IMG/VR virus record: IMGVR_UViG_3300034101_000207
Span: 1 to 31,196 of that record
Direction: 5' to 3' (one strand)
DNA length: 31,196 nt
Source of the DNA: a virus
Taxonomy: Duplodnaviria; Caudoviricetes
Shown piece by piece: positions 1 through 31,196 of this stretch. Both the position numbers and the translations under genes were made by a program. The number at the start of each line of letters is the position of its first letter. The first letter of the stretch is position 1. Under the pieces are notes generated by a model, which had not been told where the DNA came from, did no database searches, and saw nothing but the letters and a program-made list of their open reading frames with translations.

Positions 1-2
1 TT

Positions 3-107
3 CCGGTTCCGACTGGGCCTTGGACGCCGGTTGACGACTCGCAGACAACTAATTGGACACAGATAAACGACTCGCAGAATCCAAACTGGACGCAGATTGC
101 GGCGTGA
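3..107 (+). CDS. 3' end of an upstream virion/tail protein (partial, begins before the window)
   Basis: Frame open from the window edge: PVPTGPWTPVDDSQTTNWTQINDSQNPNWTQIAA*, TGA at 105-107. W-x-x-[VI]-x-DSQ-x-x-N repeats; GAGG after the stop serves as RBS for the 116 ATG. Confidence 0.7.
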   Translation, partial: PVPTGPWTPVDDSQTTNWTQINDSQNPNWTQIAA

Positions 108-115
108 GGTTTTAA

Positions 116-1684
116 ATGGCTAGTACATATTCAACTAACCTTGCCATCGAGCTTATCGGAACAGGCGATCAAGCTGGCGCGTGGGGTAATACTACAAATA
201 CCAATCTTGGTACGCTCATCGAGCAGGCCATTTCCGGCTATGTCACGCAGGCGGTAGCAACCGGTACAGATACGAGTATCACCATCCCGAACGGATCTAC
301 GGGTGTGGCTCGTAATATGTACATTGAATTGACCGGTACGGGCGGCACCAATACCAACCTGATTGTACCGACCAACAAAAAGCTCTACTTCATCTTCAAC
401 AACGCTTCGGGTGCGGTCACGGTCAAAGTGGCTGGGCAGACCGGTGTTTCGGTCCCGGCTGGCAAGAAAATGGTGCTCGTGTCGAACGGCACGGATATCG
501 TCAACGGCCTGAACTACATCGCTGACTTCGGTACGAACAGCTTCACGGTCACGAACCTGACGGCTACCTCGGCCAGCATTACGACGCTGACTTCGACTTC
601 AGCGGGTATTACCACGCTCTCCGGTACGACTGCTACGTTCGCCAGCGGCACGATCACGAATCTTGCTACCACGAGCCTGACGGTTTCCAGCCTATCGCTG
701 TCCAACGCGACCATTACCTCGGCCACGATCACGACGCTCTCGGGCACGACGGCCACATACGGGTCTGCCACTCTCACGAACCTCGGCTCTACCTCAGCCA
801 ACATTGCGACCCTGACGGGTACAAATTTCTCGGCTACCAGCTTCACTTTGACTAACGCCTTGAGGGTTGCTCAGGGCGGTACTGGACTTTCTACTACCCC
901 GACAAATGGTCAGTTGTTGATCGGTAATGGTTCAGGCTTTGCTCTCTCTACCCTGACGGCGGGTACCGGCGTAGTCATTACAAACGCTGCGGGTAGCATC
1001 ACGCTCACGGCGACCAACACGGCTAGTGGTACGGTTACTGCGGTTACGGCGTCTTCTCCGCTTGCTTCGTCGGGTGGTAATGCCCCCAACATTTCAATCT
1101 CGTCTAGCACCGGATCGGGCGCGGTTGTTCTGGCTGATGGCCCAACTATTTCTAGCGGTACGGTTACGACCCTTGCTTCTACCTCGGCCAATATCACGAC
1201 CCTCTCGGGTACGACGGCTACCTACACTTCAGCCAACATCACGACCCTCTCGGGTACGACGGCTACTTACACTTCAGCTACGCTGACTAACCTCGGCTCT
1301 ACCTCAGCCAACATCACCACGCTGACAGGAACAAGCGCGACCATCACTAACCTTCTGGATGGTGCAGGCAATGTCCGCAAGATTCCATCGGCAGGCTCGG
1401 CCAAGACTGCGGTTTATACCTTGTCTGTTTCAGATGTCGGTGAGTTTGTAACGGTTGGCACGAGCGGTGCGATTGATGTGCCGAACGATGTGTTCTCGGC
1501 TGGCGATGCCGTATCTATCTTCAACAACACTTCTGGCAACGTCACGATTAGTTTGACCATCACGACTGCGTATCTCTCGGGTACGGACAGTGACAAAGCT
1601 TCGGTTACGTTGGCTACTCGCGGCGTGGCTACGGTGTTGTTTGTGAATCCATCACTTTGTGTATTGACGGGTAGCTTGTCATGA
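116..1684 (+). CDS. Tail fibre/tail-associated protein with Thr/Ser-rich repeats (probable beta-helix)
   Basis: 522 aa. N-terminus [31 protein letters not shown] resembles phage fibre anchors. Repeated [14 protein letters not shown] units and a central [17 protein letters not shown] fibre motif. ATGA overlap with the next gene. Confidence 0.75.
1193..1278 (+). repeat. 45-bp tandem repeat ([15 protein letters not shown] x2) in the fibre gene
   Basis: atcacgaccctctcgggtacgacggctac occurs at 1193-1221 and 1238-1266. A separate 26-bp exact repeat, aacctcggctctacctcagccaacat, occurs at 779-804 and 1289-1314. Confidence 0.9.
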
Positions 1685-3306
1685 GCGGAATTATCCAACT
1701 ACTTCTCGCCAGCGTTGTAGGCGGTAGAGCATACACAGCGATTGTTTCTTTTACTGCTACCGGAAGCTGGACTGCTCCTACTGGTACGACTTCTGTTGAA
1801 TATCTTATCGTTGCAGGTGGAGGTGCAAGTGGATCATCAAGCCTCGGAGCACTCGGCGCAACTAGAGGCGGCGGTGGCGGTGCAGGTGGTTATCGAACAG
1901 GCACTGGATTTTCTGTAACCGCAGGAACTTCTTACACTGTCACCGTAGGCGCTGGCGGGGCTAGTGCTGTGCCAGTAGGAGGTAAGGGCAACGACTCTAC
2001 TTTTTCTTCACTAAACTCAATCGGCGGTGGAGGTGGCGGTTTTGGTCAGGACGGTGCTAGCGGCGGAAGTGGTGGTGGTGGGGCCGCCACTCTTATATTC
2101 CCAACTGGTGCTCCATATTTTGATCCGGGTTCAGTGGGTACTTCAGCCGGTGGTCCGGGTAATACACCTTCAACAACACCAAGCCAAGGTAACACTGGCG
2201 GCAGTGGTGTTGCAGATCTTGGTGCAGAATCTATTGCCGGTGGCGGAGGTGGCGGTGCAGGCGAAGCTGGTAATACAGATGGAACCGCTCACGGCGGGGA
2301 TGGTACGGCAAATAGTATTACTGGAACTTCTGTAACTTATGCCGGTGGCGGCGCTGGCGCAGTATACAATTATCCTGATGGCGTAGCCGGTACTGGAGGC
2401 GGTGGCGCTGCTGGTTCGCCCGGTACAGCTAACACAGGCGGTGGAGGCGGTGGTGGTCTTAATGCCAGCACTTCCGGCGGTTCCGGTATCATCATACTTA
2501 AATACACTACCGATACGTCCATACCATTAGTTTTTAGATCATCTGGATCTTTTATTGCCCCTACCGGAGTTTCATCATGTGACTACCTCGTAGTTGCGGG
2601 TGGAGGAGGTGGAGGTAGTTACGGTGGTGGCGGTGCCGGTGGATTTAGAACCGGTACTGGATTTTCTTTAACTGCTGGAAACTCCTACACAATTACTGTC
2701 GGCGCTGGTGGCGGAGGTAGCGGCTCAACCGGTGGTGGAAACAAAGGTAATGACTCCGTGTTTTCTACCATTACCTCAACCGGTGGTGGATTTGGCGGTG
2801 GCACTATCGGCACTTCTGCCACTGGAAATGGCGGCCCCGGAGGTTCAGGCGGTGGTGGCGGAAGAATTACCTCTCCCGCTACGACAGCAGGCGCTGCCGG
2901 TCCCGGCAATACTCCATCAACCTCACCCAGCCAAGGTAATAACGGCGGTGCAGGTGTGTCTGATTCTGGCGGTGGCGGAGCCGGTGGTGGCGGTGCGTCT
3001 GCTGTAGGCGCAAATGGACAGACTACTCCCACTCGTCTCGGCGGTAATGGCGGTGCAGGTACGGCATCTACCATATCCGGTGCATCGGTTACTTACTCTG
3101 GCGGTGGCGGTGGCGGTAATGCTAACGGTACTGGTGGTACCGGTGGGTCTGGTGGCGGCGGAAATGGTAGAAGTGCTTCTATCAGTGCAACGGCTGGAAC
3201 CGCTAATACTGGTGGTGGCGGCGGTGCTGGCGGTGGTAACGCTCAAAGTCCGGGAGACAACGGTGCCGCTGGCGGTTCAGGTATCGTAATTATTAAATTT
3301 AACTAG
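1681..3306 (+). CDS. Glycine-rich tail fibre/receptor-binding protein with two tandem Gly-rich domains
   Basis: 541 aa. Two homologous halves, each F..SGS[WF].APTG..S..YL.VAGGG...GGGAGG[YF]RTGTGFS.TAG.SYT.TVGAGG...GTANTGGGGG...GGSGI.I.K. Confidence 0.8.
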   Translation: MSGIIQLLLASVVGGRAYTAIVSFTATGSWTAPTGTTSVEYLIVAGGGASGSSSLGALGATRGGGGGAGGYRTGTGFSVTAGTSYTVTVGAGGASAVPVGGKGNDSTFSSLNSIGGGGGGFGQDGASGGSGGGGAATLIFPTGAPYFDPGSVGTSAGGPGNTPSTTPSQGNTGGSGVADLGAESIAGGGGGGAGEAGNTDGTAHGGDGTANSITGTSVTYAGGGAGAVYNYPDGVAGTGGGGAAGSPGTANTGGGGGGGLNASTSGGSGIIILKYTTDTSIPLVFRSSGSFIAPTGVSSCDYLVVAGGGGGGSYGGGGAGGFRTGTGFSLTAGNSYTITVGAGGGGSGSTGGGNKGNDSVFSTITSTGGGFGGGTIGTSATGNGGPGGSGGGGGRITSPATTAGAAGPGNTPSTSPSQGNNGGAGVSDSGGGGAGGGGASAVGANGQTTPTRLGGNGGAGTASTISGASVTYSGGGGGGNANGTGGTGGSGGGGNGRSASISATAGTANTGGGGGAGGGNAQSPGDNGAAGGSGIVIIKFN

Positions 3307-3307
3307 T

Positions 3308-3565
3308 ATGAAATTAAAAACTTATCAACTCGTGGGTATTGACGTAGCCATGCACTTACTTCGTCCGGGTGCTAAGTGGGAAATCACTAACGGGCATTTT
3401 TCTCGTTGGGATGACCCTCGCCCGTGCCCGACATGGCAAGAAGTGATGGAGACAGTTGAAAAGCTTCAAGCCTTTGAGGATTCCATCAACACCATACTTC
3501 TTCCTGAACAAGAAGAAAAAATGAAAGCCTATTTGAATGAAATCGAAGAGGCTCAAAATTCGTGA
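3308..3565 (+). CDS. Small tail-fibre-associated protein (XkdW/tail assembly chaperone-like)
   Basis: 85 aa with LRPGAKWEI...W.DPRPCPTW.EV; lies directly after the fibre gene and is coupled to the next gene (GTGA). Confidence 0.55.
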   Translation: MKLKTYQLVGIDVAMHLLRPGAKWEITNGHFSRWDDPRPCPTWQEVMETVEKLQAFEDSINTILLPEQEEKMKAYLNEIEEAQNS

Positions 3566-4167
3566 ACGTACACAACCTGTTTCCTACTCCGGTTGGTGAA
3601 TTTAATCTTGGTCGTACGTTTACGACTGAGGAATCAGACTTTGTTGATCAGCAACCAACACACAAAAACCAAGGGAACACCGTTAGTGACGATTACTATG
3701 TACTAACTCATCGCACGATGACTGGGCTTTACGAGTTTGTTCAGTCTTGCGTCTCCGAATACTTCAACGCAATCTACGCTCCCAAGAACAAGGTCTCACT
3801 GCGCGTAACTCAGTCGTGGTTCAATTACAGCAAACACGGCGAGTGGCACCATCAACATGCTCACCCAAACTCGTTTATATCGGGCGTGTTGTATATGAAG
3901 GCTACTAAAAATAGCGATAAAATTTATTTTTATAGAAACGGTTACAGTCAATTAGAAGCGGTGCCTTCTGAATACAACGTTTATAACAGTCGTTCTTGGT
4001 GGCTTCCGGTAGAAACTGGAAAACTCATGATTTTTCCGTCATCGCTAACTCATTCGGTTGCTCCAGTAGAGGCAGATGACACCCGTATCAGCCTAGCTTT
4101 TAATACTTTTCCTGTTGGCTACATGGGTCAGGAAGAAAACCTGACCGCATTGCATTTGGGGAACTAA
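3562..4167 (+). CDS. 2OG-Fe(II) oxygenase (TIGR02466-like)
   Basis: N-terminal LFPTPV; SWFN...HHQHAHPNSFISGVLY; distal FPSSLTHSV; RISLAFN 2OG-binding motif. Confidence 0.88.
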   Translation: MNVHNLFPTPVGEFNLGRTFTTEESDFVDQQPTHKNQGNTVSDDYYVLTHRTMTGLYEFVQSCVSEYFNAIYAPKNKVSLRVTQSWFNYSKHGEWHHQHAHPNSFISGVLYMKATKNSDKIYFYRNGYSQLEAVPSEYNVYNSRSWWLPVETGKLMIFPSSLTHSVAPVEADDTRISLAFNTFPVGYMGQEENLTALHLGN

Positions 4168-4168
4168 C

Positions 4169-4531
4169 ATGGCGCATTTTGCAGAACTTGATTCAAACAA
4201 CGTTGTTACTCGCGTAATTGTCGTAGCCAATAAAGATACGGCAGATGCGGATGGTAATGAGCAGGAGTGGATCGGGCAGGCTTTCTGCGTTCGCTTGCTT
4301 GGCGGCACAGAAGATAGTTGGAAACAAACTAGCTACAACGCTAAGTTTCGGAAGAACTATGCAGGTATTGGGTTTACGTATGACCCGGTGCTTGATGCGT
4401 TTATCCCACCGCAGCCTGACCCGCAGTGCGTCCTCGATCCTGCAACCTGTCAGTGGAACTGCCCACCGATTGATGGTCAGTCATATACGTGGAACTCCGC
4501 AACTAATACTTGGGATGTGGTAACGCCGTAA
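4169..4531 (+). CDS. Conserved phage tail-fibre-module protein
   Basis: MAHFAELDSNNVVTRVIVV...WKQTSYN..FRKNYAGIG.TYD...DAFI.PQP, a type seen beside Gly-rich fibres; tightly packed between its neighbours. Confidence 0.65.
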   Translation: MAHFAELDSNNVVTRVIVVANKDTADADGNEQEWIGQAFCVRLLGGTEDSWKQTSYNAKFRKNYAGIGFTYDPVLDAFIPPQPDPQCVLDPATCQWNCPPIDGQSYTWNSATNTWDVVTP

Positions 4532-5127
4532 TGCTGTTTCGCAAAGAAACAAAACAATGTTTGTTTGAGCCGACCAAGACTGGAACTCGGACAGCACAAG
4601 ACTTTCTTCGTGCTGCTGGTTGGGCTTACTTGGGTCCGGATCATGGCTATCCGGACGACTACTTGGCAAAGTACCCCAACCTTTCTGAGTACAAAGCTCA
4701 CTGCTTTTTGCGTAATCCGTTAGACCGGTTTGTAAGCACCGTGCTTTTTTTGAAGCAATACCCGTCCTGTGCTGCAAGAGTTCAACAGGTGATTGACGAG
4801 AATGGTATTGCCGCAACGGTAGAGACGCTTAGCTACGATCAGTTCGTAGACCATATCAATCAGTTCAAGGCCAAGTTCCCGATCATGTTGGAAGCGCAGT
4901 CACGCTGGATGACACTGCCGGGTACTGAGGTGTTGGACTTCGACAATTACGAAGCTGAGATCCGTCGTATCTCCGGTGACTACGACAGCCCACTCGGTGT
5001 TATGAACAAGACTACGGACTTCGGTAAAAGCGTCGTGACTCAGAAAGTCATTGACTTTGTTCGGCAGGAATACGCCGCTGACTACGCGCTGGCAAAAGAC
5101 CAGCTAGGTAAGGAGTACAACCCATGA
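4531..5127 (+). CDS. Sulfotransferase family protein (Sulfotransfer_2-like)
   Basis: 5'-PSB-like FEPTKTGTRT, 3'-PB-like FLRNPLDRFVS and C-terminal Y..DY. Start moved from TTG 4510 to ATG 4531, which overlaps the upstream stop (TAATG). Confidence 0.72.
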   Translation: MLFRKETKQCLFEPTKTGTRTAQDFLRAAGWAYLGPDHGYPDDYLAKYPNLSEYKAHCFLRNPLDRFVSTVLFLKQYPSCAARVQQVIDENGIAATVETLSYDQFVDHINQFKAKFPIMLEAQSRWMTLPGTEVLDFDNYEAEIRRISGDYDSPLGVMNKTTDFGKSVVTQKVIDFVRQEYAADYALAKDQLGKEYNP

Positions 5128-5609
5128 TGACAATGGTCTCAACGTTCCTGTCCTTCCTCGCGGGTGGGCTACCCAAGATCCTGCAAATCTTCCAAGACCG
5201 GCAGGACAAGAAGCATGAACTAGCCTTGGTCGCTGCTCAGAAGGAGCGTGAACTTGCCCTTGCCGAACGTGGCTTCATTGCTCAGGCACGGGTCGAGGAG
5301 ATCAAGCTGGAGCAGATCCAGACTCAGACTGCCGCCGAAGAACGTCAGGCTCTCTACAACCACGACATCGAGATTGGCAAGGGTGCTTCGCAGTGGATGA
5401 TCAACCTCCGTGCTTCGGTGCGACCGGTTGTGACCTACATCTTCGTGCTGGAGCTAGTCGCCATCAACATTGCTGGAGTCTGGTACGCCTACAACACGGG
5501 TGTGCCGTTTGCCGCTGCGATGGCCGAAGTGTTCTCGGATGACGAGATGTTGATCCTGTCCTCGATTATCGCCTTCTGGTTTGGTACGCAGGCATTCGGC
5601 AAGAAGTGA
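5124..5609 (+). CDS. Putative holin (GTA 3TM-holin-like)
   Basis: Hydrophobic N-terminus, coiled coil, RASVRPVVTY then two hydrophobic helices ending IIAFWFGTQAFGKK; immediately upstream of the lysozyme. Confidence 0.7.
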   Translation: MMTMVSTFLSFLAGGLPKILQIFQDRQDKKHELALVAAQKERELALAERGFIAQARVEEIKLEQIQTQTAAEERQALYNHDIEIGKGASQWMINLRASVRPVVTYIFVLELVAINIAGVWYAYNTGVPFAAAMAEVFSDDEMLILSSIIAFWFGTQAFGKK

Positions 5610-6094
5610 AAGTCTCCAAGGCCGCCATCGACATGATCAAGCACCACGAGGGGGTGAGGACGAAGCCTTACCGCTGCCCTGCCCTCTTGTGGACGGTCGG
5701 TGTCGGCCACGTGATTGACCCTGCCCATGCGACGGTGAAGTATGAGGAGCGCAAGAATCTACCGATACCCGCAGGCTGGGACCGGGTTCTCACGATGGAC
5801 GAGGTGGACTGGATACTTGCTCAAGACCTTGGCCGGTTTGAGCGTGGTGTGGTTCGACTTTGCCCTGCTGCTGTTGGCCGTCAGGGAGTCTTTGATGCTC
5901 TCGTATCTTTTGCCTTCAACGTGGGTCTCGGCAATCTCCAACGCTCTTCCCTTCGGATGAAGACTAATCGGGGTGAACTGGACGAGGCAGCCGACGAGTT
6001 CCTGAAATGGACGAAGGCAGGTGGTAGAGTTCTGCCGGGACTCGTAAAACGTCGCAACGACGAACGGGCGTTGTACCTCTCGGGAGTACTCTGA
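5606..6094 (+). CDS. Endolysin, GH24 phage lysozyme
   Basis: IKHHEG.R.KPYRCPA..WTVGVGH (E15-C24-T30); FDALVSFAFNVG.G; F.KW.KAGG.VL.GLV.RR..ERAL. Confidence 0.95.
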   Translation: MKVSKAAIDMIKHHEGVRTKPYRCPALLWTVGVGHVIDPAHATVKYEERKNLPIPAGWDRVLTMDEVDWILAQDLGRFERGVVRLCPAAVGRQGVFDALVSFAFNVGLGNLQRSSLRMKTNRGELDEAADEFLKWTKAGGRVLPGLVKRRNDERALYLSGVL

Positions 6095-8391
6095 TGGCTT
6101 TGACCAAACTCCAATTCCGCCCCGGAATAAATAAAGAATCAACTAGCTACGCTAACGAAGGCGGTTACTACTCCTGCGACAAGGTGCGGTTCCGTTCGGG
6201 CTACGCTGAGAAGCTGGGTGGCTGGGTCAATCAGTCTGCTAATACCTTCAAAGGTATCTGCCACTCGCTGTGGAACTGGATCACCTTTGGCGGTAGCAAC
6301 CTGCTGGGTCTTGGTACCAACTCAAAGTACTACATCGAAAACGGTGGTACTTACTACGACGTAACGCCAATCCTTTCATCCGGTGTAATCACGAGTAACC
6401 CGTTTGCGACGACGGATGGTAGTTTGCTTGTTACCGTCACCCAGTCTGGGCACGGCTCGACCATCGGCTCGTACGTAACATTCTCTGGTGTTTCTAGCAG
6501 TGGCGTTGTCAACGGTATTAACTTCAACCGTGAGTTTGAGATTATTGCCGTACCTACGTCCAACACATATCAGATCGTAGCCCCAAACGTAGCTACCTCT
6601 ACTGGGTCTGGCGGTGGTTCGCTTGTCGTTTCTCAGATGCAAATCCCGGCGGGGCTATCTACTTATTCAGGTGGTGTGGGTTGGGGTAAACCGCCTTGGG
6701 GATCTGGCGGTTGGGGTTCTGCCGTGGCCGCAGGCACGGACTTGCGTTTGTGGACGCAGGATAACTTTAACGACGACTTGATCTTTAACTACCGTCGCGG
6801 CCCAATCTATTACTGGGCGTTGGACTTGGCGGCATACTCCCGTGCCAGACTCTTGTCTGATATCGCCAACGAGACTATCCGAGCGACCACAACTGCTACG
6901 GTGTCGGCTTCGGTCACAACGATTACTGTGGCTGATCCGACCGGGATTGAATCTGGTGCTGTCATCACTGGAAGTGGTATTGCCACCGGGACGTACGTCA
7001 CGACCGATTACGATGGTGGATACTCGGTGCCGCTGTCGGCTACGACGACCGGCTCGTTTACGATTTCAACCATCACGATCAGCTACGCTGGTCGGCATAT
7101 ACCCGAGCAGACAGGTCAGATCCTGACCTCTAGCGTCAGTAACTTCACGATTGCGTTTGGGTCTAACCCGTACAACGCCGCAAGCTTTACGGCAGACTTT
7201 GATCCGATGTTGGTTCGCTGGTCTGATGCCGACAATGCTTATGACTGGGTGCCTACACCGCTCAACCAGTCTGGCGAACAGTTACTATCAAACGGCTCAT
7301 TTATCCAGTGCGCGGTAGATACGCGGCAGGAAATCTTGATCTGGACTGACGCTGCGCTTTTCTCCATGCAGTACCTTGGCCCTCCGTACGTGTGGGGCAT
7401 CAATCTGTTGATGGACAACATCTCCATCATCTCGCCCAACGCTGCCATCACGGTCAACAACGTCACGTACTGGATGGGTGTGGACAAGTTCTACATGTAC
7501 TCCGGTCGTGTAGAGACGCTGCCTTGCACCCTCCGTCAGTATGTCTACACCGACATCAACACGAGTCAGTATGGTCAGATCGTGTGCGGTACAAACGAAG
7601 GGTACAACGAGGTCTGGTGGTTCTATCCGTCAGCCGACAGCCTGATCAATAACCGATACGTGATCTACAACCATCTGGAACGTATTTGGTACTACGGTAC
7701 GATTGACCGCACCGCATGGCTTGATTCGCCGGGTTTGCGTACGTACCCGCTCGGTGTCTTTAGTATCCAGTCGTCGTACTTGGATACGGCTATCAATTCT
7801 TCTGTCACCACGATATCTCTTGTCGATGCTTCGTCATACCCGAACCAAGGCACCGTTACGATCGACTCAGAAGACATTACGTACACTGGGAGAACCGGTA
7901 ATACTCTTACTGGCTGTGTTCGCGGGGCTAATAGCACTACTGCTAGTAGCCATATTCAATACACTTCGGTCAGTTACAAAGTTCCTAACCAAGTAATGCT
8001 GCATGAGTACGGTAACGACGATGTATCTCAAACCCCGTCGCAGCCAATCGAAGCGTACATTGAATCTTCGGACTTTGATATTTCTGACGGTGAAAACTTT
8101 GGCTATGTATGGCGCATGTTGCCTGACTTGACCTTCGCTGGATCTAACGCTGGCAGCCCGTCTATTACTTTGACGGTGCGACCAAGACAGAACTCTGGCT
8201 CTAACTACACGGCGGCAGATAGTCCTACCGTTACACGCACGGCCACGATACCAATTCAACAATACACCGGTCAGGTTTATACCCGTGTCCGTGGTCGTCA
8301 GATGGCGTTCCGTTTGGATTCAACCGAGCTTGGCGTAGCGTGGCAGATGGGTGCTATGCGTATTGACGTTAAACCGGATGGCCGTCGTTAA
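6094..8391 (+). CDS. Tail nozzle/head-closure-like virion protein (P22 gp10 / T7 gp12-like) with inserted beta-sandwich domains
   Basis: 765 aa, beta-rich with propeller-like motifs (DPMLVRWSD, ILIWTD, EVWWFYPS, YVIYN..E.IWYYG) and C-terminal RVRGRQMAFR...DGRR; lies just before the ejection genes. Confidence 0.65.
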   Translation: MALTKLQFRPGINKESTSYANEGGYYSCDKVRFRSGYAEKLGGWVNQSANTFKGICHSLWNWITFGGSNLLGLGTNSKYYIENGGTYYDVTPILSSGVITSNPFATTDGSLLVTVTQSGHGSTIGSYVTFSGVSSSGVVNGINFNREFEIIAVPTSNTYQIVAPNVATSTGSGGGSLVVSQMQIPAGLSTYSGGVGWGKPPWGSGGWGSAVAAGTDLRLWTQDNFNDDLIFNYRRGPIYYWALDLAAYSRARLLSDIANETIRATTTATVSASVTTITVADPTGIESGAVITGSGIATGTYVTTDYDGGYSVPLSATTTGSFTISTITISYAGRHIPEQTGQILTSSVSNFTIAFGSNPYNAASFTADFDPMLVRWSDADNAYDWVPTPLNQSGEQLLSNGSFIQCAVDTRQEILIWTDAALFSMQYLGPPYVWGINLLMDNISIISPNAAITVNNVTYWMGVDKFYMYSGRVETLPCTLRQYVYTDINTSQYGQIVCGTNEGYNEVWWFYPSADSLINNRYVIYNHLERIWYYGTIDRTAWLDSPGLRTYPLGVFSIQSSYLDTAINSSVTTISLVDASSYPNQGTVTIDSEDITYTGRTGNTLTGCVRGANSTTASSHIQYTSVSYKVPNQVMLHEYGNDDVSQTPSQPIEAYIESSDFDISDGENFGYVWRMLPDLTFAGSNAGSPSITLTVRPRQNSGSNYTAADSPTVTRTATIPIQQYTGQVYTRVRGRQMAFRLDSTELGVAWQMGAMRIDVKPDGRR

Positions 8392-8993
8392 TGTCGGTTA
8401 CTAGTAAAACACGAAACATTGCCAACCCTAGCTTGCCGGTAGCACCGGTTAGTTATGAGCAGCGTTTCATGGATCAGTACAGCAACGTTATACGTTTGTT
8501 TCTGAACCAAGTTAGTAACGCTAATAATTCACCCAGACCGTATGGATCTTTTTATAGCGATCAGGATCAAACCAACCCGGTTGCAGATGCCGTCAACTTG
8601 ATGACGTTTAACAAGACCGTAGATTTTTTCAACGTCAACATCGGTGCAGTTAATTCTCGTGTGTATGTAGCTGAAGAAGCTATCTACAACATTCAGTTCT
8701 CCGCTCAGTTAGATAAGTCTGGTGGTAGCGCGTCCGCTGTGTATATCTGGCTTAGGCTTAACGGGCAGAATGTTTCAAACAGTGCGACTAAAATAGTTAT
8801 TGACGGACCCAACTCCGAGATTGTGGCGGCATGGAACTTTGTGCTGCCTTTGGCAGAAAACGACTACATTGAACTTGCTTGGCAGTCATCAGACACCAAC
8901 GTGTTTCTGGCGGAGGAACCTGCTCTGGGCAATGTTCCAGAAATTCCATCCGTTATCTTGACCATTACGTGGGTGTCCAATGTGTCGGTATGA
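8391..8993 (+). CDS. Virion protein with N-terminal helix and C1q/TNF/BclA-like jelly-roll head
   Basis: LPVAP..YEQ.F..Q....IRLF N-terminus, then YGSFYS...IYNIQFSAQL...VYIWLRLNG...DYIELAW. Confidence 0.55.
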   Translation: MSVTSKTRNIANPSLPVAPVSYEQRFMDQYSNVIRLFLNQVSNANNSPRPYGSFYSDQDQTNPVADAVNLMTFNKTVDFFNVNIGAVNSRVYVAEEAIYNIQFSAQLDKSGGSASAVYIWLRLNGQNVSNSATKIVIDGPNSEIVAAWNFVLPLAENDYIELAWQSSDTNVFLAEEPALGNVPEIPSVILTITWVSNVSV

Positions 8994-8995
8994 AG

Positions 8996-9004
8996 TGTTA
9001 ATAT
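8996..9004 (+). promoter_or_regulatory. Possible extended -10 promoter (TGnTAATAT) ahead of the ejection-protein block
   Basis: tgttaatat in the only sizeable gap of the late module (8994-9032); motif match only. Confidence 0.25.
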
Positions 9005-9032
9005 CCACGAAACTTGACCCCTTGGGGGCTGT

Positions 9033-11789
9033 ATGAACCGTAATCCTTCTATGGCAGGTCTCGCCTCCCTCGTGCAATCACGGGGTCGGAACGGCGACTC
9101 CGTACTTGTCCACATGGCTCCCGAAGAAGTGCATGGCTTGCAAAGTCTTGCCTTGGCTCACGGTGGCAGCCTGACGATTAACCCAGATACGGGCTTGGTT
9201 GAAGCTAACTTCCTCAAGAAGCTCCTGCCGACCATTATCGGTGCAATCCTGACTCCGCTTTCCGGTGGCCTTATTAACCCGTTCACGGCGGGTCTTCTGG
9301 TCGGCGGCGTGGAAGGACTCCGTACGGGCGACCTTGGTAAAGGTCTCATGGCTGGCCTTGGTGCGTTTGGCGGTGCGGGGCTTAGCAGTGCTTTGGCGGG
9401 TGCTGGTTCGGCTGTTGCTTCAGGTGCTGGCGAAGCGATTAAAACGGCAGGCACAGAAGCTGCTTCTGCCGCTCTTAAAGAAGGTGCAAATCAGGCTGCT
9501 CAAGAAGCTGCTAAACAGACGGCTATGAAGGAACTTGCGGCCAAGAAGATTGCTGAACAGACGGCAACTAAGAGTCTCTTCGGTCGGCTCCCAGAGGGCG
9601 TTGCCAGCCTGAAGAACATCAGCACTGGCGCACAGGAGATCTTTAAGACTGGCGGTGCAGGTCTTGGCGGTATCGGCGGTATGAACACTGCCGGTGCGGC
9701 GTTTAATGCGTTGCCGGGGGGCATGATTGGTAAGGCTGGTTTAGTTACTAGCGCCGCCAACGCCCTGACTCCTGAAATGGAGGTGCCAGAAGGCGCATAT
9801 AACATCGACGATTCGTACTACGAATCTATGGGGTACAGCCCTGAGCAGGGTCGGTTCCTCGGTGGGCAGTGGCGCAAGGGATATCCCGGCTTCCCCGGCT
9901 ATGCGATGGGTGGCGCGGTCATGCCGCGCACGAACTACGACTACCCGCAGGCAGGTATCACTAAATCAAATTACGCGCCAAGTCTTGAGTATACCAAGCC
10001 GCAGGAGATTCTTGACGGCTACGACACCAAGATTGACCCGTTCACGGGTGCAGAGCGTTTTGCTGAAGGCGGTCAAGCACAATCTAATTTGAATCAAGCA
10101 ACGTTGGAAGAAGGCGGCCGTTTGGCGGAAAAGCAGCAGAAGGAGTTTACGGACACGCTTTCTATCCTGACGATGAACCCCGGCATGTCATTTGCAAAGG
10201 CGGCTGAGTTCACTGGCTACAAAGGCGCTGCCCAGCCAGAGCACGCCGGTTATCAAGCCCGTCGTGACACGAGTGCCAACTTCAACTGGGGTGCGGACCT
10301 TCCGTACGACCCAAATATCTACGCCAATCAGTTTAAGTGGCAGGAATACATTGCCGCGAATCCGGACTTAGCAGCGGCAGGTATTGACACGCCGTGGGAA
10401 GCGGCAACGCATTATTCGAACTACGGCAAAAACGAGAATCGCCCCGGTGTAGGCTTCTTGAATTCTGGTGTTCAAGTTCTTCCCGGTGGGCAGGTTGTTT
10501 ATCCGCAGCCGGTTGATGAACCGAGTCCTGAAGATATAGAGGCTCGTTTAGCCGCGTATCGAGAACGTGAAGCCAATCAGCCTCAGGTCGCCGCTCCCGC
10601 TGCACCGACCCCGACTCCTGCTGCACCAACTACGACGCCTGCACCGACAGGTATCGCCTCTACGTTGCCAAGGACTCCGTTTGTGCAGAATGTGAGTACG
10701 ACCACCACGGCTCCGACTTCGTACATGCCATATGCTCCTGCCGCGTCGTCTTACTATCAAACGCCTTCGTCGTACTTCACTGCGCCGCAACCGCCGACTC
10801 CGGATCAGTTCCCGAGTCTTGAGGATTACTACAAAACGTTGATGACTGCTCCGCAGCAACAGACGCCAAGTTCGTCGTTTGCGGATTACATGCAGAGCCT
10901 CAACAAGTTTGTAACTTCACCGGTTGCACCGCTTACGGTGCCGCAAACTGCTGTTGCTCCTCCGCCTAACACTACGGTCACGGGTGGTGGTACTGGCACG
11001 ACTGGTACTGGATCGGGCACAGGGTTGCCCGGTGGACTCGGCGGGATGCAGTGGAACCCGGCTCAAGGCCGCTTCGTGAATACTCCGGGCAGCATGGGTG
11101 ACACTTACAACAACCTCGCTGAGCTTCAAAACTTAGTTAATTCCGGAATGTTTTCCGGCTTTAACTTTGGCGACCTAGGTAACTACTTAGGTACAGGTGG
11201 TAGCGATACTTCGGGCATGGTTTGGAATCCGTCAACTGGATCGTTCATGCAGCCGGGTACCCAACTGGATGTAAACGCTGCGCCGTACAACATGCAGACT
11301 CAAATTGCTGCTAATACTTATACGCAGCCAACTTTTGGTATACCCACCACGACGCCAACGATTCCGTATAACAACCCGTATCAAAACTCAATGAGCACGG
11401 GTGACTACGCTACTGCCGTAACTTCTCCGTATATCACTGAACCTGAAATTGATTACGGCAGTGATATGTTTGGCTTAGGCCAAGATGCCAACATCTTTGG
11501 CTTCTCTGGCGGTGGAAGCACTGAGTACGCTGCGGCAGGCAAACTGCTTCGTGGCCCCGGTGATGGCATGTCTGATGACATCCGTGCCAACATCGACGGT
11601 AAACAAGAAGCCCGTCTGGCCGATGGTGAGTTCGTTGTTCCTGCCGACGTAGTGTCGCATCTCGGCAATGGCTCGTCTGAGGCTGGTTCACGCAAGCTTT
11701 ACGCCATGATGGACAAGATCCGTAAGGATCGAACTGGGCGTAAAGAGCAGGCACCTGAAGTAAAGGCTGAGAAGTATTTGCCAGCATGA
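9033..11789 (+). CDS. Internal virion/ejection protein (multi-module, Pro/Thr/Gly-rich)
   Basis: N-terminal GRNGDSVLVHM.PEE...TINPDTGL.E; hydrophobic Gly/Ala segment; C-terminal GPGDGMSDDI...ARLADGEFVVPADVV domain of the type seen in tape-measure/ejection proteins. Confidence 0.65.
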   Translation: MNRNPSMAGLASLVQSRGRNGDSVLVHMAPEEVHGLQSLALAHGGSLTINPDTGLVEANFLKKLLPTIIGAILTPLSGGLINPFTAGLLVGGVEGLRTGDLGKGLMAGLGAFGGAGLSSALAGAGSAVASGAGEAIKTAGTEAASAALKEGANQAAQEAAKQTAMKELAAKKIAEQTATKSLFGRLPEGVASLKNISTGAQEIFKTGGAGLGGIGGMNTAGAAFNALPGGMIGKAGLVTSAANALTPEMEVPEGAYNIDDSYYESMGYSPEQGRFLGGQWRKGYPGFPGYAMGGAVMPRTNYDYPQAGITKSNYAPSLEYTKPQEILDGYDTKIDPFTGAERFAEGGQAQSNLNQATLEEGGRLAEKQQKEFTDTLSILTMNPGMSFAKAAEFTGYKGAAQPEHAGYQARRDTSANFNWGADLPYDPNIYANQFKWQEYIAANPDLAAAGIDTPWEAATHYSNYGKNENRPGVGFLNSGVQVLPGGQVVYPQPVDEPSPEDIEARLAAYREREANQPQVAAPAAPTPTPAAPTTTPAPTGIASTLPRTPFVQNVSTTTTAPTSYMPYAPAASSYYQTPSSYFTAPQPPTPDQFPSLEDYYKTLMTAPQQQTPSSSFADYMQSLNKFVTSPVAPLTVPQTAVAPPPNTTVTGGGTGTTGTGSGTGLPGGLGGMQWNPAQGRFVNTPGSMGDTYNNLAELQNLVNSGMFSGFNFGDLGNYLGTGGSDTSGMVWNPSTGSFMQPGTQLDVNAAPYNMQTQIAANTYTQPTFGIPTTTPTIPYNNPYQNSMSTGDYATAVTSPYITEPEIDYGSDMFGLGQDANIFGFSGGGSTEYAAAGKLLRGPGDGMSDDIRANIDGKQEARLADGEFVVPADVVSHLGNGSSEAGSRKLYAMMDKIRKDRTGRKEQAPEVKAEKYLPA

Positions 11790-12229
11790 ATCTTGATTTC
11801 ACATTAGTCAAGTACGGTCAGGTCAGTTATGTGATACCTGCTCTGATTAAGTATTTACAGAAGTCTGAATTTTGGAGCGGAGGGCGGGCAACCGTCGATG
11901 ACATAGTTAGATTTGTAATGAACGGACAGATGCAGTTATGGGCTGTGTTTAATCCGCAAGATGATCAGATTTATGGATTTGTTATAACGGAAATTAAACC
12001 GTACCCGCAGAAGACGATGTTAGTAGTTCAATATTGTGCTGGTGAAAGCAACTATATGCAGTACGGTGAAGACGTTATTTTCTCAATCCTTGACAAGTTT
12101 GCTGTAGATGCAGGCTGTAAAGGGATTGAATTTTTCGGTCGTCCCGGTTGGGAACCGCATGTAAAAAAACGTGGATACACCAGAAAAACTGTGGTGTATG
12201 AAAAACATTTTGATGAGGTACAGCCATGA
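11786..12229 (+). CDS. GNAT-fold protein in the ejection cluster (P22 gp14 / T7 gp13-like position)
   Basis: 147 aa with GQMQLW...GFVITEI..YP...L.V..CAG...FA...GC..IE..GRPGW...K..GY; sits between ejection proteins. Confidence 0.6.
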   Translation: MNLDFTLVKYGQVSYVIPALIKYLQKSEFWSGGRATVDDIVRFVMNGQMQLWAVFNPQDDQIYGFVITEIKPYPQKTMLVVQYCAGESNYMQYGEDVIFSILDKFAVDAGCKGIEFFGRPGWEPHVKKRGYTRKTVVYEKHFDEVQP

Positions 12230-13590
12230 GTAGCGGCGGCGGCGGTTCATCTCAACCGAGTCAACAAACAGTCACTCAGGTAACTATCCCACCTGAGTTA
12301 ATGCCCTATGCCAAGAAAGCTCTTGGTACGGCAGAACAGCTTGCTTATAACCAGCCCTACCAAACTTTTGGTGGGCAACGCATCGCGGGACTTAACCCGC
12401 TTCAGATGCAGGCTATGGGCCAGATCCAACAGCAACAGACTACGCCGCAGACTCAACAGGCTACCGGGTTTGCTGGTCTTGCTGGTTTGCAGGCTCAACA
12501 GTTGGGCGGCTACGGTCCCGCTACGTTTACTGGGATGGACGTTACCAACGTCACTGCCCAAGCTCCTGAACTGCGCGACATCGTGATGGAGAATCCGCAG
12601 CAGGTTGCTGCACCGGGAGATCTTGAACGTCTGCAAGCAGGCCCTGCCCAACAGGTGCAGGCAGAGAGATTCGGTCTTGCCAGCATGCAGCCCTACATGT
12701 CGCCGTACATGCAGGACGTTGTTGAGTTTCAGAAAGAACAGGCCATCAGGGATTACGCCAGACAGATACCGGGCTTGCAGGCAGCAGGCGTCCGATCCGG
12801 TGCGCGTGGCGGCACCCGTGAAGCGTTGCTTCAGTCCGAGGCTCGCCGCAATCTCCAAGAAGGACTGCGTGGTATCCAAGCGTCAGGTACTCAGCAAGCG
12901 TTCCAACAGGGGATGCAGCAGTACAACATGGACCAAGCGCAGCGCATGCAGGCTGCTCTGGCTAACCAAGCGGCTGGACTCACGGTCGGTCAACAGAACT
13001 TGGCTGCGGCTCAGGCTCGTCAGCAACTCATGGCTCAACAGGCTATGCAGGCTCAGTTGGCTAATCAGGCCGCAGGACTCACTAGCGGTCAGGCCAATCT
13101 TCAGGCGCGACTCCAGACTCAAGGTCTTGGCGCTCAACAGTCCATGCAGGCTCAGTTGGCTAACCAACAGGCTCAACTTCAGGCTCAGCAGCAGGCTCTG
13201 GCTCAGCGTCAGTTCGGCGCTCAGTTTGGCGAGCAGTCTCGTCAGTTCGGTGCCAACCTTGGTTTACAAGGCGTACAACAGCAGTTGGCTGCGGCAGGCA
13301 TGCTCGGCAGTCTGGGTCAACAGCAGTTCGCTCAGCAGCAGGGTATCAACCAAGCTCAGATGGCGGCTGGCGCTCAGATGCAGCAGCTTGAGCAGGCTCG
13401 GTTGCAGGCAGCATACGAAGACTTCCTCAACCGTCAGCGTTATCCGTACCAGCAGCTTGGCTTTATGTCAGACTTGATTCGCGGTACGCCCACGGCTGGC
13501 GGCATTCAGACTATCTACGGATCGCAGTCTAGCCCCCTTGGCGCGTTAGCAGGACTTGGCGGCCTCTATATGGCTGGTCAGTCTCGGTAA
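12226..13590 (+). CDS. Gln/Ala-rich DNA-ejection (pilot/transfer) protein
   Basis: MSSGGGGSS start; YQTFGGQRIAGLNPLQ; YMSPYMQDV; long Q-rich coiled coil; YP.QQL.F; hydrophobic Gly-rich C-terminus. Confidence 0.65.
   Translation: MSSGGGGSSQPSQQTVTQVTIPPELMPYAKKALGTAEQLAYNQPYQTFGGQRIAGLNPLQMQAMGQIQQQQTTPQTQQATGFAGLAGLQAQQLGGYGPATFTGMDVTNVTAQAPELRDIVMENPQQVAAPGDLERLQAGPAQQVQAERFGLASMQPYMSPYMQDVVEFQKEQAIRDYARQIPGLQAAGVRSGARGGTREALLQSEARRNLQEGLRGIQASGTQQAFQQGMQQYNMDQAQRMQAALANQAAGLTVGQQNLAAAQARQQLMAQQAMQAQLANQAAGLTSGQANLQARLQTQGLGAQQSMQAQLANQQAQLQAQQQALAQRQFGAQFGEQSRQFGANLGLQGVQQQLAAAGMLGSLGQQQFAQQQGINQAQMAAGAQMQQLEQARLQAAYEDFLNRQRYPYQQLGFMSDLIRGTPTAGGIQTIYGSQSSPLGALAGLGGLYMAGQSR
12946..13170 (+). 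repeat. 99-bp (33-aa) tandem repeat, MQA[AQ]LANQ units x3
   Basis: ATGCAGGCT...GCTAA starts at 12946, 13045 and 13144; atgcaggctcagttggctaa is exact at 13045 and 13144. Confidence 0.85.
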
Positions 13591-13604
13591 TGAGGGTATA
13601 GGTC

Positions 13605-15164
13605 ATGGCAAGTAACATGATGTATGGCATATCGGCACTCGACCCTCGGGTTGCTGCTACCGACAAGTTCATTCAAGACAAGCAGATTCCGCCTGATCAG
13701 GTAGAAGACTTTCTGCTGTCGATGGGTGCCGACCCCAAGTTGGCTAGTCTGGTATTTAAATATCGGAAGGTGCAAGAGGCTGCTAAAAATCAACAGCAAG
13801 CTGCGCCCTCGACTACCAACGTCGATCAAGATATTTCTAATCAATACGCTCAGCTAAAGCAACAGCAACGTGGCATTGCTGCGATGTCTGCTCCTGCGAT
13901 TGCTAATGCCCCGATGCGCGGTGGTATTACTGGTCAGCCTGTGCAGCAGATGGCTGGCGGCGGTCCGGTTGCGTTTGGTAAAGGCGGTAGAACTTACACC
14001 GTCGATCCTGAAGGCAACGTAGATACCGGTGAAGGTAGGGACATCATTCCTTACGAGGCTCCTGCCGAACCGCCGCAAAAGAAACGCGGCATATTCCGGT
14101 CAATCATGCAGAACCCGATTCTTCGTCGCGCTGGCTACGCGGGTCTTGGCTTGGCTGGACTTAGTGCTTTGTTTGGTGAGGACGACAAGAAAGAGCCTAC
14201 GGCGGGTGCCACAGTAGAGATGGCTCCGGAAGGTTTGTCTGATGAGGCCATTAAACTTCTTGCTGCCGCAGACGCAGAACGCCCCGCTGCCGGTGCAGGC
14301 TCTCAGGCAACTGCGTTACCTGCTGCGCCAAGATTTAAACGACCGGACACATCTGAAATTAAAACTGCTATTGCTGAAGCCGAGGCGCGTGTACCCAAGA
14401 GTGAGCAAGAAGCTATTGATGCCGAGATGAAAATGCTCAAGGAGGCTGGAGCGTTTGAAGGTATTGAAGCCCGTCGCAAACAACTTGCTGAGCAGAAAGA
14501 AAAAGCCACTACGTCACCCGAGAAAAAGTTCTGGTTGGCGTTTGCTCAGGCTGGTTTTGCTGCGTCTGCTAAGGGTGCCCGTAACCTTTGGGAAACCTTG
14601 TCCATGGGTGGTGTCGAGGGCATGAAAGTCTATGAAGGCATGAAAGAGAAAGAGAAGGAAACGCTTGAAAGAATCGCTGACAGGCAGTTCCAACTTGATG
14701 AGATGCTTTCTAACAAGAAACTGACTGCTACTCAGGCTGGTAGAAAGAAACTTGATGATGCTCGTAGAGAACTGCAAACGCTGAGACTACAGAGTGCTGC
14801 TCAAGAAGCGTCTATAACTAATGCTGAAAATATGTTTGGCGCACAGATCTATGGCACTCAGGCTCAGATCACGGCGGCTGACCGTCGTTTCGCCGCATCG
14901 CAAGCTGGTAAAGCGCAACTACAAAAACTTGAAAATCAGTACTACGCTGATATTGCTGCGGCACAACGTACAACTGATCCTAAATTGAAAGCAGCTTACT
15001 TAGCGCGAGCAGAAGATACGTTTAGAGCTAAAGCACGAATTGAACAAGCGGAGTCTGGTTATCAGTCTGCGGCGGCAAGAATCCAAGACAGGGCTAATAT
15101 GATCACTAGGCAGGGTGCTTATGCACCTGATGATGCGTATAGTGGTATGGAACAAGTAGAGTAA
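13605..15164 (+). CDS. Putative ejection/internal virion protein, coiled-coil
   Basis: 519 aa, helical and Ala/Gln/Lys/Glu-rich, with MAGGGPVAFGKGG and one hydrophobic segment (AGYAGLGLAGLSALFG); lies between the pilot and giant proteins. Confidence 0.6.
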   Translation: MASNMMYGISALDPRVAATDKFIQDKQIPPDQVEDFLLSMGADPKLASLVFKYRKVQEAAKNQQQAAPSTTNVDQDISNQYAQLKQQQRGIAAMSAPAIANAPMRGGITGQPVQQMAGGGPVAFGKGGRTYTVDPEGNVDTGEGRDIIPYEAPAEPPQKKRGIFRSIMQNPILRRAGYAGLGLAGLSALFGEDDKKEPTAGATVEMAPEGLSDEAIKLLAAADAERPAAGAGSQATALPAAPRFKRPDTSEIKTAIAEAEARVPKSEQEAIDAEMKMLKEAGAFEGIEARRKQLAEQKEKATTSPEKKFWLAFAQAGFAASAKGARNLWETLSMGGVEGMKVYEGMKEKEKETLERIADRQFQLDEMLSNKKLTATQAGRKKLDDARRELQTLRLQSAAQEASITNAENMFGAQIYGTQAQITAADRRFAASQAGKAQLQKLENQYYADIAAAQRTTDPKLKAAYLARAEDTFRAKARIEQAESGYQSAAARIQDRANMITRQGAYAPDDAYSGMEQVE

Positions 15165-15168
15165 GCCT

Positions 15169-18100
15169 ATGCCTCGCTACGTAGTGACGATGCCGGATGG
15201 TAGAAAATTTGCCATCAACGGCCCTGCTGGTGCATCTCAAGCAGAAGTCATTGCTGCCGTACAACGTCGTCTAGGTGCAGACAAGAAAGAAGAAACCACT
15301 CTCGGCGGTGAACTAAAAGAAGCGGTTAAAGGCGTCATCCCCGGTGCGGCTGGACTTCTTGAAACGGCAGCTACCGGTGCCGCCGCGTTGCTTCCTGAAG
15401 AACAGGAAATGGCTGTACGAGCCAAGGCCGCAGAGATGGCTGGTGCCGCCCGTGAAACGTTTGCTGCTGCACCCGGTTATGAAGATTCTGTCGGTCGCAA
15501 GTTTGGTGAAGCCCTTGGTTCGACCGTACCGTTCTTTGCTCTAGGTCCTCTTGGTGTAGCCGGTCGTGTTGCCGCCACTGGACTTGGTGTTGGAGCAGGT
15601 GCAGGTGAGGCTCGGCAGCGTGCTGAGACTGAAGGCGGCGAAGAAGATAAAGGTCTTGCCACTGCGGCAGGTGCCGTCGTCGGTGCCAGCGAAGCCATAC
15701 CGGTATTCAACTTCGTCAAACGTTTGCCTCGTGGCGCACAGTTAGATATTGCTGATCGTGTTCGCCGTGCATTTCAGGCCGGTGGTGAAGAAGGCGCACA
15801 GGAAGCTGCTGCACAGATCGCTCAGAATTTAATTGCCCGAGGTTTGTATAAGCCTGATCAGGCGTTGATTGAAAGCGTTGGTGAAGAAGGTGCATACGGC
15901 GCGGGTGTCGGTGCATTCATCCAAGTCCTGACCGACATGGCGCTGGGTCGTCGTGCCAAAACTGCCCCGCCTCCTGAGCCACCCACCGCACAAGAAAAGT
16001 TGGCTGAGCCTGAGACACCGCCCACTGCACCGGCTGGAACGCAGGCAGCGGCAGCGGAAGATGTAGCAAAACAGGTCGATACGCAATCCACTGTTAGACA
16101 AGCTCTTGACGAAGAGATTAGCGCAGAGGAAGAAGCCCGTCTTGAACGCGAGGCTATCCAAGCCTATGAGCGCGAGCAGGAAGAACTCGCTGCTACCAGA
16201 CGCCGTCAGTACGACGAGAGAACTCTGCGCGAAGCAGCGGAGGCTGAAGCACTTGCTCCGGTAGACGAAGATATTCCGTACATGCGGCCCATGAGTGAGG
16301 AGGCTCGTGCTGCCCTAGATATGAATCTGGGTGAGCGCCTCATGGGGGATGAGATAGAAACTCCGTCTATGAGTGAGGAGGCTCGTGCTGCCCTAGATAT
16401 GAATCTGGGTGAGCGCCTCATGGGAGACGAAGTAGAAACCGTAGAACCAGAATACACGATGCGGGACGCTGCTCTTGAAGTGTTCCGCGAGACTGGTAGA
16501 ACTAACGTAGATACGTTGCGTGATCGGCTGGCTATTCCGTTGCAGGAAGCCAAGCAACTGCGTCAGTCATTTATTGATGAAGGATTACTTGTAAGGCGTG
16601 GCAACACCTACATATTGCAGGAACCGACCAAAGAGGCTCCGCCTGCCAAGGCAGAGGAGGTGGAAGATGCAGCAGTACGCGCCAGAGATATTGAAACAGT
16701 TGACACTGGAGCAGTTGGAAGAGGCGATGTATTGCCTCCATCACGACCAGTATCCGAGGGACCTGTTGTTACAGAGCCTGCAACTACCGCAGTGGAACGA
16801 GTTGGCGAATTTGCTCCAGATGTTGTTGAAGGAACGGCAGCAGCAGACGTTGCACTAACTGCGGGTAAACCCGCGCTTCCTGAGAGGAAAGTAAAGAAGG
16901 CGGCGGAGGCAATTACTGCTCAACGCATACAGCCGGGTTTGCCTCTTGAAGATACTCGTGAAGCAGAACCAGAAAAGGCTGCCCCTGCCAAACTTCTCAG
17001 TAGGCGAGCTATCTTCGATGAAGCAAAAAAATTATACGCGGCTGGTCAAGTAAGCCCGCGTACATACCGTGCTGTTCTGGAAGAAATAACCAACGCGCCG
17101 TTTGGTGAGTTAAAACAGCGTGACCTAATAAAGCTACGCGATAAATTACGTGCGTCTCAGCAGCGTATCCAAGCAAGTCAGGCGGCTCCTGTAGAGCAGG
17201 AGAAAGTAGAAGCTCCGGTTTCTACCGATGATGAACTTGCTGCGTTTTATAAGCGCAGGCAGGAAGAAGATACACGGCAACGTGTACGCCGCGAACGTCG
17301 TGATATTGGCATGCGTTTACAGCGTGGCCCCGGTATCGGTATGGATGCAGGTCGCGTCCAACAGATCGCTGACAAGGCTGCTGCCAACTGGAAGAACAAG
17401 CCTCGCATCATCGCCGTTCAGTCAATCGATGAAGTGCCTGAGTCAATCCGTGACAAGGTTCCGGATGATGCACGTGGCTTCTATATTGCTGGCGACGTAT
17501 GGATTATTGGTGATAACGCCACGACTGAAGCGGGCGTCCGTGCCACTCTATTCCATGAGTCGCTTGGTCACTACGGCTTGCGTAGCATGTTTGGGCGACG
17601 TCTCCGCGAGGTAATGCTCGATATATACCGTACTAATCCCGCCATGCGTAAGGCAGCGGATAAGTGGTTGGGCGATGCTCAGAACGCCACTACGTACGAC
17701 TACATGGACCGTGACGGCCAGACTGCTATGGCTGTTGAAGAAGTTCTTGCTGAAGCGTCGTCGCAGGGTGAGATCAAGAACGCCGGTATTCGTGCTGCCT
17801 TCAATCGTGTTGCTGCCCTTATCCGCAGGTTCCTGCGTGCTATGATAGGTGGGTTTAGAGGCGGCGAACTTGCTTATAGTAACAACGATGTCCGTCAGGT
17901 TCTGATTGAAGCACACAGCACGGTTATTACTCGTGAGCGTGAAGCTCGACTTGGTGACGGCACGATTGCCTTCCAACGGAAAAAGGCTGAAGCCCGACTC
18001 AGTAGCGTATTTAATGTCAATCTGACTGCACCAAAGTACAACGAAAAGATTGGCGATGGCGTACGTGGTGCGCTTGGGAATGTTTATGACTCGCTGCGCG

Positions 18101-20688
18101 AAGGCGCAATAGGCTTCCTAGGCATAGATCAGATTGCAGAGGTATGGGCTGAAGAACTTCCTGCTGTTGAGAAACTAGACAAGATTCTTAGCGCACGTGG
18201 CTCTACCGAAATGACCCGGCGCGAGTACGTTAGCAAGAACGTGACTGACTGGTTTGAATTGTCCAACAAGCATTCGCCTGAAACGCTTGATAAATTTTTC
18301 CGCGTAGCCAACATGACTACGATCTATCAGGTTGATCCGTTGGATAGTTCGGTACAGGCAGTATTGAAGAAGCCAGTTACTGCTATGACGCCGTTTGACA
18401 AGGTCTCGTATGACATTGTCAAAGAGTACAACAGCATGCCTGTCGATCTTCGCAAAGCCTATAAGGACATGCGTGAAGATTACGATAAGTCGGCCAAAGA
18501 GTTCGAGAAGCTGCTTGAGCAGCGGCTCGGTAAAGACGTACTCGATAGAATCAAAAACAAGTACGACAAGAAGAAACTTCAGGTCTATTTGCCTTTGTGG
18601 CGTGACGGTAAGTACTGGCTAACTTACACCGACAAGAACAATGAGACCATCACTTCTGCCTACGCCACTGACGTAGAGAGGCAACGAGCGAAAGAAGCCG
18701 TGTTGGCTGCTGGTGGCAGAGATATTCAAGACTTTAAGCGTCTGCGGGATGCGCGTGAAGGTGCGCCGCCGACCGGATTCTTGGGCGAGATCGTCAAGGA
18801 ACTTGACAGTAAAGGTGTGCCGCCTGATGCCATCGACGCCGTGTACGAGGCGTATCTAAACTACTTACCTGCTGAGTCTATTCGTCAAATGCGTCGTCCC
18901 CGTGAAGCGTCATTTGATTTGACCACGGGCGTGGATCGCTACGGTGTATTCGGCTTTGAGCCTGACATCTTCCAGTCCTACGCGAACGTTGCGCCGCGCA
19001 TCGCTAACCAGTTGACCAATCTGGAGTACGCCATCCCCATCGAAGAAACGATGAGGGAGATCAAGAGACAGGTTGGTGGCGACAGACCGCGCAATCCGAC
19101 GTTGGCTGCGGTGTATAACAATCTGGAGAAGCAGGTCAACTTCATCCGTAACCCCGAGAAGAATTGGCTCGTGGACGGTGCCAGCTACTTCAGCTATCTG
19201 TGGTTCATTGCGGGTAATATTTCTTCTGCACTGATCAACTTGACTCAGATTCCCATGGTGGTCGCGCCGCTACTTGGCGGTAAATACTCTATTGCGAAGG
19301 CTACTGCCGCGCTGGATAGAGCTTCGGCTACTTACTTCAACGGTGGATGGGATACTAACAACGGTGGCAGAGGCGCGTTCCCGTCTGACTTTACGTTCGG
19401 CGCTGCCCAGAATCTGCCGCCCCGTTACAAGAGACTGTACAACCGTGCGGTAGCCCAGTCGATCATTCGCCGTTCAACCGGCTACGAAATCACTGAAGCA
19501 CAGCGGTCTGGTGTTAAAGACTTCGTGGGAATACGAGCACGAGTCGAGCATGGTCTTGGCTGGATCTTCCAGAACTCGGAACGTTTCAACCGTGAAATTA
19601 CGTTGCTCGCCGCGTTTGATCTCGCCTACGAAGAAACCAAAGATGTAGACAAGGCGATTGATGAAGCCTTGAAGTTGGTGAAGGCAGCGCACGGTTCTGC
19701 TCTTGCCGAGACTGGTCCGCGTCTGTTCCAGCAGGGTTTTGGTAAGGTGATGTTCACCTTCAAACGCTTTGCTCAGGCCCAGATCTACTTGCTGTCTAAG
19801 TTGTTTAAGCAATCCTTTGGCGATGCTGATCAACGCACCCGCGAGATTGCACGTAGTCAGTTGATTGGTATCTTCGGATCGTCGTTCTTGATTGCAGGTA
19901 TTCAAGGCATGCCGATGTACGGCGCGGTCGAGATGCTGGCTAACCTGCTGCTTGGTGACGATGACGAGCCATACGACTTTGAAGCCTACATCAACAAGAA
20001 GTTTGGCGACATGGGGCAGAAGGGTCTGCTCAACAAGATGATTCAGGTAGACGTTGCTTCGCGTACCGGCTTCAACAGTTTGATCTGGAAGGACGATCCG
20101 CAACGCATGGCTGAAGTTGGTCCGTTCTTGTACACCTTGGAGCAGGCAATGGGTCCTGCCTACGGCGCGTTCTTGAGCGGTCAGCGTGGGTATGATCTAT
20201 TTAAAGAAGGTGAGTACCGACGTTCCATCGAGGCAATCACACCGTCGTTTATCCGTAACGGGTTCAAAGCAATTCGTATGGCCGAGGAAGGCGTGCGTAA
20301 CAAAGACGGCACACCTGTTATTGAAGACATAAGCCGTTACAACTTGATGATGCAGTTGGTCGGCTTTACTCCTGCCAAGGTAGCCGAAGCTCGTGAGAGC
20401 GCGGGTGTAGATAGAAAGATAAGTGACAAGCTTTATGCACGTAGAGATAAACTGCTTAATCAGTATTTCTCTGCTTGGCAAGAGAATGATCAAAAAGAAA
20501 TGCAAGAACTACTCGGTAAAATGTATGAGTTCAGCATAAAAAATCAGAAGCCCGGCTTGTTTATTGATGCCGAGACGATACAGAAATCCATTTCAGGCAA
20601 GTTGGAACGGCAGGCACAGTCAGTAAACGGTATGTACTTACCGATGCCGGTACGCACCAGAGTAGAAGAAATACGAGAGGGTGGTTAA
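15169..20688 (+). CDS. Giant internal virion/ejection polyvalent protein: Gly/Ala hydrophobic region, wHTH, zincin-like metallopeptidase, PLxRFG-like C-terminal region
   Basis: 1839 aa. TLFHESLGHYGLR (His at 17554 and 17569) plus a downstream EEVLA; YLPLWRDGKY at 18586-18615 resembles YxPLxRFGxY; last gene of the late module. Confidence 0.75.
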   Translation: MPRYVVTMPDGRKFAINGPAGASQAEVIAAVQRRLGADKKEETTLGGELKEAVKGVIPGAAGLLETAATGAAALLPEEQEMAVRAKAAEMAGAARETFAAAPGYEDSVGRKFGEALGSTVPFFALGPLGVAGRVAATGLGVGAGAGEARQRAETEGGEEDKGLATAAGAVVGASEAIPVFNFVKRLPRGAQLDIADRVRRAFQAGGEEGAQEAAAQIAQNLIARGLYKPDQALIESVGEEGAYGAGVGAFIQVLTDMALGRRAKTAPPPEPPTAQEKLAEPETPPTAPAGTQAAAAEDVAKQVDTQSTVRQALDEEISAEEEARLEREAIQAYEREQEELAATRRRQYDERTLREAAEAEALAPVDEDIPYMRPMSEEARAALDMNLGERLMGDEIETPSMSEEARAALDMNLGERLMGDEVETVEPEYTMRDAALEVFRETGRTNVDTLRDRLAIPLQEAKQLRQSFIDEGLLVRRGNTYILQEPTKEAPPAKAEEVEDAAVRARDIETVDTGAVGRGDVLPPSRPVSEGPVVTEPATTAVERVGEFAPDVVEGTAAADVALTAGKPALPERKVKKAAEAITAQRIQPGLPLEDTREAEPEKAAPAKLLSRRAIFDEAKKLYAAGQVSPRTYRAVLEEITNAPFGELKQRDLIKLRDKLRASQQRIQASQAAPVEQEKVEAPVSTDDELAAFYKRRQEEDTRQRVRRERRDIGMRLQRGPGIGMDAGRVQQIADKAAANWKNKPRIIAVQSIDEVPESIRDKVPDDARGFYIAGDVWIIGDNATTEAGVRATLFHESLGHYGLRSMFGRRLREVMLDIYRTNPAMRKAADKWLGDAQNATTYDYMDRDGQTAMAVEEVLAEASSQGEIKNAGIRAAFNRVAALIRRFLRAMIGGFRGGELAYSNNDVRQVLIEAHSTVITREREARLGDGTIAFQRKKAEARLSSVFNVNLTAPKYNEKIGDGVRGALGNVYDSLREGAIGFLGIDQIAEVWAEELPAVEKLDKILSARGSTEMTRREYVSKNVTDWFELSNKHSPETLDKFFRVANMTTIYQVDPLDSSVQAVLKKPVTAMTPFDKVSYDIVKEYNSMPVDLRKAYKDMREDYDKSAKEFEKLLEQRLGKDVLDRIKNKYDKKKLQVYLPLWRDGKYWLTYTDKNNETITSAYATDVERQRAKEAVLAAGGRDIQDFKRLRDAREGAPPTGFLGEIVKELDSKGVPPDAIDAVYEAYLNYLPAESIRQMRRPREASFDLTTGVDRYGVFGFEPDIFQSYANVAPRIANQLTNLEYAIPIEETMREIKRQVGGDRPRNPTLAAVYNNLEKQVNFIRNPEKNWLVDGASYFSYLWFIAGNISSALINLTQIPMVVAPLLGGKYSIAKATAALDRASATYFNGGWDTNNGGRGAFPSDFTFGAAQNLPPRYKRLYNRAVAQSIIRRSTGYEITEAQRSGVKDFVGIRARVEHGLGWIFQNSERFNREITLLAAFDLAYEETKDVDKAIDEALKLVKAAHGSALAETGPRLFQQGFGKVMFTFKRFAQAQIYLLSKLFKQSFGDADQRTREIARSQLIGIFGSSFLIAGIQGMPMYGAVEMLANLLLGDDDEPYDFEAYINKKFGDMGQKGLLNKMIQVDVASRTGFNSLIWKDDPQRMAEVGPFLYTLEQAMGPAYGAFLSGQRGYDLFKEGEYRRSIEAITPSFIRNGFKAIRMAEEGVRNKDGTPVIEDISRYNLMMQLVGFTPAKVAEARESAGVDRKISDKLYARRDKLLNQYFSAWQENDQKEMQELLGKMYEFSIKNQKPGLFIDAETIQKSISGKLERQAQSVNGMYLPMPVRTRVEEIREGG
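16291..16440 (+). repeat. 78-bp tandem duplication (MSEEARAALDMNLGERLMGDE x2)
   Basis: 56 bp identical at 16291-16346 and 16369-16424, followed by a few mostly synonymous differences. Confidence 0.95.
16667..16858 (+). CDS. Nested out-of-frame small protein (63 aa) inside the giant virion gene
   Basis: AGGAGGT at 16655-16661, 5 nt before ATG 16667. Product MQQYAPEILKQLTLEQLEEAMYCLHHDQYPRDLLLQSLQLPQWNELANLLQMLLKERQQQTLH is amphipathic-helical; the host frame here is a low-complexity linker. Confidence 0.6.
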   Translation: MQQYAPEILKQLTLEQLEEAMYCLHHDQYPRDLLLQSLQLPQWNELANLLQMLLKERQQQTLH

Positions 20689-20891
20689 CCCACCCTCCAC
20701 ACCCTGACGCCGAGGTGTCCTTCCTTGGACGAGATGTAAGCCTTCACCCTAACCTTGGCTTGCTTGGCGCAAGTATCTATCTTGTAGAGCATCTCTGCCG
20801 GTCGGACGGTAGGCACGAAGAACGAGTCTCCGATATCCATACCGTCAAACGGGAAGATCCATTCAGGCTCCTGAAGCCTTGTCTCCGTCAT
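20685..20891 (-). CDS. Small conserved phage protein, probably DNA-binding
   Basis: 68 aa with the FPF..M..GDSFFVP...GVRVWRV signature; overlaps the primase 3' end by 29 nt. Confidence 0.7.
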   Translation of the reverse strand: MTETRLQEPEWIFPFDGMDIGDSFFVPTVRPAEMLYKIDTCAKQAKVRVKAYISSKEGHLGVRVWRVG

Positions 20892-23694
20892 TCTTCATTT
20901 TCTCCAAGAACTCTTTCGTTACTTCAGGGTCAGCATGGAAGGCGTACACCCAGATCGGTGCGGTCACACCGCCCTTCCAGCCCTTTGACAGACGCATCTT
21001 CTTGGCATCGATCAACGAGCCTTTCGCCTTCAACACCGTCTCCATCTCTTCCGTACTGACATTGCACTCGTTCACCAAGAACTTTCTTAGCTCAGTCTTG
21101 GAGATGTACTGCGTGCCGTTATCTATCTCGATACGGGCGACGATTGCACCGTACGCATCCGACACCTGCCTGCCTTCGTTAAAGACAAGTATGCCGTTCT
21201 GATACTTCATCAAGAACTCGGTGATCAGCGCATCGTAGTCAACTTCGCCATCCTTGACGGTCTTATCTCTGACCATGATGGACTGCAACAGCACATAGTT
21301 GAACAGGCGGTCGAGGTCATAACTGACAATGTCAGCACGACCGGCAATCTCTAACCCTGCAAACGATGCCGCCAAGCCGTTCTCGTAGAAACGATATGAT
21401 GCGTCTGTACCAAACCGCGATGAACGTATGCGGTCGTGCCACTTGTCGAGGACTTCCGTAGCAGCTTTGTCACCCATCTTCAGCAGGTACTTGATGTACT
21501 CATACCCTGCCCAACCGTAGTTGGTATTGAACGGATCGAAGATCTCCTCGCCTAGCCTTGGATTATTAGCCATGGCAGCGGGACGGGCTATGCGGAACTC
21601 CATGTACCGCGCCATCTCACCAGTCGGGTTGCGCTTAGAGGCAAAGATCTTGTCCCGCATGGACTCGTTCGATGTCATCAAGCACAGTTGTGCCGCAGTC
21701 AACTCCTGCTCACGCTCTGCGTTCACGTTGGACTTCAGGCGAATCTTGCCCTTGCCCTGCGAGATGGAGTGGATCAGGTTGGACAGTTCCTTCGGGTCCT
21801 TGTCCTTGACTTCGTCCAATCCTAAAAGAATGTTCTTGAGGTTAAGAGCACGCTGCACAAGTCCGTTGTCGGTCGCTTTGTATACGCTGACATCTTTCGG
21901 GTTAGCGAAGACACTACTAGCAGCAAGCAGCGCACCAGTCTTACCGCCGCCTGTGTTGCCGGTGTAGCAGAACGTCATGCCACTCGTGGTGCAGTAACGC
22001 ATCAGCGGAGAGCCAAACGCCATGCCGACCGCAAAGGCGTGCATCTCAAAACCCGGCATGTCGAGTTTGTTGGCGCACTCCTTCCACTTCTCAAACGAGC
22101 CTTTCGGCTCAAGCATCTTGGCGATGCTCTTCACCAACGGCGACACTGGAGCAGGCCGCTCCTCGCCTGATCGTGTGATCTCGGTCGTGCCGATCACGAA
22201 TACATCGTTCTCAGGTGTCCATCCCATCTGGCTGCGTACTTGTTCGGCAGCGTCCTGTGCTTGTAAGTAATGTGCCCATTTAGTCATATAGTCCACCAAC
22301 TTCGGCCATTGTGCTTGCGTGGGCGGTGATACACCCGCCCTACCTAGTGTGCGTTTGAATTCGTCCAAGGACTGCACCGACTCATTCGATAGATCAACTT
22401 CACGAGTCTCATGCGGCAGCACCACCCTGATCGTATAGATCTCACCCTCGGACTTGCTGTACATCCGCTTGATGGGATAGAAATCATTAGTCGATATCAG
22501 CGTAGGTTCTGGCTGGTACTTGGTTCCGTCTTCGTCAACTTCGGCGGGTGGGAGATAGTAAATTCCTCCGGATCGCCCTCGTACATAGGGACGGAGCGCA
22601 GGTGGAAATGCTTGAATCTCTTTGGAATCCTCTTCGACCCAAACTGAGTCCGCCTCAGCCCTTTCTTCCGTGGCTTCGACAAAACGTCTGCCGACTGCAA
22701 GCGGGTTTGTGATTCGGCCTCGTAGTGGGCAGCCTTCGCAGCCGCCGGGGTTGAGTTCGTTGAACTTCTCGCACGAAAAAGGTTTACCAAATGATTGATT
22801 AGCTTTTCTAATAGTTGCTTCATGGTTGTACTCGGGGTGGTCTTCGGACATCAAATGGATAGCTGATTCCCAGTCCGTGCAGTGCCGTGCAATCGACAAC
22901 CCCGCATACCACAACGGTTCTTCCAGTCTGGTCGCATTGACCAGAATGTGTTTGATCTGAGCGCAGCCCTCATCGCTCAGACTTTTCTCAGCTATGTCTT
23001 GGAACGTCGTTTCATAGTTATCCAGACGAGCAATCTTCCTAGTGTCTTCGTCCAGACCTTTCGGCAGTAGATCAAGAATTGATCCTGCTGTTTCAGTCTC
23101 ACCTAAGTAACTCTTAAACATGTCGAAGTCGTACTCAACGAACTCCGTGTCCAAGAACTTGGTAGGCGTGGGAGGATCTTTCTTGTGATTGAACGTCTCA
23201 GGGCAGCGAAGGATACGCGCTGCGTCTGCCGTTACGGCAGGATCAATCTTGAGATAGTCCAAGCACATCTGCTTGAACTTGGTTGCATAGATCTTCCATT
23301 CCTCGGTAGGAACATCGCGGTCGAAGATCCAGTACGCATGGACGCCGCCACCGGAATCAACCCTGACCGGAGGTGGTAACTCGTATTGCTTTACGAAGTC
23401 GTCAAGTGCAGCCAAAGCCTCCTCTTTACTGGAGTACTTCTTGTCACTGTCACCGACATCAAGATCAATGAAGAAGGACTTGCAGTACTGGGCGTAATCC
23501 GTCTTCCTGCTATGTCCTTTGAAACTGTTTAGTGCAACAAATACATTCTGGCCTCCATCATTTAACTCGTTTACAACCTTAACTAAGTCGTCGAATGTCT
23601 CTACGAACCGGTGCGTTGTTCTATCGTTTTTTATACCAGCTACACAATAGACACCCTGCGACGGTAATGCTTTCTCGTAAAATTCTTTTATCAT
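20863..23694 (-). CDS. Primase-helicase fusion (RepB/prim-pol-like primase, helical CTD, Cys motif, DUF927-type helicase)
   Basis: FFIDLD, VDSGGGVHAYW and TADAARILRCP primase motifs; EPLW..LS.A..C; SC...CEGCP; QMGW; Walker A GNTGGGKT; Walker B LGLDE; motif C MTSN. Confidence 0.88.
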   Translation of the reverse strand: MIKEFYEKALPSQGVYCVAGIKNDRTTHRFVETFDDLVKVVNELNDGGQNVFVALNSFKGHSRKTDYAQYCKSFFIDLDVGDSDKKYSSKEEALAALDDFVKQYELPPPVRVDSGGGVHAYWIFDRDVPTEEWKIYATKFKQMCLDYLKIDPAVTADAARILRCPETFNHKKDPPTPTKFLDTEFVEYDFDMFKSYLGETETAGSILDLLPKGLDEDTRKIARLDNYETTFQDIAEKSLSDEGCAQIKHILVNATRLEEPLWYAGLSIARHCTDWESAIHLMSEDHPEYNHEATIRKANQSFGKPFSCEKFNELNPGGCEGCPLRGRITNPLAVGRRFVEATEERAEADSVWVEEDSKEIQAFPPALRPYVRGRSGGIYYLPPAEVDEDGTKYQPEPTLISTNDFYPIKRMYSKSEGEIYTIRVVLPHETREVDLSNESVQSLDEFKRTLGRAGVSPPTQAQWPKLVDYMTKWAHYLQAQDAAEQVRSQMGWTPENDVFVIGTTEITRSGEERPAPVSPLVKSIAKMLEPKGSFEKWKECANKLDMPGFEMHAFAVGMAFGSPLMRYCTTSGMTFCYTGNTGGGKTGALLAASSVFANPKDVSVYKATDNGLVQRALNLKNILLGLDEVKDKDPKELSNLIHSISQGKGKIRLKSNVNAEREQELTAAQLCLMTSNESMRDKIFASKRNPTGEMARYMEFRIARPAAMANNPRLGEEIFDPFNTNYGWAGYEYIKYLLKMGDKAATEVLDKWHDRIRSSRFGTDASYRFYENGLAASFAGLEIAGRADIVSYDLDRLFNYVLLQSIMVRDKTVKDGEVDYDALITEFLMKYQNGILVFNEGRQVSDAYGAIVARIEIDNGTQYISKTELRKFLVNECNVSTEEMETVLKAKGSLIDAKKMRLSKGWKGGVTAPIWVYAFHADPEVTKEFLEKMKNDGDKASGA

Positions 23695-23707
23695 GACCGT
23701 TACAGAT

Positions 23708-23735
23708 AAAAAAGGCGGGGTGGCAGTCCCCCGCC
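23708..23735 (-). terminator. Intrinsic terminator after the HTH gene, directly upstream of the primase start
   Basis: Minus strand GGCGGGG-gactgcca-CCCCGCC-TTTTTT (7-bp GC stem plus U6). Confidence 0.8.
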
Positions 23736-23759
23736 AACTGAGGTGACTACAAACTCAAA

Positions 23760-24071
23760 TCAAAAAGTTCCTCCTAACATCTGTGCGATGTAGATCTTGG
23801 CATCGAGGGAGTTCCGAGCGGGTAACACGCCGTCAGTCATATCTCTCTCAATCAATGAGATGAATGCTTCGATGCGGTTACGCTTCTCTTCTCTTATACC
23901 CTGTCCACGAAACCACGCATAGACCGTAGTACGTGAAGTCTCCAACGCCTTGGCTACGTATGCCGCAGGGATGTTAGCCTCGACACATAGTCTGCCAAGC
24001 CTGACCCCTAGACGGTTAGGATCGCCGTCCTTTAGTGCAACCAAAAACTTGTCACCGTATGAGCGAGGCAT
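23760..24071 (-). CDS. HTH (Cro/XRE-like) DNA-binding protein
   Basis: LGRLCV.ANIPAAYVAKALETSRTTVYAWFRG helix-turn-helix; GGAG RBS upstream. Confidence 0.75.
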   Translation of the reverse strand: MPRSYGDKFLVALKDGDPNRLGVRLGRLCVEANIPAAYVAKALETSRTTVYAWFRGQGIREEKRNRIEAFISLIERDMTDGVLPARNSLDAKIYIAQMLGGTF

Positions 24072-24080
24072 ATCTACTCC

Positions 24081-24938
24081 TTACTTCTTCGCCCACTTCT
24101 TGACAACGTCAGCGACGTCACCGGTAGGAGCGGCTTCAGCCTTCTTACCTGCCTCACGTACCTTCGGCTCGTCAAGCGCAGCAGGTCCAGTGACAACCGG
24201 CGCACCCGGCTCAACACCTTCATCTGCCTGATACACAGTCAACTTGACCGCTGCTTCTGCCGCAGTTGAGTTGCGCTGCCGCACGATGGTCTCAATGTCT
24301 TCTTCCTCAACGGCAGAGACAGGCGAGAACAGAACCTTCGGTACAGGCGACTTGGTATCAAACTGCATCTTGGTCACGACGCGACCCGCGCTGATGTCGT
24401 TGTTAGCCAACATCTGAATGTACGGACGGAACGGCCACTTGCCATTCTCTTCCTTACCAAAGCACGACGTAGCAGGGAGAACCAACTGCATCACATCGCC
24501 ACCGGGGTTGTTGGGTAGAACAACCGCAGTACGCCATGACAGACGGCACGCCGTACCGCTGCCACCCTGACCAGAGCCTTTAACAGACCACGGGCACGAG
24601 TCACAGGACTTGGCTTGCGGAGTTTTGACCTCGGCATCCGGAGTCTTGGAGTCCGACGACCAGCAGAGCGGGGCGACCTTCTCGCCTTCCTTGTACGCAC
24701 CAGAGTAGTAGGTGCGGCTTGCGGTGTGTGCCATCTTCACGAAGATCACGTTCATGTGACGGTCTTCGATAGACGCGACTTCCTTGCCACCTGCCATCTT
24801 GCGGAACACGCCGCCCTTGATGGAGATGCGCTTCATCCCACCTGCGCCGCCACCTGCGACTGCGCGAGTGTCGTCATCAAGCCCCGTCTTAATCGTGGCA
24901 ATCTGACTCTTCAAACTAAGAATGATATCGTTACTCAT
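24081..24938 (-). CDS. Putative ssDNA-binding/annealing protein with Cys-Zn site
   Basis: RISIKGGVFR...SRTYY.G.Y...P.CWS.D...PD...PQ..SC.SCP....GSG...ACR; low-complexity tail ending in W; replication-module context. Confidence 0.55.
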   Translation of the reverse strand: MSNDIILSLKSQIATIKTGLDDDTRAVAGGGAGGMKRISIKGGVFRKMAGGKEVASIEDRHMNVIFVKMAHTASRTYYSGAYKEGEKVAPLCWSSDSKTPDAEVKTPQAKSCDSCPWSVKGSGQGGSGTACRLSWRTAVVLPNNPGGDVMQLVLPATSCFGKEENGKWPFRPYIQMLANNDISAGRVVTKMQFDTKSPVPKVLFSPVSAVEEEDIETIVRQRNSTAAEAAVKLTVYQADEGVEPGAPVVTGPAALDEPKVREAGKKAEAAPTGDVADVVKKWAKK

Positions 24939-24944
24939 AAATCC

Positions 24945-25346
24945 TCACTTACTAACTTTACGTACTGAAACGCCATACTCGCGCATCACGTTGACACCGG
25001 GCGGCAACCCGTCGCCTTCATGATCTTTTATAAACTCTTTGAAGTTGCCTTGATGGATACGACGCTCAAGCAACTGCACGGCTTCGTTATCAAGAACAAA
25101 CTTGTAGAAGTTATCCCAATCTTGGCAGAAGAAACGTTCGTTCAACTTACGCATCACCGTGCCGTGGCTCGTCTTGATGCTGTCTGCATTTACGCTGTTG
25201 CAGATGTTGAGCAATGCCGTTTCGATCTGCATCGACTCAGCCTTCAGGGCCTTGTCAGCAGCTTCATACTCTTGAAGGAGTCGGTCGCGCTGATTGCGTA
25301 TAGCGATGAAAGCCTTCACTAACTCTTCTGTATTTACTTCACTCAT
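24945..25346 (-). CDS. Conserved phage replication-module protein (N-terminal coiled coil)
   Basis: 133 aa with SIKT.HGT...DWD.FY.F....A..LLERRI.Q.N...F......PPGVN; lies between the helicase and the SSB-like gene. Confidence 0.65.
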   Translation of the reverse strand: MSEVNTEELVKAFIAIRNQRDRLLQEYEAADKALKAESMQIETALLNICNSVNADSIKTSHGTVMRKLNERFFCQDWDNFYKFVLDNEAVQLLERRIHQGNFKEFIKDHEGDGLPPGVNVMREYGVSVRKVSK

Positions 25347-26935
25347 ACTAGATCCTCACTGAGTACATTACTGTACAGGTCAACTATTTTTTGATGACTA
25401 TCTACCTTGCCTTGCAGCATGGAGTACATCTTCTTCTCAACGTCCGAGCCTTGCAGGTGAACAACAGTCATCTTGTTCTTCTGCCCGACTCGTTCAATAC
25501 GCCCGATACATTGCAAGTAAGTCTCGACGCTCATCACTGGCGACCAGAACACAATCGTGTCTGCCGCCGTCAAAGTAATTCCATGTGCTGCCGATTGCGG
25601 TTGAATCACAAGCACTCGCGGATCAGTCAAAGTCTGGAAACGCTTGATGATCTCTGAACGCTCTTGTGCTGCTACCGAACCTTGAATGACCTCACACGTA
25701 ACGCCTTCGTCTGCTAGGAACTTCGTGACTACATCAATAGTATGGATGTACGGAACAAATACTACAACCTTGTTTGACGTTTCTTCAAGCACTTCTTTTA
25801 ACGCATTGAGTCGCGGTGAAACATCGAACTCGATGACCTTTTGCTTGTCGGTGTAGACCGCACCGCCACTGATCTGAAGAAGTTTATTTAGCGATGCCGC
25901 TGCGTTGATGGCGGAGACTTGCTCACCAGATGCTTCGATAAGAAGTTGTTGCTTCAACTCTTTGTAGTACTTGGCTACTTGCGCCGTGAGCGGCACGATG
26001 CGTGTCTGATAAGTAAGTTCTGGCAGATCCAAACATTCCTTTTTGGAGTATCTGATCGCAGGTTGTAATGCTTTGAATACGTCTTCCTTGTGGGTCGGCC
26101 TCGGCATCCACTTGAACCGTGTCACTTGGTACATGACCTTGTCACGCCAAGCAGTAGTGAACTTCGGTACGCGCTGCGGTGCAACCAATCGCGCCAAACC
26201 AAACGCATCAAGCGGTGACTGCGATGCCGGTGTGCCTGTCATCATCCAGAGCCACGTGTCAGGCGTAAGTAATTTAGCCAACGTCTTCCATCGTTTTGTT
26301 GACGCCGTCTTGTATGCGTTGGCTTCGTCGATGATGATCAAATCAAACTTGGCAGCAAGCAGTTCATCGAAGACTACGTGCGTACCGTCATAGTTGATGA
26401 TTGTGAAATCGTAGTTGCTCTCAATAATCTTCTTACGCTTCTCGCTGCTACCGTGTGCCACAGCGCAACTGCGGTGCATGGCGGTCTTGAATACGTCTGC
26501 CTGCCACGCCGAATACATAATCGACAAAGGACATATCACAAGAACTTTCTTGATGATGCCCAACCCCATGAGATAGTCGGCAGCCCAGATGGCAGCGGAG
26601 GTCTTGCCCGTACCGGCTTCGTTGAAACAGAACGCACGTTGCCGCACCGACAGGAACGACGCCGTATCTTTCTGATGTTCGAACGGGCGGTGGATACCGG
26701 GCCAGTTGTAGTCGCGCAGTATCGGTGACGGCAGCTTCGGTAAGTTTGGATTGGGTTGAGCGGTGTCGAGGATAGCCGATGCTATAGACACTTCTTTGTG
26801 ATCCCAAAACAATAAAACGTTTTTAGCGAAAGCGTGTGCTTCTCTAATCTCGCACTTGTCTATGTGAGAGTAGATCTCGTCTGCAAGGTTGTAAGGAATT
26901 GTGAACTGTAATGCTTGGTTTTCTACTATATTCAT
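25343..26935 (-). CDS. SNF2-like superfamily 2 helicase
   Basis: PFEHQ Q-motif; NEAGTGKT; VICPLS; IIDEA; MTGTP; HGITLT; Q..GRIER.GQ. Confidence 0.92.
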   Translation of the reverse strand: MNIVENQALQFTIPYNLADEIYSHIDKCEIREAHAFAKNVLLFWDHKEVSIASAILDTAQPNPNLPKLPSPILRDYNWPGIHRPFEHQKDTASFLSVRQRAFCFNEAGTGKTSAAIWAADYLMGLGIIKKVLVICPLSIMYSAWQADVFKTAMHRSCAVAHGSSEKRKKIIESNYDFTIINYDGTHVVFDELLAAKFDLIIIDEANAYKTASTKRWKTLAKLLTPDTWLWMMTGTPASQSPLDAFGLARLVAPQRVPKFTTAWRDKVMYQVTRFKWMPRPTHKEDVFKALQPAIRYSKKECLDLPELTYQTRIVPLTAQVAKYYKELKQQLLIEASGEQVSAINAAASLNKLLQISGGAVYTDKQKVIEFDVSPRLNALKEVLEETSNKVVVFVPYIHTIDVVTKFLADEGVTCEVIQGSVAAQERSEIIKRFQTLTDPRVLVIQPQSAAHGITLTAADTIVFWSPVMSVETYLQCIGRIERVGQKNKMTVVHLQGSDVEKKMYSMLQGKVDSHQKIVDLYSNVLSEDLV

Positions 26936-27109
26936 AACTGTACCTGTTAATTAAAGCCCGTCTCGTGGGCTAGACGGTCGATGCCCAAGTTGGAGGCTGT
27001 GCCATGGATATAGCACGCGTGGGACTTGCCATCGACTGACGCGGTTCGCGGTGTCACTCCGCAGGGAAGGGTGGCTCCCCGTTCAACGCACTCACGCCTT
27101 GCGCTGAAC
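26936..27109 (-). ncRNA. Candidate structured RNA (cis-regulatory leader or ncRNA) with multiple stems and a probable pseudoknot
   Basis: Longest intergenic region in the window and mostly base-pairable: 10-bp, 6-bp, 5-bp and nested 7+5+7-bp stems. Non-canonical pairs inside stems are G-U on the minus strand. Family not recognised. Confidence 0.6.
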
Positions 27110-27363
27110 TATTTCATCGCACCAGAAGACTTACGAGGGAAGGATCGGTTCTTGCTAGGAGACTGCAACTTAGTACCGTCCCCGTTGCTACCGCCCTTCG
27201 ACAGTGCCTTTACGTGGGCAACGTCTTTACCTTTTCGGTTAATACCTTTCTTGTCGTAGGATCGTCGGGCGCGTTGGCGCTCCATACGATCTTCGTGTTC
27301 ACCACGTTCGACTTGCTTCTTGTACTCGTGCTTGTATGGACGAGGCTTGTTTACATAAGGCAT
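27109..27363 (-). CDS. Small basic HNH-like (His-Me finger) protein, possibly degenerate
   Basis: 84 aa: R.YK.EY...R..R.RARR...G.DVAH.KALSKGGSN......SPSKNRS, resembling small podophage HNH proteins but with DVAH instead of DVDH. Confidence 0.6.
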   Translation of the reverse strand: MPYVNKPRPYKHEYKKQVERGEHEDRMERQRARRSYDKKGINRKGKDVAHVKALSKGGSNGDGTKLQSPSKNRSFPRKSSGAMK

Positions 27364-27364
27364 G

Positions 27365-28018
27365 TCATTTCACCTTGTAGAATTTGCATGTATCAACCGG
27401 ACACCAACCGCACAGGCCGCTCGGCTTTTCAGGCCAAAAGCTGTTCTCGTATGCGTTCTCTAGTCGGGTCAGGTCGCCTTTGAACTCCAGCCACAACTTG
27501 TCTATGTCAGATCTCGCATATTCTTCTGGCACGAACGAGTTGCGCGTGATGAACAGCAGTCCCGCCTTGATGTTCACTACATCAGGGAAGTGTGCATAGG
27601 TCATCAGTGCCATCAACTTTAACTGCTTCGGGTCAGGATACTTGTTGCTGCCGGTCTTGTAGTCAATGATGAAAGCGTCTTCACCGTCAACGATCAGCAG
27701 GTCAACGATACCTCGTACCCAACGATCCTCTGCATCGAACTCACACTTGGTCTTATCTAATTTCAACGCCATCTGATACTCGGGGTATCGCTTGCCCGGT
27801 ATCTTCAATAATTCATCTAGTACAGGTTTGTAGTGGGAGTAGTGTTTCGCAAGCGGCTTGCCCTCACGGACGTAATCTTCTACCGCCTTGTGTACCTCCG
27901 TCCCGTACAGCATTTGCTCCGTGACTTTCTTAGTCACAGACTTCGCTATCTTCACCTCATAGTACTGCTTCGGACAGTTAATGAAGTCTTTGAGACTACT
28001 GTATGACCACTGAATCAC
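27365..28018 (-). CDS. PD-(D/E)xK exonuclease, Cas4/RecB-like with 4-Cys cluster
   Basis: WSYSSL..F..CP; GTEVH; RGIVDL; IIDYKTG; QL..MA; CGWCPVDTC. Confidence 0.88.
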   Translation of the reverse strand: MIQWSYSSLKDFINCPKQYYEVKIAKSVTKKVTEQMLYGTEVHKAVEDYVREGKPLAKHYSHYKPVLDELLKIPGKRYPEYQMALKLDKTKCEFDAEDRWVRGIVDLLIVDGEDAFIIDYKTGSNKYPDPKQLKLMALMTYAHFPDVVNIKAGLLFITRNSFVPEEYARSDIDKLWLEFKGDLTRLENAYENSFWPEKPSGLCGWCPVDTCKFYKVK

Positions 28019-29875
28019 TTAACAATCCCCATAAGACTGCCCGTACTTCGCTTCACAAGCGACCGGCAGACCTTTAGCCCAACTCGGAGGAGTAGACATT
28101 ACTTGTGTTATAAACGCAAGTGCTTCATCTACCTCACTTTCTGGAGCAATGATTACGGCAGCATCATGCACAGTCAGCACAGGCCGGTAGCGTTCACGTA
28201 GTTTAAGCATCTGCTCACCGACGATAATTCTGGCGAGTGCCTGCACCACGTTCTCAACTACAGCCCCACCCCAAATGGATACAGGGCCTTTGCGCGAGTC
28301 GTAGGTCATGCGTTCATCTTCAATACGTAGATTCGGGTATCGAATGTACAACCCGTTAGGCAGTCGTAGACCTGTGCTGTTTACTCTGACTACGTCGTGT
28401 TGTCCCAACGAATACTCATTCATCTCGCTAGTCCAACGCGCGATGTGACCCAGAGCCGTATCTGAATCACGCCACAAGCCCACGATCTTGTCGTTGATGT
28501 TGCGATACAGATTCACGATCTGCTTGCACTCGTCCTCTAACAAGTCAGCCCCCGGCGGTTGAGTCTTCAGCGTGTGCCGTAACTTCGCCGCGCCTGTGCC
28601 ATAGCCAAGTCCAAGAATGCAGGTCTTGCCTACGAACCGTTCGACGGGGTTGGCCTTGCTGATCGGTCGCTTGTAAATCTTGCTGGCGAACCTGCTGTAT
28701 ACGTCGTCACCCTCTCGGAACTGCTCAACCAGAGCGTTCTCTCCTGCCAACCACGCCAGCACACGTGCCTCGATCTGTGAACTGTCACAGTTAATAACCA
28801 CGTGGCCTTCTGGTGCTACGACCGACTTCTTCAGAGCCTTCTTCTTGGCATCACGACTCGGCAGGTTCTGGAAGTTGACTGAGTCAGCCCCTGCCCACCG
28901 TCCGGTGTGCGCCCCGTAATACTTCAACGGGATTGGAAGTAACCCCTTGTTCCTCGCACCGATACCGATGAACCGCTCGATACGCGACTCCTCGATGGTG
29001 GACTTAGTGCCCAACCGGACAGCGCACAGTTGCTGCACGATAGGATCTTCATGCTCCTGTAGTGCGATAAACCCTTCATCGTTCTTGGCGAGAGCAAAAG
29101 TCTCCTTGCCGGTAGTCGCGCTCACCTTCATGGGCGGTGCAACCCCCATGTCCTTCAGCACAGTGGCGAACTGCGGGTTGCTTGCTAACTTGGCACGAAC
29201 TTCTTCCTCACTGCCTACATCCAACACGCCCTTCAGGCCGTTCAGTAACTCGGTCTTCTCAGCCTTGATCTCATCCAGACGTTCAATTAACAACGCATCA
29301 TCCACGCGCAGCACCGGCAGCGTGTACATACGCAACGTCATGTCAATCAAATCTAGTTCGGACTGCGGAAAGTTTTGGACAAGTTTTCCGAAGAGTCTGT
29401 AAGTAAGTTCGACATCGTTCCTGCAATAGCCGCCGTAACGATCAAGATCATCAGGACGAAAATCACATCTTCTTTTCCCCAACGCATCGACAACCTCCGT
29501 ACCTTTCTTACCTAATGAGTAACGCTCTGCCAGTTTGGCAAGTGAACCACCTGCGTCTACACCGTGTACGGCACGTGCCATACAGAGCGTATCGAAATAG
29601 TATGCAGGGGTAATGTTAAAGATGAAGGACAGGATGCCACCGTCGAACTGCGTGTTGTGACACAGCAGCGCAGACGTATCCCAATCCACTTGGTTCAGCC
29701 ACGCCTTGATCTCATCGTGCGTACCGCTAAACCATTGCGTCTCATCCTCGTCAATCTTCATCGCCACACCGATCACTTCAAAGCGCGGATGGCGTATGTA
29801 TTCCTCAGTAGTTAGCCGTGTGAGACTAAAGTCCTTGGCGTAGTAAGTTTCAAAATCAAGTGTTACGAAACTCAT
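28019..29875 (-). CDS. polA: DNA polymerase family A with 3'-5' exonuclease domain
   Basis: ExoI DFETYY, ExoII HNTQFD, ExoIII YCRND; HTGRW; motif A DSSQIEAR; motif B RFVGKTCILGLGYG; motif C TVHDA. Start placed at ATG 29875 (ATGA overlap with the upstream gene). Confidence 0.95.
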   Translation of the reverse strand: MSFVTLDFETYYAKDFSLTRLTTEEYIRHPRFEVIGVAMKIDEDETQWFSGTHDEIKAWLNQVDWDTSALLCHNTQFDGGILSFIFNITPAYYFDTLCMARAVHGVDAGGSLAKLAERYSLGKKGTEVVDALGKRRCDFRPDDLDRYGGYCRNDVELTYRLFGKLVQNFPQSELDLIDMTLRMYTLPVLRVDDALLIERLDEIKAEKTELLNGLKGVLDVGSEEEVRAKLASNPQFATVLKDMGVAPPMKVSATTGKETFALAKNDEGFIALQEHEDPIVQQLCAVRLGTKSTIEESRIERFIGIGARNKGLLPIPLKYYGAHTGRWAGADSVNFQNLPSRDAKKKALKKSVVAPEGHVVINCDSSQIEARVLAWLAGENALVEQFREGDDVYSRFASKIYKRPISKANPVERFVGKTCILGLGYGTGAAKLRHTLKTQPPGADLLEDECKQIVNLYRNINDKIVGLWRDSDTALGHIARWTSEMNEYSLGQHDVVRVNSTGLRLPNGLYIRYPNLRIEDERMTYDSRKGPVSIWGGAVVENVVQALARIIVGEQMLKLRERYRPVLTVHDAAVIIAPESEVDEALAFITQVMSTPPSWAKGLPVACEAKYGQSYGDC

Positions 29876-30420
29876 GGGTCTACGCTCCATGTTTCAGTTT
29901 GCCGCTCAAGCCTCGGCCACTCAGATGTCGTGATGAAAGACTTGTCCTGCACGAGCACGTGGTTGGTAGGCTGTGCTGTGAACCTGCCGTTGTCCAACTT
30001 AATAAAGTAGAACTCTTTGGATTGTTCTGGTTCCAAACTAAACCCGTCCAACATGGGTATGGCAGTGAACATATACTTACCAGTCAATTCTGTTTTAGAC
30101 CGCAAGCGAACGCGCACCGGCACGGCTTCAAGAAACGGGTACTCCAATATACTGAACTGATGTCCGTAACAGTCCCATGTTTGACTGTCGCTCGGCTTCC
30201 AATCCAATGATGTTGTGATGATTTTGTGTGTCAGTTGATGTAACGGAACGTTGCGGTACACCGCTCCACATTCAAGCATTACATGACACCCCCACGTTCT
30301 GCCGGGGTGACTGACAAGACCGAACCACGCCACACGTAACCAATCTTCGTTACCAAAAGCGTGTGGTTGCACGTAACAGTACACGTGTCGAGGCAGCGGC
30401 CCCGCGCCAGAATAAATCAT
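29872..30420 (-). CDS. Conserved hypothetical phage protein (Cys/His/Trp-rich, beta-rich)
   Basis: 182 aa, translationally coupled on both sides; WFGL.S.PGR.WGCHV.LECGA.YR.VP.H and WDCYG motifs; function unknown. Confidence 0.7.
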   Translation of the reverse strand: MIYSGAGPLPRHVYCYVQPHAFGNEDWLRVAWFGLVSHPGRTWGCHVMLECGAVYRNVPLHQLTHKIITTSLDWKPSDSQTWDCYGHQFSILEYPFLEAVPVRVRLRSKTELTGKYMFTAIPMLDGFSLEPEQSKEFYFIKLDNGRFTAQPTNHVLVQDKSFITTSEWPRLERQTETWSVDP

Positions 30421-30602
30421 ATTGTTCTATCCACTTTTGTACGTAGCCACCCTTTGCCTGTCTCGATGAACCCGGCTGCTGCTAGGGCTTCCAACGAACG
30501 GCACGTACCAAACTTGTATCGGTGTGACCTAAACGATTCCGGATTAGCGAACTTGCGCTTGCACTCCGTACATCTTCTTTCTTTTACTACGACGACCGTC
30601 AT
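30417..30602 (-). CDS. Small C2HC zinc-finger protein (FDxHR-like)
   Basis: RCTECKRKF....SFRSHRY..GTC.S...L...GF....KGW; ATGA coupling to the next gene. Confidence 0.65.
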   Translation of the reverse strand: MTVVVVKERRCTECKRKFANPESFRSHRYKFGTCRSLEALAAAGFIETGKGWLRTKVDRTI

Positions 30603-30765
30603 TCTTTAGCCTCTCCACTTCAGCCCGTAAGTATTTGATCTCGTGGTGGCATTGCCACAACACGCTGCCCACCGTCAAAAACTTAAACTCAGTAGTTGTT
30701 GATGTGTCATTTACCTCGTTGGGTAATGCACGAATCAGGTCAAGGATATCATCTTCTATCTCCAT
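30544..30765 (-). CDS. Hypothetical protein with C-terminal coiled coil
   Basis: 73 aa; TAATG coupling with the methyltransferase; EIKYLRAEVERLK. Confidence 0.6.
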   Translation of the reverse strand: MEIEDDILDLIRALPNEVNDTSTTTEFKFLTVGSVLWQCHHEIKYLRAEVERLKNDGRRSKRKKMYGVQAQVR

Positions 30766-31196
30766 TACATCTTCCTCAGCACTAACATTTGTGGGTAGTA
30801 CCGGATCTCGGCAATGCCCTGTTTCTTGTCAGTTGCTTTCATAAGTTCATTCATAAAATCCACAATCGTTTTACGATAGTTGGCAACCTCGCGTCTGAAG
30901 TGTGTTCGGAACTGTTCCGTGTATGAGTCATTGTAGGTACAGCCCAAGTCTTCGATGATGTAGTACCCACCGGAACGCACAGAAGACCAACAGTTGTGGA
31001 ACATTGCCACCATGTCTTCGGAAATGTGAGACGCATCATCAATAAAAATATCTACGTATTCGCCCATACCGCGCTTGCACAAGTCTGCGATACGTATCTC
31101 TACGTTCTTCATGTCTTGGCAAAGTTCGGCACACTCTGGTCGGATGTCATACCCGATGATCTTGGACACGGGGAAATAGTTACCCCACATACGCAG
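30765..31196 (-). CDS. Class I SAM-dependent methyltransferase (sugar O-methyltransferase/Methyltransf_24-like), 5'-truncated
   Basis: Frame is open to the window edge (LRMWGNYFP..KIIGYDI); DIFIDDASH; GGYYIIED. Confidence 0.8.
   Translation of the reverse strand: MRMWGNYFPVSKIIGYDIRPECAELCQDMKNVEIRIADLCKRGMGEYVDIFIDDASHISEDMVAMFHNCWSSVRSGGYYIIEDLGCTYNDSYTEQFRTHFRREVANYRKTIVDFMNELMKATDKKQGIAEIRYYPQMLVLRKM

Follow-up and report, generated by a model that had tools for sequence, protein, structure and literature searches.

A small frame nested in a giant late gene

The window, which is the whole stretch of 31,196 nucleotides analysed here, is a 31-kb virus record with an estimated completeness of 49%, and a lake water metagenome label is attached to 24 of the 24 listed runs containing the record. 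Genes for the tail, lysis and ejection are found on its plus strand, the last of them an open reading frame (ORF) of 1839 codons. The nearest cultured phages, judged by one structural protein, reach an identity of only 29-35%, and the best results of a host search were peptidase matches of 31-32% in two betaproteobacterial MAGs.

The last ORF (15169..20688, plus strand) encodes a giant polyvalent protein of 1839 amino acids, which closes the ejection-protein cluster and whose role is suggested by this position and by family matches. Several parts of it could be delimited on the plus strand, including a segment tentatively labelled wHTH-like (16456..16608; no Pfam match), a zincin-like peptidase domain (17332..17931) whose HESLGH motif at 17554-17571 is of the HEXXXH form described in PMC5512222, an LPD39 domain (18070..18537; Pfam PF18858, E 1.1e-8) and a C-terminal region (18556..20634; phrog_10089, E 1.7e-73) common to the PHROG 'DarB-like antirestriction' giants. 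With the MPTase motif HESLGH and LPD39 in one giant phage ORF, the window's giant qualifies as a polyvalent protein. In the same cluster, an upstream gene (12226..13590, plus strand) was assigned to DNA ejection proteins (phrog_4287, E 1.9e-11), and two further ORFs (9033-11789, 918 residues; 13605-15164, 519 residues) gave no match in Pfam or PHROGs. A +1 ORF of 290 codons inside the ejection gene (12605-13477, plus strand) was discarded as the shadow of a Gln-rich coding sequence, because its identity to the relative L002 was 43%, compared with 71% in the main frame. The linker of the giant contains a 78-bp tandem duplication (16291-16445) that is present as a single copy in the relative L009; contigs from two runs break at 16369, within the duplicated region, and no indel was listed for the contigs aligned to the window.

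Just downstream of the wHTH-like segment, a complete small gene (16667..16858, plus strand) lies in a linker of the giant, runs from ATG to TAA in the +1 frame over giant codons 500-563, and encodes 63 amino acids ending in QTLH, predicted to form an acidic helical bundle. Its Shine-Dalgarno (SD) site, AGGAGGTG (16655..16662, plus strand), reads Glu-Glu-Val in the giant frame; the core AGGAGGT at 16655-16661, from which the match extends, lies 5 nt upstream of the nested ATG, which is drawn from Asp-Ala codons of the giant. The initial annotation had pointed out both this ORF and the AGGAGGT before it, and both are present. Its further statement that the site is stronger than the ribosome-binding sites of the late genes also holds, with an anti-SD pairing of -16.7 kcal/mol versus a best value of -8.7 kcal/mol among the 26 main-gene starts scored. 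An in-frame GTG further upstream (16598) is not conserved, as the relatives L015-L019 carry a stop 12 codons above the nested ATG.

From a single sequence, the ORF and its SD could be due to chance (P 0.2-0.5 over the window's genes). When only the giant gene was shuffled, 2.7% of 300 shuffles contained an out-of-frame ORF that reached 63 codons and was preceded by 7 or more SD bases; when all 27 ORFs were shuffled (100 shuffles), an equal ORF and SD were obtained in 50% of synonymous and 22% of codon-order shuffles. What one sequence leaves to chance is settled by homologues, which show that the nested ORF is a real gene.

Selection on the nested frame

Selection was assessed on 48 distinct DNA variants, whose last 55 codons align without gaps. 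Over the same bases, the mean identity was 53% for the +1 peptide and 31% for the giant peptide, and the former exceeded the latter in 1123 of 1128 pairs. The least variable base was the second codon position of the +1 frame, which is the wobble position of the giant (0.28 vs 0.45 and 0.47), a pattern of protein selection. In 11 disjoint pairs, the fourfold-degenerate sites of the giant differed at 19 of 341 positions (6%) inside the overlap and at 2234 of 5420 (41%) outside it, where the comparison was restricted to stretches of at least 60% identity; a drop with P <0.05 was seen in 15 of 17 single pairs. A scan along the giant in 46 segments revealed a sole dip, at codons 481-560 (0.12 and 0.11; next lowest value, 0.25), which is missing from one of the five relatives scanned (L004), probably because of misalignment. 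Since the variants and loci are related and redundant, the P values overstate independence; the direction is uniform.

The start signals are maintained as well. SD pairing of -7 kcal/mol or below was found in 40 of the 48 variants, compared with 8.9% of 9136 control windows, and the site is preserved by means of different giant-frame codons across variants. Starts were ATG in 29 variants and GTG in 19 (the start with the best SD was picked within the 57-72 range), giving products of 59-69 residues with the SD mostly 4-9 nt upstream, and all three stop codons are used. These results agree with the conservation check proposed in the initial annotation, in that frame, SD and stop are kept in relatives and synonymous change in the main frame is suppressed.

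Two explanations that dispense with a separate protein can be weighed against these data. One is that the ORF arose by chance or marks a non-coding DNA or RNA element, for which the frequency of equal ORFs in the window-wide shuffles speaks, together with the probability of about 0.125 that 55 codons of the +1 frame stay open by chance. It is refuted by the comparative data, being contradicted by the codon-position pattern, by the composition of the nested frame, which is richer in Glu (11.7% vs 1.5%) and poorer in Arg (3.7% vs 11.7%) than the +1 shadow that flanks it, and by conservation between subfamilies, where the last 26 codons share 39% identity in the nested frame and 22% in the giant frame; the probability left to it is negligible. 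The other is that ribosomes enter the frame from the giant by +1 frameshifting, so that it forms the end of a truncated giant. Frameshifting can be stimulated by SD-like sites, and the +1 frame is open for 3 to 168 codons upstream of the start; nevertheless, an ATG or GTG start at the expected SD distance in all 48 variants and the lack of any shared slippery run visible by eye make this extremely unlikely. Thus, the nested ORF is, on comparative sequence evidence, almost certainly a real conserved protein-coding gene. Codon adaptation within the overlap was 0.65 for the nested and 0.60 for the giant frame (nested higher in 79 of 129 cases), and this codon use, slightly nearer the norm of the host gene, suggests, if only weakly, that the nested frame is the older of the two.

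A nested family in mosaic giants

The 63-residue protein itself has no match in Pfam, PHROGs or NCBIfam. A 20-sequence profile recovered 114 representatives at 50% clustering, of which 3 long ones were removed, leaving 111 small proteins. When 127 members were compared with the libraries, only single-member hits appeared, to seven Pfam families and one NCBIfam family, and PHROGs gave none. The best match in the ESM Atlas (0.75) was an unnamed viral cluster, which is a lead only, and a tree of 107 members was mostly unresolved. In the titles and abstract openings of mostly open-access papers, no description of this nested family was found. The family is thus unnamed and comprises more than 100 clusters at 50% identity, while embedded phage genes as such are already known. 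The expectation in the initial annotation that gene callers would miss the gene was mostly borne out, as no PHROG family covers it, with the reservation that 14 database proteins exist (10 of them solely on contigs shorter than 2.6 kb).

In every locus examined, the gene lies +1 relative to a giant open frame: this holds for 69 of 69 distinct variants (146 loci), for a distant subfamily (80 of 80 loci, 63 distinct) and for the loci recovered with a third query (33 of 33, 28 distinct, some overlapping with the other sets). The host matched the window's giant by BLAST in 68 of the 80 distant-subfamily loci and 21 of the 33 third-query loci. No free-standing copy was found in these 259 redundant loci, which were retrieved by short-pattern scans covering part of the family. 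In two loci (L301, 975-1181; L304, 6001-6207), the start with the best SD gives 51 residues that correspond to the second half only and end in TLH.

The gene is not required by every such giant, because it is absent from 3 of 20 close relatives and from all five negative genomes described below. Loci retrieved by the giant's own frame had the nested ORF in 12 of 12 cases (a redundant set that counts L001, identical to the window across the nested gene), and those retrieved by the peptidase domain had it in 17 of 30, namely 17 of 20 at identities of at least 39% and 0 of 10 at 32% or less, one of the latter loci being incomplete. In the negative set, all of the five near-complete genomes were devoid of the gene throughout. 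The giants of L083/L084 and L090 have the HESLGH peptidase without the nested gene and represent natural knockouts; in the two of these genomes searched, the gene was not found elsewhere. Cultured phages gave no tblastn match to two family members, the family profile had no match in three GenBank phage records or in two genomes with distant giants, and a pattern scan of GTDB yielded 103 candidates, none of which was confirmed. Other out-of-frame ORFs with SD-like sites were noticed in distant giants (L095, 5143-5352, 70 codons; L100, 1171-1473, 101 codons; L099, 7358-9478, 707 codons).

A domain census of 70 complete distinct giants carrying the nested gene, in which remote homology may have been missed, revealed a mosaic architecture: segments of the window's type were found for the N-terminus in 20 hosts, the wHTH-like segment in 20, the peptidase in 29, LPD39 in 51 and the C-terminal region in 57. 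Of 71 close pairs, 44 diverge within the 90 bases that follow the nested stop, and 16 do so on its upstream side, implying that the end of the gene marks a module joint. In some comparisons (L002 vs L011; L039-L042 and L071), the giant frame turns unrelated straight after 16858, where a recombination joint is likely.

This mosaicism bears on the suggestion in the initial annotation that the product acts on the neighbouring HESLGH metallopeptidase as a chaperone or an inhibitor. A downstream HExxH-type motif is present in 63 of the 70 complete hosts, and such peptidases have been proposed to process polyvalent proteins (PMC5512222). On the other hand, 7 hosts have no HExxH-type motif, the window's own peptidase type occurs in a minority, differing types alternate below the same nested family, L049 and L051 leave a gap of only about 100 residues between the nested stop and LPD39, and L083 and L090 have the window's peptidase without the nested gene. 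As the nested gene is steadier than any tested part of the giant, the peptidase idea is weakened and has become very unlikely, and a direct chaperone role is weakened less strongly.

In such a role, the product would bind and escort the giant, or else an ejection protein encoded nearby, and aid head loading in the manner of P1 Ulx, with the tail setting turnover only. The constant relative nesting place (300-870 residues into complete giants), the many conserved leucines of the nested protein, an SD that outdoes the giant's and the wide sharing of the giant's C-terminal region are all consistent with this possibility, as is the report that Ulx aids the localisation of DarB (PMC9024508). Against it, none of the five tested giant segments occurs in all 70 hosts, remote homology aside, and giants of the same layout exist without the nested gene. 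The escort reading is possible, though less likely than not.

A host-takeover or superinfection-exclusion factor, for which a tolerant linker in a late transcript serves merely as coding space, would fit both the lineages that do without the gene and its independence of the giant's domains. Nevertheless, a hydrophobic membrane segment is absent from the family alignments, and the confinement of the family to giant genes in all 259 loci suggests a functional tie, so that such a factor appears rather unlikely.

AlphaFold2 models (mean pLDDT 79 and 83.5) comprise helices at residues 7-11, 14-26, 33-36 and 40-60 followed by a low-confidence tail of three residues, so the product is predicted to fold into a small bundle of helices, acidic overall, from which the tail projects freely. 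Of 120 variants, 99% have no net charge or a negative one (median -4), which argues against DNA binding. Fold searches of PDB and BFVD gave no match at E 0.001 and returned generic small bundles only, and the best VIA-align scores against HTH, MarR and homeodomain-like bundles were Z 5.1 (rmsd 3.2, 62 aligned) and 5.0 (rmsd 3.1, 60 aligned). The NblA family (Pfam PF04485) was touched by 1 of 127 members (E 0.004), below the cut-off, and was not found in the window record. Mimicry of the oligomerisation helix of H-NS, disturbing host silencing, was suggested by a weak match to the N-terminal domain of VicH (E 0.15) and by a profile score of 16.2 against 11 gammaproteobacterial H-NS N-termini, which exceeded 60 of 60 column shuffles, a lenient control since such shuffles destroy helical periodicity. 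The profile match had a probability of 4.8% over 22 columns and covered one helix with a common cap motif; 18 Burkholderiales-order H-NS N-termini gave no match, no internal repeat was detected in the nested protein, no significant profile match extended over the oligomerisation helices, and no member matches the Pfam model. Such mimicry is highly improbable.

The C-terminal tail, Lon and comparison with known systems

The Thr-Leu-His tail and stop (16847..16858, plus strand) form a candidate Lon-type degron, as judged from tail counts across the family and from PMC11986505. A terminal His is found in 65 of the 67 variants in the near group and in 93 of the 111 representatives of the whole family, in contrast to 0 of the 27 main ORFs of the window; it follows Leu, Val or Ile in 92 of the 111 representatives. 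In a set of 130 variants, the penultimate residue is Leu, Ile or Val in 129 (Met in one) and the 21st residue from the end is Trp in all. Gln replaces the terminal His in 51 of 63 distant-subfamily variants (His in 12) and in 13 of 28 third-query variants. A final His goes with Leu, and a final Gln with Val/Ile, in the giant frame; the tail residue may thus be dictated in part by the overlap.

The published Lon C-terminal degron is x-L/I-L/I/V-H, with two hydrophobic residues before the terminal His, and any substitution of this His reduces recognition by Lon (PMC11986505). The third-last residue here is mostly Ser, Asn, Pro or Thr (Thr in the window), which departs from the published L/I; tested degrons ending in TLH, TVH and SLH depart from it likewise, and Lon-trapped substrates ending in VTLH and FTVH and a validated DLSLH end were reported in the same work (PMC11986505). 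Judged by its residues, the tail of the nested protein resembles the published degron. In Caulobacter, LarA, a Lon substrate and regulator in which a helix is followed by a short His-ended tail, binds Lon by this tail and activates it (PMC10665427).

The nested SD is stronger than the best start of the giant in 112 of 120 loci. The His tail, the precedents of LarA and of the phage proteins CIII, PinA and gp4.5, and the strong nested SD favour the interpretation that the product is a short-lived late helper acting as both substrate and decoy of Lon. The nested protein would be made late and, given its strong SD, in excess over the giant; its Leu-His tail would engage host Lon; and in this way it would probably shield the ejection proteins until they are packed into the head. 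Ejection proteins must remain loosely folded for packing and expulsion. The nested gene persists when domains of the giant are exchanged, an indication that its partner is not one of those domains. Several considerations count against a decoy: a degron would indicate turnover rather than inhibition, and LarA, by analogy, activates Lon; the Gln-ending subfamily, the polar third-last residue and the link of the final His or Gln to the giant-frame codon fit it poorly; the gene is missing from some close phages; and the weak SD of the giant may reflect translational coupling, which speaks against the excess. The whole substrate-and-decoy mechanism is therefore put forward tentatively, as the favoured reading but one well short of an even prospect, with the escort and host-facing readings not far behind it. 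A broader proposal is that phages possess an old and large family of Lon modulators confined to a passenger frame within giant ejection genes, the small gene being the fixed element, the giant's 'linker' its read-through and the end of the gene a joint for swapping effector modules; this is speculative and, taken as a whole, rather improbable.

Among known systems, the His-ended Lon degrons (PMC11986505) and LarA (PMC10665427) share with the nested protein a short free tail that follows a helix and ends in a hydrophobic residue plus His, and differ in that the third-last residue here is mostly polar, one subfamily ends in Gln and no sequence family match exists. Lambda CIII is helical and is both a substrate and an inhibitor of a host ATP-dependent protease (PMC1838920), and T4 PinA and T7 gp4.5 are small phage proteins acting on host ATP-dependent proteases, so that phage proteins targeting Lon do exist (PMC10286901). 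The analogy with these proteins is one of working, as no similarity to the nested family was detected, and the available text of these sources does not describe them as nested genes. The giant, with its HEXXXH peptidase, LPD39 and DarB-like PHROG match, is like the polyvalent proteins of PMC5512222, in the main text of which the word 'overlap' is absent. P1 Ulx and DarB provide a precedent for a small helper beside a giant head protein, although Ulx is a 17-kDa protein with its own ORF number (PMC9024508). Cyanophage NblA is comparable in that it is small, helical and protease-linked and its frame overlaps another one, but this overlap is partial, up to 110 nt (PMC12695635).

The nested family is found only inside another gene and is the most constant part of the mosaic region there, which changes how the linkers of polyvalent phage proteins are to be read. 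It may offer a clean natural system for lasting gene overlap and a simple test of whether phages manage host proteolysis while ejection proteins are being built.

A parallel in layout is lambda Rz1, an embedded phage gene that occupies the +1 frame of the longer late gene Rz and has a start codon of its own. The gene described here shares this arrangement, being likewise complete and small. Unlike in Rz1/Rz, the host gene encodes a polyvalent ejection-type protein of roughly 2000 residues, the alignments of the nested product contain no signal peptide or lipobox, and the conserved frame is the nested one rather than that of the host gene.

Follow-up and report, generated by a model that had tools for sequence, protein, structure and literature searches.

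The stretch of DNA analyzed here over its full length of 31,196 nucleotides (hereafter the window) comes from an uncultured tailed phage; in this 31-kb fragment, which is about 49% complete, 173 nt of the minus strand separate an HNH-like gene (27109-27363) from a gene encoding an SNF2-family helicase (25343-26935). An earlier note on this locus had proposed that the gap encodes an unannotated, structured RNA, raising the questions of whether such an RNA is real, where it occurs and on which genes it acts. The HNH-like gene, which encodes a basic protein of 84 aa and is the upstream neighbor of the RNA in most loci, follows the genes for DNA polymerase A (28019-29890) and a PD-(D/E)XK nuclease (27365-28018) of a replication module on the same strand; beyond SNF2, the minus strand continues with three smaller genes and then a DUF927 primase-helicase. 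The phage has no close cultured relative: relatives of its SNF2 protein are at most 41% identical, and none of five genomes with such relatives carries the RNA. Blastn gave no match in the phage collection or among plasmids, and no carrier of the RNA is listed among the sequencing runs. Elsewhere in the window, positions 15169-20688 encode a protein of 1839 aa with an LPD39 domain and similarity to DarB-like antirestriction proteins.

A pseudoknotted minus-strand RNA without an Rfam family

The conserved element is an RNA of some 160 nt that forms a pseudoknot. Covariance model R1 matches it at 26951..27114 of the minus strand with 64.6 bits, the sole strong match in the window, which is itself part of the training alignment. 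The RNA opens with the P1 hairpin (27081..27109; 27109-27100 paired with 27090-27081 around the loop AGGCGUGAG), which starts at the G of the HNH-like stop codon and is supported by both the MFE fold and covariation. The P1 loop holds the 5' strand of the pseudoknot as identified in the alignment, GGCGUG (27093..27098; consensus GRYRYR), and two variable hairpins of the MFE fold follow, P2 (27080-27064) and P3 (27063-27047; together 27047..27080). A conserved AAC, the 3' strand of the pseudoknot, CGCGUC (27043-27038), and a single A (together 27037..27046) then lead into the P4 arm (26977..27036), in which a 7-bp base (27036-27030 with 26983-26977) carries a variable upper part. This arm presents a loop, CAGCCUCCA (26991..26999), hereafter the seed, which complements the ribosome-binding sites (RBSs) of four genes of an early cassette and whose CUCCA bases are predicted to be unpaired in the window RNA (P 0.91 or more). 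It also contains, as elsewhere in the family, a conserved G (26984; 97% of homologues). The last elements are a linker, CGUCU, and a 3' hairpin supported by covariation, P5 (AGCCC/GGGCU, loop ACGAGAC; 26955..26976 with the linker, 26971-26955 for the hairpin proper).

Across the family, an H-type pseudoknot made of P1 and a 6-bp helix is followed by a variable hairpin region, then by AAC and a lone A, and finally by P4, a CGAC-like linker and a P5 hairpin whose loop is of one of three types. The variable region mostly forms one hairpin, P3 being confined to a subclade, and RNAalifold adds two further pairs to the pseudoknot helix, both invariant and flanking a bulged purine.

P1, P2, P3 and the long arm all appear in the minus-strand MFE fold exactly where the earlier note had placed them; these helices stand, but its list had missed the fifth hairpin, P5, and the putatively functional loop of P4. 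The expectation that the element folds better than shuffled sequence holds only modestly, the minus strand scoring z -1.70, with 9 of 200 shuffles as good, and the plus strand z +0.57. Furthermore, MFE alone does not give the strand, since the sense strand has the lower z in only 25 of 60 homologues.

Covariation was assessed on alignment A1 (88 sequences), with 500 shuffles as a control. Every cell of the pseudoknot GGCGUG/CGCGUC (100%) is paired, and 4 of its 6 pairs show two-sided changes, which confirms the pairing proposed from the window alone, and the paired fractions of P1, the P4 base and P5 are 79.9%, 88.6% and 80.2%, respectively. None of the 500 shuffles reaches the observed values, and slid registers give 35-38%. 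Two-sided changes occur at 5 of the 7 counted pairs of P1 and at all 7 pairs of the P4 base, and the strongest mutual-information pairs are those of the pseudoknot, P1, P4 base and P5 helices. The pseudoknot cells include 95 G-U or U-G pairs and no A-C pair, which identifies the minus strand as the sense strand, as had been argued from the G-U pairs in the window. When the 5' strand was left unconstrained by the search pattern, all six pairs formed in 53 of 102 distinct matches and one mismatch was seen in 3; the other 46 had two or more mismatches and are chance matches. Invariant bases partly reflect the search patterns used, and a G-to-A variant at the foot of the P1 loop was found in 26 more HNH-SNF2 loci, where a U-purine closing pair is kept.

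A search of the window against Rfam 15 returned no match at E 5 or less and, above that limit, one plus-strand fragment of ZMP-ZTP (12.5 bits, E 8.6; gathering score 39). The 20 homologue loci searched likewise gave no match, and in 5 bacterial loci Rfam matched nothing over the motif. Together with the covariation, these null results bear out the proposal of an unannotated, pseudoknotted minus-strand phage ncRNA without an Rfam family: the RNA is real, and it is a new family of phage RNAs. The alternative guess of a self-cleaving ribozyme, or of a processing signal, would be in keeping with the compact pseudoknot, its invariant junction bases and variable stems, and with promoterless copies that would need release from a longer transcript; yet no Rfam ribozyme matches, and the covariation with target genes described below would be left unexplained. 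We do not favor this guess, which appears extremely improbable. Stop-codon readthrough, recoding or fusion to SNF2 was also considered and rejected: 0-53 codons follow the HNH-like stop, and all three stop codons and all three phases to SNF2 occur among homologues, with nothing conserved.

We found no description of the RNA in the literature, and a comparison covering part of the RNA catalogues (Weinberg 2017, Fremin 2023) leaves a prior entry possible. DNAVirus_1549 (Fremin et al. 2023, PMC10690425) is an automatic prediction of 117 nt from 74 freshwater phage sequences, to which the accessible portion of that report assigns no function; 25 of the 74 lie within 25 bp upstream of SNF2 genes and, compared by description, DNAVirus_1549 could be a subclade of the motif. 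The Polynucleobacter-1 motif (RF01718) was rejected as a relative, its sequence in the part of the supplement of PMC2864571 that was available being different and Rfam giving no match. The available text of 2026 genome-language-model preprints makes no mention of SNF2 or HNH.

Distribution and genomic surroundings of the family

Model R1 matches 34 of 80 viral loci carrying the HNH-like gene, and pattern scans yielded 120 further viral loci, in 100 of which the RNA lies directly behind that gene. Metagenomes contributed 120 loci, 97 of them distinct, with the pseudoknot fully paired in 92 and an HNH-like gene upstream in 80. A relaxed descriptor gave 158 distinct instances, or 99 after dereplication at 80%. 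Left out before counting were 6 false descriptor matches and, in the analyses that use P4, 8 instances with a mis-parsed P4. The family is common in freshwater viromes, for which strict patterns (one each) lead to estimates of about 310 IMG/VR and about 410 metagenome stretches. The RNA is single-copy, with one strong match per positive genome, and accessory, being absent from five relatives of 94-100% completeness, at least two of which have the early-gene cassette described below. In the RNA-less relatives L035, L053, L058 and L077, the HNH-SNF2 gap measures 80-90 nt and holds only a sigma-70-like promoter.

Among GTDB bacterial genomes, 3 of 11 pattern matches are real. Model searches of bacterial genome sets, seed genomes included, found the RNA in 1 of 25, 2 of 121 and 1 of 4 genomes and, in further sets, in 1 of 33 (strong), 1 of 151 and 2 of 151 (both strong). 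One bacterial copy (L477:1501-1656; G131:C4:83701-83856) belongs to a defence island that also encodes a complete Zorya system of type I and a subunit of type I restriction; behind the RNA come a U run and a convergent gene. Another, in a bacterial context (L209:2988-3130), precedes a SIMPL gene near a PDC-M33A-like ORF, a SIMPL-gene context that was not found in viral contigs. L535:1501-1649 is a copy between a hypothetical gene and an epimerase-like gene, L543:1076-1178 is a minimal copy of 103 nt near a tRNA gene, and in an unrelated phage type (L124, L092 and L107; G045) the RNA stands before the terminase region.

Of 99 homologues, 20 have a strong sigma-70-like promoter at most 60 nt ahead of the RNA core, compared with 3 of 179 control windows; none was found in front of the RNA in the window. 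In L116, the RNA's own promoter sits behind a terminator-like hairpin. P5 itself was rejected as an intrinsic terminator, as only 14 of 81 copies have at least 5 U in 8 nt and no U tract is conserved.

The usual site of the RNA is between the HNH-like gene and SNF2; in other loci the next gene is gp33-like, VRR-NUC-like, PD-(D/E)XK, of no recognized kind or SIMPL, or no gene follows for hundreds of bases. Copies before such varied genes or before none, some of them among bacterial genes, argue against a dedicated SNF2 leader. A cis-acting leader of the SNF2-primase operon (a riboswitch, a protein operator or a put/EAR-like antiterminator), with its loop sequestering the downstream Shine-Dalgarno (SD) sequence, would account for the same-strand start codon that 87 of 91 representatives have 20-109 nt beyond P4, the transcription starts predicted near P1 and the many invariant core bases. 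As far as the available descriptions go, the EAR (epsC) antitermination RNA and the T4 gene 32 leader are likewise pseudoknotted RNAs between or before co-oriented genes; they act in cis downstream, whereas the variable loop of the phage RNA tracks distant upstream genes. The P4 loop, moreover, has no preference for its own downstream RBS (permutation p 0.83-0.97; p 0.91 for SNF2 in the orthogroup screen below), a pairing that is convincing by eye but has equal own and foreign scores. The downstream genes are mutually unrelated, and some copies have a convergent gene, a strong hairpin or a separate promoter-like site behind them. Neither an adapted anti-SD sequence nor a coherent class of downstream gene was found, as would be expected of a translational cis leader, and a boxA-like word scores at background (4.0), which also led us to reject BoxA/boxB antitermination. 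The riboswitch-like leader of SNF2 suggested in the earlier note is not favored, because own-RBS preference is lacking, downstream genes vary and some copies have no same-strand gene behind them; we consider a cis leader improbable as the main function, and possible as a second role alongside action in trans.

The P4 seed and the ribosome-binding sites of early genes

Without exception, the upper P4 arm contains a pyrimidine tract, which mostly ends 14-18 nt from the 3' end of P4 and is 83% unpaired in MFE folds. In a first scan of seven near-complete genomes, the best RBS complement belonged to the same orthologue, a 366-aa AAA ATPase, in two; both genomes from which this moxR lead came were kept in later tests. 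Genome-wide, 8-nt RBS complements are no more frequent in a phage's own genome than in foreign genomes. We compared own and foreign RNAs at the RBS of the MoxR-like gene in 27 of the 35 genomes with a moxR match (30 loci, minus 2 incomplete and 1 without a parsed P4), with start codons placed by protein alignment. The longest perfect complement to the P4 interior averages 6.85 nt for the own RNA against 4.95 nt for foreign RNAs, and the duplex energy -11.5 against -8.3 kcal/mol (permutation p 5e-5).

The signal is concentrated in a cassette of three adjacent genes, which a fourth often joins. In a screen of all 37 orthogroups found in at least 6 of 26 genomes (5000 permutations, floor p 2e-4), three adjacent cassette genes, encoding an unknown 303-aa protein, the MoxR-like AAA ATPase and a DUF2201 metallopeptidase-VWA protein, take ranks 1-3 with p 2e-4 each; permutation p values overstate independence because the phages are related. 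The screen is null for SNF2, whose RBS is not a co-varying target, and for the gp33-like, 285-aa, HTH and PD-(D/E)XK genes, and gives a weak signal for PolA (p 0.006) and for a portal-sized gene (p 0.006, 8 genomes). Over the 22 genomes with all three cassette genes, the summed match is 19.7 nt for the own RNA and 14.7 nt for foreign RNAs. With 10 dereplicated genomes the values are 21.1 nt (own) and 13.0 nt (foreign); by this measure each of the 10 cassettes is matched best by its own RNA, by duplex energy 5 of the 10. For the orthogroup and summed-match analyses, and for the match counts and the G799 results that follow, start codons were set automatically with a generic anti-SD score, by one rule for all genomes. 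Of 313 genes no farther than 4.5 kb from moxR, 70 have matches of at least 7 nt, compared with 52 of 840 elsewhere.

Individual seeds illustrate this relationship. The seed UGAAUUGCUCCA matches three genes over 12, 11 and 10 nt, and those of other genomes, GCUACCUCG, AACCACCUC, GCUUCUCCUU, CCUUUCAGG, GCUCCUAU and UUCCUUUU, each find their own target. The window phage's own cassette lies outside the window, on a 42-kb contig (G799) that is identical to the window over the 4.6 kb compared. There, a four-gene early cassette (L611:445-4885, upstream of the window) encodes a 303-aa protein of no family, an AAA ATPase (phrog_1297), a DUF2201_N plus DUF2201 protein and a 364-aa protein of no family, preceded by a sigma-70-like promoter site (L611 317-345). 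Among the 45 called genes, the word GGAGGC occurs at the RBSs of these four alone. The four RBSs match CAGCCUCCA over 7, 9, 6 and 7 nt, with predicted duplex energies of -16.5 to -21.4 kcal/mol.

Not every genome follows the pattern at moxR: seven of the 27 have weak matches there, of 3 nt in L108 and of 5 nt in L025, L225, L245, L276, L104 and L127. Some of these seven match better at a neighboring gene; in L111, no gene among 20 exceeds 5 nt. In the unrelated phage type of L124, L092 and L107 (G045), the best RBS match, of 8 nt, ranks 1 of 74 genes and belongs to a gene for a 216-aa protein, a probable replication initiator.

Other partners of the loop were examined and rejected. Kissing between the P4 and P5 loops shows no own preference (p 0.73-0.997), and no antisense target was found within 900 nt on either side of the motif. 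The host as a target was set aside, as 8 genomes with the RNA, compared with 5 without it, show no phage-wide avoidance of the seed's complement. A generic mimic of the 16S tail, which had served as a working idea, was replaced by the target-specific covariation. A related explanation dispenses with real pairing altogether: the loop and the early RBSs would drift in parallel toward the host 16S tail, or would bind the same protein. In its favor, the 16S tail word ACCUCCUUUC (tail sequence taken from the available text of PMC6288834) takes rank 2 among 1260 permutations when scored for similarity to the interior of P4. A host effect would nonetheless reach all genes, yet most of the 37 orthogroups are null; the matches extend past the SD core with genome-specific letters, and SD usage is equal in genomes with and without the RNA. 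We therefore regard parallel drift as very improbable.

The cassette lies 10-15 kb upstream of the RNA and in the same orientation, the RNA of G799 starting about 10 kb after the last cassette gene, and this arrangement is open to a reading in cis. On that view, a single long transcript from the cassette promoter would contain the RNA, at its tail or internally, and would fold back onto its own RBSs. Such a transcript is possible because the window RNA has no promoter before it and the first 11.5 kb contain no convincing sense-strand terminator, only one weak terminator-like site. In L110, a VWA-like ORF and an ORF of 358 aa immediately precede the RNA, and for the bacterial copy of G131 one of the three best matches, of 7 nt, falls on the first gene of a two-gene unit that the RNA ends. 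Against fold-back in cis speak the distance of 10-15 kb here, the use of a single loop for three or four targets, and the homologues with a promoter of their own, among them L116 with its promoter behind the terminator-like hairpin; we consider it unlikely.

Proposed mode of action, related systems and variant copies

Taken together, the exposed CU-rich seed is complementary to its target RBSs and changes with them, as in an LhrC-like mode, and the comparative evidence speaks strongly for an antisense control that the phage exerts on its own early MoxR/DUF2201 cassette. We propose, with a probability of roughly 70%, that a trans-acting antisense RNA pairs with the early cassette mRNAs and represses their translation. 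The structure, the single copy per genome, the seed-target complementarity and its covariation across phages were computed directly; expression of the RNA, its pairing with the mRNAs and the sign and timing of its effect are inferred. The RNA would be transcribed as part of the replication module or, where a sigma-70 promoter of its own is seen (about a fifth of homologues), from that promoter. Because its gene sits in this module, the RNA would build up once the early cassette has been expressed and dampen that expression. Unpaired CU-rich bases would nucleate on the SD core and then extend into the flanks, and the resulting duplex would cover the 30S landing site, turning cassette translation off. 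Repression is the likely sign, since the SD core, and often the spacer as well, falls within the predicted duplex. At the two ends of the RNA, the 5' pseudoknot and the 3' P5 hairpin would guard it against decay, a requirement should it be released from a longer transcript, and they may also bind a protein. Early gene expression would thereby be timed or placed under negative feedback.

Under this proposal, the RNA combines a conserved pseudoknot scaffold with a re-targetable seed; that its core is more elaborate than pairing by itself would require weighs against the proposal. A complex core might suit activation, with the RNA as an adaptor that opens early RBSs or delivers them to ribosomes; timP, whose 5' pseudoknot promotes translation according to the available part of PMC13000454, provides a precedent. 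The predicted duplex, however, spans the SD core to within a few bases of the start codon and should exclude the 30S subunit, and later expression is expected of the module that contains the RNA gene, which makes activation barely credible.

Lytic-type phages without an RNA polymerase of their own must switch early genes off somehow, and trans-acting RNAs that silence a phage's own mRNAs are barely described. The proposed antisense repression would mark the MoxR/DUF2201 cassette as one that these phages express early and then silence. The family offers a rare case in which seed and target are seen changing together across genomes, which makes the mechanism directly testable, and a stable scaffold with an exchangeable seed is a possible chassis for synthetic sRNAs.

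The antisense mode is known; this pseudoknotted phage family is new. The c4 antisense RNA of phages P1 and P7 and the CI RNA of P4 are structured RNAs that silence the phage's own genes via exposed loops. The present RNA is similarly a structured phage RNA from a replication/immunity region that would target its own genome through an exposed loop, but it has no match to RF01695 and no complement within those 900 nt on either side, its predicted target RBSs lie 10-15 kb away, and its scaffold is an H-type pseudoknot instead of a cloverleaf (c4 antisense RNA, RF01695, appears in the accessible part of the list of PMC2864571). The closest mode, a loop seed that acts against the SD sequence, is that of LhrC1-5 of Listeria monocytogenes, described in the available part of PMC5880928 as chromosomal, multi-copy, stress-induced hairpins; in contrast, the phage RNA is single-copy and pseudoknotted, its seed changes between phages along with self targets, and it has no Rfam similarity. 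HnrS, a prophage sRNA, also represses translation by pairing at an RBS, that of a host gene according to the accessible text of PMC13502914, whereas the predicted targets here are the phage's own early genes.

The HNH-like protein may be connected with the RNA, although its gene also occurs without it. The usual HNH motif is DxDH; the window protein has DVAH, and the family mostly DVAH or DVSH, with a conserved arginine-rich helix, RMERQRARR. It falls in atlas clusters with 12-20% PF01844, and no match was found in Pfam or among solved structures in the PDB. Judged from these residues, the protein is probably degenerate at the active site and may be a nucleic-acid-binding protein rather than a nuclease. 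This opens a further reading, which we consider doubtful, in which the RNA is a re-programmable guide: the invariant scaffold would load an effector, and the exchangeable loop of 6-12 nt would steer it to chosen RBSs. The best candidate effector would be this basic, degenerate protein encoded directly upstream in most loci, and phages and bacterial islands would have re-aimed the RNA at different genes, such as the probable replication-initiator gene of G045. A guide of this kind would constitute a minimal RNA-guided mRNA-silencing system of phages.

Some copies vary downstream of P5. In L081, L085, L122, L164, L481 and their relatives, though not in the window, an extra long hairpin with an ACAC-containing loop lies between P5 and the SNF2 start, close to the RBS, and could be a separate operator. 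In L084, L142, L146 and L304, non-coding inserts with long inverted repeats stand just downstream of P5.
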